Made by a program: the position numbers and the translations under genes
Assembly: GCA_039000985.1 (NCBI GenBank)
Contig: JAWBMD010000002.1
Coordinates: 33,578 to 97,577, forward strand
Direction: 5' to 3'
Length of the DNA: 64,000 nucleotides
DNA from: Candidatus Aenigmatarchaeota archaeon
Lineage (GTDB): Archaea > Aenigmatarchaeota > Aenigmatarchaeia > CG10238-14 > SpSt-28
Part shown: positions 1 through 64,000 of the stretch, in pieces
How positions within the stretch are numbered: position 1 is the stretch's first letter
Layout: each line of letters opens with the position of its first letter
Notes under the pieces: generated by a model
Seen by the model: the letters and a program-made list of their open reading frames with translations, nothing else
Told to the model about the DNA's origin: nothing
Database searches by the model: none

Positions 1-3000
1 CAATTCTATAGCTTCCTGCTTCACAATCCCAGCTAAATATCTTATTTTCACCAGGGAGCAATTCTATTGGTAAGGATTCTAATGGCAATGAAACAGGTTT
101 TAGCTTGTAGACAATAAATTTGCTTGATATTAAAGTATCGTTTCCGGCATTGCTTGAATTAGCAAAAACAGTTACATTAGCTTCTCCATAGCTAGTGGCA
201 TTAACACGCCACCAAACTCTTTTATATTCACCAGGTGAAATACTTCCTAAATTCTTTGTTGGCTCATCAACTTCCCAACCTTGTGGAACAGTTATTGTAA
301 CATTAACATTCTCTGCAGTTGCAATCCATGATGTAATTGTTGCATTTATAGTAAAGTTTCTGTAAACAAAAACTTCTTTTGGGGTTAAGATTTCAAAAAC
401 ATCAACTTGAGGAACACAACCTGGCAATTGAATTGTTATTGTAAAGTTTTCACTAGCATTTGGTTTATAATTTGGTTCAGTTGAGTTAATTTCAGCTGCC
501 CAGAATTGGCTACCTTCATACCATCCTACACATGTTGTTACATTAAGCAAAAATCTTGCATAACCTTCTTCATCTGTATAATTGCTTCCTATTATTTTGT
601 AACCTCCTGGATAACCATTATATAATTTGAAAGTTACAAGAGCTGAAGGATTTGTTACATTATAAGTTTGTCTATCCAAATCATAAACTCTAACTACAAG
701 CCATTGAGGTTGAATATATATAATAACTGTAGTATTGTTTCCCTGACCACCATAGCTAATATTTACATCATCTTTTTCAACAGTTACAGATAAAACTTGA
801 GGAGTTTCAGCTCCATCCATCTTAAATTGATAATACCAAATTCCTTGTTGGCTTGCTGTAAAGTTCCTATACCAATATTTTGTTGAATTAATGCAATTAA
901 AACATTCTGTTGGAGTTTGGTTTAAGCAAGTTGGAGCATCACATTTAAAAATTGGTGGCCAAGCAGTATGCATATACAAGCTAACATTTAAAACATTTTC
1001 ACTATCTCCGCTACTAGCTTTAACTGAAAAGTTCCAGTTTGGATATCCCCATCCTTCTATTGTTGGAATTGCAGTTGGTTCTTCTAACTTTTTAACTGGA
1101 TGTAAGTAGAATAAGCCCGGAACTCCTAAGTTGGTAGTTATATTATCATAATGATAGCTTCTATTAGCAATCATAGTTGTATTATACCAGCCCATTGGAG
1201 TTGTTATATCTGTAACCCAATCACAAGTATAAGCATTAGCACCAACTTGGCTTACTGGAGAGCATTCAAAGCTTTGCTCACTTTTATTTGCAAAGTATCT
1301 TACTGTTGTTGTTAATGGATCGCCACAATCGTCAGTAGTAGCTCCTAAGAAAGGAACTTCTTGTTCTTGCGTATAATTAGTTGAGCCATCTGGCTTTGAA
1401 AATTGTAGAATAATATCTCCAGTAACCAAAACTGAAAGATTGTAATAGCTTTCAGTAGAATTATCTTGATAACAAGCTTGTCCAGAAACAACAGCTTTCC
1501 ATTTTTGATTTCCTACATTATATTTTGGTGAACATTTTGCTTGGAAGTAATAATTAGCATAAGCAGAAGAATTTGTTGTATTACTTGTACCAGAATCATA
1601 AATTGAGCCATCTAAAGTTACATAAAATGTAATTGGCAAATTTGTAATTAAAGTGTTGTTTTTATCTCTAACTCTTAATGCAAGCAAAGTTGTTGTCTTT
1701 CCTCTCCTATTTTCAGTATTATTTCCAATTATATCTTCAAATATCACTTTATCTTTTGTTATTGTGAATGTTGTTGAAGTTGAGTTTGTTGTTCCTGCAT
1801 TGTTTGTTGCGTTGAATTTTGCAAATACAGGCGAACCTATATCTTCACAATCAGCATCAAATGTGAATGTGAAATTTCTCCATGGTCCTGTAGATGAACC
1901 AGGAGCAGGATAGCTATCACAACCAACTAATTTCCAAGGTTCACTACCAGTTTTACTAAAGTAGGAACAAATAATTACACCATTATTCGAATTTCTCACT
2001 CTCACACTTATGTTAAAAGTAAAGTTGAAACCCCATGAGCCAGTTGAAGTCCCAGTTTCGTCAGAAATTATTAGCGGATTTTCCATTTCAATTATCGCAG
2101 GTGGTGCATTTAAAGTTACATCTTTGCATGCCACAACTTTAGTAGAATTTTCTGTCGCGTTTGCTTTTATACAAAATCTTATTGTTCCTGGAGATACACC
2201 GCTTGTATTAACGATGTAAGTATAATCAACATGAGCAACTTTAGATTGTTTTGGTCCAATTGTTTTGAAGTAAGTTAAGTTGCTAATTTGTTGTGTAAAG
2301 TTTTTAATTACAAGATTTTCTAAGCCTGAAATTGGAGTTGTGTTTGTATAGTTAATTTCAATTATTACATTGGTTGCATTTCCAGGGCCATTGTTGTAAA
2401 TTGTTGAGGAAATGTTGAAAATATCACCAGCAAAAATTGGTGGGTTAGTTATTTCTCCTTTTTTAGTTGTGGGTTCGCTAACGCTTAAAGAAGCACCACA
2501 AGCTATGAAAATTGTGTAATTTTCATCGTAAAATGTTAAGCTTGCATTTTTTGGTTGAGCAAAGAAAGTGAAAGTTCCATTTGTTTGGTAAGGAATTGAA
2601 ATTAGATAGGAATAATTTTTTGCATTATCTTTTCCTGTAACACCAAAATTTATACTACCACCCCAATTAATTAATCTAGATTGAATGTAATAGGTTGGTG
2701 TTGGATTAAAATAAGAAAATTGCAAATCACCTGGATGAGTTACAGAAACATTTTCTTTATTTTCAGTTACATTGAAATTCATTGCAGGTAAATTACCTTT
2801 GTTAAAAACTTGTAACTTAGTTGAAAAATTACCACATGCAAAAAATGATGGAAAATCTAACTGTTCATCTACTGAAGTAGTATTGTAATATCTTACAGTT
2901 TTTAGAAATGGCGCTCGAATAGTTAAAACACTTCTATCTAAATGAAATATATAAGCTTTATTTATCCTTCCCCACCCAATATAGTTTGTTAATAGAACTT

Positions 3001-6000
3001 TACCCCCCGGTATTACTTTACCAGCTGAAACTACGTTTGTAATAAATTCAATATAATTTGCTTCACTTACACCTTGTGGCGATGAAGATGCACCAATTCG
3101 CATAACAGTACCGGTTGAATTTCTTATTCCTATCATTCTATATGGAGAGAATTTTACTATCCACCCTTCTTCTTCTGAACCCAAAGGATAACCCGGTTCT
3201 GGGTCAACTACCACGTTAGCGAGACCATTTAAATCAATTATTCTAAAATTAGTCGGTTTCGTAAAACCTGGAGGGATAAAAATCTCTACATAATGAATTA
3301 AAGCACCTCTAGTTGACTCAACTGTACCTGTATAATCTGTACCACCAAGTTTTTGTATTATTCTTAAAGGTAAATTTTGTCCAGGTAATACAGTAGTTTC
3401 ATTAAGTTTTGATGATATCGTTGGGTTTTTTATTGTAGTACTAGCTGAAGTTAATGATACATGTTTTTGTATAACCGATCTGATTTCTCCTGTAGATGGA
3501 TCTTTCCACTCTACGGTTAAATAAAAGGTTTCTTCTCCTACATCATCACTAGGCCTGTATGGTATCTCAGCTCGAAAACAGGAAGATGTATTTAAATTAA
3601 CGTTATACCACCTTAAAACTGTTCCACCAGATTCATTAACATTTGGTTGAGGAACAGCTGGAGTACTTTCAGTAGAAAAGTATCTAAGTAATCCTGTTGT
3701 TTGATCTGTAATATTTACTGTTAAATTATAATCTCCATAATTACAAACATAAATTACTCTTATATCTCTGAAGCAATAGTAGCTTCCAGCACAATATGTA
3801 GAATGATCTATATTGTTATCGCAGCTAGTGCCATAAGAGCTTTCACAGTTTGAACCAAGCATTCGAGGAGTGGAAGAAAATAGTACTATATCTGTAGATG
3901 ACTCCGAATCATCAGTATATACATCAAAACTTTTTTCATGAGTTACAAGAGAGGATCCTAAAGAAATGTTAACAACAACTTTATATTTTACAGCTTCTAT
4001 ATTGTCTGGAATAAAAACTGTAAATGTAACTATAGAAGTATTCCAATTTAGTGCATTTAAAGTTCTTGGTATATTTACCCTTTTTGTCTTACCTTCTACA
4101 ACGAACCAATCTACTTCTTGATTGCTTCTAGTATCCAAAATTTTTATTGAAACGTCAGCAGTTTTATCAAAACTTGTATTATAATTAGCTAAAGGTATCA
4201 CTATCTTTGCTAAATGACCCCTCAAAACTTTATCAGTAGGCTCACCCGTTGGAGAAAATATCTTTATTGGTCTTATTAAGTTTATATCATATGGATATTT
4301 ACAATCAATAAGATAAACATATAAAATATTCGTTTCGAACATAGGGCCAGTTGTTCTTGTTTTTGGTAAAACTCTTATTTTATTTAAACCTAAAGGTGCA
4401 GATGGGGTAATAGTAATATTCCAAACTAAATAGCCATCCCACTCACACTTATCACCATTTGCTGTCGTTGGATTTCTCGTACATGTATCGCCAGTTCCAA
4501 TGCCACTTTGAGAAGTATGAGGATTAGTTTCTCCCGGAAATAGTTTCCAGCCATTTGTTCCTGAGCTTGTTATGGGTTGCCATGTTGGTGTTGCTACTTG
4601 AAGCTCCCAATCTTGTAAAATTCCAGCATCATCATCTGCTTCATCTGTTAGTACTAACCTTAGCGTATAATTCATATTATTTCTACACATAACGACTGCG
4701 TCTCTATAAATTTCAAAAGAATTATAGACTAAATGATGAACCGCATCCACAGCATATTGTAATGGATTTGTTTTGTAATATGGTAAAAATTTGAAGAAAT
4801 AATAAACAACATCAACAACTATAAAAGTCCATGGTTTTATTTCTTTAAATTCATAAGAATTGTTATAGAGAACATATATCGGACCAGCTAAATAAATTGC
4901 TGGCTTGACATCTGGGGTTGTAAAAGTATACCTAAGAACTTTTTCTTCACTTTCATTTAATTTGTTTAAATTCCAAATCAACCAAGTTTCGTTTTCTTTT
5001 TTTTCAATTCTTCCACCGTAAACAACAATTTCAAGAAAATCGTTTGGCAACTTTTCTATAATAGTTATGTTTTCTACATTAATATTAGATTTAACCTTTA
5101 TTTCAGCAAGATTTGGATGTCCTATATCTATTAAGGTTTTCATTTTTCTCTCTATTTCGAATTCTACAAAATTTCTAACTTCAAAAAAAGATTCATAGGT
5201 TGTGTTTAGATTTTGTCCAGTAGCAATTACTTTTATCGAATAGTTTCCTATCTCATCAGTTTGGTTATAGATTACAAACAAACTGCCATCTAACTCATCA
5301 TTAGCAAAATCGCCGTTATAACTATTATAAACCTTAATTTTTCCAGATGGTGATGTGACAACTAAATTGATTACAGCATCATAAGCTCTTTTTCCTTCCT
5401 CATTCAAAACACCAACAATTATTTTAACATCTTCTCCTGGCAAATAAATTGATTTTGGTGTATTAACAGTAACTAATCCAACTCCAAATTCTGTTTCTTC
5501 CTCTTCTAAGACTTCAACAACTTTTTCCAAAACTTTAAATGGTGTTCTTCCTTTTTCCACAAACTTTTCTTCAATTGTTTTGACTTTCAACTTATACAAA
5601 CCTGGTCTAAAACTTCTTCCAAAATCTAAATCAACAAAATATTTACCATCTTTTTCATAAAAATCAACCTCTTTTTCACTTCCTTCAAGATCTATCAAAT
5701 AAACCTTTACTTCATTATTTTCACTTAACTCTTCTTCTAATTCTATTTCAAATGTAGCTCTTTCTCCTAATCCATAGTTAAACTTTTCCTGTTTAATCTT
5801 TGGTTTAAGTCTCAAATGCTTTAAAACATCAAAACCAAAGATTTTGCTTGTATTTCCAAATTCTGTTTCAGCAAAAATTTCTGCCGTATAAGTTCCAGAA
5901 TGTTTTGGCAAGAACTCAAAACTGAACAAAAAGCTACCATCAGTTGATGCTTTATCTTGAAATATTATTTCCCCTTTAGGGTCTTTTATTGCAACAGAAA

Positions 6001-7372
6001 CATTTGAACTTGTTATGCTTTCATTTAAACTAACATTTCCATAAATTTTAACATTTTTCCAGATTCTCTTTTCTTTTGTAACATTTTCAACATAAACAAA
6101 AGCATTTATAGCTATGTTTTTTTGTTCACATTTAACTAAAATATCAAAGCTTTTAAAATCTTTGCTTTCATTTGCTTCTGCAGTAATGTTTAAGGTATAA
6201 TTTCCACATTTGTTTGCTTTTAATAACCAAGATACATTAAAGCTTTCATTTTCTCCAACTTGAGCTAAATTTTTTTGCAAGCTTTCAACTATAAATTCTG
6301 GTGGAGCTTGCAAGCTAGTAGTAACATTAAAAGAAGTAATAAAAGCTTTTACTTCAAATTCTTGCAAAATATTAACAAATAAAGGATGTTCAATTTTTTC
6401 TATCTTGATTTCAGGTTTAACTTGAGCAATATTTTCCAAAGCGCTACTTTCATTTTGGGTAATGTTAATTATTCCAATTTCAGTTTCATTCCAATTTCCT
6501 GCTAAATCAAAAGCATAGAATTTAAAAGCTATTGTTCCACTCGAATTTACTATTTTAGTAATATTGCTCCAACCTTCTAAAACATTAAGATTGGATGACC
6601 AAACAGCTTTACTACCACGCTTAACTAAAATAACATGACTCGGAACTGTTACATCATAAATTATCCCTTTATAGTTTTCCAAGCTTATTTTATTAACATA
6701 AATTGGCTTTAGATTTTCATCAAGAAAAGTTATACCATAGCCAGCTTTAGCAAGTTCATAAGCTTTTTCTATTTCAATGAACTTAAATTCATTTAAATCT
6801 ATACCAAACAAAAAGTCTTTAATTTTTTTAATGGGAGAATAATCAATTCTTGCAAAAACTTTATGATTTTTGGTAACATGAATATTAATTTCTCCATTTA
6901 TCTTGTAGATTTTATCGTTATAAGGAAGTGAAACTATTCTTAATGGCTTTTCCCATTTTATTTTGTTATTAGAAAGGACGGCAACTTCATCATCATAGCT
7001 TAAATCTTTAAAATATTTCCATCCATTTTTTGTTAAAACTTTTGTGTATTCATCATAGCTTGAAATAAAACTATAGCTTTCATTTTCCCAATAGCCAGAA
7101 GCATTCCAACTAAAAATCCACTTATCTAAGCCAAAATCATCTTGCCAAAATGAAAAAAATTCTATTGTATTTCCAAAAGCTTTACTACCAAAATCAAGAT
7201 AAATTGGAGGTAAAATATCAGTAGGTGGAGCAATAAAGCTAGATTCGTTGAAAGTTATATTTTCACTTTCATTTAGAGTTATATTAGCAGCTGCTATTAT
7301 GGATACTATGAAAGCTAAAGAAATTATTGAAAATAATAATTCTGCTTGGCTTGTTATTGATTTCACTCCCAC
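1..7372 (-). CDS. Giant NxS/T-sequon-rich surface protein, N-terminal >2,450 codons (3' end lies beyond the left window edge)
   Basis: Absent from the supplied ORF track. Hand translation of the minus strand from GTG at 7372 gives VGVKSITSQAELLFSIISLAFIVSIIAAANITLNESENITFNESS..., a signal-anchor helix followed by a sequon-rich ectodomain. An in-frame TAA sits at 7390-7388, and an alternative GTG lies at 7366. The same frame is still open at positions 70-2 (...PIELLPGENKIFSWDCEAGSYRI). The track lists no Met-initiated minus-strand ORF with a stop anywhere in 1-7409, as expected if one frame stays open to the edge. Confidence 0.8.
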   Translation of the reverse strand, partial: MGVKSITSQAELLFSIISLAFIVSIIAAANITLNESENITFNESSFIAPPTDILPPIYLDFGSKAFGNTIEFFSFWQDDFGLDKWIFSWNASGYWENESYSFISSYDEYTKVLTKNGWKYFKDLSYDDEVAVLSNNKIKWEKPLRIVSLPYNDKIYKINGEINIHVTKNHKVFARIDYSPIKKIKDFLFGIDLNEFKFIEIEKAYELAKAGYGITFLDENLKPIYVNKISLENYKGIIYDVTVPSHVILVKRGSKAVWSSNLNVLEGWSNITKIVNSSGTIAFKFYAFDLAGNWNETEIGIINITQNESSALENIAQVKPEIKIEKIEHPLFVNILQEFEVKAFITSFNVTTSLQAPPEFIVESLQKNLAQVGENESFNVSWLLKANKCGNYTLNITAEANESKDFKSFDILVKCEQKNIAINAFVYVENVTKEKRIWKNVKIYGNVSLNESITSSNVSVAIKDPKGEIIFQDKASTDGSFLFSFEFLPKHSGTYTAEIFAETEFGNTSKIFGFDVLKHLRLKPKIKQEKFNYGLGERATFEIELEEELSENNEVKVYLIDLEGSEKEVDFYEKDGKYFVDLDFGRSFRPGLYKLKVKTIEEKFVEKGRTPFKVLEKVVEVLEEEETEFGVGLVTVNTPKSIYLPGEDVKIIVGVLNEEGKRAYDAVINLVVTSPSGKIKVYNSYNGDFANDELDGSLFVIYNQTDEIGNYSIKVIATGQNLNTTYESFFEVRNFVEFEIERKMKTLIDIGHPNLAEIKVKSNINVENITIIEKLPNDFLEIVVYGGRIEKKENETWLIWNLNKLNESEEKVLRYTFTTPDVKPAIYLAGPIYVLYNNSYEFKEIKPWTFIVVDVVYYFFKFLPYYKTNPLQYAVDAVHHLVYNSFEIYRDAVVMCRNNMNYTLRLVLTDEADDDAGILQDWELQVATPTWQPITSSGTNGWKLFPGETNPHTSQSGIGTGDTCTRNPTTANGDKCEWDGYLVWNITITPSAPLGLNKIRVLPKTRTTGPMFETNILYVYLIDCKYPYDINLIRPIKIFSPTGEPTDKVLRGHLAKIVIPLANYNTSFDKTADVSIKILDTRSNQEVDWFVVEGKTKRVNIPRTLNALNWNTSIVTFTVFIPDNIEAVKYKVVVNISLGSSLVTHEKSFDVYTDDSESSTDIVLFSSTPRMLGSNCESSYGTSCDNNIDHSTYCAGSYYCFRDIRVIYVCNYGDYNLTVNITDQTTGLLRYFSTESTPAVPQPNVNESGGTVLRWYNVNLNTSSCFRAEIPYRPSDDVGEETFYLTVEWKDPSTGEIRSVIQKHVSLTSASTTIKNPTISSKLNETTVLPGQNLPLRIIQKLGGTDYTGTVESTRGALIHYVEIFIPPGFTKPTNFRIIDLNGLANVVVDPEPGYPLGSEEEGWIVKFSPYRMIGIRNSTGTVMRIGASSSPQGVSEANYIEFITNVVSAGKVIPGGKVLLTNYIGWGRINKAYIFHLDRSVLTIRAPFLKTVRYYNTTSVDEQLDFPSFFACGNFSTKLQVFNKGNLPAMNFNVTENKENVSVTHPGDLQFSYFNPTPTYYIQSRLINWGGSINFGVTGKDNAKNYSYLISIPYQTNGTFTFFAQPKNASLTFYDENYTIFIACGASLSVSEPTTKKGEITNPPIFAGDIFNISSTIYNNGPGNATNVIIEINYTNTTPISGLENLVIKNFTQQISNLTYFKTIGPKQSKVAHVDYTYIVNTSGVSPGTIRFCIKANATENSTKVVACKDVTLNAPPAIIEMENPLIISDETGTSTGSWGFNFTFNISVRVRNSNNGVIICSYFSKTGSEPWKLVGCDSYPAPGSSTGPWRNFTFTFDADCEDIGSPVFAKFNATNNAGTTNSTSTTFTITKDKVIFEDIIGNNTENRRGKTTTLLALRVRDKNNTLITNLPITFYVTLDGSIYDSGTSNTTNSSAYANYYFQAKCSPKYNVGNQKWKAVVSGQACYQDNSTESYYNLSVLVTGDIILQFSKPDGSTNYTQEQEVPFLGATTDDCGDPLTTTVRYFANKSEQSFECSPVSQVGANAYTCDWVTDITTPMGWYNTTMIANRSYHYDNITTNLGVPGLFYLHPVKKLEEPTAIPTIEGWGYPNWNFSVKASSGDSENVLNVSLYMHTAWPPIFKCDAPTCLNQTPTECFNCINSTKYWYRNFTASQQGIWYYQFKMDGAETPQVLSVTVEKDDVNISYGGQGNNTTVIIYIQPQWLVVRVYDLDRQTYNVTNPSALVTFKLYNGYPGGYKIIGSNYTDEEGYARFLLNVTTCVGWYEGSQFWAAEINSTEPNYKPNASENFTITIQLPGCVPQVDVFEILTPKEVFVYRNFTINATITSWIATAENVNVTITVPQGWEVDEPTKNLGSISPGEYKRVWWRVNATSYGEANVTVFANSSNAGNDTLISSKFIVYKLKPVSLPLESLPIELLPGENKIFSWDCEAGSYRI
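6590..7060 (-). other. Hint (intein-like / BIL-like) autoprocessing domain embedded in the giant surface protein (~157 aa)
   Basis: Hand translation gives S-YDEYTKVLTKNGWKYFKDLSYDDEVAVL (intein block A-like), then EINIHVTKNHKVFA (block B, TxxH), then YKGIIYDVTVPSHVILVKRGSKAVWSSN (block F/G-like, terminal Asn). The next residue is Leu, which is not Cys, Ser or Thr. The domain has no endonuclease insert. Confidence 0.6.
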
Positions 7373-7409
7373 GATTTCTAAATAATATTATTTTTTATGC
7401 AAAATATAT

Positions 7410-8183
7410 TTAGTAGAAAATTTTTTTAATTCTGGAAAAAATTTTTTGTATAAGCTTTTCTTCCTTGTATTTTTCCCCAACTATAAAAGCAGAAAGCTTT
7501 AATATTTCTTTTACTGATTTAGAATTTTTATGCAATGAAGCTAAAGGTATTAAAAAATATGAGCTTCTTCTCATGTTTTTATCAAATGGTATTTTTGCTA
7601 TTATTGGCAACTCTGTAATTTGTTCTATTTCTCTATCATTCATTTCAAATCTATCATTAAAAACCATGTTTAAAACAATTCCAAGAGGTTTTATGGTTGT
7701 ATATCTTATTTCTTGATAAGCCCTAACAATATCCATTACAGACGGCAAATATGGTTGTGTAACAAATATTACTTCATCAGAAAATTTCAAGCTTGCTAAT
7801 GATTCTCTCCCTAAGCCAGGAGCTGAGTCTAAAATTACTATATCGTTTTGTTCCCTCATTTTACTTAAAACTTCACCCAAGCTTATTATATCAACCCCAA
7901 CCATATCGCTTACTGAATTTGATGCAGGTATTATTTTTAAATTTTGTGAATACATATGTGTGGCTTCTTTTATACTTGCTTCTCCTCTTAAAATTCTATT
8001 TAAGGTTACTGGGGAGTAATAAATTCCTAAATATAAGCCTAAATGAGAAGTTGTTATGTTACAATCAACTATTGTTACACTTTTTTTAAAAATTTCTGCT
8101 AAAATCCAGCCAATGTTTATAGCTAATGTAGTTTTCCCAACACCTCCTTTACCAGATGATATATTTATTACTCTACAATTCAC
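7410..8183 (-). CDS. MinD/ParA-family P-loop ATPase
   Basis: Deviant Walker A SSGKGGVGKTT near the N-terminus; 257 aa, typical MinD/ParA length. Lies directly upstream of and co-directional with the giant surface-protein gene. Confidence 0.85.
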   Translation of the reverse strand: MNCRVINISSGKGGVGKTTLAINIGWILAEIFKKSVTIVDCNITTSHLGLYLGIYYSPVTLNRILRGEASIKEATHMYSQNLKIIPASNSVSDMVGVDIISLGEVLSKMREQNDIVILDSAPGLGRESLASLKFSDEVIFVTQPYLPSVMDIVRAYQEIRYTTIKPLGIVLNMVFNDRFEMNDREIEQITELPIIAKIPFDKNMRRSSYFLIPLASLHKNSKSVKEILKLSAFIVGEKYKEEKLIQKIFSRIKKIFY

Positions 8184-8219
8184 AAATATTTTTTAACCAA
8201 AAAGTATAAATATACATTT

Positions 8220-9341
8220 ATGATTGAGATAGCACTATTTGGTAAACCAAATGCTGGTAAAAGTAGCTTTTTCAAAGCTGCTACAATGATTGATGTAAAA
8301 ATATCTCCAATACCATTTACAACAATAGAGCCAAATAAAGGAGCTACATATGTTTCAACTAATTGTGTTTGTAAAGAATTTAATGTTAAATGCAATCCAA
8401 GAAATGGTTTTTGTTTAAATGGCACTAGATTTATACCAATATTGCTTTGGGATATTGCTGGTCTAGTAAAAGGGGCATCTGAAGGAAGAGGAATGGGGAA
8501 TAAATTTTTGGATGATGTTAGAAAGGCGGAAGCTTTAATACATGTTGTTGATTTTAGTGGAACAACAGATGAAAATGGGAATTTTACAGATGGTTATAAT
8601 CCAGAAAATGACATAATTAACCTTGAAAATGAGATTGATAAATGGTTTATTGATGTTGTTAAAAGAAATGTTCAAAAAGTTAAAGATGCAAATGTAGAAA
8701 AAATTCATTCCTTGCTAAGTGGTTTAGAAGTTGATTTTAAAGATGTTGAATATTGCTTTAAAAAATTTGGATTAAAAGATTTGGAAAGCTTTGCTATTAA
8801 TCTTAGAAAAATTTCAAAGCCAATTGTAATAGCTGCTAACAAAATGGATTTAGAAAGCTCCCAAGCAAATTTCGAGCTATTAAAAGAAAAATATAATTTA
8901 ATTCCAACTTCTTGTGAATATGAGATAGCTTTAAAATTAGCTTCAAAAATCAATTTAATAAATTACTTGCCAGGGAATTCGTTTGAAATAATTGGTAAGC
9001 CAAATGAAAAGCAAAAAGAAGCTTTGGATAAAATAAAAAAATTTATAGAAAAGTTTGGCTCTACTGGAGTTCAAAAAGTTTTGGATTACACAATATTCAA
9101 TGTTTTGAACTATATAGTTGTTTATCCAGTAGCTAATGAAAACACTTTAACAGATTCCGAAAATAGAGTATTGCCAGATGCATTTTTAGTTAAAAAAGGA
9201 TCAACAGCATTAGACCTTGCTTATAAAATACATACTGAAATAGGAAAAGCTTTTAAAGGAGCAATAAATGTTAGAAATGGTATGAGAGTTGGTAAAGATT
9301 ATGTTTTAAATAATAATGATGTTATAAAAATTTTAGTATGA
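8220..9341 (+). CDS. Obg/YchF-family GTPase with C-terminal TGS domain
   Basis: G1 GKPNAGKSS, G2 FTT, G3 DIAGL and G4 NKMD motifs. The C-terminal segment (LVKKGSTALDLAYKIHTEIGKAF...VGKDYVLNNNDVIKI) looks TGS-like. Confidence 0.8.
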   Translation: MIEIALFGKPNAGKSSFFKAATMIDVKISPIPFTTIEPNKGATYVSTNCVCKEFNVKCNPRNGFCLNGTRFIPILLWDIAGLVKGASEGRGMGNKFLDDVRKAEALIHVVDFSGTTDENGNFTDGYNPENDIINLENEIDKWFIDVVKRNVQKVKDANVEKIHSLLSGLEVDFKDVEYCFKKFGLKDLESFAINLRKISKPIVIAANKMDLESSQANFELLKEKYNLIPTSCEYEIALKLASKINLINYLPGNSFEIIGKPNEKQKEALDKIKKFIEKFGSTGVQKVLDYTIFNVLNYIVVYPVANENTLTDSENRVLPDAFLVKKGSTALDLAYKIHTEIGKAFKGAINVRNGMRVGKDYVLNNNDVIKILV

Positions 9342-10702
9342 TAAAAAGAATAGTTGGAGAAGTTTTGTTGTTTTTTTCATTACTTTTTTTGGTACCAGCA
9401 ATTTTTTCACTTTTTATTAAAGAGTTTATTTATTCTCTAATTTTTGATTTTACTTCTATTTTTCTTTTGGTAATAGGTCATGCTTTTAGTAAAAAGTATA
9501 AGGTTGAAAAAGAGGAGCTAATTAAAAAACCTGGTAAATTAATAATTTCTGTAGTTATTGTTTGGATTATTTTACCTTTATTTGGAGCACTTCCTTATTA
9601 TTATTTTGAAAAAAATGTTTTGAATTCAATATTTCACAGCTTTTCTGCTTGGACAACAACTGGTTTTTTATTAAAAGATTTTAATTCATTTCCATTACCA
9701 TTAAAATTTTGGTTAGCTTTCGAGCAATGGTTAGGTGGTATTGGAATTATAAGCTTAGTAGTTTTTGTTTTAACACAAAGTGATGTTGTTTATGGATTAT
9801 TAAAAATAGAAGGTAGGGAGGAAATAATTGAATTTACTGCAAGACATTCATTAATAAAAATATTTAAAGTTTATTTGCTTTTAACTTTTTTGAATATTTC
9901 TGTTTTATCTTTTTCTGGTTTAAACTTTTTAGATTCTTTACTAGTTTCATTTTCAACTTTGCCAACTGGTGGAGTAGTTAGTATTGCAAAATTAACACAT
10001 GAGCAAAAAATAATTACAGAAATATTTACAATAATTGCAGCAATAACATTTTCTTTTTATGTTTTTATTCAAAAGCCTGAAAATTTAAAAATCATGTTTA
10101 AAGTTTATGAAAATGTGCTCTTTTTCATTTTTTATATTTTATTCGTTTTAGTATTTTTGTTTTTAATTTTCCCAAGCAATTTTTTTGATTTAGCATTTCA
10201 TGCTATTTCAGCATTAACAACAAGTGGTTTTTCTTATGTTAGCTTGAACAAATTTTCAATACATATTTTAATAATTTTAATGGCAATTGGTGGGTGTGTT
10301 GCTTCTACTGCTGGTGGAATAAAAATAGATAGAATTTTAATTTTAATAAAAGGAATTTCATTAAGAATAAAACAATTTATTAGTGCAAGAGATGTTGTAG
10401 TTGTTGAGAGATTTTGTAATCAAATATTGGATGATAAAACAATTAGTTATGCTGGTTTAATTTTGTTTTTATATTTTTTCACAGCAATTACTTTTGCTAT
10501 TATTTTAAATTTTGAAGTAAAAAACTTTACTTACTCGCTTTTTACAATTGTTTCTGCTTTGAGCAATGTTGGTTTAGAATTGGGAATTATTAGCAATTTA
10601 AGCATTTTCTCAAAAACAATTTTAATTTTAGCAATGTTTATAGGTAGGTTAGAAATAATTATTCCATTAGCATTTATACCAGCTTTACTTAAAAAATCTT
10701 GA
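9338..10702 (+). CDS. TrkH/KtrB-family cation (K+) transporter membrane subunit
   Basis: 454-aa polytopic protein with four repeated pore-loop-like signatures (AWTTTGF, LPTGG, ALTTSGF, LSNVGLE). Confidence 0.75.
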   Translation: MIKRIVGEVLLFFSLLFLVPAIFSLFIKEFIYSLIFDFTSIFLLVIGHAFSKKYKVEKEELIKKPGKLIISVVIVWIILPLFGALPYYYFEKNVLNSIFHSFSAWTTTGFLLKDFNSFPLPLKFWLAFEQWLGGIGIISLVVFVLTQSDVVYGLLKIEGREEIIEFTARHSLIKIFKVYLLLTFLNISVLSFSGLNFLDSLLVSFSTLPTGGVVSIAKLTHEQKIITEIFTIIAAITFSFYVFIQKPENLKIMFKVYENVLFFIFYILFVLVFLFLIFPSNFFDLAFHAISALTTSGFSYVSLNKFSIHILIILMAIGGCVASTAGGIKIDRILILIKGISLRIKQFISARDVVVVERFCNQILDDKTISYAGLILFLYFFTAITFAIILNFEVKNFTYSLFTIVSALSNVGLELGIISNLSIFSKTILILAMFIGRLEIIIPLAFIPALLKKS

Positions 10703-10705
10703 TTT

Positions 10706-10906
10706 TTTCAATATATAGCAGCTATGAATTTTTTTTAATTAATGATTTTGCAAATTTTTTGTTAAAAGCAAAATAAAAAAATTGAACAAAAATCTTAAAA
10801 ACTTATTCCACAATTTATGCCTAAAAGTAATTTTTGAGAAATCTCTACAACCAAAAACAACATCATATCCTTTTTTAGCTACTCCTTTACACTATATTGA
10901 CCATCT
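10706..10906 (-). pseudogene. Decayed partial copy of the GT2 glycosyltransferase gene (left direct repeat of the defence islet)
   Basis: By eye, about 90% or more identical to 14549-14799, an internal part of the intact GT2 gene 14394-15056. The copy has two internal deletions, one between two gcaaaata micro-repeats. It starts 4 nt after the trkH stop. Confidence 0.8.
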
Positions 10907-10951
10907 ATAAGAGTTGTTGAATATTTAAATAAAGTGTGAGAAAGTTAAATT

Positions 10952-12615
10952 ATGAAGATGAATATTGTAGCAACGGCTGTAAGTGTAGAAGAGCTTCTGA
11001 GAAGTAGGACAATATATTCTGTTCCTTTGTTTCAAAGAAATTATGCGTGGGGAGATAAAGAAATAAATGATTTTTTAGAAGATTTAGAAAGCGTCTATGA
11101 AAATAGAGAGGAAGGATATTTTTTTGGAACGATAGTCTTTGCACCACATGAAGAGAGAGAGATAAAATAAAAATTTTAGATGGGCAGCAAAGATTAGCTA
11201 CTATTTTACTCTTTCTTGCTGCTATGAGAGATGTTCTCAAATCGAGACCAAAAGAAGAAGATAATAAAAGAGCGGAAGCAATAAATGAGTTGATTTATTC
11301 GACTGATCCTATTACACTATCTAAAAAGATTAAGATAGAAATGAATAGGGAAGACAGAACATTTTTTGAAAGTATTATAATTCAAGGTCTTGTACCAGGA
11401 ATAAATCGCGAATCTCATAAACTCATCAAAAATGCATATGAAACATTTAAGGAGTACATTAGAAGAAAGATAGAAGATGATGAAAATTTTCCAAAGAGAG
11501 TTTTGGATATCATTCTAAGTAAATTTATTTTCATAAAAATAGAAGTTGGAAGTGATTTAAATGCGCATTTAATATTTGAGACGCTCAATGATAGGGGGCT
11601 TGAACTTAGTATTGCTGATCTTCTAAAAAATTATATTTTTTCTATTTCTGGACAATATCTAGATTACATAATAGTTAAATGGAAAGAAATGGTAGATAAT
11701 GTTGGAGAACATAATGTTAGTAAATTTTTAAGGCATTTTTGGTGTTCATCAAAAGAGTTAATAAGAAAGGAAGATGTTTATAAAAAAATAAAGAATGTTA
11801 TAAGAAGTTCAGAAGAAGCTAAAAAATTTATAGAAGAACTCTGTGAAGAGGGGCTTGTCTACACTAATCTTGTTAATCCTGATCATCAATTTTGGAGTGA
11901 TAGGGAAGTTGAAGATCTTCTAAATGAGCTTAATATATTAGGAGTAGAGCAGGTTCTTATAATTTTATTGTCCCTTTACAAAAGATTTTTTAAGACAGAG
12001 AAAGAAAATTTCAAAAAGTTGCTAAAAAACTTGATAAACTTTACATTTAGATATAGTACAATATGTAATCTTAACCCAAATAAAATGGAAAGGTTATACA
12101 GTGAAGTAGCAGTAAAACTTAGGAACAATATGTTAGGTGTTGAAGATGTTATAGAGAAACTTAAAGAGTTAGATCCAAATGATATGACTTTTATTCAATG
12201 TTTTTCGGAAAAAGACGTTAAGAATACTAAATTAGCTAAGTATATTTTAGTAAAATTGAATAACCATCTACTTATTAACATGGGTGAAAAAGAAAAAACT
12301 ACGAGTATTAGTAAGGTCAATCTTGAACATATAATTCCAAGGAAACCAGATAAGGAATGGGAAGAGTTCTTTCAAAAAAATAACATAGATCCAGAGAAAT
12401 GGAAACAAAAGCTTGGTAATATGACAATTTTGTTAAAAGAATATAATAGAAAAATCGCTAATAAGTACTTCACAAAAAAGAAAGAGATGTATAAGAAATC
12501 AACACTACCGATCAATCAAAAACTTAAAGAGTATGAACAATTTGGACCTAAGGAAATAATAGAAAGGCAACAAGTGATGGCAGAAATTGCAAAAAATATA
12601 TGGAAAGTTGGATAA
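10952..12615 (+). pseudogene. GmrSD-like type IV restriction enzyme (DUF262 N-terminal + DUF1524/His-Me finger C-terminal), interrupted by a -1 frameshift
   Basis: ORF 10952-11170 carries the DUF262 motif VPLFQRNYAW and stops at 11168-11170. The -1 frame continues IKILDGQQRLATILLFLAAMRDV... (DGQQR motif) into ORF 11224-12615. Its C-terminus has NLEHIIPRKP...LGNMTILLKEYNRKIANK, which is DUF1524/HNH-like. The frames meet in the A-rich tract gagataaaataaaaatttta. Confidence 0.75.
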
Positions 12616-12636
12616 TCTAACAAATTTTTATGTTTA

Positions 12637-13575
12637 TCACCATTTCATACTTTCTCCGAATTTACTTAATTTTTCACTTTTTTCAGGCTTTCTAAAAATG
12701 AATAAATGTTCATGTGTAATCAAATAAAAATCATATTTCCCTCTCCATTTTTCTCTTGTTGACTTCATTTTCCACTGAAGCTTAATTATGTCCTCGCGTA
12801 AAATAAAGCCTACCTTTAAGAAAACCTCCATTACTCTTGTTGCAATTGGAACAAAGTGTTTTCTTTTTCTGGTATCTCCAATAAGAATGGCGCAATGTTT
12901 TCCAGGTTTTAATACTCTATAACACTCTTTAGCAACTTTTTCCATTTCATTGATAAACTCATCAATATTTTTTACATTAGATATATCACCTTCAATTTTG
13001 TTTTTTGTAAACTTTACTATGTTAGCATAAGGTGGATGAGTAGCTATAAGGTCTATACTTTCATCTTGAACTAGATCTAAATTTCTTGCATCACCAACAT
13101 AAGTTTTTATTTCTGGATCATATTTGTACTTAAAATCCAATCTATTTCTTGTAACCATTATTGCATCAAGATTTATATCAACCCCTATACCTCTTCTGTT
13201 TAAGAGTTTGCATTCAACAAGTGTAGTTCCAGAACCCACCATTTGATCTAAAACTAAATCATTTTCCTTTGTAAATCTTAAAATCAAATTTCTTGGAATA
13301 TATGGAGACCAATTAGCCCTATAGTTTCCTTTATGAGTTGCCCATTCACCTCTTTCGGGAAAAGACCATACAGTAGTAGTCTCTAACTTAAATTCTTTTG
13401 GTTCATATTCATTTATTATGTGATTTTTCACCAATGGAACTTTAACATTTTCAATAACAACAAAATCATGAGTTTTTAAGAAATCGATATATTCTTCTTG
13501 AGTAATCTCTTTCATTCCCCCATAAGCTGGAGAAGTTACTACTGTTTTTTGATTTTTTGTAAGTTCAGTTTCCAT
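12637..13575 (-). CDS. SAM-dependent DNA methyltransferase (N4/N6 amino-MTase type)
   Basis: Motif I VLDQMVGSGTT...GIGVDIN, motif IV ATHPPY, then YRVLKPGKHCAILIG. The motif order I before IV differs from the usual beta-class N6_N4_Mtase order. Confidence 0.75.
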   Translation of the reverse strand: METELTKNQKTVVTSPAYGGMKEITQEEYIDFLKTHDFVVIENVKVPLVKNHIINEYEPKEFKLETTTVWSFPERGEWATHKGNYRANWSPYIPRNLILRFTKENDLVLDQMVGSGTTLVECKLLNRRGIGVDINLDAIMVTRNRLDFKYKYDPEIKTYVGDARNLDLVQDESIDLIATHPPYANIVKFTKNKIEGDISNVKNIDEFINEMEKVAKECYRVLKPGKHCAILIGDTRKRKHFVPIATRVMEVFLKVGFILREDIIKLQWKMKSTREKWRGKYDFYLITHEHLFIFRKPEKSEKLSKFGESMKW

Positions 13576-13650
13576 ATTTTAATTATAGAAAAAGGAAATT
13601 TTTATAGACCAAATTTTATATAACTTTTCATAATCACAATCTTATAAAAT

Positions 13651-14229
13651 TTACCTTCTGAATTTTGGAACTATATCTAAATTAGCAGAAAGTAAAGCTT
13701 CTACTGGATGAACTCCAAGAAGAATATCACAAAATAATGAAATAGCCAACTGACTCCCCCTTCTATTTTCTGGTACTTCGACTTTTGCTAGCTTACATTT
13801 ATTATCAAGTATTTGTTGAAGTTTTGCTGGTCTGCCTGTGAAATTAATATCTTCCTGCTCTAAAATCCATTTTAAAGCATAAAGAATATAATCTAAATTG
13901 TATCCTGGGAGATTGACTAAATCTTTAAGATATTTTGTCAAGACATCCTTTACTGGCTTACCGTGCCAAACTTCAATAATTGCTCGAAAAACTTTTTCTG
14001 CTTTCTCTCGGTTATAACAGAGTTTTCCATAAAAATCTATAGCAAAATGAGCGTGTTTTGGAGTGTAAAATTTCAATTTTTCTGGTTCGTAGATAGTTCT
14101 GACTTTAAAATCATTTTTCGATTTAGAGTTTTCCGTTTTAACTAAAATCCAACCATTTGAAAGTTCTACAATATCTAATACTTTCTTTTTATTTTTACCT
14201 TTTCCTAGGAAATCTCCAACTTTAATCAT
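13651..14229 (-). CDS. Hypothetical 192-aa protein; candidate restriction-endonuclease partner of the adjacent methyltransferase (by position only)
   Basis: Co-directional with and 75 nt upstream of the MTase gene. I recognise no family motif, and no clear PD-(D/E)xK or HNH signature was found by eye. Confidence 0.3.
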   Translation of the reverse strand: MIKVGDFLGKGKNKKKVLDIVELSNGWILVKTENSKSKNDFKVRTIYEPEKLKFYTPKHAHFAIDFYGKLCYNREKAEKVFRAIIEVWHGKPVKDVLTKYLKDLVNLPGYNLDYILYALKWILEQEDINFTGRPAKLQQILDNKCKLAKVEVPENRRGSQLAISLFCDILLGVHPVEALLSANLDIVPKFRR

Positions 14230-14393
14230 AAATTATTATTCTAATTAAACTATTTTTATACAGTGAAAATTTTCTACTTGAAACTTGAAGAAGTTGAAAG
14301 TATATGGAAGAGAATTTGATAGATATTGTAAAGTATTCAACTGTTAGAAAATCAAAAATATTTTAACATTATAGGAAAGATAGGTAAAATACA

Positions 14394-15056
14394 TTATCTA
14401 AAAAATCTTGATTTTATTAAAAAAATAGAGATAGCACCAACAACTCTAATTCCTTTTATTATGCTTGCAATTTTTTTATATTTTACATTAACTTTTACTT
14501 GGGTTATTTTAAAATTATTTTTTATAGCATTTAAAAGTACAGATGCTTCCAATATATAACCACCATGAATTTTTTTAATTAATGATTTTGCAAATTTTTT
14601 GTTAAAAGCAAAATAGCCGCAAGCAACATCTTTCATTTTTTTGCAAAATAAAAAATTGAACAAAAATCTTAAAAACTTATTCCCTAATTTATGCCTAAAA
14701 GGAATTTTTGAGAAATCTCTATAACCAAAAACAACATCATATCCTTTTTTAACAAGCTCAATCATTTTTAATGAATCCTTTACACTATATTGACCATCTG
14801 AATCAGCAACAACAAAAATTTCATATTTATTTAAATTTTTTAACAAAGCTGTTTTTATTGCTTCTGCTTTACCTTTATTTTTCTCATGCTTTAAAACTTT
14901 TTTTGTATATTTCTTTGCAATTTCAAAAGTTTTATCTTTGCTTCCATCATCAACTACAACAATATTTTTATAATATTTTTTTGCTTCTTTCAAAACATTT
15001 TCTATGTTTTTTTCTTCATTATATGCAGGAAATATTATCAATACATTCTCATCCAT
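14394..15056 (-). CDS. Family 2 glycosyltransferase (dolichyl-phosphate sugar transferase-like)
   Basis: N-terminal LIIFPAYNEEKNIENVL...IVVVDDGSKDKT and a DSDG (DxD-like) motif; 220 aa. Confidence 0.85.
   Translation of the reverse strand: MDENVLIIFPAYNEEKNIENVLKEAKKYYKNIVVVDDGSKDKTFEIAKKYTKKVLKHEKNKGKAEAIKTALLKNLNKYEIFVVADSDGQYSVKDSLKMIELVKKGYDVVFGYRDFSKIPFRHKLGNKFLRFLFNFLFCKKMKDVACGYFAFNKKFAKSLIKKIHGGYILEASVLLNAIKNNFKITQVKVNVKYKKIASIIKGIRVVGAISIFLIKSRFFR
14549..14799 (-). repeat. Right direct repeat of the defence islet (inside the intact GT2 gene)
   Basis: Aligns with 10706-10906. Shared blocks include atgaattttttt-aattaatgattttgcaaattttttgttaaaagcaaaata and attgaacaaaaatcttaaaaacttattcc...cctttacactatattgaccatct. 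Confidence 0.8.
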
Positions 15057-15083
15057 AAATTTTAAATATTAAATTATTTTCAT

Positions 15084-15797
15084 ATGGGGAAAAGAATAAT
15101 AGCAAGGGCAAGAGGTCATGGAAGCTTCACATATAGAGCACCTTCTCATAGATATTTATGCAAAATTAGTTTTTTGCCATTTATAGAAAATTTAAGTATT
15201 AAAGGTAAGGTTGTTGATATATTGGATGATGTTGGTAAGTCAGCTCCAGTTGCTTTAATAAAACTTGAAAATGGGCAAGAAATTTATCATATAGCTGTGG
15301 AAGGTCTCTATGTTGGGCAAGAAATTAAATATGATGGTGAAGTAAATATAGGTAATGTTGTTCAATTAAAAAATATTCCTTTAGGAACTAAAGTTTGTTG
15401 TATAGAAAGTTATCCAGGTTCTGGACCAAAATTTTGTAGAAGTGCTGGTACTGCTGCAATAGTTGTTGGTCAATCTCCAAGCAAAACAATTTTACAATTC
15501 CCATCTAATAAAACAATAGAGCTTGATAATAGATGTAGATGTATAATTGGTGTGCCAGCTGGTTCTGGAATTAAAGAAAAGCCATGGTTAAAAGCTGGTG
15601 ATAAATATAGAGCAATGAAAGCAAGAAACAAGCTATTTCCAAGAACTAAAGGTGTTGTGATGAATGCTGTTGATCATCCTTGGGGAGGGAAAAGCCATAG
15701 ACCAAGACCTTCAAGAGCTGTTTCAAGACATGCTCCACCAGGTGCTAAGGTTGGTTCAATCTCACCAAAAAGATTGGGAAAAAAGAAAAAAGGTTAA
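15084..15797 (+). CDS. rpl2: Ribosomal protein uL2
   Basis: GKRIIARARGHGS..., SAPVALIKL, GNVVQLKNIPLGT, NAVDHPWGGK and HAPPGAKVG match the archaeal L2 pattern. Confidence 0.95.
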   Translation: MGKRIIARARGHGSFTYRAPSHRYLCKISFLPFIENLSIKGKVVDILDDVGKSAPVALIKLENGQEIYHIAVEGLYVGQEIKYDGEVNIGNVVQLKNIPLGTKVCCIESYPGSGPKFCRSAGTAAIVVGQSPSKTILQFPSNKTIELDNRCRCIIGVPAGSGIKEKPWLKAGDKYRAMKARNKLFPRTKGVVMNAVDHPWGGKSHRPRPSRAVSRHAPPGAKVGSISPKRLGKKKKG

Positions 15798-16069
15798 CCT
15801 ATATAAGTAGTGCTACTTGTTTTTTCCTCAAGCTTATTCAATTGTTCACTTAATATAGCTAGCAAGCTTTTTGCTGTTAGCTTTGAAATAGTTATATCAG
15901 CAATAACTCTTTTACCTTCTATTGTAAAAAATTTTAGATTTACATAAGCCTCTTTTTCATCCTTACTAGTTTTTACTCTAATTGAAACAACTACTTCATC
16001 TGCAAACAAAGGTTTTATATCAGATGGAATATTTAGCTGTATTTCTTTCTCCATTTTATATATACCCAA
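15794..16069 (-). CDS. Small hypothetical protein (possibly DUF3467-like)
   Basis: 91-aa ORF overlapping its neighbours by a few nt. The family resemblance is weak. Confidence 0.4.
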   Translation of the reverse strand: MGIYKMEKEIQLNIPSDIKPLFADEVVVSIRVKTSKDEKEAYVNLKFFTIEGKRVIADITISKLTAKSLLAILSEQLNKLEEKTSSTTYIG

Positions 16070-16283
16070 TTTCTTTATATTTTTTAGTTATTTCTTCTCT
16101 ACTTTTATTGCAGTTTGAGCATCTTTCACTTAAAACAAGAGTTTCTCCCTTTGATTTTAATATTTGAGTTTTTTTACCACTTCTCATACCAGTTCTTTTC
16201 ACAACAGTAACAGTTGGTCTAATAACTACTTTTATTGTTTCTGCATTACAAAATGGGCATTCCCAAACTAGCTTTCTTATCAT
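16056..16283 (-). CDS. Small zinc-ribbon protein
   Basis: CPFC...CSNC four-Cys arrangement; 75 aa. Confidence 0.5.
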   Translation of the reverse strand: MIRKLVWECPFCNAETIKVVIRPTVTVVKRTGMRSGKKTQILKSKGETLVLSERCSNCNKSREEITKKYKEIGYI

Positions 16284-16316
16284 AATTTATTATCCATACA
16301 AAAATATTTAATTATT

Positions 16317-17003
16317 ATGTTCGCTATAGAAGCAAAAGATTTAACAAAGAAATTTGGTAATATAATAGCCGTTAATAATCTTTCTTTTAAAGTAAAGGAA
16401 GGAACATTTTATGGAATTGTTGGACCAAATGGGTCTGGAAAAACAACAACAGTAAGAATTTTAACAGGACAAATAAAGCCAGATAAAGGAAATGCAAAAG
16501 TTTGCAATATTGATATAAAAAATTATTTGGAAGTTAGAAAAGTTACTGGAATTGTTCCAGAAGAAGAATATCCACCAAGTTTTTTAACTGTTGAAGAATA
16601 TTTGGAATTTGTTTGTAAAATTAGAAATGTTGAAAACTTTAAAGAAAAAATAGATTTTTGGCTAAATTTTTTAAATTTTGAAAATTTTAGGAATTATTTA
16701 ATAAAAGATTTATCTAGAGGTACAAAGCAAAAAGTAATGTTAACACAAGCATTTATTCACGAACCAAAAGTTGTTTTCATGGACGAACCATTTATAAACA
16801 TAGATCCAATAGTGCAAGAGAAATTTAAAAAATTTTTGAGAAATTATGTTAAAAATGGAAAAACAATAGTTTTTTGTACACATATTTTACCATTGGCTAA
16901 AGAAATATGCAATGAAATTGGAATAATGAAAAATGGAAAAATAATAAAAACTGTTAAACCAAAAAATATAGAAAAGGAATTTTTCAAAATTTTTGGTAAA
17001 TGA
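16317..17003 (+). CDS. ABC transporter ATP-binding protein
   Basis: Walker A GPNGSGKTT, signature LSRGTKQKV, Walker B VVFMDEP. Confidence 0.9.
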   Translation: MFAIEAKDLTKKFGNIIAVNNLSFKVKEGTFYGIVGPNGSGKTTTVRILTGQIKPDKGNAKVCNIDIKNYLEVRKVTGIVPEEEYPPSFLTVEEYLEFVCKIRNVENFKEKIDFWLNFLNFENFRNYLIKDLSRGTKQKVMLTQAFIHEPKVVFMDEPFINIDPIVQEKFKKFLRNYVKNGKTIVFCTHILPLAKEICNEIGIMKNGKIIKTVKPKNIEKEFFKIFGK

Positions 17004-18223
17004 TATTTGAACTTTTCAAAATAATGATGAGGGAAGAAATAAGAATACATACAAAATTATTTCCATCAATTTTCTTTTATTCATTACCATTTTTTGTTTT
17101 TGCATTTTCATTTCTTTTATCAATTTTTGTTTTAAATGTTTATAGCTTGCTTCCAATTTTTATTTCAATTTTTTTAATAATTGGAATAGCAAGTGGTGGT
17201 TATACGATACATTTTAGAGAAGTATATTTAAGGAAATTCCCTCATTTGAATTTTTTGCTTTATACTTATTATTCATTTCCAATAAAAAATGAAAAAATAG
17301 TTTTTGCCTTGTTTTTAAAAGAGATAACATTTTTTACATTTTGGATATTTTTACCATTAACATTAGGACTTTTCAAGTTTGATTTATATTCTTTATTTGT
17401 TTCTTTTTCTTTTTATTTGCTGGGAAATTCATCATCTTTTTTACTTTCCAATTTTTATAATAGAAAAATAATTTTGATTCCATTAATAATTTTGTTTGCT
17501 ACTTTTTTCACTTACTTTTTTAATTTTTTGTTTTCTTATCCAATAATTAACTTGCTAACTTCTTTTTCACTTTTGCTCATTTCAATTAAAACTTTGGATA
17601 TAGAATATAAAGCAAGAAGCTTGACTCACAAAAATTATTTTAGCAAAATATACAAGCTTATTAAAAATCCTTTGCTTGTTAAAGATTTAATTGATTTTAA
17701 AAGAAGCTATGGTTTTGCTAGAGCAATTTTTTCTATAATAATTCCTTTATTTTTAGCTTACTTTTTATTTCAAGTAATGGTTTCAATAGGAATTAAAGTA
17801 GATTTTGAAAAATTTTTCTCAATGATGATTGGTTTTGTTTCAATAACTTTTTATGATGTTCTAACAGAATTTGACAGATGGGTTTTTTATTCAATTTTTC
17901 CTTTAAGAAAGAACAATGTAATAAAATCGAAAGCAGGCATTTCAATAATTTTCTCAACTTTGGTAATTTTCTTGTTTTCTATTTTAGGTTTTGCAAATTT
18001 TTTAATATCTTTTATAAGCATGCTTTATTTGCTTTCAATAATAATTTTTTTAGTTGGTTTGGATACAATGCTTTTGTTTGATATAAGGAGAATTCTTTTA
18101 TTTTCAGTTTTGTTTGTTCCATTCTTTTTATTTGTTTTATTTTTTTATAAAGCTTTATATACTTTTTTATTTTTGATTATTTCAGTTTTTTTACTATTTT
18201 TAGGATTTAAAAAGTTTGACTAA
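17000..18223 (+). CDS. Polytopic membrane protein, probable permease partner of the ABC ATPase
   Basis: 4-nt start/stop overlap with the ATPase gene; 407 aa, highly hydrophobic with many predicted TM helices. Confidence 0.5.
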   Translation: MIFELFKIMMREEIRIHTKLFPSIFFYSLPFFVFAFSFLLSIFVLNVYSLLPIFISIFLIIGIASGGYTIHFREVYLRKFPHLNFLLYTYYSFPIKNEKIVFALFLKEITFFTFWIFLPLTLGLFKFDLYSLFVSFSFYLLGNSSSFLLSNFYNRKIILIPLIILFATFFTYFFNFLFSYPIINLLTSFSLLLISIKTLDIEYKARSLTHKNYFSKIYKLIKNPLLVKDLIDFKRSYGFARAIFSIIIPLFLAYFLFQVMVSIGIKVDFEKFFSMMIGFVSITFYDVLTEFDRWVFYSIFPLRKNNVIKSKAGISIIFSTLVIFLFSILGFANFLISFISMLYLLSIIIFLVGLDTMLLFDIRRILLFSVLFVPFFLFVLFFYKALYTFLFLIISVFLLFLGFKKFD

Positions 18224-18232
18224 CAATATTTT

Positions 18233-18652
18233 ATGTTAGAACTTGAAGAAATAATAAAAGTCTTAGTAAGCTTAGTTTTAGCTTCCTTAATAGGAGTTGA
18301 AAGAGAAATGAGAAAAAAGCCAGCTGGTTTGAGAACTCATATATTAATAGCTGTTACTGCAACTCTTTACACCATAGTTTCAATTAAGTATTTCCCACAA
18401 GATAATGCGAGGATTATTTCAAATATTTTAACAGGAATGGGTTTTATAGGAGCTGGTACAATTATTTCATCAAAAATTAAAGTTGTTGGTATTACAACAG
18501 CATCTACTCTTTGGTTCATAGCTAGTATTGGAGTTCTTGTTGGAGTAGGTTATTATTTATTAGCTTTATTTTCTGCTTTAATTGTTTTAATTATATTAAT
18601 TGCTTTAAGAGATATAGAGAAAAATATGATTGGTAGTAAACCTAAAAAATAG
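18233..18652 (+). CDS. MgtC/SapB-family membrane protein
   Basis: GVEREMRKKPAGLRTHILIAV motif; 139 aa. Confidence 0.8.
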   Translation: MLELEEIIKVLVSLVLASLIGVEREMRKKPAGLRTHILIAVTATLYTIVSIKYFPQDNARIISNILTGMGFIGAGTIISSKIKVVGITTASTLWFIASIGVLVGVGYYLLALFSALIVLIILIALRDIEKNMIGSKPKK

Positions 18653-26715: not shown

Positions 26716-27649
26716 AATATTAGCAATAAACAATATTTGCATAAAAGTTAACGAGAAAAAAATTTTTCTCGATCCAAAAGTTTCAGAGTCATTTTCTTTT
26801 ATTTCACATGCACATGAAGATCATTTGCCAGAATTAATTATTAATGAACCTTATTGTACAGAGGAAACATTCGAATTAATAAAAGTTAAATATCCAAGCT
26901 TCAAAGCAAATATTGTTAAATTTAACAAAAAAATAAAACTTGATGATTTTTCTGTTGAGTTTTTAAGAGCTGGTCATATACTTGGTTCTTCCCAAATTTT
27001 CTTAGAGCTAGATGGTTTGTCAGTTCTTTATACTGGAGATATTAAAACAGTTGATGAATTAACAGCTGGAAAATATCAAACAAAAAATGCTGATACTTTA
27101 ATAATAGAATCAACTTACGGTTTACCTATTTTTAAGTTTCCATCATTAGAGGAAATAATTAATAGCTTAGAAAAAATTTTGAATGAAGAAAATGTGAATT
27201 TGCTTGGCTATCAACTTGGAAAAGCACAAGATATAATAAAAATTTTAAATCTTATGAGTTATGAACCATTTGTATCAAAATCAATAAAAGCTTATTGTGA
27301 AATCTATAAAAAGTTTGGAGTTGATTTGAAATATAGTGATGAACAAACAAACATTTCAGTTAGACCAGCATCATTAATTAAAAAATTTTCTGGCAGAAAA
27401 AATGCAATAATATTTACAGGATGGGCTTTAAGTAGAGAATTTGAAATAGCTGCTTTGCCATTTTCAGATCATTGTGACTTTTACCAGCTTTTAGATTACA
27501 TAATAGAAGTTAACCCAAAAAAAGTCTATGTTGTTCATGGCTTTGTTTATGAATTTTCAAGAGAAATAGAAAAAAACTTAGGAATAGAAACTATACCTTT
27601 TCCTTTCGATACTTTATCCCTATCCTCATTTTTTTCAAGAAAACAATAA
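26708..27649 (+). CDS. Metallo-beta-lactamase-fold / beta-CASP-like nuclease
   Basis: HxHxDH motif SHAHEDH, then GHILGS, IIESTYG and a late FSDHCD motif. Confidence 0.7.
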   Translation: MSEILAINNICIKVNEKKIFLDPKVSESFSFISHAHEDHLPELIINEPYCTEETFELIKVKYPSFKANIVKFNKKIKLDDFSVEFLRAGHILGSSQIFLELDGLSVLYTGDIKTVDELTAGKYQTKNADTLIIESTYGLPIFKFPSLEEIINSLEKILNEENVNLLGYQLGKAQDIIKILNLMSYEPFVSKSIKAYCEIYKKFGVDLKYSDEQTNISVRPASLIKKFSGRKNAIIFTGWALSREFEIAALPFSDHCDFYQLLDYIIEVNPKKVYVVHGFVYEFSREIEKNLGIETIPFPFDTLSLSSFFSRKQ

Positions 27650-30600
27650 ATGTTTTTGCTTTTAATGCTTCCCTTAGTAAATTATTCCTAATAATTGTTA
27701 GATCTTTAATTCTTCCTCTAACTTTTAATATTTCTGATTGATATTTTACCATTATATCATAGAAAGCTTTTTCAGATATTTTTCTTTTAAAGTATTGTTC
27801 CTCAGCGGATTTTCTTGCATTTATTAATTCTTTCTCTTTGCTTGTTAGTGAAATGATTTCTTTTGATAATTTTATGTATGGAACTATTACTTCAACTATT
27901 AAATATGTTGAAAAGAACAAAGCTATTGAAAATGCTATTATTAGGTATTTATAACTAAGCAACAAAAACATCCAATATTTTTTGTTAATTTCTTCCTCCA
28001 ATTCTTTTATTTCTTCGCTTAATTTTTTGTTATAATTAATTAAATCAAGTAAAGCATTATTTGCTATTGAATTTTTTGCATTAATTAAAACATTGTTCAT
28101 TTCATCTATACTTTTTGTTATAGGTACTCCAAAGTTTTTATATTCTTCATATATTTTTTTCAAATCTTTTAATTTTGATTCAAGTTCTTTTAAATCATTT
28201 ATCAAGCCATTTTCCTTTATCTCTATTACTATTGACTCCGAATCAAATGTTTCATCTGAAAATGCATAAAGTATTAGTTTGTATTCTCCTTCAGTTGAAT
28301 TTAAAAATGAATGAACAATAAAAGGTATGTCTCTTCTCTCTCCTGCTCCAAGCTCTATTGTTAAATTATCTTTTATTCCATAAATAGTGCAAGAAGTGCA
28401 ATCAAATAAATATTTAATTGTTAATTTAATAGATGTATAACCGTTGTTAGAAATAGTAGCTATTAAAGTTCTATTTGTTCCAGTTTCAATTAATGCTCTT
28501 GTTTCATTACCTTTAAATTGTATTGAAAATGTTATGTTACATTCTGGAGAAAAAGAACAATAATATGTTTGATTTGGTAAGCAATATTGATTGCAATCCA
28601 ATCTTTCAAAGTACATTTCATATGGCTTACATGGACTTATACCACAACCTTTTTTAATTTCTCTCCCACATTTACAGATTGGAATTTCCGTAGGTGCAGA
28701 AACTCCTGGAGAAGAAGATGGGGGTGGAGCAGGTTGTTGTTGTAAAATTATTGTTCTTAAATTAACAACATGCAAACCAGAATTATTAAAATAATCTGTT
28801 GAATTAATTGTGATATTAAAAGTAGTTCCATATGTATTTGGTGAATAGCATCTATCTATACAGCCATCAAAGCTATATGTATTTAAAGCTTCATTACTAC
28901 ATGCGTTGTAGTAAAATTCTGTTTCGTTATGCAAAACAAGCTCTGAATTTATATTATAACATAAAATATTAACTATAGCATCTTTAATTTCTTTATCTTC
29001 TCTATAATTAAAAATTTTAGCCCTTGGAAGACCTTCTGCACTTTTTATTGTCGTTTTCGGTTGCATTGTTAGCCCTTCAGATGGAACAATTACTTTTATT
29101 TTAAGCAAATTTGTTAACAAAAACAAAAGCGTGTTATTACCAATGTTCCCATACTTTTCTGCTGTTACATTTAATGAATAGCTTTGCAAAGTATAGGATG
29201 GATTTAAAAAGAATTCAGCAGTACCATTTTCACTTATAATATTTGTTTGATTTGTTATATTTCCTAATGAATCTATTAATAAAATTGTTATGTTAGAATT
29301 ACTAACATTAAATGAATTAACATCCCTAACAACAAAAATTATGCTCTCACCTTTGTTAAAAACATTAAATGGTGTTATGAATTCTATGCTATATTTATTA
29401 AAAGCTGTGAAATTACTTTCATCACTATTAACTGTATTAAATGATGAATTTAAATCAGTTGCAAAAATTCTTATTGAATAATTTCCTGTTTCGTTTATTT
29501 GTGTTGAAATATCATCTATTAAAAATTGAAATGCAAACAAATCATTTTCAATTCTTTTCATTGTTACATTTTTTTCAATACCACTTGGAAAAACTAGTGA
29601 AGCATTAACTTCTTTAACAAAAATATTATCAGTTATATTTGCAATTATTTTTAAGCTATCATTTAGATTTGACTTATTTGTTTTTAGTGAAAAGATTTCA
29701 AAGAAAAAATTATTTATTGTAGGTGGTTCTAAATCGAATGGATAAATTGTTATTGAAAAAATTTCAGAATTATTATTACCCATTGATGTATTTGAGGAAA
29801 CATTTAAGAATGTTAAAACAGATTTTTCTGGTTCTCCAAGCAAACTAGCTTTTATATTCCAATTAACACTCGAATAACCTTTCCAAAATATTTCATCAAT
29901 ATATTTAACAAAGCTATCTTCACTTTCTGTTATGTTAATATAGCTTTCGTTCTCGCTATTAAATCTAATTGTTAAATTTCTTAAATCGCCCTTATATGCG
30001 GTAATATTAACATAATATGTTTGATTTTGTCCGGATAGCATTACGGGGTCTGCTTTTATAGTAATAGATGGTATACCAAACTTTACAAAAAATGTTTGAT
30101 TTTTTACTATTATTGAATTGTTCATTAAAGTAACGATATTCGAAAAAACACTATAGTTACCACTTCTTGTAAAGTTAGTAAAATTGTAAGAAAATCTATA
30201 ACAATAACCTAATCTAGGCTCTGTAGCAAAAGCTCTAAATTCATGCAAAGCTACTCCATTTGAAATAGAAATGATAAATTTATATGTTTTAAATGGAGTA
30301 AATTTGTCAAATATTGTTGTTTTTAAAGAATTTGGTATTTGAATGTTTTTTTCAAATGTTTTTACTTGGTTATTTTCATCTATATAGCTTATATTTGCAT
30401 AGCTTGATGAAGAACCAAACCATAATATCTCTATTCTCCTTATTGGGAATATGCTTCTCAATGTTATGTTTATATTATCAATTGCATTAAATGTTGTCCA
30501 GCTCGTTTCATTATTGCTATCTATTGACAAATTTGCATTATTACCATTTAATGAATTAGCAAAAGCACCTTTTTCTAATGAAGCTACATTACCTGTTTCT

Positions 30601-33338
30601 ATTTCTATTCCACAATCTCTAACAGTTTTTACTTCAACTCTATTCGCAAAAAATGTTTCTATTCCAGAATCGAAAGCTTTTAATATTGTGAAATTAACAT
30701 TGCTTATTGTATTATTCCCAACTACATCAACAATTAAATTTGAATATTCGTCGATAAATGTTTGATTATTTTCAATTTTCATATCTAATGGAAATATAAC
30801 TTCAAAAGTTTCATCTATGCTAGTATTTTTAAAAAGAGAAAATAGCTCTACAATCATTCTGTTTAATCCTGAATTATTTGAAAAAGCAGACCAATTTTCA
30901 AAATATTTTGTACCATTTTTTATTGCAATATTTCTTTCGTGAAAGAAATTTTCATTTTTTGTTATATTTAAGTTTGTTTGGTCGAAAATAGTAAGATTAA
31001 AGCTTACATTCCAAATATCTCCGTCAAAAGATTCAGCTATTGTTGTTATGTTAAATGTTTGATTTGTTAATATATGGTAAAATGGTATATAAAAAGATAT
31101 TTTTGGATTACCAAAACTTACATTAAAAGGCTCTGTATCATTTTTTATAAAAGAATATACTGATGAAATGTTTAATCCTACAAAACCAATGTAAAAACCA
31201 CTTCTTTCTGGGGTAAAGTTTAAAGAAAATATATATCTATCATTAATAGTTTCTAAATAATCCATATTAATTGTAATTGTTGTTGGACTTAATGTATTGG
31301 TATCTGTAATATTTAAAAAGCTCGTAGTAAATTTAACTTCATTTATAAATGATGAATTGGAGTCCTTATATATCGAGGCATTTATGATTATGTATTTTCC
31401 ATATAAAATGCTTTTGTTGGATATACTAGTTTCAAAACCAATTATAGTAATTGAAAAATTCGTTGAATTAGATATTCCATTTGAAGGTATAGCTGTTACA
31501 TTAATTAAAACACCTCCAAAATCTATGCTTAATAAATTCCAGAAATTATCTATTGTATAAATTTCTCCATTAGATAAATTGAAAAGTTGATTATAAAAGT
31601 TATTTGAATTCAAAAATAGCTTGGAATAATTGCTACTATTCAAACTCACATTTACATTCCAAACATCTCCCTCAACAGCTTTAAAGCTAACATTAGAAAA
31701 AAATGATTGATTTATTAAAAGTTTATTTTTTGGAAAGTTGAGATTTATTTCTATTTTTCCAAAATCCACAAAAAATGTTGTTGTATTCGCTGCTGTTCTT
31801 GGATTAGCTTCAACCATTACTGAAACAAAGTAATTACCAGATGAATTTGGTATGTAATCTAGATAGTATTCATATAAATCATCTTCATATTTTTTGCTAA
31901 AGCTTAAATTATAATATTCTGTAACAAAAAGGCTTCCAGTAGAATTTACTTTAAGATAAGTTATTGTTGAATTAACAATTTTTATTTCACTCGCATTTGT
32001 TACATTAACAAAAATTCTTATTGGCTCTTTTACTTTTATGTTTGTTGTTTTATTTATTTTTGGCAAGGCTGTTAATTCTAAAAACTTTATCCATGTGCTT
32101 GATTCATTCTGTGAAGAAATAAGATTTTGTTTATAGTAAGTTGATGTATTTCCAAATGTTCTGCATTTTACTGTTATATTTTTAGCAACAGTGATTTTAA
32201 CTGGACGAGTAGCATATCCTGTTCCATTAGTTGTTTTGTTATTATCATCTACACTATAATCTACAATAAAATTAACTGGTTGATTTGGTAATGGTTCCGT
32301 TGATGTATTATCTGCAACTAAACAATCTACATTTACTGTTTCTTCCACATAAGCATATTTATCATATGGTATTATCTCTCTTACCTTAGGAAATGACCAA
32401 AGAGTTAAATTTAATTCAGGAAAAGTTGTGTTATATCCTCCAAATGAGTTATTCGCAAATATTGAAAAATTATAAATACCACCAATTTTATAAATTGGAT
32501 CTGAGCTATTAAAAATGTAATTTATCCAATAGTTATATAAAGGAATATTTAATATAATAGCATGGCTTTTATTTAATGATGTTATATCTCCATATGGTTG
32601 TTTAATGTAAAGAAATGAATGATTAACATCGGTTATCTGGAAAAGTGCTGAAATATTAGCATATTGACCTCTATCTATTTCATATGAAGATAAAGATAAA
32701 TTACTAAATGTTAAATTAAAATATTCAACAATTATAAAAATGTAATCTATTACAAGTGCAACCTTATTATCATCATTGTCATAACCCCTCCAAGATAAAG
32801 CAGCGTTTTTAATTTTATTCAAATGATCTAAATATCGAGTAACCTCGAAACTTTGAACAAATAAACTAGTGTTTGAAAAATTTCTACAAGAGGCTTGGCT
32901 TTCTGGTAATACTACATTGTAAGAAAAATATCCTGTATAATTATTTCCAATAAATAAATAGCATTTATCATTAATATTATCACCCAATGGTGTGCCTGAT
33001 AGATCACAAATACTACCACTTACCTTGCAATCATCAGATTTCATTTGTGCATAAACATTTTTCACATTTATCCAATAATGGATTGGATAATTGGAAAATG
33101 AAACATTTATTCTTCCATATTTTTCAACATTGTAATCAGTAATAGTAAGATATTCATAACTAGAGTCTTCATAGTTAATATTAGTAAGATAACAGTATGG
33201 TGATGGATTACTTGCTTCTATACATTCATAAATTTGAGTTGGTCTAATAGTTAAATTTGCAAATTGAGAGAAAGAAAAAGAAATTAACAAAAAAACTAAA
33301 GCAATCCAACAACCTCCTTTGGTACAAGCTCTTTCCAT
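27591..33338 (-). CDS. Giant (1,915 aa) type I membrane surface glycoprotein
   Basis: N-terminal signal-like CWIALVFLLISFSFSQFA. I counted about 29 NxS/T sequons in the first ~520 residues. It also has a discoidin/F5-8-type-C-like stretch (SIDSNNETSWTT...IRRIEILWFGSSSSYANISYIDENNQ), a Pro-rich linker QQQPAPPPSSSPGVSAP, a Cys-rich segment, a single C-terminal TM (LIIAFSIALFFSTYLIVEVIV) and a ~90-aa cytoplasmic tail. Confidence 0.85.
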   Translation of the reverse strand: MERACTKGGCWIALVFLLISFSFSQFANLTIRPTQIYECIEASNPSPYCYLTNINYEDSSYEYLTITDYNVEKYGRINVSFSNYPIHYWINVKNVYAQMKSDDCKVSGSICDLSGTPLGDNINDKCYLFIGNNYTGYFSYNVVLPESQASCRNFSNTSLFVQSFEVTRYLDHLNKIKNAALSWRGYDNDDNKVALVIDYIFIIVEYFNLTFSNLSLSSYEIDRGQYANISALFQITDVNHSFLYIKQPYGDITSLNKSHAIILNIPLYNYWINYIFNSSDPIYKIGGIYNFSIFANNSFGGYNTTFPELNLTLWSFPKVREIIPYDKYAYVEETVNVDCLVADNTSTEPLPNQPVNFIVDYSVDDNNKTTNGTGYATRPVKITVAKNITVKCRTFGNTSTYYKQNLISSQNESSTWIKFLELTALPKINKTTNIKVKEPIRIFVNVTNASEIKIVNSTITYLKVNSTGSLFVTEYYNLSFSKKYEDDLYEYYLDYIPNSSGNYFVSVMVEANPRTAANTTTFFVDFGKIEINLNFPKNKLLINQSFFSNVSFKAVEGDVWNVNVSLNSSNYSKLFLNSNNFYNQLFNLSNGEIYTIDNFWNLLSIDFGGVLINVTAIPSNGISNSTNFSITIIGFETSISNKSILYGKYIIINASIYKDSNSSFINEVKFTTSFLNITDTNTLSPTTITINMDYLETINDRYIFSLNFTPERSGFYIGFVGLNISSVYSFIKNDTEPFNVSFGNPKISFYIPFYHILTNQTFNITTIAESFDGDIWNVSFNLTIFDQTNLNITKNENFFHERNIAIKNGTKYFENWSAFSNNSGLNRMIVELFSLFKNTSIDETFEVIFPLDMKIENNQTFIDEYSNLIVDVVGNNTISNVNFTILKAFDSGIETFFANRVEVKTVRDCGIEIETGNVASLEKGAFANSLNGNNANLSIDSNNETSWTTFNAIDNINITLRSIFPIRRIEILWFGSSSSYANISYIDENNQVKTFEKNIQIPNSLKTTIFDKFTPFKTYKFIISISNGVALHEFRAFATEPRLGYCYRFSYNFTNFTRSGNYSVFSNIVTLMNNSIIVKNQTFFVKFGIPSITIKADPVMLSGQNQTYYVNITAYKGDLRNLTIRFNSENESYINITESEDSFVKYIDEIFWKGYSSVNWNIKASLLGEPEKSVLTFLNVSSNTSMGNNNSEIFSITIYPFDLEPPTINNFFFEIFSLKTNKSNLNDSLKIIANITDNIFVKEVNASLVFPSGIEKNVTMKRIENDLFAFQFLIDDISTQINETGNYSIRIFATDLNSSFNTVNSDESNFTAFNKYSIEFITPFNVFNKGESIIFVVRDVNSFNVSNSNITILLIDSLGNITNQTNIISENGTAEFFLNPSYTLQSYSLNVTAEKYGNIGNNTLLFLLTNLLKIKVIVPSEGLTMQPKTTIKSAEGLPRAKIFNYREDKEIKDAIVNILCYNINSELVLHNETEFYYNACSNEALNTYSFDGCIDRCYSPNTYGTTFNITINSTDYFNNSGLHVVNLRTIILQQQPAPPPSSSPGVSAPTEIPICKCGREIKKGCGISPCKPYEMYFERLDCNQYCLPNQTYYCSFSPECNITFSIQFKGNETRALIETGTNRTLIATISNNGYTSIKLTIKYLFDCTSCTIYGIKDNLTIELGAGERRDIPFIVHSFLNSTEGEYKLILYAFSDETFDSESIVIEIKENGLINDLKELESKLKDLKKIYEEYKNFGVPITKSIDEMNNVLINAKNSIANNALLDLINYNKKLSEEIKELEEEINKKYWMFLLLSYKYLIIAFSIALFFSTYLIVEVIVPYIKLSKEIISLTSKEKELINARKSAEEQYFKRKISEKAFYDIMVKYQSEILKVRGRIKDLTIIRNNLLREALKAKTFIVFLKKMRIGIKYRKEKV

Positions 33339-34402
33339 TTTTCATTATTTTCTTTTATTAACTTTCTAACATAAGTCCCTCTATAAATATTTCTTGGTTT
33401 TAGCAATAATGGTTCTATTACTTCCTTTTTTCCTTCAAAACATTTTTTTACATGATTAGAGGCTGTAAAAACAATATCAAAATCAAAATTTTTAATACAA
33501 TACTCTGTCCATTTTTCATCATTATTAAAATCTGGTACTTTAACTATTTTCAAATTTTTTCTATTTTTAAAAACTAGTTTTATCATTTTTTCCCTTAAAT
33601 TAGCAGTATATGGATTTCTTGGTTGATTATAATATTGAGCAGAACCTATTCCAACAATAACTTCATCAAATAATTTTAAAGCTTGATTTATTGCATATAC
33701 ATGCCCTAAATGCAATGGTTGGAACCTTCCAATAAAAAATCCCTTTATTTTTAAATTTAAAGCAAATTCTTTTAAAACTTCAGCTGGATTTTTTGCTTTT
33801 ACTATTCCCGAAGAAACCAAAACTCCTCTTGCTCCTAAAATTCTAGATTTCTTAACATCTAATGCAGTTTTTATCCCAGCACCAACTAATAGCTCAACAT
33901 CATTTTTTCTACAAATATCAAAAGCTCTTTTTATTATTTTTGGCTTTGCTGTAGAAACACTAATATCACCGCCAATTAATTCTTTTGGTTCATATGCAAC
34001 ATAATCTGGCTTAAACTTAACTATTTTTTTTATTTGAGAAATTTTGCTTGATAGAACAACTGATGTTAAGCTAAGGTTTTTACAAATCTCAACACATTTT
34101 TTAATTTCTTTTATACTTAATGGTTTTTCTGAATGATTAATCAAAGTACCTTTAATACCAAGCATTTTTAATGAGCTAGCAATAATAGATCCTGTAAATG
34201 AACCAAGATTTTCAATAGGGTCAATATGTTGAGCAAAAACTTTTATTTTACAATTTTTTGCTATTTCCTTTATATCTAAAAAATTTGGAGCAACTATTAT
34301 ATCAACTTTATATTTAGCAGAAATTTTTTCACAAATCTTAGCTAACTTTAAAGCATTTTTATTAAAAGATTCAGCATAATTCTTAAAGTTGACAACAATC
34401 AT
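33296..34402 (-). CDS. Fusion protein: triosephosphate isomerase (N-terminal ~215 aa) + nicotinamide-nucleotide adenylyltransferase (C-terminal ~150 aa)
   Basis: The TIM part has VNFKNY, GTLINHSE, YVAYEPKELIGG and LVGAGI. The NMNAT part has GFFIGRFQPLHLGHVYAI (HxGH), VGIGSAQ and WKELVPKEVV. It is one uninterrupted 368-aa ORF. Confidence 0.8.
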   Translation of the reverse strand: MIVVNFKNYAESFNKNALKLAKICEKISAKYKVDIIVAPNFLDIKEIAKNCKIKVFAQHIDPIENLGSFTGSIIASSLKMLGIKGTLINHSEKPLSIKEIKKCVEICKNLSLTSVVLSSKISQIKKIVKFKPDYVAYEPKELIGGDISVSTAKPKIIKRAFDICRKNDVELLVGAGIKTALDVKKSRILGARGVLVSSGIVKAKNPAEVLKEFALNLKIKGFFIGRFQPLHLGHVYAINQALKLFDEVIVGIGSAQYYNQPRNPYTANLREKMIKLVFKNRKNLKIVKVPDFNNDEKWTEYCIKNFDFDIVFTASNHVKKCFEGKKEVIEPLLLKPRNIYRGTYVRKLIKENNEKWKELVPKEVVGLL

Positions 34403-34433
34403 AATATGATTTTATTTTTCGTAATTTAATATT

Positions 34434-35162
34434 ATGTTAACAATTGTAAGGGAAATAGCATCTCAAATATTTTTTTCTGCTATTAATTTAATCCATAGTT
34501 TTGTAATTAGAAAAAGAATGAATAAAATATGTAGAATTATTAAAAATATTAAATTGAATAATTTAGATAGCATTTTCGATTTTTCTTATAAGTTTTGTAA
34601 TGGCTTAATAAAACCAATGCAAATTAAAGAAGAGTTCATTGAGTTATTAAAAATAGTTAAAAGAGAAAAGCCTAAAAATTTTTTAGAAATTGGAACAGCT
34701 TTTGGCGGAACATTATTTTGCTTTTGCAGAATTTTACCGCAAAACTCAAAAATAATAAGCATAGATTTACCAAATGGTTATCTAGGCAGTGGATACCCTA
34801 AATGGAAACTTCCAATTTATAAATCATTTGCTAACAAAAACCAAAATCTATATTTAATTAGAGGAAACTCACAAAGCAAAACCGTAATAAGCATTATTAA
34901 GAAAATTCTGAATAATGAAAAGCTTGATTTTGTTTTTATAGATGGTGATCATAGATATAATCTAGTTAAAAAAGATTTTTATATTTATAAAAACTTTTGT
35001 AAAAAAGGAAGCATAATAGCTTTTCACGATATATTACCGGATACAATTAGAAAAACAGAAGTTTATAAGTTTTGGAATGAGATAAAAAACCAATACAAAC
35101 ACAAAGAAATTATTTCAAATAAAAATAATAAAGGTTTTGGTATAGGCTTAGTTTATCTTTAA
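34434..35162 (+). CDS. Class I SAM-dependent methyltransferase (CmcI/Methyltransf_24-like)
   Basis: FLEIGTAFGGTL (motif I), ISIDL and DFVFIDGDH. The true start may be the internal Met at ~34518. Confidence 0.6.
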   Translation: MLTIVREIASQIFFSAINLIHSFVIRKRMNKICRIIKNIKLNNLDSIFDFSYKFCNGLIKPMQIKEEFIELLKIVKREKPKNFLEIGTAFGGTLFCFCRILPQNSKIISIDLPNGYLGSGYPKWKLPIYKSFANKNQNLYLIRGNSQSKTVISIIKKILNNEKLDFVFIDGDHRYNLVKKDFYIYKNFCKKGSIIAFHDILPDTIRKTEVYKFWNEIKNQYKHKEIISNKNNKGFGIGLVYL

Positions 35163-35205
35163 AGCTGTTAGAAATATTTGTTTTAAAAATATTCAATATT
35201 TAAGT

Positions 35206-35279
35206 GGGCCCGTAGCTCAGTATGGTAGAGCGGCTGGCTCTTAACCAGTAGGTCGCGGGTTCAAATCCCGCCGGGCCCA
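35206..35279 (+). tRNA. tRNA-Lys (CTT)
   Basis: Acceptor GGGCCCG/CGGGCCC, anticodon loop CTCTTAA, T-arm GCGGG-TTCAAAT-CCCGC. Confidence 0.9.
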
Positions 35280-35280
35280 A

Positions 35281-37788
35281 TTATGAGCCAAACTTTTTAA
35301 AGAAAAAGTATTTTAAAACTTCAGCAATGCAAAAGTATGCTATCAAAATAAATGAAATTAAAATGATTAAATTACCGTTTAAAGGAACAAATTCAAAATA
35401 AGAGCCTAAAGGTGAAAAAACTATTAGTATAGTTAATAATCCAAAAATTAATGATGATAAAATTAAAATTTCACTTGGTTTAGTTTTAAAGAATTCTTTT
35501 CTTGTCCTTATAACAAAAATTAAAAATATTTCTGAAAGAACAGAAAGAAGGAACCAAGCTGTTCTAAATATTTCAACACTAACTTTTAAAATTAAAAGCA
35601 TTGCCATTGTTGCTAAATCGAAAAATGAGCTTAAAAGTCCAAACAAAATACAAAACTTTTTTATAAAGTTGATATTCCAATGTCTTGGTTTTTTTAATTC
35701 TTCTTCATCAATTCTATCTGTTGAAATAGAAAGTAAAGGACCGTCTGTAACTAAGTTTGTTAAAAGAATTTGAGATGGTAGCATTGGTAAAAAATTTAAA
35801 ATTGGGGAAATAATTGCTAATGTTGTCATGTTCCCCATGTTTGCAGAAAGTGTATTTAATAAATATTTAGTTGTATTACCAAAACATCTTCTACCTTCAA
35901 TTATCCCATCCAAAATTACATTTAAGCTTTTTTTGGTTAAAATTATATCGGAAGCTTCCTTAGCTATATCAACTCCATTTTCAACAGAAATGCCAACATC
36001 AGCTTTTCTAAGTGCTGGAGCGTCATTTGCCCCATCTCCTAAAAAACCAACAACATGACCATTTTTTCTAAGAGCTTCTATTATTTTAACTTTTTGATTA
36101 GGAGTTAACCTAACGAACAAATTGCTTTCTTCAACAGCTTTTTGTAACTCAGTTTCATTCATCGATTGTATTTCTGCTCCGCTCAAAACACCTTTAATTT
36201 CTATATCAACTTCTCTCATTACATGCTCAGCAATTAGAGCATTATCTCCAGTTAATATTTTAATTTCAATTCCAAGTTTTTTTAACATGTTTACAACTTC
36301 TTTAACTTCGTGTTTTGGTGGATCTGTAAAGCAAAGAAAACCAAGCAATATTAAATTGCTTTCATCATTTATGCTATACTTTTCTTTTTTCTCTATTGGC
36401 TTTTCTGAAATAGCTATTACTCTATAACCTTTTTTAAACAAATCTTCAAGAATTTCATTAACAAATTTTTTATCAAGCTCAACAATTTTACCATTTTTCT
36501 TCATGAACGAACAAATAGAAATAATGCTTTCGGGAGCACCTTTACATATTAAAAAAATTTCTCCATCTTTTTTTATAATACTGCTTATTCTTTTCCTTTC
36601 ATAATCAAAAGGAATTAAATCCAAAACTTCATATCTTTTTGGAAAAGATTTTGCAAATTCTGCTATTGCAACATCTATGGAATTGCCTTTAAACTTATCT
36701 CTTTTTCTAACAATAGAAAGAGCTGTAGATGCAAGCAAAATAACTTCTATGTTTCTTTCTTCATTTAAATCTAAATAATCAACAAGTTTTATTTTATTTT
36801 GTGTTAATGTACCAGTTTTATCTATGCACAAAACATCTACATTACCAAAATTTTCAATAGCTACCAATTTTTTCGTTATAGCTCCCTTACTTGCCATTTT
36901 CATCGAGCTATTTGATAAACTTATTGTTATGATTATTGGTAAAGCTTCCGGCACTATACCTACAGCTAAAGCTAAAGAAAATAAAAGTGAATCCAAAACT
37001 TTTTTTCCTAAAATGGAATTTATAAAAAATATAAAAATTAAACCAGTAATAACTATTAACATTAAAAGCTCACTTAATTTTTTTATACTCTTTTGGTAAT
37101 GTGTAATTGGTTCCTCGGCTTTTAAATAACCAGCTATTTCACCGAATGTGCTCTTCATTCCAGTTGATATAACAATCCCTTTTCCCTTTCCATTAGTTAC
37201 TAAAGTTCCCATAAAAGCAATATTTTTCATTTCACTTGGTTGCAATTTTTCTTTTAATATTGGTTCAGCTACTTTTTGAACTGGAAATGATTCCCCAGTT
37301 ATTAAAGATTCATCTATTTCTAATTCATCGACTTCTATTAAACGAAGATCAGCAGGTACTCTATCACCAGTTTCCAACAAAACTATATCTCCAGGAACTA
37401 GATATCTTGTATCTATTTCAACTAAATTACCGTCCCTTAAAACTTTGGTATAATATTTTATTAATTTACAAAGCTTTCTTAAAGCTTTTTCTGATTTATA
37501 TTCTTGAACAAAACCAAGTAAAGAATTTATGAATAGTATTGCTAATATAATAATGGATTCAGTAACACTTTCTGTAATATAAGCAATTATAGCTGCTATA
37601 AAAAGTAAAAGCAATAAAGGATCTTTAAGTTGTGAAAAATAAATACTAATAGCTGATTTTTCCATTCTTTTTGGAATATCGTTTAAACCATAAATAGATA
37701 ATCTTCTTTTTGCCTCTTTTTCAGTTAATCCTTCACTAGATGAACCAAGCTCTTTTATTACTTCTTCACTACTTTTATACCAGTGCAT
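35281..37788 (-). CDS. Cation-transporting P-type ATPase (Ca2+/Mg2+ type)
   Basis: TGES, phosphorylation motif CIDKTGTLTQN, TGDN and GDGANDAPAL; N-terminal Cation_ATPase_N-like segment; 835 aa. Confidence 0.9.
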   Translation of the reverse strand: MHWYKSSEEVIKELGSSSEGLTEKEAKRRLSIYGLNDIPKRMEKSAISIYFSQLKDPLLLLLFIAAIIAYITESVTESIIILAILFINSLLGFVQEYKSEKALRKLCKLIKYYTKVLRDGNLVEIDTRYLVPGDIVLLETGDRVPADLRLIEVDELEIDESLITGESFPVQKVAEPILKEKLQPSEMKNIAFMGTLVTNGKGKGIVISTGMKSTFGEIAGYLKAEEPITHYQKSIKKLSELLMLIVITGLIFIFFINSILGKKVLDSLLFSLALAVGIVPEALPIIITISLSNSSMKMASKGAITKKLVAIENFGNVDVLCIDKTGTLTQNKIKLVDYLDLNEERNIEVILLASTALSIVRKRDKFKGNSIDVAIAEFAKSFPKRYEVLDLIPFDYERKRISSIIKKDGEIFLICKGAPESIISICSFMKKNGKIVELDKKFVNEILEDLFKKGYRVIAISEKPIEKKEKYSINDESNLILLGFLCFTDPPKHEVKEVVNMLKKLGIEIKILTGDNALIAEHVMREVDIEIKGVLSGAEIQSMNETELQKAVEESNLFVRLTPNQKVKIIEALRKNGHVVGFLGDGANDAPALRKADVGISVENGVDIAKEASDIILTKKSLNVILDGIIEGRRCFGNTTKYLLNTLSANMGNMTTLAIISPILNFLPMLPSQILLTNLVTDGPLLSISTDRIDEEELKKPRHWNINFIKKFCILFGLLSSFFDLATMAMLLILKVSVEIFRTAWFLLSVLSEIFLIFVIRTRKEFFKTKPSEILILSSLIFGLLTILIVFSPLGSYFEFVPLNGNLIILISFILIAYFCIAEVLKYFFFKKFGS

Positions 37789-37819
37789 AATTTAATAAAT
37801 AATTATTAATCTAAATTCA

Positions 37820-39100
37820 ATGCAAGCAGTTAAAGGAACAAGAGATTTTCTACCAGAAGAAATGATTTTAAGAGAAAAAATAATTGAAAATTTTAAATCA
37901 ACATTTGAGCTTTTTGGCTTCCAGCCAATTGAAACACCAGCAATAGAAGAATGGAATGTCTTAGCAAAAAAAGGAGGTGGGGGTGAAGATATTTTAAGTG
38001 AAGCCTTTAGCTTTGAAGATAAAGGTAAAAGAAAAGTTGGTTTAAGATATGATTTAACAGTTCCTTTAGCTAGAGTAATAGCAAGCAATCCCACACTACC
38101 TTTACCATTCAAAAGATATCAAATTGGTAAAGTATGGAGATATGGTGATGTAGCAAAAGGTAGGTTAAGAGAATTTTTACAATGCGATATAGATATCGTT
38201 GGTAGTGAAAGTATGTTAGCTGATGCAGAAGTTCTTGCTTGTGCAACTAAAGCATTGGAAAGCATAAATCTAAAAAATTTTTTTATAAGAATTAATAATA
38301 GAAAAATTTTAAGTGGAATCATAAGTTATGTTGGAATAAATGAAAATGTTTCACTAAATGTTATTAGAACTATTGACAAGCTTGATAAAATTGGTTTAAA
38401 TGGTGTAGAAAAAAAACTTAAAGAGTTAAAAATACAAGAAATCTTAGTTAAAAAAATTTTAGATTTCATTAAAATAGATGGCGAGCCAAAAGATGTTTTA
38501 AAGAAAGTTGAAGAAATAATAGGAAATTTTAAAAATTGTATTAGCGAAATGGAAGAATTATTCAATTACTTAAAAATGTTTAATATCTATGATAAAGTGA
38601 AATTTGATATTAGCTTAGCTAGAGGTCTAGATTATTATACAGGTCCTATATTTGAAATCCTTGCTGAGAAAAAAATAGGAAGTATTGCTGGTGGAGGAAG
38701 ATATGATAAATTAATTGCTTTATTTACCGGTAAAGATATCCCAGCTACAGGTATAAGTTTAGGGCTTGAAAGAATTTTAGAGTTAATTAATATAGAAGCA
38801 CCAAAAACAAAAGTAAAAGCTTATATTGTTGCAACAAGTGAAAAGCTTATTGAAAACGTTATAAAAATAGCTAATGAACTAAGAAAAAATAACATAGCTA
38901 CTGATTTTAACATTAGAAAAAGATCATTAGAAAAGCAATTGGAATATGCTGATTCTCTTCAAATTCCTTATGTTATTATAGTTGGAGAAAGAGAATTAAG
39001 AAATAATATTGTTAAAGTAAAAGATATGAAAGAAAGAAGGGAAATAGAAGTAAGAATAAACGAGCTTGTTAAATTCTTCTACCCAGCTCGAACGCTCTAA
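37820..39100 (+). CDS. hisS: Histidyl-tRNA synthetase
   Basis: MQAVKGTRDFLPEE start, class II motifs (RYGDVAKGRLREFLQCD, GGGRYD) and a C-terminal anticodon-binding domain. The last ~7 codons are read-through antisense to the permuted tRNA gene. Confidence 0.9.
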   Translation: MQAVKGTRDFLPEEMILREKIIENFKSTFELFGFQPIETPAIEEWNVLAKKGGGGEDILSEAFSFEDKGKRKVGLRYDLTVPLARVIASNPTLPLPFKRYQIGKVWRYGDVAKGRLREFLQCDIDIVGSESMLADAEVLACATKALESINLKNFFIRINNRKILSGIISYVGINENVSLNVIRTIDKLDKIGLNGVEKKLKELKIQEILVKKILDFIKIDGEPKDVLKKVEEIIGNFKNCISEMEELFNYLKMFNIYDKVKFDISLARGLDYYTGPIFEILAEKKIGSIAGGGRYDKLIALFTGKDIPATGISLGLERILELINIEAPKTKVKAYIVATSEKLIENVIKIANELRKNNIATDFNIRKRSLEKQLEYADSLQIPYVIIVGERELRNNIVKVKDMKERREIEVRINELVKFFYPARTL

Positions 39101-39180
39101 CCAGGCTGAGCTACTGGCCCATTGTGGGCCAGAAGGGATTCGAACCCTTGACCTTTCGGTTATCAGCTTCGTTGCTGGGT
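39081..39180 (-). tRNA. Circularly permuted tRNA-Ile (GAT) gene: leader, 3' half (nt 31-73), CAAT spacer, 5' half (nt 1-30), trailer
   Basis: Minus strand reads ACCCAGC-AACG-AAG-CUGAUAA-CCGAA-AGGUC-AAGGG-UUCGAAU-CCCUU-CUGGCCC-A-CAAU-GGGCCAG-UA-GCUC-AGCCUGGUUA-GAGC-GUUCG-A-GCUGGGU. Trailer GCUGGGU pairs with leader ACCCAGC (7 bp). CGUU/AACG forms the 4-bp central helix, flanked by 3-nt bulges CGA and AAG. Canonical cleavage and ligation joins G30 to G31 and yields a normal 75-nt cloverleaf with anticodon loop CUGAUAA. Confidence 0.8.
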
Positions 39181-39212
39181 AGATCTATAAAAAATTTTAA
39201 TTTATTTAAATA

Positions 39213-40124
39213 TTATTTGCTTTTAATTTTTTCAGCTATTTGGTCTATAACTTTTTGAACATCAATACCTTCAGCTAATCCAATACCAGATACTAAAGAA
39301 TTTGTTACACTTGAAAAATTAGCTGGCAAAATTATTTTTGAGTTCGGACTACTTCCTATTTTTTCCAGAGCTTTTAAATAAAGATAATTTATTGCATTTG
39401 GATTTAGTCTTTCTGCCGCATCTCCCAAAACCTCTATTAAAACTCTTTTTGCTTCTGCTTCGAATCTTGCAGCTAATGCCTCTTGCTCACTTGTTAATGG
39501 TTTTATTAAAGCATTTAGCACTTCTTCTGGTAATTTAATATTCTGTACTTGTATTGTAACAATGTTAACTCCCCATTGCTGTAAAGCAAAAACAACATTT
39601 TTTTCTAATTCTTTTCCTATTTCATCTATCATTGAAAATATTTCCCTCATTGCAAAGTTGCTCATTCCACTTCTTATACTTCCCATTAAATAATTAAAAA
39701 GAACATCTTCCAAAACAGTAACTTGTAAAACAGCTTTTTTAGGATCTGCTATTCCATAAAAAATTGCTACATTTGTATAAAGCGGTATATCATCCTTAGA
39801 ATAAACTTGTATGTTTTCAAGTACTTTACTTCTCGTTCTAATATCAATTCTTTTAAATTCTTGCTCTATAAAAGGAATAACAATGCTCCAACCAGGACCG
39901 GCTATTCTATTAAACTTGCCAAATCTATATATTATAGCTCTTTCTGTTTCTCCATAAGTTTTAACAAATGTGAAAAAGAATCCTATAATAAACAAAGTTA
40001 ACAGAAATATTGGCACAAATAATGAACCTATTATTTTGAATACAAAATTACCGAATATTAATGATAAAAGCAGTATAAAAGCAATCAGCCCTAAAAATCC
40101 AAATACAATCTTACCTATCTCCAT
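39213..40124 (-). CDS. SPFH/band-7 (stomatin/prohibitin-like) membrane protein
   Basis: ERAIIYRFGKFNRIAGPGWSIVIPFIE...IDIRT is SPFH domain sequence. The start is taken at MEIGKIVFGFLGL (ATG 40124), because the track ORF's 42-codon N-terminal extension is low-complexity. Confidence 0.8.
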   Translation of the reverse strand: MEIGKIVFGFLGLIAFILLLSLIFGNFVFKIIGSLFVPIFLLTLFIIGFFFTFVKTYGETERAIIYRFGKFNRIAGPGWSIVIPFIEQEFKRIDIRTRSKVLENIQVYSKDDIPLYTNVAIFYGIADPKKAVLQVTVLEDVLFNYLMGSIRSGMSNFAMREIFSMIDEIGKELEKNVVFALQQWGVNIVTIQVQNIKLPEEVLNALIKPLTSEQEALAARFEAEAKRVLIEVLGDAAERLNPNAINYLYLKALEKIGSSPNSKIILPANFSSVTNSLVSGIGLAEGIDVQKVIDQIAEKIKSK

Positions 40125-40248
40125 ACAATTATCTTTTAGATTATGTAATTTAAATAAATAAAAGAAATTTAAAGTTATGAAAAAACTAATAGAAAAGCTA
40201 AAAGGTTTGTTTGGAAAAAAGAAAAAAGAATAGAAAGAAAAATAATTC

Positions 40249-42483
40249 ATGGAAAAGGCGTGGAATAAAACAATTGAAGAAAACTTTAAAGAGAAGTTTA
40301 TAGTGAACCAGAAAGAAAAAAAGAAAATAGTAGTAATAGATACACCACCACCTTATCCTGGTCCTTTTTGGCATATGGGAGCAGCAATGAGTTATGTATT
40401 ACAAGATGTAGTTGCTAGAATATTTAGAATGAGAGGTTTTAAGGTAATATTTCCAATTGGTTTTGATAGAAATGGTATACCTGTTGAGTGGTATGTTGAA
40501 AAATATGAAAATATAAAGATATCTGATTTACCAAGAAAAGAATTTTTAGAAGTTTGTAAAAAAAGCTTAGATAAATATGTTGAAAGAATGGAAAATATAA
40601 TGAAAAGGCTTTTGTTGAGCTTTGATTTTGAAAATAAATACTTTACTGATAGCGATGAATACAAAGCTTTTGTTCAGAAAACTTTTAAAGAATCTTTTGA
40701 TAAAAGGCTTATTTATGAAGATGTTAAGCCATCGATTTTTTGTCCGCATTGTAAAACAACAATAGCATTAGCAGAAATAGAAAGAGAAGAAGTTGAAGGA
40801 GAATTATATTATATAAAATTTTCTATAGAAAATAGTGAAGAAAAAATAACAATAGCGACAACAAGACCAGAATTATTAGAAGCTTGCAGGTTAATTGTTT
40901 TTCACTCTAAAGATAAAAGATATAAACATTTAGAAAACAAAAAAGCTATAGTACCATTATTTAATTTTTCTGTACCTATTAAAAAAAGAAATGATGTTGA
41001 TATGAATTTTGGTACTGGAATTATGATGGTTTGTTCTTATGGTGATTTAGATGATGTTAAAATTTTGAATGAAGAAAAAATAGAACCAAAAATAATATTT
41101 GATGAAAATGGTTTATATAAAGGAAAAACAAGTTTAGAATTAAGAAAAGAAATTGTTGAAAGTTTAGAAAAGCTTGGATTAATAGAAAAGAAAGAAAAAA
41201 TAACTCAAAACATTCCTTTACATGATAAATGCAAAACAAGAATAGAAATAATTCCATTAAAGGAATTTTTTTTAAATCAAATAGAATTTAAAGATAAAAT
41301 GCTTGAAATAGCAAAAGAACTAAAAGTAGTTCCAAAAGTTTATAAAAAAAGATTAATAGATTGGATTAAATCAATTTCAATGGATTGGCCAATTTCGAGA
41401 AGAAGATACTATGCCACAGAAATACCAATTTGGTATTGTAAAAATTGTAATTATATTTATATTCCAAATGATGATAAACCACATAAACCATGGTTAGAGA
41501 ATTTAGATATTGAATGCCCATCATGTAAATCAAAAGAATGGACTGGTGAAACAAGAACCTTAGATACTTGGTTTAGCAGCTCAGTTTCATTACTTTTTAT
41601 AACTAGAAATTTAAATGAAAATTTTATATCAATAAGACCTCAAGGTTATGAAATAATTAGAACATGGCTATATTACTCTTTATTAAGGGTTTTCCAACTA
41701 AAAAACAAAAAAGCTTTTGACATAGCTTTAATTCATGGCATGGGCTTAGATGAATTTGGTAGAAAAATGAGCAAAAGCCTTGGTAATGTAATTTATCCAG
41801 AAGAAATAATAGAGCAACATGGAGCAGAACCAGCTAGACTTTGGTTCATGATGGAATATTCAATTGGAAGTGATTATAAAATTAGCAAAGAAAAAATAGC
41901 CGGATATAAAAGATTTTTAACAAAATTAATAAACATAGCAAATTTTATAAAACAATTTGAATATTGTGAAACTAACAATTTAGAAATAAGTGATAAATGG
42001 ATTATAACAGAAATTTTATTGTTAAAGGAATTTGTTCTGAAAAATTATAAAAATTTCAAAATAAATGTTGCTTTGCAAAAATTGCATGACTTTGTTGTTA
42101 ATGTTTTTTCATCAAATTATATTGAAATGATTAAAAAAAGAGCTTTTGAAAAAAATAAAAGCGCTATATATGCATTATATTTTTGTTTTGGGGAAATACT
42201 TAAATTACTTTATCCAGTTATACCAGCAACAACAACAAATTTATTTAAAGAATTATATGGAAAAGATATTGAAAACTTTGGTAAGATAAAAAGAAAACTA
42301 ATAGATAAAAGCCTTTCGGAATTAACTAATGATTTGCTTAATTTCAATAGCTATGTTTGGAAATTGAAAAAAGAAAAAAACATTAGCTTGAAAGATGCTA
42401 TAGATGTAAAAATACCGGAAAAGCTAAAAATTTTTGAGCAAGACTTAAAAAGAATGCATAACATTATGGAGAAATCTTCTTAA
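40249..42483 (+). CDS. valS: Valyl-tRNA synthetase (short, divergent)
   Basis: VIDTPPPYPGPFWHMGAA, TTRPELLEA (CP1 editing region), Zn-knuckle CPHC/CKNC..CPSC and KMSKS (GRKMSKSLGN); 744 aa. Confidence 0.7.
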   Translation: MEKAWNKTIEENFKEKFIVNQKEKKKIVVIDTPPPYPGPFWHMGAAMSYVLQDVVARIFRMRGFKVIFPIGFDRNGIPVEWYVEKYENIKISDLPRKEFLEVCKKSLDKYVERMENIMKRLLLSFDFENKYFTDSDEYKAFVQKTFKESFDKRLIYEDVKPSIFCPHCKTTIALAEIEREEVEGELYYIKFSIENSEEKITIATTRPELLEACRLIVFHSKDKRYKHLENKKAIVPLFNFSVPIKKRNDVDMNFGTGIMMVCSYGDLDDVKILNEEKIEPKIIFDENGLYKGKTSLELRKEIVESLEKLGLIEKKEKITQNIPLHDKCKTRIEIIPLKEFFLNQIEFKDKMLEIAKELKVVPKVYKKRLIDWIKSISMDWPISRRRYYATEIPIWYCKNCNYIYIPNDDKPHKPWLENLDIECPSCKSKEWTGETRTLDTWFSSSVSLLFITRNLNENFISIRPQGYEIIRTWLYYSLLRVFQLKNKKAFDIALIHGMGLDEFGRKMSKSLGNVIYPEEIIEQHGAEPARLWFMMEYSIGSDYKISKEKIAGYKRFLTKLINIANFIKQFEYCETNNLEISDKWIITEILLLKEFVLKNYKNFKINVALQKLHDFVVNVFSSNYIEMIKKRAFEKNKSAIYALYFCFGEILKLLYPVIPATTTNLFKELYGKDIENFGKIKRKLIDKSLSELTNDLLNFNSYVWKLKKEKNISLKDAIDVKIPEKLKIFEQDLKRMHNIMEKSS

Positions 42484-42613
42484 TCCAAGTTATATCTATT
42501 AAAAATTTTAGCTTCTCTATTATAACATCTTTGAAAATAACTATAAAAACTATAAAAATTGTGATTAAAATCAAAGCTATTAACCAGCTCACTTTTTCCC
42601 CAACTACTGTCAT
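42464..42613 (-). CDS. Possible 49-aa single-TM micro-protein (below track cutoff)
   Basis: The ATG overlaps the stop of the upstream gene (TAATG at 42615-42611). Hand translation gives MTVVGEKVSWLIALILITIFIVFIVIFKDVIIEKL... Confidence 0.3.
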   Translation of the reverse strand: MTVVGEKVSWLIALILITIFIVFIVIFKDVIIEKLKFLIDITWIKKISP

Positions 42614-43143
42614 TATATTAATTTTAGTGCGGAAATTATAAATTTAACTAGAATTTTATCAAAATCATTTTTATTTTTATATTTTAAAAAAACCAAATTT
42701 TTATCAACAAAAATTTCTGTTTTGTTTGAATATATTGGATCTACAAAAACTATTCCAACTTCATTTTCATTTATTGTATAATTTTTCAGGTCTTCATATT
42801 TTTCTACTATTAGTGGAGAAAATTTTAATGTATAATTGTTCAATTCATAAAACATTGTTAGTTTATTAACTATATCGAAAAACCCAATTGAAGTTAAATT
42901 CAAAAACTTACTTTCATTAACAATAAACAAATATATTCTTGTTAAATTTTTGTTTAAAAATAGATTGCTTAAATCATAATTTACCTTAACATTTAAAGCT
43001 TCTATATAAGGTTTTCTAAAAATGAATTTAACTCCATATTTTTCTATAATGCTAAACTTTTCCAAATAAAATCTTTTTAAGTATGGAATCGAAATAACTA
43101 CAAATATTATTAGTATTACTGCTAAAACCTTATAATTTACCAT
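42613..43143 (-). CDS. Hypothetical membrane-anchored protein (176 aa)
   Basis: N-terminal TM VLAVILIIFVVISIPYL. No recognised domain. Confidence 0.45.
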   Translation of the reverse strand: MVNYKVLAVILIIFVVISIPYLKRFYLEKFSIIEKYGVKFIFRKPYIEALNVKVNYDLSNLFLNKNLTRIYLFIVNESKFLNLTSIGFFDIVNKLTMFYELNNYTLKFSPLIVEKYEDLKNYTINENEVGIVFVDPIYSNKTEIFVDKNLVFLKYKNKNDFDKILVKFIISALKLI

Positions 43144-43170
43144 ATAATTTATTTGCTTGTAATTAATTTT

Positions 43171-43641
43171 ATGAAGTGTATTAGTCCATTAATAGCTACT
43201 TTACTACTAATATCATTCACAGTTGCAGTATCTGTAATAATTTTCAATTGGGGAATTCCATTTTTTAGAAAAATGGCAAGTGATGTTGGTAATAAAACAT
43301 CTACTGAGTTAGAGTGTAAAAATGGTGCAGTTGTATTAGAAAATTTAAGGTTTTGTAATGATTGGCTATATATGGAAATTAGAAATAGAGGAAACATAGA
43401 TCTTACTGGTTTAGCTTTAGCAATATTTTATACAAACAATTCTCAATTTCAATACCCTTTATGTTTTGCTGGTAATAAAGTTGTTGTTTGTAGCAATGAT
43501 GAATATAATTTAACTTTAAGAGTTAATGTTGTTTATGTTTTTAACATAACAGCAAATTCAAATATAGACTTTTTATATTTAAAAACTAGTTGTCCAAATG
43601 TATACGATAGAGTCTCCTCGACACTTATAGAATTTTGTTAA
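43171..43641 (+). CDS. Archaeal type IV pilin-like protein (class III signal peptide)
   Basis: MKCISPLIATLLLISFTVAVSVIIF matches the archaeal pilin_N pattern, (K/R)x(I/V)SPxIATxLLI. The start is taken at the Met immediately preceding the motif. Confidence 0.7.
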   Translation: MKCISPLIATLLLISFTVAVSVIIFNWGIPFFRKMASDVGNKTSTELECKNGAVVLENLRFCNDWLYMEIRNRGNIDLTGLALAIFYTNNSQFQYPLCFAGNKVVVCSNDEYNLTLRVNVVYVFNITANSNIDFLYLKTSCPNVYDRVSSTLIEFC

Positions 43642-44348
43642 AAATGAAATTTAGCATTGTAATTCCTGCACTTAATGAAGAAAAATATATTGAAAACTGT
43701 TTAATTTCTGTTTTAGATCAAACTTATAAAAATTATGAAATAATTGTTGTCGTTGATAAAAGATCAAAAGATAAAACGTATGAAATTGCAAAAAAGTATA
43801 CAAAAAATGTTTATTACTGTGAAAAGAAAGGTATAGCTGGTAGTAGAAATTTTGGTGCAAGACTTGCAAAAGGAGATGTATTGCTATTTTTAGATGCTGA
43901 TACAATAGTGCTACCAAATTTATTAGAAGCATTTAACAAGCATTTAAAAGATAAAAAAGTAGTTGGTTGCGCTTGTCCTAAGCTTCCTATAAAATATGAT
44001 GCAAAGTTTATTTTGGCATTTATAGTTTATAACAATTATGAAGAGCTATCCTTGAAAGTTGGTAAGCCAAATATAGCTGGATGTATTTCTGCATACAAAA
44101 AAAAGTATTTTGATATGGTTAATGGTTTTGATGAAAGGTTGAAAGTTCTAGAGGATTTCGATTTATCTAACAGAATATCTAAGCTTGGAAAAATTGTTTA
44201 CACAAAAGACACATTTGTATTAACTTCAACAAGAAGATTGGAAAAGTGGGGCCTTTTCAAATCTTTTGTTAACTATACAAACTATTACTTAAAATTTTTA
44301 ACTTTCAAAGAGCTCTTAAAAAAAGAAAAGTTTGAAGTTATAAGGTGA
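43635..44348 (+). CDS. Family 2 glycosyltransferase
   Basis: FSIVIPALNEEKYIENCL...YEIIVVVDKRSKDKT and LDADT (DxD). Confidence 0.85.
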   Translation: MLKMKFSIVIPALNEEKYIENCLISVLDQTYKNYEIIVVVDKRSKDKTYEIAKKYTKNVYYCEKKGIAGSRNFGARLAKGDVLLFLDADTIVLPNLLEAFNKHLKDKKVVGCACPKLPIKYDAKFILAFIVYNNYEELSLKVGKPNIAGCISAYKKKYFDMVNGFDERLKVLEDFDLSNRISKLGKIVYTKDTFVLTSTRRLEKWGLFKSFVNYTNYYLKFLTFKELLKKEKFEVIR

Positions 44349-44878
44349 AGAATTTTTTGTTTAGCTTCTTCTACTGTTAATTTATCATTATCTATTACAT
44401 AATCTGCTAAATTTTTTAGTGAATAATAATCTAAATTATAAATTCTTTTAAATTCTTTACTTTCTTTTCTCTCCCTTTCCTTTAAAATTTCTAAAGCTTT
44501 TTCAAAACTAATTCCGTCCCTCATCGCTGTCCTTTTTGCTCTTGTTCCTAAAGATGCTTCTAACCATATTTTTAAATCTGCCAAATCCTTAAGAAAGTAA
44601 AGAGAAAGTTTACCACATATTACTACTCTTTTTCTTTTTGCTAATTCTATTTGCATTTCATCAATTTTTTTATGAAATTCTTTGCTTTTTCCCATTTCGG
44701 TTTTCCAACCAGCTAATGCTGCCTCTGAACTTAATCCTCCAAATGTTTTCTTGAAATATTCACCAGGTGAAAAATATTCATAATTCAATTCATTAGCTAT
44801 TTCTTTTGAAAGTGTAGAGGAACCTGCACCAGGTAAACCAGAAATAACTATAGTTAAATCTTTTACTTTTTTTTCCAT
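44285..44878 (-). CDS. cmk: Archaeal-type cytidylate (CMP) kinase
   Basis: P-loop SGLPGAGSST, and the LKIWLEASLGTRAKRTAMRDG...RERKESKEFKRIYNLD pattern of archaeal Cmk. Confidence 0.7.
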   Translation of the reverse strand: MEKKVKDLTIVISGLPGAGSSTLSKEIANELNYEYFSPGEYFKKTFGGLSSEAALAGWKTEMGKSKEFHKKIDEMQIELAKRKRVVICGKLSLYFLKDLADLKIWLEASLGTRAKRTAMRDGISFEKALEILKERERKESKEFKRIYNLDYYSLKNLADYVIDNDKLTVEEAKQKILHLITSNFSFFKSSLKVKNFK

Positions 44879-44965
44879 AAAAAAATAAAAAAGGTAGTTT
44901 TATTTATTCTAAATCAAGATCTTCCAATCCTACTAAATCATCTGTTTCACTAAGTTCATTGGCTT

Positions 44966-46117
44966 TCATCTTAATACCTCTATTCCCAAAGCTTCATTTA
45001 CCTCTCTACTTAATGGTCTCTCAAAAACACTAGTTGGTCCTAAAATATAGGGGGATTTTACTCCTGTTATTATTGAAATAACTTGTATTCTTCCTTCAAA
45101 TTCTGGTAAAACTCTTGCTCCCCAAAACACATGTGCACTTGGATCTAAATATTGACCAACTGTTTCTCCTATGGTCGTAACTTCATCCAATCTCAAATCT
45201 GGTCCACCTGTTATATGTATTAAAGCACCAGTAGCTCCCGAATAATCCACTTCTAGCAAAGGATTCTCTAATGCTTTTGTTATAGCATCTCTTGCTCTAT
45301 CACTTGTTGAACTTTCAGCAACACCCATTGCTGCAACACCGCCACTTCTCATAACAGCTTTTACATCAGCAAAATCTAAATTAACTAAGCTTGGTAATGT
45401 TATAGTTTCTGTAATCCCTTTTACCATGCTAGCAATTAATTCATCTGCAACAGCAAAAGCTTGCTGTAAAGATAAATTACCAGCATATTTAGAAAGTTTA
45501 TCATTTTCTATAACAATAGTCGTATCAGTAACATTTCTTAAATTAGCTAAAGCTTCTTCAGCTTTAGAAACTCTTCCACCCTCTATTTTAAATGGCATTG
45601 TAACTACTGCTATTACCATTGAGCCCATAGATTTAGCTAACTCGCAAACAACTGGGATACTTCCAGTACCAGTACCTTTTCCTAAACCGGCTATTGCAAA
45701 AACCAAATCAGTTCCTTCTAAAACTTCTTTAATTTCATTTCTACTTTCTTCAGCAGCTTTTCTACCTATTTCAGGATAACCACCTGCTCCTAAACCTTTT
45801 GTTAGTTCTTTTCCAATTAATAATTTTTTATTAGCTTTTATAATTGCTAAATGTTTAGCATCTGTATTTAAAGCAACTGTAGTAGCTCCTTCTACTCCCA
45901 TTTCTGTAAGTCTTGATATAGTATTACAGCCAGCTCCCCCACAACCAACTACAACTATTTTAGCTTTTTTAATAGCAACACCAAGTTCCTCTTCTACTAA
46001 TTTAAAATAATCTATATTACTTTTTGTTATTCCACTAGTTAGTTTAAACCTATCTTCTATTCTTTCTTCTCTGTATCCTTTCGATCGATTCAATGCACTT
46101 CGAACTATACTCTCCAT
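44966..46117 (-). CDS. ftsZ: Cell division protein FtsZ
   Basis: [20 protein letters not shown] and GLGKGTGTG tubulin/FtsZ signatures. Confidence 0.95.
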
Positions 46118-46416
46118 TATATATTTTCCACTATCGAAATCTATTTATTTATTTATTCTATATGCTATTTGTAGAGCTTCAAACAAAACTTTTTAAAATA
46201 GACCCCAATCGCTTCAATCGCTTCTAGACCCCAATTATATCTTGACATATTTATTTAAATTTTTTTCTATTCTAAAATATATAGCTTTTGAATAATTATT
46301 TGCAATATTAATTAGTTTTTAAACAAAATTTTACTATAAATGCTAATCAATAAAAATATATTGAAACGCAATTAAAGATAGTTAGTTATTTAAACCTATT
46401 TATCAAAAAATCAAAT

Positions 46417-46581
46417 ATGCATTGTGTAAAATGCTCTTCAACCAACATTGTAAGATTTGTAGATTTTAATGGAGTAAAAAGAATTTATTGTAGATATTGT
46501 AAATATAGTTATCCTCTACTAATAACTCGAAATTTCTTAAATGAAACATTAAACAATAATAAGCATTTTTATATAAAATAA
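46417..46581 (+). CDS. Possible 54-aa zinc-ribbon protein (below track cutoff)
   Basis: Hand translation gives MHCVKCSSTNIVRFVDFNGVKRIYCRYCKYSYPLL...* with CxxC...CxxC. It ends 10 nt before tRNA-Ser. Confidence 0.35.
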   Translation: MHCVKCSSTNIVRFVDFNGVKRIYCRYCKYSYPLLITRNFLNETLNNNKHFYIK

Positions 46582-46590
46582 AATTATAAA

Positions 46591-46674
46591 GCCCAGGTGG
46601 CCGAGTGGTTAAGGCGCATGCCTGGAGAGCATGTGGAGCTTTGCTCCGCCAGGGTTCGAATCCCTGCCTGGGCG
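46591..46674 (+). tRNA. tRNA-Ser (GGA), class II with long variable arm
   Basis: Acceptor GCCCAGG/CCTGGGC, anticodon stem CATGC/GCATG, loop CTGGAGA, variable arm GGAGC-TTT-GCTCC. Confidence 0.9.
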
Positions 46675-46720
46675 CTTCAAGCCCTCAATACCTGCACTAC
46701 TTTTATAAAAAAAAGAATGT

Positions 46721-48268
46721 TCACCTTTCCAAAACAAAATATTTTTTCGGTACCTTTACTTCCCTTAATATTTTTATTAACATATCGTAACTTTTACCTA
46801 TACCAACACTTCCATTTTCTTTAACAATTTTCATAGCATTCTCTAACCTATTTTCAGAATTGGAATATAATCTCAAAACTTTTTCACCTCTCTTTATCGG
46901 ATCACCAAGCTTTTTAAATAAGACTATACCAGCACTTAAATCTTTTGGACAACCCAATGCTCTAGCAACTTGATTTAGAGAGCTATTATCTAACCATAAA
47001 ATAAATCCATCCTTCTCAGCAATAAAATCTTCATGATATTTACCAACCTCTATATCATCTGGCCTAATATTTTTATTACCACCTTGCATTTCTATTATCT
47101 CTCTCATTTTTTCCTCAGCTTTACCATTCTTCAAAGTTCTTTCTAAAGCATTTAAATAATTGCCAGGCTTAACTAAATTAAGTAAAGAGTTCGCAATTAC
47201 AAGAACTTTGTTATGTAAATCTTCTATGTTTCTTTTTCCAAATAAAAATTCCAAAGCTTCTTTAGCTTCCAATGCAGGACCTATACTATAACCAATTGGT
47301 TGAATACCTTGTGTTATACAAACAGCTAACTTAATTTTAAGTAATTTTGAAATTTCTAGAAAATCCTTAGCTAAAATTTCTGCATCTCCTATTGTTTTTA
47401 CCTTAACGCCTCTTCCTGTTGGAATATCAACAACTAAATGAGTTGCATTAACTGCTTTTTTCTTTGCCATTATAGAGGCTAGTAAAAACGGATCTAAACC
47501 AAGCTGATATTCGTATCTTATAAAAATGTCATCTGCTGGAGCTAAATGTAAGCTTCCACCCCAAACTAAACATCCATTCGTTTTATTAACAACTTCCTCC
47601 ATTTCCTCTATACTCAAATCAACATTCATTAAAACAGATGCTTTATCAGCTGTTCCAGCAGCACTTGTAATAGCTCTTGAAGATGTTTTAGGAATTTTAT
47701 AACCTAATGAAGCTATTAATGGAACTAAAATTAAACTTGTTTTATCACCACTCAAACCACCAATTGAATGCTTATCCAAAACAACTTTGCTATTTAGTTT
47801 TAATACTTTACCGGTTTTTACCATAGCTTTTGCGAAGTTTGCAGCTTCATCTATACCCATACCAAAAGAATTCAACGCAACAACTAAAGCAGTTAATTCA
47901 ATATCGCTCAAATTTCCATCAACAGCATCTTTAACTATAGAAAAAATTTCTTCATAGGTTAATTTTCTACCAGCTATTTTATTTTTTATTGCATTTAACG
48001 ATTTTGAATAGCCTAAATTTAATACTTCAACTACTTCACCATTTTTAATAGAATAGTTTGTAGCAACATCCCTATATAAACCAATTTCTCCCTTGTTTAC
48101 TAAGGTTTCACTAAAATTTACAGAAGCTATTATTTCATTATTTTTGTAAATTATTTTAATTCTATTTCCAATCAAATCCAATTCTTCTGCATCTCCTTTA
48201 TTTAAAACAACTATAGATTTACCAGCAATTATATCTAAAACTTTAGCTTTTAGCAACACTTCTAACAA
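46721..48268 (-). CDS. deoA: AMP phosphorylase (archaeal DeoA/thymidine-phosphorylase family)
   Basis: 515 aa with the AMPpase-type N-terminal extension (LKAKVLDIIAGKSIVVLNKGDAEEL), plus DKHSIGG and TSSRAITSAAGTAD motifs. Confidence 0.8.
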   Translation of the reverse strand: MLEVLLKAKVLDIIAGKSIVVLNKGDAEELDLIGNRIKIIYKNNEIIASVNFSETLVNKGEIGLYRDVATNYSIKNGEVVEVLNLGYSKSLNAIKNKIAGRKLTYEEIFSIVKDAVDGNLSDIELTALVVALNSFGMGIDEAANFAKAMVKTGKVLKLNSKVVLDKHSIGGLSGDKTSLILVPLIASLGYKIPKTSSRAITSAAGTADKASVLMNVDLSIEEMEEVVNKTNGCLVWGGSLHLAPADDIFIRYEYQLGLDPFLLASIMAKKKAVNATHLVVDIPTGRGVKVKTIGDAEILAKDFLEISKLLKIKLAVCITQGIQPIGYSIGPALEAKEALEFLFGKRNIEDLHNKVLVIANSLLNLVKPGNYLNALERTLKNGKAEEKMREIIEMQGGNKNIRPDDIEVGKYHEDFIAEKDGFILWLDNSSLNQVARALGCPKDLSAGIVLFKKLGDPIKRGEKVLRLYSNSENRLENAMKIVKENGSVGIGKSYDMLIKILREVKVPKKYFVLER

Positions 48269-48926
48269 CTATTCCAATACCACTTTTTATCTCAAAAGGA
48301 ACTTCATCACCAATATGTTCTGTAGCTCTCATTTTTCTCACTATTAAACTTCTAGTCAAATTTCCAATATAATATTTTAAAATAATTATCCCATCTGAAG
48401 TAAATTCCTCTATCCCAAAAGATGAAATAGAAGTAGAACCTTCCGGAACTTCACAAGTTAATATACTAGTGCAACCAAGTCTTTTTAATAGCATATCTAA
48501 ATCTAGTAAGCTTCTCCTTATATCTAAAAGCTTTTCAAAAAACAAACTTAATGTTGTTATTGGATCTATAACTAATCTTTTTATGTTAAACTTTTCTACA
48601 TTTACCTCTATCATAGATTTAAAATTTTCATAGTTAAAAAGCTCTGTTCTCAAAAAAATTATTCTTTTTCCTTTTTCAAATTTTTCCAAAGGCCAGTTAA
48701 AACTCGCTTCCATATATTGCTTTAATCTTTTTACATCTTCTTCCATAGATAAATATAAACCATTTTCTCCAATCATAGCACCATGAACTAAAAACTGAAT
48801 AGAAAAAATTGTTTTTCCTGTACCTGGTGAGCCAGTTAATAAAATTGTTGAACCCTCAGGTACACCACCTTGAATTAATTTGTCTAAACCTTTTATTCCA
48901 AAAGATACTCTTTTTATTTTTGTCAT
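48243..48926 (-). CDS. KaiC/RecA-superfamily single-domain ATPase
   Basis: GIKGLDKLIQGGVPEGSTILLTGSPGTGKT (Walker A) and RLVIDPIT (Walker B-like). Confidence 0.8.
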   Translation of the reverse strand: MTKIKRVSFGIKGLDKLIQGGVPEGSTILLTGSPGTGKTIFSIQFLVHGAMIGENGLYLSMEEDVKRLKQYMEASFNWPLEKFEKGKRIIFLRTELFNYENFKSMIEVNVEKFNIKRLVIDPITTLSLFFEKLLDIRRSLLDLDMLLKRLGCTSILTCEVPEGSTSISSFGIEEFTSDGIIILKYYIGNLTRSLIVRKMRATEHIGDEVPFEIKSGIGIVVRSVAKS

Positions 48927-49219
48927 TTAAGTATTCTTACTGTTCTTGGAGCAACAACTAGCAAATCATCACTAACACCAACAATATCCCCCTCAACACT
49001 TTCTATAAACTTCTTTATTTTTTCAACAGATTTTTTTAACTCTGCTTCGCTTTTCTTTTTAATCTCTTTTATCCTAACAAAAACTAATTTGTTATTTCTA
49101 ACATGCTCTATTATTTTGTCGACATCCTTGTAATTATTCAAACTTTCTACTCTTACAAACAATTTTTCTGCTTCAGGTTGAGAATAATCTATTTCTACGT
49201 ACTCTTCTTTTTCAGGCAT
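48923..49219 (-). CDS. sepF: SepF-like FtsZ-anchoring cell division protein
   Basis: EEYVEIDY..., ...VFVRIKEI... and ...VEGDIVGVSDDLLVVAPRTVRI parallel the archaeal SepF pattern (YVELDL...IADI...VDGDIV..GDD.IVITP). Confidence 0.7.
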   Translation of the reverse strand: MPEKEEYVEIDYSQPEAEKLFVRVESLNNYKDVDKIIEHVRNNKLVFVRIKEIKKKSEAELKKSVEKIKKFIESVEGDIVGVSDDLLVVAPRTVRILK

Positions 49220-49254
49220 AAAATTTATTTACAAAATTTATATTTAAATAATAA

Positions 49255-49365
49255 CGGGACGTAGCTCAACGGTAGAGCGGCCGGCTGTAGGTAGTGCATT
49301 GCATTATTCACAGTGGTCGCTCAGTAGAAACCGGTAGGTTGTGGGTTCGAATCCCACCGTCCCGA
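49255..49365 (+). tRNA. tRNA-Tyr (GTA) with 39-nt intron (49291-49329) at 37/38
   Basis: Acceptor CGGGACG/CGTCCCG gives the C1-G72 pair typical of archaeal tRNA-Tyr. The anticodon stem GCCGG/CCGGT encloses CTGTAG|intron|A. Confidence 0.85.
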
Positions 49366-49398
49366 AAGGTTTAAATACTTTTCTATTAAACTTATATT

Positions 49399-49764
49399 AT
49401 GCTTTTTGGTAAAAAAAATGCAAACAATAATAACAACTGGAAATGGACAGAATTGTTAAGGGAAGATAGTAAAGCTATTTTAAATGAAATAATAGAGAAA
49501 ACAAAATTCCATAGAGCTGCTTATACTTCTAGTGATGATGCAAAAATAGCACAAATATGGTGTGCAATAATAGAATTAAAAAGAGATATAGAGAATTTAA
49601 GAAAAGATGTAAATACTGCATTAGAACCATTTAAAAAAATAATTGAATATGGAGAAGAAGAAAAAAGAAAAGCAATAGAAAATGTTATATCTTCATTAAT
49701 TAAAGAAGTAGAAAATAAAGAAAAAATAGCAAAAGAAGTTACAAGTAGCTTGCTAAAAATTTGA
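49399..49764 (+). CDS. Hypothetical coiled-coil protein (121 aa)
   Basis: ORF only; charged helical sequence with no recognised motif. Confidence 0.4.
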   Translation: MLFGKKNANNNNNWKWTELLREDSKAILNEIIEKTKFHRAAYTSSDDAKIAQIWCAIIELKRDIENLRKDVNTALEPFKKIIEYGEEEKRKAIENVISSLIKEVENKEKIAKEVTSSLLKI

Positions 49765-50241
49765 GATAATTTTATTGAAAATTAGTTCTCTATTTTCTTT
49801 TGTTAACCAATAGAATTCTCCAAAGTTTTTGTAAGTATTTACAAAATCTCTATGAACAGTTATTAAAAATTCCTTTTTGTTTAATATATCAAAAATTTTT
49901 TCCTTAAATTTTTCACTAAACATTTCCATTTTTCCAATTTCATCTATTATATAAAAATCTGCTTCTCTATTCAAAGCTGGTAGAGTAATATCTTCGAAAA
50001 CTTTTATATCAACAAAATATTTTGAAATTTTTAAATTCGATTTTATTGAAGTGCTTGCAAAAACTTTTTCACTATTTGAATAAACATCAACAACTTTAAA
50101 GCCAATTCTATTTTTTCCTTCTCTAATTTCTGGAGTAATTATGCCAGTAATTTTAATTTTTCCTTTTAAAGAATTTGCTACTTTTAAAGCCAAAGTTGTT
50201 TTTCCAATACCAGGGTAGCCAGATATTATAAATTTTCTCAT
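49753..50241 (-). CDS. NTPase, THEP1/MJ1559 family
   Basis: MRKFIISGYPGIGKTTLA (Walker A) and FYIIDEIGKME (Walker B). The track ORF's upstream 133 codons are antisense to rpl18e and were discarded. Confidence 0.75.
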   Translation of the reverse strand: MRKFIISGYPGIGKTTLALKVANSLKGKIKITGIITPEIREGKNRIGFKVVDVYSNSEKVFASTSIKSNLKISKYFVDIKVFEDITLPALNREADFYIIDEIGKMEMFSEKFKEKIFDILNKKEFLITVHRDFVNTYKNFGEFYWLTKENRELIFNKIISNF

Positions 50242-50257
50242 ATATAAAGATTTCTTT

Positions 50258-50617
50258 ATGGTAAAAAGAACTGGACCAACAAACCCATCACTAAAAAAAT
50301 TGTTAATAGAGCTGGAAAAAACATATAGAAAAACAAAAAGACCTATTTGGAAAGATTTACTAGAAAAATTAAGTAAACCAAGAAGAAAAAGAATTGAAGT
50401 TAATTTGTTTAAAATAGATAAATATGTGAATGAAAATGAAATTGCTGTAGTGCCAGGAAAGGTTTTAAGTGTTGGCGAATTAACAAAACCTTTAACAATA
50501 GCTGCTTGGAAATTTAGTAAAAAGGCGAGAGAAAAAATAGAGAAAAATAATGGAAAAGCAATTGATATGTATGAGTTAATAAAATTAAATCCTAAAAACA
50601 TAAGAATAATATGTTGA
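50258..50617 (+). CDS. rpl18e: Ribosomal protein L18e (eL18)
   Basis: MVKRTGPTNPSLKKLLIELEK...PRRKRIEVNL pattern. Confidence 0.9.
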   Translation: MVKRTGPTNPSLKKLLIELEKTYRKTKRPIWKDLLEKLSKPRRKRIEVNLFKIDKYVNENEIAVVPGKVLSVGELTKPLTIAAWKFSKKAREKIEKNNGKAIDMYELIKLNPKNIRIIC

Positions 50618-51039
50618 AAATATATGATGCTGAAAATCAAATCTTAGGTAGACTTTGTTCCGTAATAGCAAAAGATTTACTTAATGATAATATGGTTTAT
50701 GTAGTTAACGCGGAAAAATCTGTAATCTCTGGCAAAAAAGAATTCACAATTAAAAAATATTTAGAAAGAAGGAGAAGAGGAGATCCAATTAAAGGACCTT
50801 TTTACCCTAGATATCCGGATAGAATATTTAGAAGAACAGTAAGAGGAATGTTACCAATTAAAAAAGCAAAAGGAAGAAAAGCATTTAGAAAATTAAAAGT
50901 ATTCATTGGAATTCCGAAAGAGCTTGAAAAGAAAAAAAATGAATTCATAAAATTGAAAGAAGCTGATGCAAAAAAATTAAAATGCGAATATATAACTTTA
51001 GAAGAATTATCTATACATTTAGGGGCTACTAAAAAATGA
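50611..51039 (+). CDS. rpl13: Ribosomal protein uL13
   Basis: IYDAENQILGRLCSVIAK...MLP.K..GR.A...LKV pattern; position in the L18e-L13-S9 operon. Confidence 0.9.
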   Translation: MLKIYDAENQILGRLCSVIAKDLLNDNMVYVVNAEKSVISGKKEFTIKKYLERRRRGDPIKGPFYPRYPDRIFRRTVRGMLPIKKAKGRKAFRKLKVFIGIPKELEKKKNEFIKLKEADAKKLKCEYITLEELSIHLGATKK

Positions 51040-51440
51040 TATTTGTTGGAAAAAGAAGAAGGGCCATAGCTAGATTGAAAATAGAGGAAGGGGGTAGTGG
51101 AAAAATTATTGTTAATTCTAAAAGTTTAGAAGATTATTTTAGAAACAATTATCTCATTACATTTATAAAAGAACCTTTACATTTATCAGATAATCTATAT
51201 GAAAAATTTGATTTTTATGTAAATGTTAAAGGTGGTGGTATTGTTGGACAAGCAGAAGCTGTTAGACAAGCAATTGCAAGAGCTTTAGCATATAAAAGTA
51301 AAGAGTTGGAAAAATTTTTTTCATCATATGATACAAATTTATTAACTTTTGATTCTAGAAGAAATGAGCCCCATCATTCAAGCGGAAAAGGTGCAAGTAA
51401 GCGTGGAAGCAGAAGACATAAACAAAGAAGCAAGCGCTAA
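51036..51440 (+). CDS. rps9: Ribosomal protein uS9
   Basis: GKRRRAIARLKI...GGGIVGQAEAVRQAIARAL...DSRRNEPHH...RRHKQRSKR. Confidence 0.9.
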   Translation: MIFVGKRRRAIARLKIEEGGSGKIIVNSKSLEDYFRNNYLITFIKEPLHLSDNLYEKFDFYVNVKGGGIVGQAEAVRQAIARALAYKSKELEKFFSSYDTNLLTFDSRRNEPHHSSGKGASKRGSRRHKQRSKR

Positions 51441-52192
51441 AGAGATAAGCTATTAATAATAACAACTTCTACAAAAGCTGCTGAAAATAATATTGCTACA
51501 GAAAAAGTAATTAGCATTACACAATCTTCCAAAATTTTTATAAAATTTTTTCTTCTAAAAGAAACATAAAGAATGCTACCTGCTACAGCTGTTATAAAAT
51601 ATGCTAAAAACTCTAAAGAGCCATGTGGTAAATAAATTAATGAATAAATGGGTATAAAAAGAAAATTTTGCTTTGTGTTTAATGTTATTGCCGTTGCTAG
51701 CACACCAGCATTCCATGAAATTATGAACAAAGATGCTGAGCCATAAATAAGTGAAAATAAAAATATAACAAAAAGCACAGATAAATTATTAACAAAAATT
51801 CTTGCAAAGGTATTTTTTTCAACAAAACTTCCTCTTATTTTTTTTATCTCATTCAAATAATCTGAAAACATTTTTTGTTGAATTTCTGATGGAATAATAT
51901 GTTGAATTATTAAAAATGAAAAAAATATTCCTAAAAATATTGAAGCATAAATTTCAAAAGAATCTCTGTATTTTTCAATTATATCAATATTTTTTTCGCT
52001 AATTATCACTGTTCTTTTTCTAAAATATTCTATTAAAAATGGTGTTAGAGCTATTGTTATTAAAAAGCTTGAAGAAATTCCCATGCTCGATGGCAATATA
52101 AAATAAGCTAAAATTAATGAAATAGAAGCTACAATACTTGAAACTATGAATAAGTGAAATTTACTTTTTATTGAAAGATAATCAAGCACCAT
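51437..52192 (-). CDS. SpoIIM-like (DUF95) integral membrane protein
   Basis: FVNNLSV...ISWNAGVLA...YLPHGSLEFLAYFITAVAG pattern; about six TM helices. Confidence 0.65.
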   Translation of the reverse strand: MVLDYLSIKSKFHLFIVSSIVASISLILAYFILPSSMGISSSFLITIALTPFLIEYFRKRTVIISEKNIDIIEKYRDSFEIYASIFLGIFFSFLIIQHIIPSEIQQKMFSDYLNEIKKIRGSFVEKNTFARIFVNNLSVLFVIFLFSLIYGSASLFIISWNAGVLATAITLNTKQNFLFIPIYSLIYLPHGSLEFLAYFITAVAGSILYVSFRRKNFIKILEDCVMLITFSVAILFSAAFVEVVIINSLSL

Positions 52193-52201
52193 AAATAATA
52201 T

Positions 52202-52630
52202 TTGTTAAATATTTTCATTATGAAAGTTGATGTAAAAACTTTATCTGCGCTAATAATAATAATTGTTATGTTGGCAAGCTCTTTTCTTGGAGCAATAAAT
52301 ATTGTTCAACAAAGAATAAAAACTCCACCAAATATTGTTGAATATGAGTTTGATGAAAACATTAAAAAATTACTAATACAAAACTATAGAACTCTAATAA
52401 CTTTTAAATATAATTTAGATTGCGAGGAATGTTTAGATACTTTATATTTTTTAAAAGATTTAGTAAATAGAAATACAAATCAACTATTTCTACAAATAAT
52501 AAGTAATGAAAGAAATTACTCAATAAAAATAGAAAGTATGTTTGGAAATAAGGAATTAAATACACCAAACACTACTGAAATATTAAAAGCTATTTGTGAT
52601 TTGGTTTATATTGAGCTAACAGATTGTTAA
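52202..52630 (+). CDS. Hypothetical membrane-anchored protein (142 aa)
   Basis: N-terminal TM LSALIIIIVMLASSFLGAI; no recognised domain. Confidence 0.4.
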   Translation: MLNIFIMKVDVKTLSALIIIIVMLASSFLGAINIVQQRIKTPPNIVEYEFDENIKKLLIQNYRTLITFKYNLDCEECLDTLYFLKDLVNRNTNQLFLQIISNERNYSIKIESMFGNKELNTPNTTEILKAICDLVYIELTDC

Positions 52631-53039
52631 GTATACCATTTGGTTCATCTGGTTCCTTTTCCCATTTTCTTACTCTGAAATCTAATCCATATTTTGGAAA
52701 AATTTTTTCAAGAATATATTCTATTGCTCTTTCTTTTTTATTGTCATCCATTTTCAATCCATTATGAGAAATTACATGTCCTATAAGAACCATAAGTAAT
52801 GTTTCTAAATCAAAACTTTTTTTATATTTATTGTCTAACCTTTGATAATGTTCTTTAACTCTTGTCATTATATCTGAAATAATGTACTCATACTTACTGT
52901 TTTTTATATCTTCATTTATTAGATGGTCTGCAATTTCCTTCAAAAGTCTAATAACTTTCCCTCCATCATAACCAAACTCCCTTTTTAGATCCATATATAT
53001 AGTATTTACTACCATAAGGTAACTATAAAAATAAAACAT
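52590..53039 (-). CDS. Hypothetical protein (149 aa)
   Basis: ORF only. Confidence 0.35.
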   Translation of the reverse strand: MFYFYSYLMVVNTIYMDLKREFGYDGGKVIRLLKEIADHLINEDIKNSKYEYIISDIMTRVKEHYQRLDNKYKKSFDLETLLMVLIGHVISHNGLKMDDNKKERAIEYILEKIFPKYGLDFRVRKWEKEPDEPNGILNNLLAQYKPNHK

Positions 53040-53151
53040 AAATATCTCTCTATGTTTGTGTAAACAAAAATTTACAAATTAAGAAAAATTATAAATAAAA
53101 ATTTACTCACATATAAATTTTTAAATCCAAAAAACTATTATAACTAATTAT

Positions 53152-53278
53152 GCAGGGGTCGCCAAGTCTGGCCAAAGGCGGCAGGCTTAAGAAGCAACTA
53201 ACCCATCATCTTAAGCTATGATAAATGAAGAAACCTGCTGGGTTAGTCCCTTCGTGGGTTCAAATCCCACCCCCTGCA
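53152..53278 (+). tRNA. tRNA-Leu (TAA), class II, with 41-nt intron (53192-53232) at 37/38
   Basis: Acceptor GCAGGGG/CCCCTGC, anticodon stem GCAGG/CCTGC enclosing CTTAAG|intron|A, long variable arm, T-arm GTGGG-TTCAAAT-CCCAC. The intron contains a second CTTAAG that can pair with the anticodon loop. Confidence 0.85.
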
Positions 53279-53394
53279 CAAATAGCATAAAAATTATACC
53301 TCACTATCAATACTAGAACATTAGAAAAATTTTTTAAGATACCTCTCCTCCTTTGCTTTACAAAAAATAAAAGAGCTCGCGCTCTCAAGAAAAG

Positions 53395-53604
53395 TTAAAT
53401 TATAGTAGCTATAGCAAATCTTCTTTTAACTGACTCTATTTTCACTTTATATTTTTCACCAACTTTTCCTCCTTTTACAAATACTACAAAGTTTTTTATT
53501 CTTGCTACACCATCTCCCATTGCTCCAGATTCTGTTATTTCCACATCATATTCCTCACCAGCTTTTACTGGTGCTTCTCTTCTTTCAAACTTTTTTCTGA
53601 ACAT
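53395..53604 (-). CDS. TRAM-domain protein (~69 aa)
   Basis: PVKAGEEYDVEITESGAMGDGVARIKNFVVFVKGGKVGEKYKVKIESV. The start is taken at MFRKKF to avoid overlapping the udg stop region. Confidence 0.75.
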   Translation of the reverse strand: MFRKKFERREAPVKAGEEYDVEITESGAMGDGVARIKNFVVFVKGGKVGEKYKVKIESVKRRFAIATII

Positions 53605-53618
53605 ACTGGTAAATTTTT

Positions 53619-54320
53619 TTAGATTGTGGTAAATAAATACCTTATATTTTCCCAATCTTTTTTAATAATATCTTTTAGCTCAGCATTATATAAAGCACTT
53701 GCTGGATGAAACATACAAACTATTTTAAAATTAAACTTTAAACTATTAACATTAAAAATCTTTCCATGTAAATCATTCATGCTTGTATATTTCACATTTG
53801 TAAAATTTTCGAGCAAATATCTAGCAGCAATTTCACCAAGAGCTATTATTATTTTAGGATTAATTAATTCTATTTGCTTTTTTAAATAAAGTTCTGTACA
53901 AGTTTTTATGGAATTTTCGCTCGGCATATTATTTGGAGGAATACACTTAACAACATTAGTTATATAAACTTCTTCTCTTTTTAAACCAACCATTTCTAAA
54001 AGCTCATTTAAAAACATACCAGCTCTACCAACAAATGGTCTACCTTGCAAATCCTCTTCCTTACCAGGACCTAAACCTATTATCATTATTTTGGAATTAA
54101 AATTTCCCTCCCCCGGAACAGCATTTTTTCTATATTGATATAACTCGCAAGCTTTACAATTTTTTATTTTGCTCTCAAACTCATTTATCATTTCATTCAT
54201 TTCATTTAAAAATCTTTTTATAACCCTTGGTAAATCCTTATCTTCAACTCTTAAAACACTAGCTGCTTCTCTTAATATTTTTTCTTTTTTCTTCAGAGCT
54301 TCAAAACTTTCCCTATCCAT
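53619..54320 (-). CDS. udg: Uracil-DNA glycosylase, family 4
   Basis: CKACELY...VPGEGN...IMIIGLGPGKEEDLQGRPFVGRAG...HPA motifs. Confidence 0.85.
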   Translation of the reverse strand: MDRESFEALKKKEKILREAASVLRVEDKDLPRVIKRFLNEMNEMINEFESKIKNCKACELYQYRKNAVPGEGNFNSKIMIIGLGPGKEEDLQGRPFVGRAGMFLNELLEMVGLKREEVYITNVVKCIPPNNMPSENSIKTCTELYLKKQIELINPKIIIALGEIAARYLLENFTNVKYTSMNDLHGKIFNVNSLKFNFKIVCMFHPASALYNAELKDIIKKDWENIRYLFTTI

Positions 54321-54361
54321 AAAAAATATAAATTTTTAAAAACTAAATTTACTTTACTACC

Positions 54362-54514
54362 ATGTTAGCAATAGAGAAAAGTTTGAAGCATTGTACTAAT
54401 TGCTTGAACAATGCACATATAAAAGTTGAAATGGTAGAGCAAGAAGTTTTTGATGAATATTGGAGTAAAAGATTGTTTGTTTGCCCAAATTGTGGCTCAA
54501 CAAAATCAATTTAA
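54362..54514 (+). CDS. Possible 50-aa zinc-ribbon protein (below track cutoff)
   Basis: Hand translation gives MLAIEKSLKHCTNCLNNAHIKVEMVEQEVFDEYWSKRLFVCPNCGSTKSI*. Confidence 0.35.
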   Translation: MLAIEKSLKHCTNCLNNAHIKVEMVEQEVFDEYWSKRLFVCPNCGSTKSI

Positions 54515-55872
54515 TATTCCAAAAATTTCTTTTCAAACTCTTTAACAAATTCAACACTTCTTTTAACATCTGAAAATAATTTTTCAGCCTGCTTAACATG
54601 CTCAATGCTTGCTTTTTTATTGTTAGCTAAAATGCTTGTTGGAACAATTAATTGTAAAGCATATCTTAAAGAATTCTCTAAACCAAGCTTTGTTAAATAT
54701 TCTATTGCTTCATCATCAACATCAACTTTTTCATGCTTAATTCTAATTTTTATAATTTCTCTTATTTCTTTTTCTGTATATGGTCTTGTATTTATTATTA
54801 ATAATCTATCTAACAAATCTATTGGCATTGCATGTGGCGACTTATAATCCGTTCCTCTTATTGTCGCTATCCCTCTATTTGTTGCAAATATTAATATTGG
54901 AGAAAGCTCTTGCTCCATTGCTCTATTCAAAAATGCAAATGTTTCTATATCGAGCAAGCTACATTCATCTATAAAAATAACTCCAGGCACTAATTCTGCT
55001 TTCCCTTCTTTAACCATTTCTTTTACTAATTCATCAGTTTCTTTTCTTACTTCGCTATCTATTTCTTTTCTTTCAGCTCCAAAAATTAAGCTAGCTATAT
55101 CCAAGCTACTCCTTGCTCTCATCATATCTATTTGGTGTAAAGTTAGCAAATAAACAAATTCCTTTTCCTTAAAAACTTTTCCATCTGGTAAAGGAACAGG
55201 CTTATCGGCATAAAGCTCTTCTTCTCCTTTTTTAATAACTCTTTCACTTTTTCCATATTTAACAATTTTACCACCATCAACATCTATTGCAACAACATCT
55301 CCAACCTCAATACCTTGTTGAGCAAATTGAATAGCAAAAGTTTGATCTACATTAAGTTTTCTACTATCTTCTTTTGTTTCCAATTTTATAGTTGCACTAA
55401 CTGGAATTTGATAATAAGGATTATATGGATGTGGTTTATGTTTTATATCAAGCTCAATTACTTCTCCTTCATAAATTTTTTTCATCTCCCTAATCCTAAC
55501 TCCAATAGCTTTTCTTAATGTTTGTGTTAAAAATTCTGTTTTCTTAACTTCAGCACTATATATTTCGCTTGCAGCTAAATGAACAAATGGAACATCTTTT
55601 CCTAATTCTCTAGCTATTCCTATAGCTAATGCAGTTTTTCCACTTCCTGGTACACCAGCTAACAAAACTCCTTTACCTGCAAACTTCCCATCTTTTATCA
55701 TTCTAACAACAATACCAGCTGCTTCCCTAGCTTCCTCCTGACCAACAAATCCATCTGCAATAAACTCAGCTTTTAAACCCTTTAAACCTAAACCTTTTAT
55801 ATGACTATGTGCTGCTATTCTCTCAAATTCTTTAAGCTCGCTTGTATCAATAATTTCCCTAACTTCTGGCAT
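54511..55872 (-). CDS. RuvB-like AAA+ ATPase (TIP49/Pontin-Reptin homologue)
   Basis: AAHSHIKGLGL, Walker A GVPGSGKTA, Walker B VIFIDECSLLD and NRG...IRGT; 453 aa. Confidence 0.9.
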   Translation of the reverse strand: MPEVREIIDTSELKEFERIAAHSHIKGLGLKGLKAEFIADGFVGQEEAREAAGIVVRMIKDGKFAGKGVLLAGVPGSGKTALAIGIARELGKDVPFVHLAASEIYSAEVKKTEFLTQTLRKAIGVRIREMKKIYEGEVIELDIKHKPHPYNPYYQIPVSATIKLETKEDSRKLNVDQTFAIQFAQQGIEVGDVVAIDVDGGKIVKYGKSERVIKKGEEELYADKPVPLPDGKVFKEKEFVYLLTLHQIDMMRARSSLDIASLIFGAERKEIDSEVRKETDELVKEMVKEGKAELVPGVIFIDECSLLDIETFAFLNRAMEQELSPILIFATNRGIATIRGTDYKSPHAMPIDLLDRLLIINTRPYTEKEIREIIKIRIKHEKVDVDDEAIEYLTKLGLENSLRYALQLIVPTSILANNKKASIEHVKQAEKLFSDVKRSVEFVKEFEKKFLEY

Positions 55873-55905
55873 ATTATTATTAAATAAAAAATTATTTTAA
55901 AAACC

Positions 55906-57561
55906 TTACATATGTGAAAAGAAAAATATTTCTTTATCTTTTCTACAAAAACCAATTCTTATAAACTGAACAACTTCATCATATTTAACATTTTCAACAA
56001 TTTTTTCAGCTAAAGCATTTACTATTTCACCATTTGGGAAAAGTATTTTTATTTTAATAAATTCATCATTTAACCATTGAATTTTTTGATCTTCATAAAA
56101 AATTTCTTTTGTTAAAAACTCTGCTTTAAAATTTTCTTTAATCAAAAAACTTCCTAAACCAATAAAACCAATTCTTTTTCCAATATTTTTAAAATAATCA
56201 TTTTTTTCGATTAAAAACTTATTACTATTTATTTTAATTTTTCTAACTTTTTCCTTCATTTCTGGATGTAAAGGAATGCTAACTTCTTTTATTGAATTAT
56301 CAAAATTTTCAACTTCAATTTCAACTGGCTCTATTAAAGCAAAATATCTCATAGCTTCCTTATCCAAAAGCTTTCTATTTTTTGCGTATAAAATTTCAGC
56401 TGGAACAGTAACATCAGCCAAATTTAAGCCCATTTCCAAAATAACTTCCCTTATAGCTTCTTTTCTTATACCTCTTTTTCTTAAAGAAATTAAACTCCAA
56501 GTTCTTGGATCTTCCCAACCAATTAGTTTTCCTTTTTCTATAAGCTCCCTACTTTTAGATTTACTTAACTTAGCCTCTTTTTCTGCAATTTTCATCATAC
56601 CATAATGAACAAAAACACATTTTTTCCAACCAAAAATATTCCAAATATATTCTTCCATCATGTCCTCAATAACCAATTGCTTTCCTCTTAAAATGTGAGT
56701 AGTTCCCATTAAATAATCGTCTATTGCCCAACTAAATTCTAGCATTGGCCAAACTCTATATTTCTTTCCAACTCTAGGATGCTCTCTATCAGCTATTCTA
56801 ATTATAACTCTATCTCTAAAAGCTGGATCTTTATGCTTCATATCAGTTTTAATTCTGAGAATAGCTTCCCCTTCTTTAAATTCAGTAAACATTTTTTTCC
56901 AAAGCAATAAATTTTCTTCAATACTTCTATTTCTGCAACTGCATTCAATACCTAAAGCTCTATTCTTTCTTATTTCTTCTTTGCTACAAGTACAAACATA
57001 AGCAAAATTTTTTTTAATTAGTTCTTCTGCATATTTATAATAAATCTCTAATCTATCTGACTTATAATAAATTTCTGAAAAATTAACGCCAAGCCATTTC
57101 AAATCTTCTATTATCATTTCATAAGCTTCTTTTAATATTGGTTTTTCAACACTACCAATTGTATCATCAAAAAACAAAATTAACTTACCATTATATTTTT
57201 TCACATATTCATCATTCAATATAACCATTCTTGCATTTCCAATATGTAAAGGCCCAGAAGGATAGGGAGCTAATCTCATAACCAATTTTCCAATTTCAGC
57301 ATTTGGTAACTCTGGTAATTCTTTAATTTCTTCTTTTTTAATTATTTCAAATTTTTTTGCCTCTTTCTCAATTTCATTAAAGCTTAGTTTATTAACTTCC
57401 TCAACAATTTCTTTAATTTTTGGAATAATCTCCTTAATTTTTTGCTTTATTTCTGGCATTTCAGAAACTACTTTTGAAATAACAGCACTCAAATCAGCTT
57501 TGCCATTATGCAAATAAGCATTTAATATTGCATTTTTTCTTGCTATTTCTTCCAAGCTCAT
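55906..57561 (-). CDS. gltX: Glutamyl-tRNA synthetase (archaeal type)
   Basis: RLAPYPSGPLHIGNARMVILN (HIGH region), AKLSKSKS (KMSKS region), 551 aa. Confidence 0.8.
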   Translation of the reverse strand: MSLEEIARKNAILNAYLHNGKADLSAVISKVVSEMPEIKQKIKEIIPKIKEIVEEVNKLSFNEIEKEAKKFEIIKKEEIKELPELPNAEIGKLVMRLAPYPSGPLHIGNARMVILNDEYVKKYNGKLILFFDDTIGSVEKPILKEAYEMIIEDLKWLGVNFSEIYYKSDRLEIYYKYAEELIKKNFAYVCTCSKEEIRKNRALGIECSCRNRSIEENLLLWKKMFTEFKEGEAILRIKTDMKHKDPAFRDRVIIRIADREHPRVGKKYRVWPMLEFSWAIDDYLMGTTHILRGKQLVIEDMMEEYIWNIFGWKKCVFVHYGMMKIAEKEAKLSKSKSRELIEKGKLIGWEDPRTWSLISLRKRGIRKEAIREVILEMGLNLADVTVPAEILYAKNRKLLDKEAMRYFALIEPVEIEVENFDNSIKEVSIPLHPEMKEKVRKIKINSNKFLIEKNDYFKNIGKRIGFIGLGSFLIKENFKAEFLTKEIFYEDQKIQWLNDEFIKIKILFPNGEIVNALAEKIVENVKYDEVVQFIRIGFCRKDKEIFFFSHM

Positions 57562-57578
57562 AAAAATTTTTACGAAAA

Positions 57579-58331
57579 TTAAATCAAATTTGTTTTTTCT
57601 AAATCTGCTCTATATTTAAAAATTCTTACACCATAAGGATTAACCTTTTGAACATTTATAATTTTTAAGCATTTATATTCTTCTATTTTTTTATTCAAAA
57701 CACTAAAATCATTCTCTGGAGAAACAAAATATAAATGAATTTTTCCGTTTTCCTTTACTTTTTCTAAAGCCAAATCCAAAAAATCTAATGAATTTATTAT
57801 TGGCATTATTACTCTATCAAACTTTTCATTTTTTAATTCATTATTGCAAATTTCTCTAACGTCACCTTTAAACAAAATAACTTTATCCTCAACTTTATTC
57901 ATTTTAACATTTTCTTTTGCATATTCATGAGCAATTTCATTTTTTTCTATACAAAAAATTTTAATGTTTTCGCTTTTTGCTATTTGAATAGCTATTGGTG
58001 CAATACCAGAAAACATTAAAAGAATTTTTTCATTGTCATTAACTAAAGAAGCTAATCTTTTCCTTTCAATAGATTCTTTGCTTGAAAAATAAACTTTTGT
58101 TGGGTCAAGCTTTAACATTATACCATATTCTTTATGAATTACTTCGGTATTTTTTTCACCAGCAATTAATTCAAGCTTTTCCAATCTAAACTCTCCTTCT
58201 CTTTTACCAACTTTTTTTAAAATAGCTTTAACATTTTTATTATTTTTAAAAATCTTTTCAATATCTATTTCTCTCTCACTATCTACAATAGCAATTGCTT
58301 TTTCTCTTGAACCAATTATTTCTATGCTCAA
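57579..58331 (-). CDS. Trm5/Taw2-like (Met-10+) SAM-dependent tRNA methyltransferase
   Basis: MLKLDPTKVYFSSKESIERKR, ILLMFSGIAPIAIQIA and FDRVIMP motifs. Confidence 0.7.
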   Translation of the reverse strand: MSIEIIGSREKAIAIVDSEREIDIEKIFKNNKNVKAILKKVGKREGEFRLEKLELIAGEKNTEVIHKEYGIMLKLDPTKVYFSSKESIERKRLASLVNDNEKILLMFSGIAPIAIQIAKSENIKIFCIEKNEIAHEYAKENVKMNKVEDKVILFKGDVREICNNELKNEKFDRVIMPIINSLDFLDLALEKVKENGKIHLYFVSPENDFSVLNKKIEEYKCLKIINVQKVNPYGVRIFKYRADLEKTNLI

Positions 58332-58510
58332 GGCTTAAATTTCAAAACTATTTCTTCCTCGTCAACAGTAGTCAAAAAAACTTGCCTGCAACAATATCTT
58401 TTTATATCATATTTTTCAAAAAATTCCTTAATATCTTTAAATTTTTTAACTTCTTCCCAAAGATGTCCTATTACCTTACCACAAGTAAAGCACCTTATTG
58501 GGAGCAACAT
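58328..58510 (-). CDS. rpoN: DNA-directed RNA polymerase subunit N (Rpo10)
   Basis: MLLPIRCFTCGKVIGHLWEE...YCCRQVFLT. Confidence 0.9.
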   Translation of the reverse strand: MLLPIRCFTCGKVIGHLWEEVKKFKDIKEFFEKYDIKRYCCRQVFLTTVDEEEIVLKFKP

Positions 58511-58902
58511 TTTACTTCTCCACCAGCACTTTCAATTTTTGTTTTAGCATTTTTTGATGCAAAATCAATTGAAATCTTAACAGGAAAATCTATTTTTCCC
58601 CTACCTAGCAATTTTTCATAGCCCATAGCTTTCAAATCAATAACTTCATTAACATTCAAATCTTTTTCCTTAATCATTTTTACCAATTCATCTATATTAA
58701 TAATTTTAATTTCTTTTTTAGGCTTTTTAAACCCATGCTTTCCAATAGTCTCGCTTTCATATTTTAAAGTTGCAAACAATTTTGGTCCAAGCCTACCACC
58801 TCTACCTCTTCCTCCTCTTGATCCTTTCCCTCTCCACTTTTTATGGCTACCATGGTATGTTCTTTCCCCCCTCCTTCTTTTTTTCTCTCTTCTAACAACC
58901 AT
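58495..58902 (-). CDS. rpl15: Ribosomal protein uL15
   Basis: Basic Gly-rich N-terminus RRGERTYHGSHKKWRGKGSRGGRGRGG; 135 aa. Confidence 0.8.
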   Translation of the reverse strand: MVVRREKKRRRGERTYHGSHKKWRGKGSRGGRGRGGRLGPKLFATLKYESETIGKHGFKKPKKEIKIINIDELVKMIKEKDLNVNEVIDLKAMGYEKLLGRGKIDFPVKISIDFASKNAKTKIESAGGEVKCCSQ

Positions 58903-58933
58903 ATTATTATTCTCTACAAAGCTAAATAAATAT

Positions 58934-60046
58934 ATGGAAGTAACTCCTTGGGAAGTTATTGGAAAAATTGATTATGAAAAGCTCGTTAAAGAATTTGGCT
59001 TAAAGGAAATAGATGAAAACATATTAAAAATTTTTGAAGAGAAAATTGGAGAAATACATTTCTTATTAAAAAGAAAAATATTTTTTGCTCATAGAGATTT
59101 AGATTTGGCTTTAAAAAATGATTTCTTCCTTTATACTGGAAGAGGTCCTTCTGGTGAGATGCATATTGGCCATATAATACCTTTTTATTTTACAAAATGG
59201 TTGCAAGATAAGTTTGATACAAATGTTTACATTCAAATAACAGATGATGAAAAATTTTTAGTAAAAAAACATAGCTATGAAGAAATTCAAAAATTTGCAA
59301 ATGAAAACATTTTAGATATAGCTGCAGTTGGCTTTGATAGAAATAAAACATTCATTTTCAAAAATACAGAATACATAAAAAATATTTATCCATTAGCTAT
59401 AAAAATAGCAAAAAAAATAAATTTTACCACAATAAAAGCTGTTTTTGGTTTGAATAATCAAAGTAATGTTGGAATAATATTTTTTCCAGTACTACAAATG
59501 ATTCCTTGCTTTTTTGAAAAAAGATATTGTTTAATACCAGCAGCTGTTGATCAAGATCCTTATTGGCGAGTTCAAAGAGATATAGCAGAAAAATTTGGCT
59601 ATAAAAAATCATGTCAAATACATGGAAAATTTTTACCGCCTTTAACTGGATTAGAAGGAAAAATGAGTACTTCTTTACCAAATACAGCAATATTTTTGAA
59701 TGAAAATGAAAATTCTGTAAGAAGAAAAATTTACAAATATGCTTTTTCTGGTGGTCAGCCGAGTGTTGAGCTACATAGAAAGCTTGGTGGTAATGTTGAT
59801 GTAGATATTTCATATCAATGGCTTTATTTCTTTTTTGAAGAAGATGACAAAAAACTGGAAAAAATAAAAGAAGATTACAAAAGTGGAAAATTGCTTACTG
59901 GTGAACTAAAAGATATTTTAATTGAAAAAATTGTTAAATTTTTAGAAAAATTTAGAGAAAATAGAGAAAAAGCTAAAAATTTTGTTGATGACTATCTTTA
60001 TAATGGTAAATTAGCACAAAAAATGTGGGAAACTAAATTTGAATAA
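58934..60046 (+). CDS. trpS: Tryptophanyl-tRNA synthetase (archaeal/eukaryotic type)
   Basis: VTPWEVIGKIDYEKLVKEFG, YTGRGPSGEMHIGHIIPF (HIGH) and GKMSTS (KMSKS). Confidence 0.85.
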   Translation: MEVTPWEVIGKIDYEKLVKEFGLKEIDENILKIFEEKIGEIHFLLKRKIFFAHRDLDLALKNDFFLYTGRGPSGEMHIGHIIPFYFTKWLQDKFDTNVYIQITDDEKFLVKKHSYEEIQKFANENILDIAAVGFDRNKTFIFKNTEYIKNIYPLAIKIAKKINFTTIKAVFGLNNQSNVGIIFFPVLQMIPCFFEKRYCLIPAAVDQDPYWRVQRDIAEKFGYKKSCQIHGKFLPPLTGLEGKMSTSLPNTAIFLNENENSVRRKIYKYAFSGGQPSVELHRKLGGNVDVDISYQWLYFFFEEDDKKLEKIKEDYKSGKLLTGELKDILIEKIVKFLEKFRENREKAKNFVDDYLYNGKLAQKMWETKFE

Positions 60047-61295
60047 AATGCCTGCCAATCAATTAACTAAATTAAGTTCATTTGATGAAGTGGATGAAAA
60101 ATTTTGGAATGAAAAACCAATTCTAGAAACTTTAAAAACTGCTACAAATTTCTTTTTAAAATACATAGATAATACTGTACAAATTTGGGCCGCTAGTAGG
60201 GATTGGTTTATGGAGGAATGGGGTAGAGATACTTTCATCTCATTACCTGGTTTATTACTTGTTAATAAAAAGTTTGAAGAAGCTAGAAAAATTTTTGAAA
60301 GATTTGCAAGTTATGAAAAAGATGGTTTGATTCCAAATAGAATTACCAATAATGAAATAATATACAATAGTGCAGATGCTTCACTTTGGTTTATTAGAGC
60401 GCAAGAAGAATATGTAAAATACACTAACGATTGGGGATTCATTAAAAAAATAATGCCTATAAACAAAAAAATTTTAGAAAGCTATATAAATGGAACTGGA
60501 TATTTTAGATACGGAAAATTTCAAAGAATTTACATGGATAAAGATTACCTCATTGTTAGCCCACCCCAAGCAACATGGATGGATGCAGATGCATTTGGAA
60601 AAATTCCTCCTGTCACGCCAAGAAATGGAAAAGCAGTAGAAATAAATTCCTTGTTTTATAGAGCTATTAAGTTTATAGAAATTGCAGAAGAAAAAACAAA
60701 TATAAAAACTAATTTGCCAATCAAAGAAATTCGTGAAAATTTAAAGAAATCTTTCGAGAAAAAATTTTGGAATGAAAAAATTAATGCATTATATGACGTT
60801 ATAGAAGGGGATCCAAATGGTGCTTCTATAAGACCTAATATGATAATTGCAGTAAGTGATGGAGAAGATTTGATTCCAATCGACAAACAAATTTCTGTAT
60901 TCAATGTTGTTAAAGAACATTTGCTTACTCCGGGTGGTTTGAGAACTCTTTCTCCTACCGATCCTAACTATAAAGGTACTTACAATACTTATTTACCAAT
61001 AGAAGAAAAAGACTTATCTTATCATCAAGGTACTGCTTGGCCATGGTTATTTGGTAGATATATTGATACCCTAGTAAAAATTATGAAATACAAAAATGAA
61101 AATGAAGAATCTATCAAAAAAGAAATAAAAAGAGTTTTGGGCCCTATTGTCAAGTTTTGTTTAGAAAGCGAATATAAATCATTACCTGAACTTTTTTCAG
61201 GTGATTGGCCATATGAACCAGGTGGAACAACTTCTCAAGCATTTAGTGTTGCAGAAGTTTTAAGAGTTATTATTGAATATAAAATTTTAAGTTAA
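60039..61295 (+). CDS. Glycogen-debranching-enzyme-like (GDE_C, amylo-alpha-1,6-glucosidase family) six-hairpin glycosidase
   Basis: EEWGRDTFISLPGLLL, ADASLWFI and YHQGTAWPWLFG motifs. Confidence 0.75.
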   Translation: MNKMPANQLTKLSSFDEVDEKFWNEKPILETLKTATNFFLKYIDNTVQIWAASRDWFMEEWGRDTFISLPGLLLVNKKFEEARKIFERFASYEKDGLIPNRITNNEIIYNSADASLWFIRAQEEYVKYTNDWGFIKKIMPINKKILESYINGTGYFRYGKFQRIYMDKDYLIVSPPQATWMDADAFGKIPPVTPRNGKAVEINSLFYRAIKFIEIAEEKTNIKTNLPIKEIRENLKKSFEKKFWNEKINALYDVIEGDPNGASIRPNMIIAVSDGEDLIPIDKQISVFNVVKEHLLTPGGLRTLSPTDPNYKGTYNTYLPIEEKDLSYHQGTAWPWLFGRYIDTLVKIMKYKNENEESIKKEIKRVLGPIVKFCLESEYKSLPELFSGDWPYEPGGTTSQAFSVAEVLRVIIEYKILS

Positions 61296-61545
61296 ATCAA
61301 GCAACCACTTCCATAATGGAATACATTTAATTTCCTTATTATCTATTTTTAAAATATCCTCAAAATCCCAAGTTATTAATAACAAATTTTTACATTTTAA
61401 TAGCTTACTAGCCTTTAACAAAGTCTTTGTTTTTTTTCTTATTAATTTCATCTTTACTAGAAGTATAAGTTACTTGGATTAATTGTTTAATTTTTAACCT
61501 TCTTATGAGTAAAGATATTGGGAACGCTTTCAAACTAATTTCTAT
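61287..61545 (-). pseudogene. Start-less C-terminal remnant of a COG1373-type AAA+ ATPase gene
   Basis: Hand translation gives ...IQVTYTSSKDEINKKKTKTLLKASKLLKCKNLLLITWDFEDILKIDNKEIKCIPLWKWLLDLT*. This resembles the characteristic C-terminus of archaeal COG1373 ATPases. There is no upstream ATG and no P-loop part. Confidence 0.4.
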
Positions 61546-61586
61546 TTACTTTATCAGTTTAGACAAAAACTTAGAATTTTAAAGTT

Positions 61587-61790
61587 TTATTTCCTAAAAA
61601 TAAATCTTAAAAGCTTTAAAATAATAAAAAGAATTAAAATAAAAAGAGTATAATAAAAAACAATAGTTAAAATAACTATAAACCACATAGCTTTACCGAT
61701 TCCTTCTTGATAGATAAAAATGATATAAAAAATGAATCCAAAAAATAAAAGGTATGGTAAGAAAACAATATATTTTATTTTTACTTTCAC
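61587..61790 (-). CDS. Small two-TM hypothetical protein
   Basis: 67-aa hydrophobic ORF lying 1 nt downstream of the preceding gene. Confidence 0.35.
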   Translation of the reverse strand: MKVKIKYIVFLPYLLFFGFIFYIIFIYQEGIGKAMWFIVILTIVFYYTLFILILFIILKLLRFIFRK

Positions 61791-61791
61791 T

Positions 61792-62442
61792 TTAAGGAAT
61801 AAATTTAACTAAAGGTAAATCGTTTGTTTCACTAGAACCCAAAGGAGCTATGTCTCTACCAAAAGAGAGATGAGTAAAAACTACAACATCTATATTTTCG
61901 CTTTCAGGAATAGCTGAGATTAAATAATAAGTTCTTGTGTTAATCTCTTTTTTAGAATCAATTTTTGGTTCTTGTCTATCTTGAAATTCATAACAAACTT
62001 TTTTAATACTGTTACAAGCTCTGCCAGCTATTCTGTATTTAGTAATATCAACAATCAGCCAGTCTTTACTTTCTTTCTCAGCTCTAAAAACTTTAAACTT
62101 AATATAAACAACTTTATTATCATCTTTAGTTGTCAACTTACCAATTGGCGACTCTAAGTTCTTGCCTACTTTGTAATCTTCTAAAGTTAAATAACAGGAA
62201 CTATTCTCATCAACAAAAGAACCTACCTGATATAGTTTTAAGGTTTGTCCTAACTTTACCTCATTTATTCCTAGTTCTTCTAAACTTTTTAATAAAGCAA
62301 TTGAATATTCTCTAGATAAAATAGAGAGTCCCAACACTATATTTCTATTTTGTTTTTTAAACTTCTCATTAGAAAATATAAAAATTAAGATTACAAAGAT
62401 AAAAGGTAATAAAATTTTAAACTTTTTCATAATTAAACTCAT
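61792..62442 (-). CDS. Hypothetical secreted/membrane-anchored protein (216 aa)
   Basis: N-terminal KKFKILLPFIFVILIFIFS signal/anchor; no recognised domain. Confidence 0.45.
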   Translation of the reverse strand: MSLIMKKFKILLPFIFVILIFIFSNEKFKKQNRNIVLGLSILSREYSIALLKSLEELGINEVKLGQTLKLYQVGSFVDENSSCYLTLEDYKVGKNLESPIGKLTTKDDNKVVYIKFKVFRAEKESKDWLIVDITKYRIAGRACNSIKKVCYEFQDRQEPKIDSKKEINTRTYYLISAIPESENIDVVVFTHLSFGRDIAPLGSSETNDLPLVKFIP

Positions 62443-62540
62443 ATAAATTTAATTTACCTAACTTTCCTATAAATTTATCACTACAATCAGCTAAACCCTT
62501 TCTGGAGTGCTATTCATGAAAGATATTTAAATATGTAATT

Positions 62541-63500
62541 ATGAGCTTTATCAGAAAGCTTAAAATTAAAGATAAAACTTATCTTGTATAGGTAAAAAAT
62601 TTTTTAAGCAGAAATATGTTAGATATCTTGGTATAATTGTTTTAAAGATTAGGAAAGTATGTAGTTTTGATTTTGAAAAAGATTATGGAAGAATTAAATC
62701 TTAATGAAATAGTAGATAAAAAATTGTTAGCACTTTCTGTTTTAAATACTATTCAACCAAGCTCTATAAATATTCTTTAGACAAGATTTTTAATTTAGAA
62801 TTTATTCTTTAGAACTTTCAGAAAGGAGTTGGAGATTTATGAAAAGTTTAAGTCAAGCATAAAAAGAATTTTTTATGATATAACAAACATCTATTTCTAT
62901 GGAGCAAAATGTTATCTTGCTAAAAAAGGTTAATTACTATTACCTTGTATAAAAATAGGTTTAATTATAGATGACAAAGGCTTTCCAATATTCCACAAAA
63001 TATTTCCTGGCAATATAAGTTCCTATAAAACACTTGAATTAATAATAAATCTTCTAAAATCGGCTAAAGTTACTAATTGTACTCTTGTTTTAGAAGAATA
63101 TAGAGCTAGCTGAGAAAGAAGACTATTCCTTAATAATCGGAATTCCTAGAAAAGGAAAACTGAAAAGCATAAAATGGGAGCTTATAAAACTGAAAGTTAC
63201 AATGAACCAGAAGCTATAAGGATGAAAAGAATAGCCATACTTAAAGGAATTAAACCAAGGGATTATGGAATTTATATGCTGTATCCTAGCAAGGAGATGA
63301 AAAATAGCAATGCAGCAAACTTTAGATGTTTAAAAGTATTCTTGGTTTACTGTTGACTTGAGGGAAGAATAAACCTCCATTGAATTATATTTTAATGAAA
63401 ACTTCTCATTTGGAGCTAAGTATAGAAAAAGAGATTGAAGAGTTAAAGGGCATTTATAGAGTGGAGTTTGGATATCGACTCTCTCAAAAAATCAAGAAAG
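62541..63500 (+). pseudogene. Degraded DDE transposase gene (IS1634/IS4-like), multiple frameshifts and stops
   Basis: Fragments lie in different frames: MSFIRKLKIKDKTYLV*, KQKYVRYLG, FYDITNIYFYGAKCYLAKKG*, IGLIIDDKGFPIFHKIFPGNISSYKTLELII, TLVLEEYRAS* and DYSLIIGIPRKGKL. Together they follow the order of IS1634-type transposases. The right boundary is uncertain. Confidence 0.55.
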
Positions 63501-64000
63501 AATATTAAAATGTTTTAACATTATGGTATAGTGATAAAACAGACAAATAGATGTATTTTTTGGGAAAAGGCTTATTTTTCAATTAGCCCCATATATCTCC
63601 CATGTATTTTTGCGGGATCTAAGAAATTATGATGTTACTCTAAATCTTACAAGTAGAGTAAAAAAAATTAATTGAATTTGCTTCTAATCTATTCTTATAA
63701 AAACAGAATTAAAGTAGTTTAATTAATTGATATTAAACCTTCTAAGAAACTAGAAATATACTAAGAGTTCTCTTGATCCTAACTTTTTTGTTTTGCTACA
63801 CTAAGCTGGTAATAGGTAAAACTTATGTGTCAACAATCAGTAATGTGGTATTAATTATTCAAGACGAAATTGTCGTACTGAATATAACTAGCGTTATTAT
63901 ACCTAATATAACTGATGGTATGACCCACACTACAAGGAATACTTTCTTCATGCTGATTGAGTGAAGTACAGATAATCCCTTTAGATTTAAATAGAATGAA

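Follow-up and report, generated by a model that had tools for sequence, protein, structure and literature searches.

Hint domains that cut a protein and do not splice it canonically are known from bacteria, as bacterial intein-like (BIL) and PT-HINT domains, and from eukaryotes, as the Hedgehog and ciliate BUBL domains. The A-type BIL domains were reportedly described by Amitai et al. in 2003 and Dassa et al. in 2004, and 2lwy is the structure of an A-type BIL domain from Clostridium thermocellum. Juxtamembrane autoproteolysis is also carried out by the GAIN/GPS domains of adhesion GPCRs and by SEA domains, whose fragments stay non-covalently associated. Without a +1 nucleophile, BIL domains give mainly cleavage products (PMC4031507; PMC7765530), and their members are closer to one another than to inteins and possess BIL-specific motifs (PMC7765530). 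The PT-HINT domains directly precede the toxin domain at the C-terminal end of their proteins (PMC3482391). In the searchable literature we came across no archaeal equivalent of these cutting Hint domains, and the Aenigmarchaeota genomics paper (PMC8407114) makes no mention of a Hint, an intein or a giant protein.

We analyzed a window of 64,000 nucleotides from an Aenigmatarchaeota contig, for which an earlier note had proposed an intein-like Hint domain inside a giant extracellular protein. The giant surface-protein gene lies on the minus strand at 1..7366, with its start at GTG 7366 (or GTG 7372), and its translation continues without stops beyond the start of the window, giving more than 2455 aa inside it. 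A protein 97% identical to it (P0001) begins MKSITSQ, and the longest full-length relatives reach 6185 aa. Pfam MG2 and NPCBM_assoc/NEW3 domains were identified in the giant protein, and the ectodomain carries about 4 N-x-S/T sequons per 100 aa. In a Kyte-Doolittle scan the window protein possessed one hydrophobic segment (residues 11-29), which belongs to an N-terminal signal peptide or signal anchor (VKSITSQAELLFSIISLAFIVSIIAAANI; 7280..7366, minus strand), and a complete 6185-aa orthologue (P0018) likewise had a single N-terminal hydrophobic segment. In most orthologues this anchor combines a winged-helix domain in the cytoplasm with one transmembrane helix, and the domain order is winged-helix (DNA-binding), transmembrane helix, linker, Hint-split Ig-like domain and giant ectodomain. 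The Hint is found at residues ~103-415 in proteins of 2500-6185 aa. It was noted that some of these proteins carry the GenBank label 'Hint domain-containing protein'. The host protein is variable, with a recombinant N-terminal region in a near-identical strain. Giant surface proteins of DPANN archaea are thought to mediate cell-cell contact.

The Hint domain is of the mini-intein type and comprises 157 aa, from Ser1 to Asn157, at 6590..7060 on the minus strand, as delimited by profile, junction, model and conservation evidence. It corresponds to residues 103-259 from the GTG 7366 start, or 105-261 from GTG 7372; the earlier note counted from the latter, and its sequence, coordinates and residue numbers match the ORF translation. 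Ser1 (7058..7060), the predicted nucleophile of an N-O acyl shift, aligns with Cys1 or Ser1 of canonical inteins and is found in 25/25 copies. Block A reads SYDEYTKVLT, and block B contains T63-K-N-H66 (TxxH; 6863..6874), whose T and H are invariant among orthologues. Block F, with D136 and H142 in YDVTVPSH (6635..6655), is also invariant in the orthologues and aligns with Y[C/D]VTVPxH of canonical relatives. Block G (VWSSN) ends in Asn157 (6590..6592), the cyclising residue in inteins, aligned with the terminal Asn in 221/233 related junctions. The position that is Ser/Thr/Cys in inteins, +1 (6587..6589), is a non-nucleophilic Leu, Leu-Asn follows the Hint in 25/25 copies, and the first Ser downstream is at +8. 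All of these features lie on the minus strand, and Ser1, TxxH, blocks F/G, the terminal Asn and the +1 Leu can be seen in the translation as the earlier note had read them.

No homing endonuclease is present in the Hint, and a tblastn search found no second Hint or sandwich copy within the window. The window Hint has no Cys; Ser1 replaces Cys1, and Asp or Ser stands where relatives have Cys. The number of N-glycosylation sequons is 0 inside the Hint vs 4-7 per 100 aa around it, and this Cys-poor, sequon-free composition may be counted as an adaptation to the cell exterior. A shifted junction (e.g. between VWS and S) was considered and rejected, as canonical inteins align with the same VWSSN followed by C or S.

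We assessed the family membership of the Hint by profile and structure. The single Hint sequence matched Pfam Intein_splicing at E 8e-5 and 22.9 bits, under the Pfam cut-off of 35.8, and scored 21 with TIGR01445 (cut-off 24.5). A profile of 4 sequences, the Hint and orthologues, was searched against 1.84 billion representative proteins and retrieved 5100 at E<=1e-3 and 1444 at E<=1e-10, essentially all of which were canonical inteins. The best 150 of the 5100 matches had C/S at position 1, a terminal N and S/C/T at +1. The AlphaFold2 model of the Hint (pLDDT 88.6) was compared with the PDB by Foldseek, and the best 17 matches were all inteins or BIL domains (E to 3.7e-7, probability 1.0, TMt 0.60-0.76). 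Two of the checks suggested by the earlier note, an HMM search and a structure prediction, support its reading: the former found an intein match, though with a single-sequence Pfam score below cut-off, the latter a Hint fold, and together they agree on a Hint-fold domain of intein type. Pfam PT-HINT, Hint (PF01079) and Hint_2 gave nothing at E<=1 for the Hint. Among PDB sequences, neither the single Hint sequence nor small profiles had a significant match, and no BIL was retrieved; the sole intein was AceL NrdHF at E 0.45.

The horseshoe-like fold, N-terminal nucleophile and TxxH place the domain in the Hint (Hedgehog/intein) superfamily. It possesses the blocks A/B/F/G and the in-frame insertion of a class 1 intein but lacks the +1 nucleophile. 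Its similarity to inteins is far above chance, and its sequence suggests a member of the true inteins, outside the BIL/PT-HINT families. Among about 233 related junctions the +1 residue was S in 156, C in 36 and T in 31, and a +1 without S/T/C was confined to this orthologue group; within the best 150 relatives, +1 Leu was likewise found in this group alone. Position 1 is Cys in 211/231 relatives and Ser in the window Hint. The penultimate Ser, regarded earlier as an anomaly, proved ordinary, as the clade mostly ends in Gly-Asn (Gly 201, Ser 16 and His 3 of about 233) and the true inteins P0048 and P0077 share the exact VWSSN end, followed by C or S. The sole departure from an intein is the Leu at +1. 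Because this Leu is invariant in 25/25 copies, the canonical transesterification, which needs a nucleophile at +1, is excluded, as had been argued; the stronger wording that splicing is impossible does not hold, since A-type BIL domains can ligate (PMC4031507). The likeness to BIL and PT-HINT domains probably concerns BIL function and not family membership, as the missing PT-HINT/Hint/Hint_2 match and the location near the N-terminus point to a functional, convergent resemblance.

The insertion point of the Hint is a variable loop on the surface of the first Ig-like domain, the one next to the membrane. The N-terminal half of this sandwich, on the N-extein side (DILPPIYLDF to FSWNASGYWENESYSFIS; 7061..7219, minus strand), was delimited by model strands and by uninterrupted homologues spanning the junction, and the C-terminal half, on the C-extein side (LNVLEGWSNITK to FYAFDLAGNWNETEIGIINITQ; 6455..6589, minus strand), by the model and an alignment with uninterrupted homologues. 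With the Hint deleted, structure prediction gives a 7-strand Ig/FN3/PKD-like sandwich for the joined flanks (pLDDT 89.4, pTM 0.80), in a model for which full orthologue segments were aligned to the joined window sequence. In the precursor model the sandwich strands lie on either side of the Hint, which is a nested domain, and the whole folds well. Foldseek with the sandwich returned generic FN3/PKD/Ig matches only, and the joined flanks matched no named family in Pfam. No Hint-less homologue came up when the joined flanks were used as query in a word-indexed search. Scanning genomes and metagenomes with degenerate patterns then revealed the uninterrupted sandwich at archaeal loci, in about 42 species-representative genomes and at 64 loci from metagenomes. 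The proposal that the flanks are one beta-sandwich split by an insert is thus borne out by the predicted fold and by these homologues, and related loci with and without the insert both exist. The N-half, Hint and C-half are in frame and contiguous in 11 species-representative loci and 11/16 metagenome Hint loci; of the other five metagenome loci, three are truncated by a contig end or a stop codon and two (L073 and L130) are interrupted by an inserted cassette. One sequence (P0007/L001) was considered as a Hint-less allele and was not usable, as its similarity to the window ends exactly at the Hint N-junction, beyond which are 33 residues without any match and then the contig end.

The orthologous Hints comprise 25 distinct copies, mostly from Aenigmatarchaeota-labelled MAGs, and Ser1, TxxH and SSN followed by LN are kept in 25/25. 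The median dN/dS was 0.087 for the Hint vs 0.186 for the flanks (31 pairs, dS<2). Among 17 unique Hints, with identity down to 43%, 40/157 positions (25%) are invariant, and all six catalytic positions are invariant (chance about 2e-4). In L073, the single lineage with a disrupted Hint coding region, TxxH has decayed to SLDQ, which suggests that something beyond folding requirements maintains the motif. Recent horizontal acquisition was rejected because the GC content of the Hint (27.0%) is as in the flanks (27.6%), dS among orthologues is close to saturation and the endonuclease is absent. No presence/absence polymorphism of the Hint was seen within the host clade, and these patterns are consistent with long residence, the Hint having been fixed long ago with no recent mobility.

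We consider it somewhat probable that this endonuclease-less, intein-derived Hint acts as a BIL-A-like autoprocessing cut site between the anchor and the ectodomain. The residues for both intein bond-breaking steps are all retained, and the +1 Ser/Thr/Cys for N-extein transfer is lost. Ser1, together with TxxH and the block F Asp, would carry out an N-O acyl shift and so convert the upstream peptide bond to an ester, and the downstream bond would be broken through succinimide formation by the terminal Asn with the His of block F. After export and folding, the domain would probably undergo single-turnover autoprocessing, in which the ester between SFIS and Ser1 is hydrolysed and/or Asn157 cyclises at the bond between N and LNV, so that the chain is severed at one Hint junction or at both. 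Religation, in which the liberated amine of Leu attacks the ester, would concern a minor fraction at most. Since the Hint separates the sole hydrophobic anchor, at the N-terminus, from thousands of ectodomain residues, the cut would sever the covalent link of anchor and ectodomain. The two parts would then be joined only via the complementing Ig-like sandwich halves, or the ectodomain would be released; as the cut sandwich could hold both chains non-covalently, cleavage need not mean immediate release.

Several points temper this proposal. We infer the activity of the Hint from conservation alone, and a 'stuck' selfish mini-intein, still self-removing, would be expected to show the same purifying selection on its catalytic residues. 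A Ser1 oxyester is of lower reactivity than a thioester. A penultimate His assists Asn cyclisation in many inteins and is missing in this Hint, yet it is rare throughout the clade, canonical members included (3 of about 233). The model predicts a folded sandwich even while the Hint is present, so an insert that is never processed may be tolerated by the host. Also, if the N-terminal segment in the window is a cleavable signal peptide (cut between AAA and N), cleavage at the N-junction would free just a peptide of ~70 aa.

The same conservation is shared by an unlikely but substantial alternative, a trapped selfish mini-intein that has lost its endonuclease and still splices fully by the BIL-A route, restoring the Ig-like domain and serving no host function. 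Here the Ser1 ester would form, the Asn would cyclise and the alpha-amine of the freed Leu+1 would attack the ester. Such a route agrees with the conservation of all residues of both cleavage steps, with the well-packed sandwich predicted for the joined flanks and with a terminal Asn that is invariant though unneeded for N-cleavage alone, and the difficulty of deleting an intein exactly would explain its persistence. However, the sandwich appears to fold with the insert, so that selection for removal should be weak, yet strong constraint is observed. To our knowledge, inteins almost never establish in non-conserved surface proteins, which we count against the selfish mini-intein. Loss of the +1 nucleophile should cut ligation sharply, yet Leu+1 is fixed in 25/25 copies with no reversion, and oxyester aminolysis is slower than thioester aminolysis. 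Ligation is possible for A-type BIL domains even though they have no nucleophilic side chain there (PMC4031507, which cites Dassa 2004 and Aranko 2013), but their output is mostly cleavage products (PMC4031507).

The Pfam intein score below threshold, the lack of both +1 nucleophile and penultimate His, and a precursor model that folds well with the Hint nested would suit a catalytically dead, exapted Hint, retained as a permanent structural or binding module with its 'catalytic' residues kept for folding. This is improbable, as six of six catalytic positions are invariant vs 25% of positions overall, Ser1 and Asn157 lie at domain boundaries that are normally the least structurally constrained, canonical active inteins have the same VWSSN ending, and TxxH became SLDQ in the disrupted L073. 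A Hedgehog-like reaction, with the Ser1 ester resolved by a lipid, glycan or envelope nucleophile that becomes covalently attached to the short N-extein, has the extracellular location, a plausible N-junction ester chemistry and the Hog domains as a Hint superfamily precedent (PMC7765530) on its side. It is nevertheless very improbable: there is no adduct-recognition region, the Ig-like strand resumes directly after the Hint, the strict terminal Asn is unneeded for Hedgehog-type processing, and the N-extein is already anchored in the membrane. Canonical splicing as an ordinary class 1 intein would agree with the intact blocks and with the canonical nature of the closest sequence relatives, but it has a negligible chance of being correct, being contradicted by the Leu at +1 in every copy, the next Ser only at +8, and the absence of S/T/C at +1 in this group alone among about 233 junctions.

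Nested among canonical virus-type inteins and differing in one residue class at +1, the Hint would be a clean example of an intein turned host module. Its chemistry is unusual for the setting, being extracellular, nearly Cys-free and based on a Ser1 oxyester. The Hint also occupies a strategic position in giant surface proteins, and most orthologues couple it to a membrane-tethered winged-helix domain. By analogy with GAIN and SEA domains, we raise the highly speculative, doubtful idea that the Hint cuts after export and that the adhesin remains held to a membrane-tethered transcription factor by the sandwich halves, as a force- or ligand-sensitive device. A pull on the ectodomain, for example when an episymbiotic DPANN archaeon touches a host cell, would drive the halves apart and expose the stub to further proteolysis, or alter the activity of the winged-helix domain. 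If true, this would be an archaeal contact-to-transcription device made from a domesticated intein. A Cys-free extracellular Hint predicted to cleave without a +1 nucleophile could also become a self-cleaving tag.

Compared with the known systems, the locus shares with the PT-HINT domains of polymorphic toxins a Hint autopeptidase within a long secreted protein, but the present Hint lies near the N-terminus and has no Pfam PT-HINT match, and no toxin or immunity module was seen with it. Unlike the Hedgehog Hog domains, it is without an adduct (sterol) recognition region, and PF01079 gave no match. The GAIN/GPS and SEA domains offer a functional analogy, with a predicted self-cleaving site near the membrane that separates an anchor from a very large adhesive ectodomain and a cut inside beta-structure able to keep the fragments together, whereas fold and chemistry are unrelated.

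By sequence, the nearest systems are the class 1 Gly-Asn mini-inteins of viral genes, including the terminase large-subunit inteins P0010, P0019 and P0063 and also P0006, P0048 and P0077. They share with the Hint the blocks A, B, F and G, the identical strings TKNGWKYFKDLS and VTVPSH..VWSSN, a similar size, the same fold and an in-frame insertion in a host domain with insert-free homologues. The present Hint differs in its Leu+1 instead of S/T/C, its Ser1 and its lack of an endonuclease, and its host is a non-conserved extracellular giant protein, not a replication or packaging enzyme. The A-type BIL domains resemble it in the Hint fold (Foldseek TM 0.76 to 2lwy), in pairing an N-terminal nucleophile with a C-terminal Asn while having no nucleophile at +1 (definition in PMC4031507), in large, variable, secreted or surface host proteins, and in the expected N-/C-terminal autocleavage with possible minor ligation (PMC4031507, PMC7765530). 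Unlike them, the present Hint has a host that 23S rRNA and MAG labels identify as an archaeon and not a bacterium, groups by sequence with canonical virus-type inteins, uses Ser1 (oxyester) vs Cys1, ends in Ser-Asn where BIL domains have His-Asn, and is nested in an Ig-like loop beside a membrane anchor. It seems to be the archaeal equivalent of the BIL-A domains, derived independently through a domestication of its own.

The giant-protein ORF lies on the reverse strand and begins at a GTG codon at 7366 (alternative GTG at 7372), from which it runs past the window start and encodes more than 2455 residues within the window. A single hydrophobic segment was found at residues 11-29, followed by sequence rich in Ser, Thr and Asn in which N-x-S/T sequons occur at about 4 per 100 residues, and the Pfam matches further downstream were to MG2 and NPCBM_assoc/NEW3 Ig-like domains. 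The nearest proteins in the databases belong to Candidatus Aenigmatarchaeota MAGs, and the window is archaeal since it carries an archaeal 23S rRNA gene (22115-26181, reverse strand). This gene spans 4067 nt vs the 2987-nt model and encloses a 263-residue ORF with two LAGLIDADG motifs (22677-23468, reverse strand; Pfam LAGLIDADG_3, E 1e-23), so that the extra sequence probably represents an intron of the rRNA gene that encodes a homing endonuclease. Two tRNA genes of 111 and 127 nt (49255-49365 and 53152-53278, forward strand), found by Rfam and missed by ARAGORN, probably contain introns as well. It was also noted that a second very large ORF of 1915 residues (27591-33338, reverse strand) had no Pfam match at E<=1e-4, and that one 368-residue ORF (33296-34402, reverse strand) joins triosephosphate isomerase and cytidylyltransferase-like domains.

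When the intein-like Hint domain of this protein was checked motif by motif on the translated ORF, the coordinates in the earlier note proved exact. On the reverse strand, Ser1 is encoded at 7060-7058, the T63-x-x-H66 motif at 6874-6863, the block F residues D136 and H142 within 6655-6635, the last Hint residue Asn157 at 6592-6590, and the following Leu+1 at 6589-6587. The single sequence remained below threshold for Pfam Intein_splicing (E 8e-5; 22.9 bits vs a cut-off of 35.8) and likewise for TIGR01445, and PDB sequence searches returned nothing useful. However, a profile of the window copy and three orthologues, scored against 1.84 billion representative proteins, matched 5100 proteins at E<=1e-3 and 1444 at E<=1e-10. 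An AlphaFold2 model of the N-half of the surrounding sandwich, the Hint and the C-half, built on a 16-row alignment (pLDDT 88.6, pTM 0.72), best matched the AceL NrdHF intein (E 3.7e-7, TM 0.74) and the Tetrahymena BIL2 domain in the PDB, with the C. thermocellum BIL domain (TM 0.76) and the gp41-1 and DnaB mini-inteins also among the top matches. The proposed assignment to the intein-type Hint fold is thus borne out by both the profile matches and the predicted structure.

The best 150 of the 5100 matches were aligned back to the profile, and the residues at their junctions were tallied. Position 1 was Cys in 211 cases and Ser in 15, the last residue was Asn in 221 and Gln in 8, and the +1 residue was Ser in 156, Cys in 36, Thr in 31, Leu in 9 and Phe in 1, the single Phe being a spurious 1.5-bit match. 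Judged by these junction residues, the 150 relatives are canonical inteins. Many intein relatives carry LAGLIDADG endonuclease inserts, and the nearest lie in viral genes such as that of the terminase large subunit. TKNGWKYFKDLS and VTVPSH..VWSSN are common, near-verbatim, to the Hint and to true inteins; P0006, a true intein, reads KEKYG/CYDKETEILTKNGWKYFKDLS...VTVPSHIIYIRRNGKGCWCGN/S across its two junctions (slashes), and the true inteins P0048 and P0077 end in ...VWSSN/C and ...VWSSN/S, respectively. The penultimate Ser, which had been regarded as an anomaly, is ordinary in this clade, as the same 150 matches have Gly at this position in 201 junctions, Ser in 16 and His in only 3. From these alignments, the sole real departure from an intein is the Leu at +1, along with the less common Ser1.

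The earlier note had also suggested that the flanks form one beta-sandwich split by the insert, and this view held: joined without the Hint, they are predicted to fold as a 7-strand sandwich (pLDDT 89.4, pTM 0.80), with generic FN3/PKD/Ig structural matches. Pattern scans with a joined-flank profile yielded 54 species-representative loci, to which the metagenomes added 80, the best of 117. Within this set, the Hint was encountered at the same point in 11 species-representative and 16 metagenome loci, and the N-half, Hint and C-half are contiguous in frame in 22 of these 27. Of the other five, two are interrupted, and in the remaining three a contig end or a stop codon truncates the arrangement. 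In approximately 42 species-representative and 64 metagenome loci, the sandwich (28-46% identity) continues through the junction without a break, so the segment is an insertion and not an ordinary part of the repeat domain. These uninterrupted sandwiches, often in tandem copies, derive from Methanosarcinales and from Woese-, Nano-, Micr- and Aenigmarchaeota. In the alignment, the Hint is inserted after the ...FSWNxSGxWxN... strands and before the WSNxTK strand, where a short loop of varying length connects them.

We found 25 distinct complete orthologous Hints of 157-160 residues, and all 25 keep Ser1, TxxH and the terminal SSN followed by Leu-Asn; the block F D..H was recovered by strict pattern in 24. 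Across 17 unique Hints reaching down to 43% identity, 40 of 157 positions are invariant, including all six catalytic ones (calculated chance ~2e-4). Median dN/dS was 0.087 for the Hint vs 0.186 for the sandwich flanks (Nei-Gojobori; 31 pairs, dS<2), and GC content was effectively equal in the two (27.0% vs 27.6%). No endonuclease is present, and the Hint occurs in all sandwiches whose flank identity is 55% or more. These patterns indicate that the insertion is old, fixed and under selection. It was noted that the Hints of 9 of 10 proteins lack N-glycosylation sequons, vs 4-7 per 100 residues in their surroundings, and that those of 9 of 10 lack Cys; the window copy has neither, and where relatives have Cys, the Hint has Ser1, Asp136 and Ser-Ser. 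Such features suit a domain whose folding and activity would be extracellular.

In the products of 10 of 11 species-representative loci, the single transmembrane helix is preceded by a cytoplasmic N-terminal domain some 70 residues long (HPEGLT...GLHRHTSxKY...CYL). All ten aligned copies, from nine species-representative loci and the protein P0014, matched Pfam HTH_IclR (best E 2.8e-8), with further matches to MarR and HTH_24 and a PDB profile match to the TtgV HTH domain. Most orthologues start with an IclR/MarR-type winged-helix DNA-binding domain; winged-helix N-termini of about 70 codons were recorded in loci L003, L005-L011 and L013 and in proteins P0004 and P0012-P0014. This domain is absent from the window protein, its close relative P0001, L014, P0015 and P0018, which start with a signal peptide or anchor. 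No second hydrophobic segment occurs in P0018, a complete orthologue of 6185 residues, or in the window part of our protein, so the sole membrane link predicted is the N-terminus, with the Hint located between this link and the ectodomain. A ParA/MinD-like ATPase gene (7410-8183, reverse strand) adjoins the giant gene, as it does in the near-identical strain locus L001 (5184-5957); beside the 6185-residue orthologue, an ATPase gene of 32% identity (L002, 6494-7207) lies in divergent orientation with a separate HTH_24 gene.

Several variant loci were also encountered. In L001 (6001-6633, protein P0007; GCA_039091915.1, JAWCHB010000005.1), where the neighbouring genes share 98-100% identity with those of the window, the giant gene has the same signal peptide, an extra Ig-like domain and an apparently recombinant N-terminal region. 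Similarity ends after the N-half (...YEFSS), exactly at the N-junction of the Hint, and an unrelated hydrophobic stretch of 33 residues runs to the contig end, which points to a recombinant allele or else to an artefact of assembly. The two interrupted metagenome loci, L073 (1392-2099 and 2487-2729) and L130, have the Hint coding region broken after ...QILTRE by about 850 nt that hold a PIN-domain gene in antisense orientation (PIN_2, E 6e-19) together with a small ORF of 92 residues, a toxin-antitoxin-like pair across which the sense frame remains open. L073 carries a further insert, and the TxxH of block B there has decayed to SLDQ (VSLDQ).

The name "Hint domain-containing protein", given to several orthologues by NCBI's pipeline, means that the bare presence of a Hint was already annotated. 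Literature searches returned reviews of BIL, PT-HINT and Hog domains; no work on these giant Hint-bearing proteins, or on an intein-like autoprocessing domain in archaea, came up. The new points are the strict conservation of an absent +1 nucleophile, the placement of the Hint within an Ig-like loop, its descent from virus-type inteins, and its juxtamembrane location, which in many cases follows a membrane-tethered winged-helix domain.

The Hint has the fold, ancestry and full residue set for an N-O acyl shift and Asn cyclisation, and it lacks the +1 nucleophile. Canonical splicing is scarcely credible, given Leu rather than Ser/Thr/Cys at +1 in all 25 distinct Hints, and a Hedgehog-like transfer onto a non-protein nucleophile seems very improbable. 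That a trapped selfish mini-intein achieves complete BIL-type splicing we consider unlikely, and a dead structural domain, for a segment with invariant catalytic positions, rather more so. By analogy, the Hint probably acts like an A-type BIL, with autoprocessing in which cleavage is the main outcome. In the predicted precursor the sandwich is already folded, so the cut chains may remain associated through it, and cleavage could then create a non-covalent joint rather than immediate shedding. A-type BILs have no +1 nucleophile; they undergo cleavage at both ends, and some minor ligation can follow when the freed amine attacks the (thio)ester (PMC4031507; PMC7765530). In the Magnetospirillum BIL, a Tyr+1Cys substitution restored splicing (PMC4031507). 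The Hint would cut its chain in the same manner as A-type BILs, with at most a minor ligation via the freed amine.

Follow-up and report, generated by a model that had tools for sequence, protein, structure and literature searches.

In the 64,000-nt window, the whole stretch of Candidatus Aenigmatarchaeota DNA that we analysed, the 3' half of a tRNA-Ile(GAU) is found on the minus strand directly upstream of its own 5' half. This raises the question whether the locus is a working tRNA gene, and by which route an RNA with its halves in reversed order could give rise to a tRNA. Our data make it highly probable that the locus is a functional circularly permuted tRNA-Ile(GAU) gene of a clade of Candidatus Aenigmatarchaeota (DPANN), whose transcript would be spliced and ligated. 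The evidence comes from the layout of the locus, from a bulge-helix-bulge (BHB) motif at the point where the halves would be joined, and from the conservation of both in related genomes.

Layout of the locus and its neighbourhood

From 39183 down to 39078, the minus strand holds a leader, the tRNA positions 31-73, the spacer CAAU, the positions 1-30 and a trailer. The letters from 39180 to 39081 read ACCCAGCAACGAA, GCTGATAACCGAAAGGTCAAGGGTTCGAATCCCTTCTGGCCCA, CAAT, GGGCCAGTAGCTCAGCCTGGTTAGAGCGTTCG and AGCTGGGT, identical to those quoted in the original prediction, which had described the 3' half upstream of its own 5' half with only CAAU in between; the sequence is exactly so. The 3' half (39125..39167, minus strand, 43 nt) is conserved in four lineages. 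It carries the anticodon GAU at 39164-39162 and ends with the discriminator A73, and CCA is not encoded. The spacer (39121..39124, minus strand) links A73 to G1 and is predicted to be removed by 5'- and 3'-end processing. It is followed by the 5' half with positions 1-30 (39089..39120, minus strand, 32 nt), which was delimited from the sequence and by running ARAGORN on the rejoined halves.

When the 5' half is placed before the 3' half, ARAGORN recognises a tRNA-Ile(gat) of 75 nt whose cloverleaf is perfect, with stems of 7, 4, 5 and 5 bp and a 7-nt anticodon loop, in agreement with the normal 75-nt cloverleaf that had been proposed. The loop CUGAUAA and the stem of the anticodon arm are complete and fit together exactly; the tRNA also has the universal residues U8, A14, G18G19, U33, U54U55C56 and A58. 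The rejoined sequence also carries A73, C29-G41, C4-G69 and U12-A23, all four of which we take to be Ile identity elements, as in E. coli tRNA-Ile. ARAGORN calls no tRNA in the native, permuted order, and the Rfam tRNA model gives no match at the locus, at either the gathering or the E-value threshold, so that standard tRNA finders miss the gene, as had been foreseen. The exact 100-mer was found in seven contigs (L001-L005 and L009/L010) from three NCBI MAGs and four Logan assemblies, and the locus is therefore not an assembly chimera. The organism is uncultivated, and MAGs and Logan assemblies are the sole sources of its sequence; the window, too, is part of a MAG.

The permuted gene converges with hisS, encoding histidine--tRNA ligase (37820..39100, plus strand), whose C-terminus (...ARTL*) is the antisense of the tRNA. 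The last 20-23 nt of hisS overlap the trailer and the 5' half of the tRNA; the predicted overlap with the 3' end of hisS was thus recovered, with a length of 20 nt. Directly upstream, on the same strand, lies a Band_7/SPFH gene (39213..40124, minus strand), which served as syntenic anchor in all four lineages. Between this gene and the leader we found a TATA-like box, TTTAAATA (39203..39210, minus strand), a candidate archaeal promoter that starts 27 nt upstream of the leader helix. An AT box 20-30 nt upstream of the leader is also present in L006, L040 and L095, and AT-rich boxes are common in this genome with a GC content of 29%. No TATA-like box precedes the 5' half, where the preceding 70 nt are the GC-rich 3' half, and a spacer of 4-7 nt is too short for a second promoter. 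The TATA-like box is a weak candidate for a promoter that may serve the whole permuted transcript. A scan for sigma-70 promoters and intrinsic terminators was set aside as inapplicable to archaea.

The bulge-helix-bulge motif at position 30/31

The leader and the trailer are complementary. The leader strand of the outer helix (UCUACCCAGC, 39174..39183, minus strand), which is the h of an hBHBh' motif, pairs with the trailer strand (GCUGGGUAGA, 39078..39087, minus strand) over 10 bp, a pairing that is supported by covariation. A leader/trailer helix had been proposed with 7 bp; the helix itself holds, and its length is extended to 10 bp (39183-39174 with 39087-39078). It is followed by a central helix H of 4 bp, in which AACG of the leader (39170..39173, minus strand) pairs with C25-G26-U27-U28 (39094-39091). 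The use of the tRNA positions C25-U28 corrects the original prediction and means that the D-stem must open for the BHB to form. The two bulges of 3 nt consist of A-A-G31 on the leader side (39167..39169, minus strand), where the predicted cut at 39168/39167 would free the 5' end of G31, and of C29-G30-A on the trailer side (39088..39090, minus strand), where the predicted cut at 39089/39088 would free the 3' end of G30.

The proposed 4-bp central helix with a 3-nt bulge on each strand is thus found as a BHB of 3-4-3 geometry, with an h of 10 bp and an h' of 2 bp. With cuts placed behind the second nucleotide of either bulge, the anticodon stem UUCGG/CCGAA is restored to the nucleotide, exactly as had been claimed, and the predicted ligated G30-G31 junction reads GAGCGUUCG joined to GCUGAUAACC (also written GAGCGUUCG joined to GCUGAUAACCGAA). 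The description of the motif as canonical is right for the 3-4-3 geometry, but position 30/31 is non-canonical, h' is no longer than 2 bp, and a fold of lower energy than the BHB is predicted. The energy of the BHB conformer lies between -35.8 and -37.5 kcal/mol, whereas RNAalifold and RNAfold favour a rod in which CGAA of the leader pairs with U27-G30 (-51.3 kcal/mol).

How often such a motif arises by chance was estimated with a strict BHB search, demanding 7 or more Watson-Crick pairs in the outer helix, at least 4 of them G-C, on shuffled windows as controls. With about 2.7e7 position pairs tested, a shuffled window gave 1.8 matches on average, which puts the probability of meeting a strict BHB at the single pair of sites where cutting restores the tRNA at about 1e-7. 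A loose scan, in which G-U pairs were allowed and no G-C pairs were demanded, gave 1,732 matches in the AT-rich window and was uninformative.

The same cut rule excises two tRNA introns of the window, those of tRNA-Tyr (strict BHB) and of tRNA-Leu (one mismatch in H), each leaving a valid tRNA. The tRNA-Tyr intron also shares the 3-4-3 geometry. Besides these two introns, the window contains an LSU rRNA insert carrying a LAGLIDADG ORF, for which the BHB finder resolved no intron boundaries. The organism already depends on BHB splicing. No EndA, RtcB, RNase P, tRNase Z or CCA-adding enzyme was found among the window ORFs scanned; the introns in tRNA-Tyr and tRNA-Leu imply that EndA and a ligase exist.

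Conservation of the permuted layout

A comparison of the locus in related genomes had been suggested as a check, and both the layout and the leader/trailer pairing proved to be kept in four lineages. These are the window together with its 99% strains, L006-L008, L040 and L095, with neighbouring proteins that are 76-89% identical. The permuted order is also present in L006, L040 and L095. Each of the 28 modelled pairs is kept throughout, and standard pairs fill all 103 pair cells, in an alignment of four related sequences of which that of L040 ends, with its contig, before the trailer. Double compensatory changes occur in eight pairs, one in the T stem, one in the acceptor stem (pair 6-67, which changes from A-U to G-C in L095) and six among the ten pairs of the leader/trailer helix, none of which is broken in any lineage. 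The first pair of the central helix, A-U in the window, is replaced by G-U in each of the other three lineages. Controls with slid registers gave only 21-56% pairing and at most 3 double-compensated pairs.

The exons differ at only 1-5 of the 75 positions (93-99% identity), whereas the helix strands differ at 20-50% and the spacers almost completely. The latter read TTAC in L006, TAAA in L040 and ATTTTAA in L095, with an overall length of 4-7 nt, and the alignment indicates that the spacer is free to vary. Exons that stay nearly the same while helices and spacers turn over are the mark of selection that acts on mature tRNA and pairing alike. The comparison shows that the layout is maintained by selection and is not a one-off rearrangement. 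As far as we found, this is the first archaeal permuted tRNA for which conservation in several lineages and covariation show this.

Further loci were sought with the pattern CTGATAAN{12,14}GGTTCRAATCCN{11,31}GGGCNNNTAGCTCAG in collections of genome, metagenome and viral contigs. Only L040 was permuted among 40 loci in genome contigs, and none was among 43 loci in metagenome contigs, a non-exhaustive collection that missed L095, which fits the pattern, or among 3 loci in viral contigs. The other matches are ordinary tandems of Ile with Ala, Val, Met or Lys, or permuted-tmRNA-like loci. Synteny is lost in HisS relatives of up to 61% identity (L011). Two Band_7 relatives (L096 and L097, 75-76%) have no downstream tRNA, and in L098/L100 a 5S rRNA lies downstream. 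No outgroup tRNA-Ile(GAU), for example with an intron at 30/31, was recovered among the relatives searched. A tRNA-Ile called by ARAGORN with a 43-nt insert at 30-31 (L059) turned out to be a member of a bacterial-type array with a poor anticodon stem and was uninformative.

These results bear on what the locus might be other than a permuted gene. It is plausible that the arrangement arose when a gene with an intron was duplicated in tandem, and tRNA genes in ordinary tandems with short spacers are frequent, accounting for nearly all of the 86 pattern matches. That the locus is nothing but the non-functional debris of a decayed duplication, with the 3' part of one tRNA-Ile copy followed by the 5' part of the next, an alternative named in the original prediction, is nevertheless very improbable: two full copies are found in no lineage, the break sits at the very point where a 3-4-3 BHB can restore the tRNA, and the compensated leader/trailer pairing is found together with strongly constrained exons. 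Just as little can be said for the unprocessed RNA being the product, as a Y RNA-like or YrlA-like tRNA mimic that acts as protein scaffold. YrlA (RF02553) is the only Rfam match at the locus (37.4 bits and E = 1.5e-6 in a local scan, over the T arm, acceptor and D arm), a sub-threshold match that is explained by the shared shape of the precursor, with terminal stem, T arm, closed acceptor hairpin and D arm. However, the score is far below the gathering threshold of 69, and YrlA is bacterial, associated with Rsr and without BHB or restorable anticodon arm, whereas the anticodon arm described above is restored exactly, in a sequence with all the presumed Ile identity elements. YrlA genes usually adjoin rsr, and no Ro60/TROVE gene was found among the window ORFs that were scanned with Pfam or had precomputed Pfam hits, a set made up of most of the longer ORFs (21194-21715, for example, is not among them) to the right of the left-most ~7 kb.

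It is also conceivable that the permuted gene is a working spare, with most of the load carried by a colinear tRNA-Ile(GAU) gene outside the 64 kb of the genome that are in view, an alternative that the original prediction had already raised. We regard this as unlikely. A spare copy would be expected to decay or disappear, whereas here the exons are nearly invariant and every stem change is compensated. Furthermore, none of the five other tRNA genes of the window is a tRNA-Ile, and DPANN genomes are small and usually have a single gene per isoacceptor. We somewhat favour the view that the permuted gene is the sole source of tRNA-Ile(GAU) across an Aenigmatarchaeota clade, which would make it the first permuted tRNA gene in DPANN, the first for tRNA-Ile and the fifth junction class.

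Proposed maturation and comparison with known disrupted tRNA genes

For the permuted gene we propose the following maturation. A single transcript, which would start just upstream of 39183, would contain the leader, positions 31-73, the 4-nt spacer, positions 1-30 and the trailer. Sequence and covariation show the pairing of leader and trailer in the 10-bp helix and of the leader AACG with C25-U28, which together give the 3-4-3 BHB. In each bulge, the predicted cut by the splicing endonuclease EndA follows the second nucleotide, and an RtcB-type ligase would then seal G30 to G31. The product, if Cyanidioschyzon merolae is a guide, would be a circle of 79 nt in which A73 and G1 are bridged by CAAU, the bridge reading ...CUGGCCCA-CAAU-GGGCCAG.... 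Opening the circle would fall to RNase P or an equivalent activity, acting 5' of G1, and to a 3'-processing nuclease, acting behind A73; the CCA-adding enzyme would finish the normal 75-nt tRNA.

Maturation probably proceeds through the 79-nt circle, as it does in algae, the only systems tested, where a circle forms and BHB processing comes first (PMC3978253). The same gene could yield the same product without a circle if RNase P and the 3' nuclease acted on the spacer first. The two half-molecules, kept together by the acceptor stem and the leader/trailer helix, would then undergo BHB cleavage and ligation in the manner of a trans-spliced split tRNA. [quoted passage not shown] Moreover, a circular intermediate has been demonstrated for no archaeal permuted tRNA, and a review from 2014 leaves it unclear whether these pass through a circle (PMC3978253). 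The sequence as such favours neither order of processing. We consider the route without a circle fairly unlikely.

The published archaeal permuted tRNAs are only those for iMet and Tyr of Thermofilum pendens, both joined at 59/60 (PMC3218864). The review from 2014 lists 34 permuted tRNA genes, only two of them archaeal, both in one crenarchaeon, with no tRNA-Ile among the 34 (PMC3978253). In the literature that we searched there was no permuted tRNA-Ile, no 30/31 junction and no DPANN case. T. pendens had been named in the original prediction as a precedent for this layout. It holds as an analogue, since it is archaeal and carries, on one strand, the 3' part before the 5' part and a BHB where the two are joined, with genes that standard finders miss or truncate and spacers of 1 and 7 nt compared with 4-7 nt here. 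Its single promoter upstream of the gene would have a counterpart here in the candidate TATA-like box. It is not the same arrangement, however: its junction lies in the T loop rather than in the anticodon stem, and its genes have a canonical 37/38 intron and an encoded CCA (PMC3218864), neither of which is found here. The isoacceptor differs, T. pendens belongs to the Thermoproteota, and the layout described here is conserved with covariation across at least four lineages.

The permuted genes of C. merolae and green algae share with the locus the BHB of leader and trailer and the lack of an encoded CCA (Soma et al. [quoted passage not shown] They are eukaryotic and nuclear, their junctions lie at 20/21, 37/38, 50/51 and 59/60, none at 30/31, their spacers measure 5-74 nt, and their circles have been shown by experiment (PMC3978253), whereas the circle of the locus is predicted. 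The identical 30/31 junction occurs in the split tRNA-Lys(CUU) of N. equitans and Staphylothermus, with halves of 32/43 nt in N. equitans, as here, and of 31/43 nt in Staphylothermus, and is therefore a proven endonuclease site (PMC3218864). In these genes, too, the BHB is built from complementary flanks and exon nucleotides, and N. equitans also belongs to DPANN. In contrast, their halves are separate, distant genes with their own promoters, while the halves of the permuted gene lie 4-7 nt apart, in reversed order, on one predicted transcript and with no TATA-like box in the 70 nt before the 5' half; the locus thus lacks the separate promoters that mark split tRNA genes. With reversed halves on one transcript, the 5' end of the tRNA is internal and therefore needs a 5'-processing activity.

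In topology, the permuted gene is a circular permutation of a tRNA-Ile interrupted at 30/31 by an intron that has the leader/trailer helix as its stem, akin to the archaeal introns at non-canonical positions (PMC3239211). The difference is that the hairpin of this "intron" is open, its ends being those of the transcript, and that the tRNA ends are closed by the spacer. For archaeal tRNA introns, strict 3-4-3 hBHBh' motifs are distinguished from relaxed ones (PMC3239211).

Implications

To the very rare permuted tRNA genes, the locus would add a case from another phylum (DPANN Aenigmatarchaeota), with an isoacceptor and a junction class that are new among them. The codons AUU and AUC, which are read by tRNA-Ile(GAU), make up 5.5% of the codons in 21 genes of the window. 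If the permuted gene is the sole source of this tRNA, about this share of codons depends on BHB cutting and re-ligation, and probably on circularisation, with a BHB that is built partly from nucleotides of the D-stem and the anticodon stem. The junction in common with the split tRNA-Lys of Nanoarchaeum and Staphylothermus, if the reading is true, would suggest that the disruption of tRNA genes recurs at 30/31.

Standard tRNA finders would score such genomes as being without tRNA-Ile(GAU), which may skew completeness estimates and decoding inferences for DPANN MAGs. That DPANN harbour disrupted tRNA genes that have escaped identification has already been suspected (PMC5829648). The permuted gene further predicts a 5'-end processing activity in this lineage, in contrast to N. 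equitans, which is an exception among archaea for end maturation by RNase P and tRNase Z (PMC3978253). Finally, the locus would provide a natural substrate for the question whether archaeal permuted pre-tRNAs mature through a circle.

Layout and splicing motif of the permuted tRNA-Ile gene

On the minus strand at 39180-39081 lie, in this order, the leader ACCCAGCAACGAA, the 43-nt 3' half of a tRNA-Ile(GAU) (tRNA positions 31-73, GCTGATAACCGAAAGGTCAAGGGTTCGAATCCCTTCTGGCCCA), the spacer CAAT, the 32-nt 5' half (positions 1-30, GGGCCAGTAGCTCAGCCTGGTTAGAGCGTTCG) and the trailer AGCTGGGT, which agrees exactly with the sequence and the permuted order of the original prediction. As had been anticipated, standard tRNA finders miss the locus: ARAGORN reported three tRNAs in the window and Rfam, at its gathering threshold, five tRNAs and the LSU rRNA, none of them at this site. 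When the halves were reordered, 5' before 3', ARAGORN recognised a tRNA-Ile(gat) of 75 nt that folds into a perfect cloverleaf, as expected for the rejoined molecule. The sole match in a sensitive Rfam scan of the locus was to the Y RNA-like family YrlA, with a sub-threshold score of 37.4 bits (threshold 69); the alignment covers the T arm, the acceptor stem and the D arm, which is their order at the permuted locus. The GC content of the whole window is 28.8%, and the HisS and Band_7 homologues carry the source name Candidatus Aenigmatarchaeota. An assembly chimera is ruled out, since three NCBI MAGs and four Logan assemblies together contribute seven contigs (L001-L005 and L009/L010) with the exact 100-mer.

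The proposed pairing of leader and trailer in a bulge-helix-bulge (BHB) motif exists, although the outer helix has 10 bp (UCUACCCAGC, 39183-39174, with GCUGGGUAGA, 39087-39078) and not 7 bp. The central helix is formed by the leader AACG and tRNA C25-G26-U27-U28, leaving A-A-G31 and C29-G30-A as bulges, and the inner helix has 2 bp (C32-G24, U33-A23). This is the 3-4-3 geometry of the strict hBHBh' motif described in the literature (PMC3239211). The BHB finder written for this work cuts after the second nucleotide of the 3-nt bulge that follows the 4-nt helix strand. This rule was validated on the tRNA introns of the window, where it removes 49291-49329 (39 nt, strict 3-4-3 BHB) to give tRNA-Tyr(GUA) (49255-49365, plus strand) and 53192-53232 (41 nt, central helix with one mismatch) to give tRNA-Leu(UAA) (53152-53278, plus strand); both tRNAs were detected by Rfam and missed by ARAGORN in its default mode. 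Cutting the permuted locus by this rule brings G30 next to G31 and re-forms the UUCGG/CCGAA stem, exactly as predicted. In shuffled windows, the strict filter found a mean of 1.8 BHBs per ~2.7e7 position pairs tested, so that the chance of a BHB on the single tRNA-restoring pair is near 1e-7.

The description of this BHB as canonical holds for its geometry, but neither for its position at 30/31 nor for its stability, as the BHB conformer of the window sequence (-35.8 to -37.5 kcal/mol) is not the predicted energy minimum. A form with the cloverleaf plus the outer helix reaches -38.1 kcal/mol, one with the leader CGAA paired to U27-G30 reaches -37.9 kcal/mol, and the rod-like MFE structure -51.3 kcal/mol. 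RNAalifold likewise picks the CGAA/UUCG register. Formation of the BHB needs the 3' strand of the D stem, which is expected for a junction within a stem.

Conservation and distribution

The same permuted layout is found in L006-L008 (contigs of GCA_038997565.1, HisS 89% identical), with the outer helix ACTTGGC/GCCAAGT vs ACCCAGC/GCTGGGT in the window and the spacer TTAC vs CAAT. When 185,579 species genomes were scanned with a degenerate pattern, a sole further permuted copy came up, in Aenigmatarchaeota SKYB42 (L040), on a contig that stops within the trailer. Using Band_7 homologues, we found a complete fourth version in a JGI metagenome contig (L095, 3300020567; Band_7 76% identical). Its helix has 11 bp (TCCTATCTAGC/GCTAGATAGGA) and its spacer 7 nt, and two of its tRNA stems carry compensatory changes, A6-U67 to G-C in the acceptor stem and A49-U65 to G-C in the T stem. 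In the four-sequence alignment, all 103 of 103 pair cells of the BHB-plus-tRNA structure hold standard pairs and 8 of 28 pairs have changed on both sides, six of these among the ten leader/trailer helix pairs; with partners slid by 1-3 columns, pairing drops to 21-56% with at most three such pairs.

Divergence between lineages is low in the exons (1-5 of 75 positions), higher in the helix strands (20-50%) and almost complete in the spacers. This means that selection acts on the sequence of the mature tRNA and on the pairing of leader with trailer, but that the sequences of leader, trailer and spacer are not selected as such. The alternative named with the original prediction, that the two halves are debris of a tandem duplication, is rejected by the conserved exons and the covarying leader/trailer helix next to variable spacers. 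The observation is confirmed and its interpretation supported: the locus is a genuine circularly permuted tRNA-Ile(GAU) gene that is maintained by selection. It is very probably functional, and we lean slightly towards its being the only tRNA-Ile(GAU) gene.

As far as sampled, the arrangement is confined to a narrow clade, because the more distant relatives L011, L096 and L097 have no tRNA at the corresponding locus, L098/L100 show a 5S rRNA there together with a tRNA that contains an intron, and the same pattern scan turned up nothing in the metagenome and viral collections beyond ordinary tandem tRNA genes and permuted-tmRNA-like loci. L098 (6943-7260) and L100 (1356-1660) belong to a more distant Aenigmatarchaeota relative with Band_7 58% identical; in both, the 5S rRNA-like sequence lies downstream of Band_7, and the ~100-nt tRNA that follows can be fitted by ARAGORN only as Pro(agg), and then with an odd insert of 8 nt; it may be another non-canonically interrupted tRNA. 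In four alphaproteobacterial loci (L024, L032 and L038 from genome contigs, L085 from a metagenome), a T arm and CCA are followed, after a short spacer, by a tRNA-like 5' end with full acceptor complementarity, yet ARAGORN calls no tRNA; these loci resemble the circularly permuted (two-piece) tmRNA genes known from Alphaproteobacteria. A bacterial-type tRNA array with encoded CCA (L059, metagenome Ga0247611_10003103, minus strand ~4500-4640) includes a tRNA-Ile(GAU)-like gene in which an insertion of 43 nt separates the D arm from the anticodon stem; ARAGORN puts this insertion at 30-31, and the anticodon stem is poor.

Genomic context and BHB splicing in the window

The gene sits in a 112-nt gap, with a Band_7/SPFH gene upstream on the same strand and the convergent hisS on the other side. 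[quoted passage not shown] Together, these features point weakly to a single transcript for the whole gene, because the genome is very AT-rich. Of the 10,317 codons counted in 21 window genes, 5.5% are AUU or AUC; therefore tRNA-Ile(GAU) is heavily used.

The convergent ORFs run into the tRNA gene and end in ...ARTL*, both hisS (window, 39078-39100; L006, ~1940-1961) and the unrelated MFS transporter of L095 (1993-2016). This tail is the antisense reading GCT CGA ACG CTC TAA of the D-arm/anticodon-stem segment; being shared by unrelated ORFs, it indicates that any gene lying opposite the tRNA has its C-terminus dictated by the tRNA sequence.

BHB splicing clearly operates elsewhere in this organism, given the two intron-containing tRNAs and an LSU rRNA insert with a LAGLIDADG ORF. 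The LSU rRNA (22115-26181, minus strand) has 4,067 nt vs the 2,987-position model, and this excess of ~1.08 kb, together with the 263-aa homing-endonuclease ORF inside the rRNA (22677-23468, minus strand; PF14528, E = 9.6e-24), makes an archaeal rRNA intron very likely; the BHB finder gave no convincing intron boundaries in the LSU rRNA. EndA, RtcB, RNase P protein, CCA-adding enzyme and Ro60/TROVE were not found among the window ORFs examined. The window also holds a 1,915-aa ORF for which no Pfam hit is recorded (27591-33338, minus strand; also in L001 and L009) and a GmrSD-type restriction endonuclease gene adjoining a DNA methylase (11224-13575), neither of them tied to the tRNA finding.

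Maturation and relation to known disrupted tRNAs

The gene order, the restorable cloverleaf, the 3-4-3 BHB with its cut sites and the helix covariation are seen directly; the processing steps were derived from what is established for archaeal tRNA splicing and from the algal precedent (PMC3978253). EndA would cut both bulges, and an RtcB-type ligase would connect G30, through its 2',3'-cyclic phosphate, with the 5'-OH of G31; the resulting circle would measure 79 nt, or 82 nt in L095. Cleavage 5' of G1 would fall to RNase P or an equivalent enzyme and cleavage after A73 to a 3' nuclease, and CCA would be added last, as none is encoded in the gene. Alternatively, the ends could be processed before the two annealed halves are spliced, as with split tRNAs; according to a review, no permuted tRNA of archaea has been shown to pass through a circle (PMC3978253). 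We consider maturation via a circle the somewhat likelier route.

In the searchable literature, the only archaeal permuted tRNAs are tRNA-iMet and tRNA-Tyr of Thermofilum pendens, both joined at 59/60, with an extra 37/38 intron and encoded CCA (PMC3218864), whereas the gene described here is joined at 30/31 and encodes no CCA. The 34 permuted genes in a 2014 review have junctions at 20/21, 37/38, 50/51 or 59/60 and include no tRNA-Ile (PMC3978253). A 30/31 junction is known from the split tRNA-Lys(CUU) of Nanoarchaeum equitans and Staphylothermus (PMC3218864), with halves of 32 and 43 nt in N. equitans, as in our gene, and of 31 and 43 nt in Staphylothermus. We found no report of a permuted tRNA in DPANN or Aenigmarchaeota, including post-2019 work, in a search of the literature outside subscription journals, so that an earlier report is possible. 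For permuted tRNAs, the phylum, the isoacceptor and the junction class are new, and the mechanism is unchanged. Incomplete DPANN tRNA sets have been taken to point to unidentified disrupted tRNA genes (PMC5829648), and the permuted tRNA-Ile locus is a concrete example of such a gene. It would be of solid use to tRNA biology and to the annotation of DPANN genomes, rather than a new principle.
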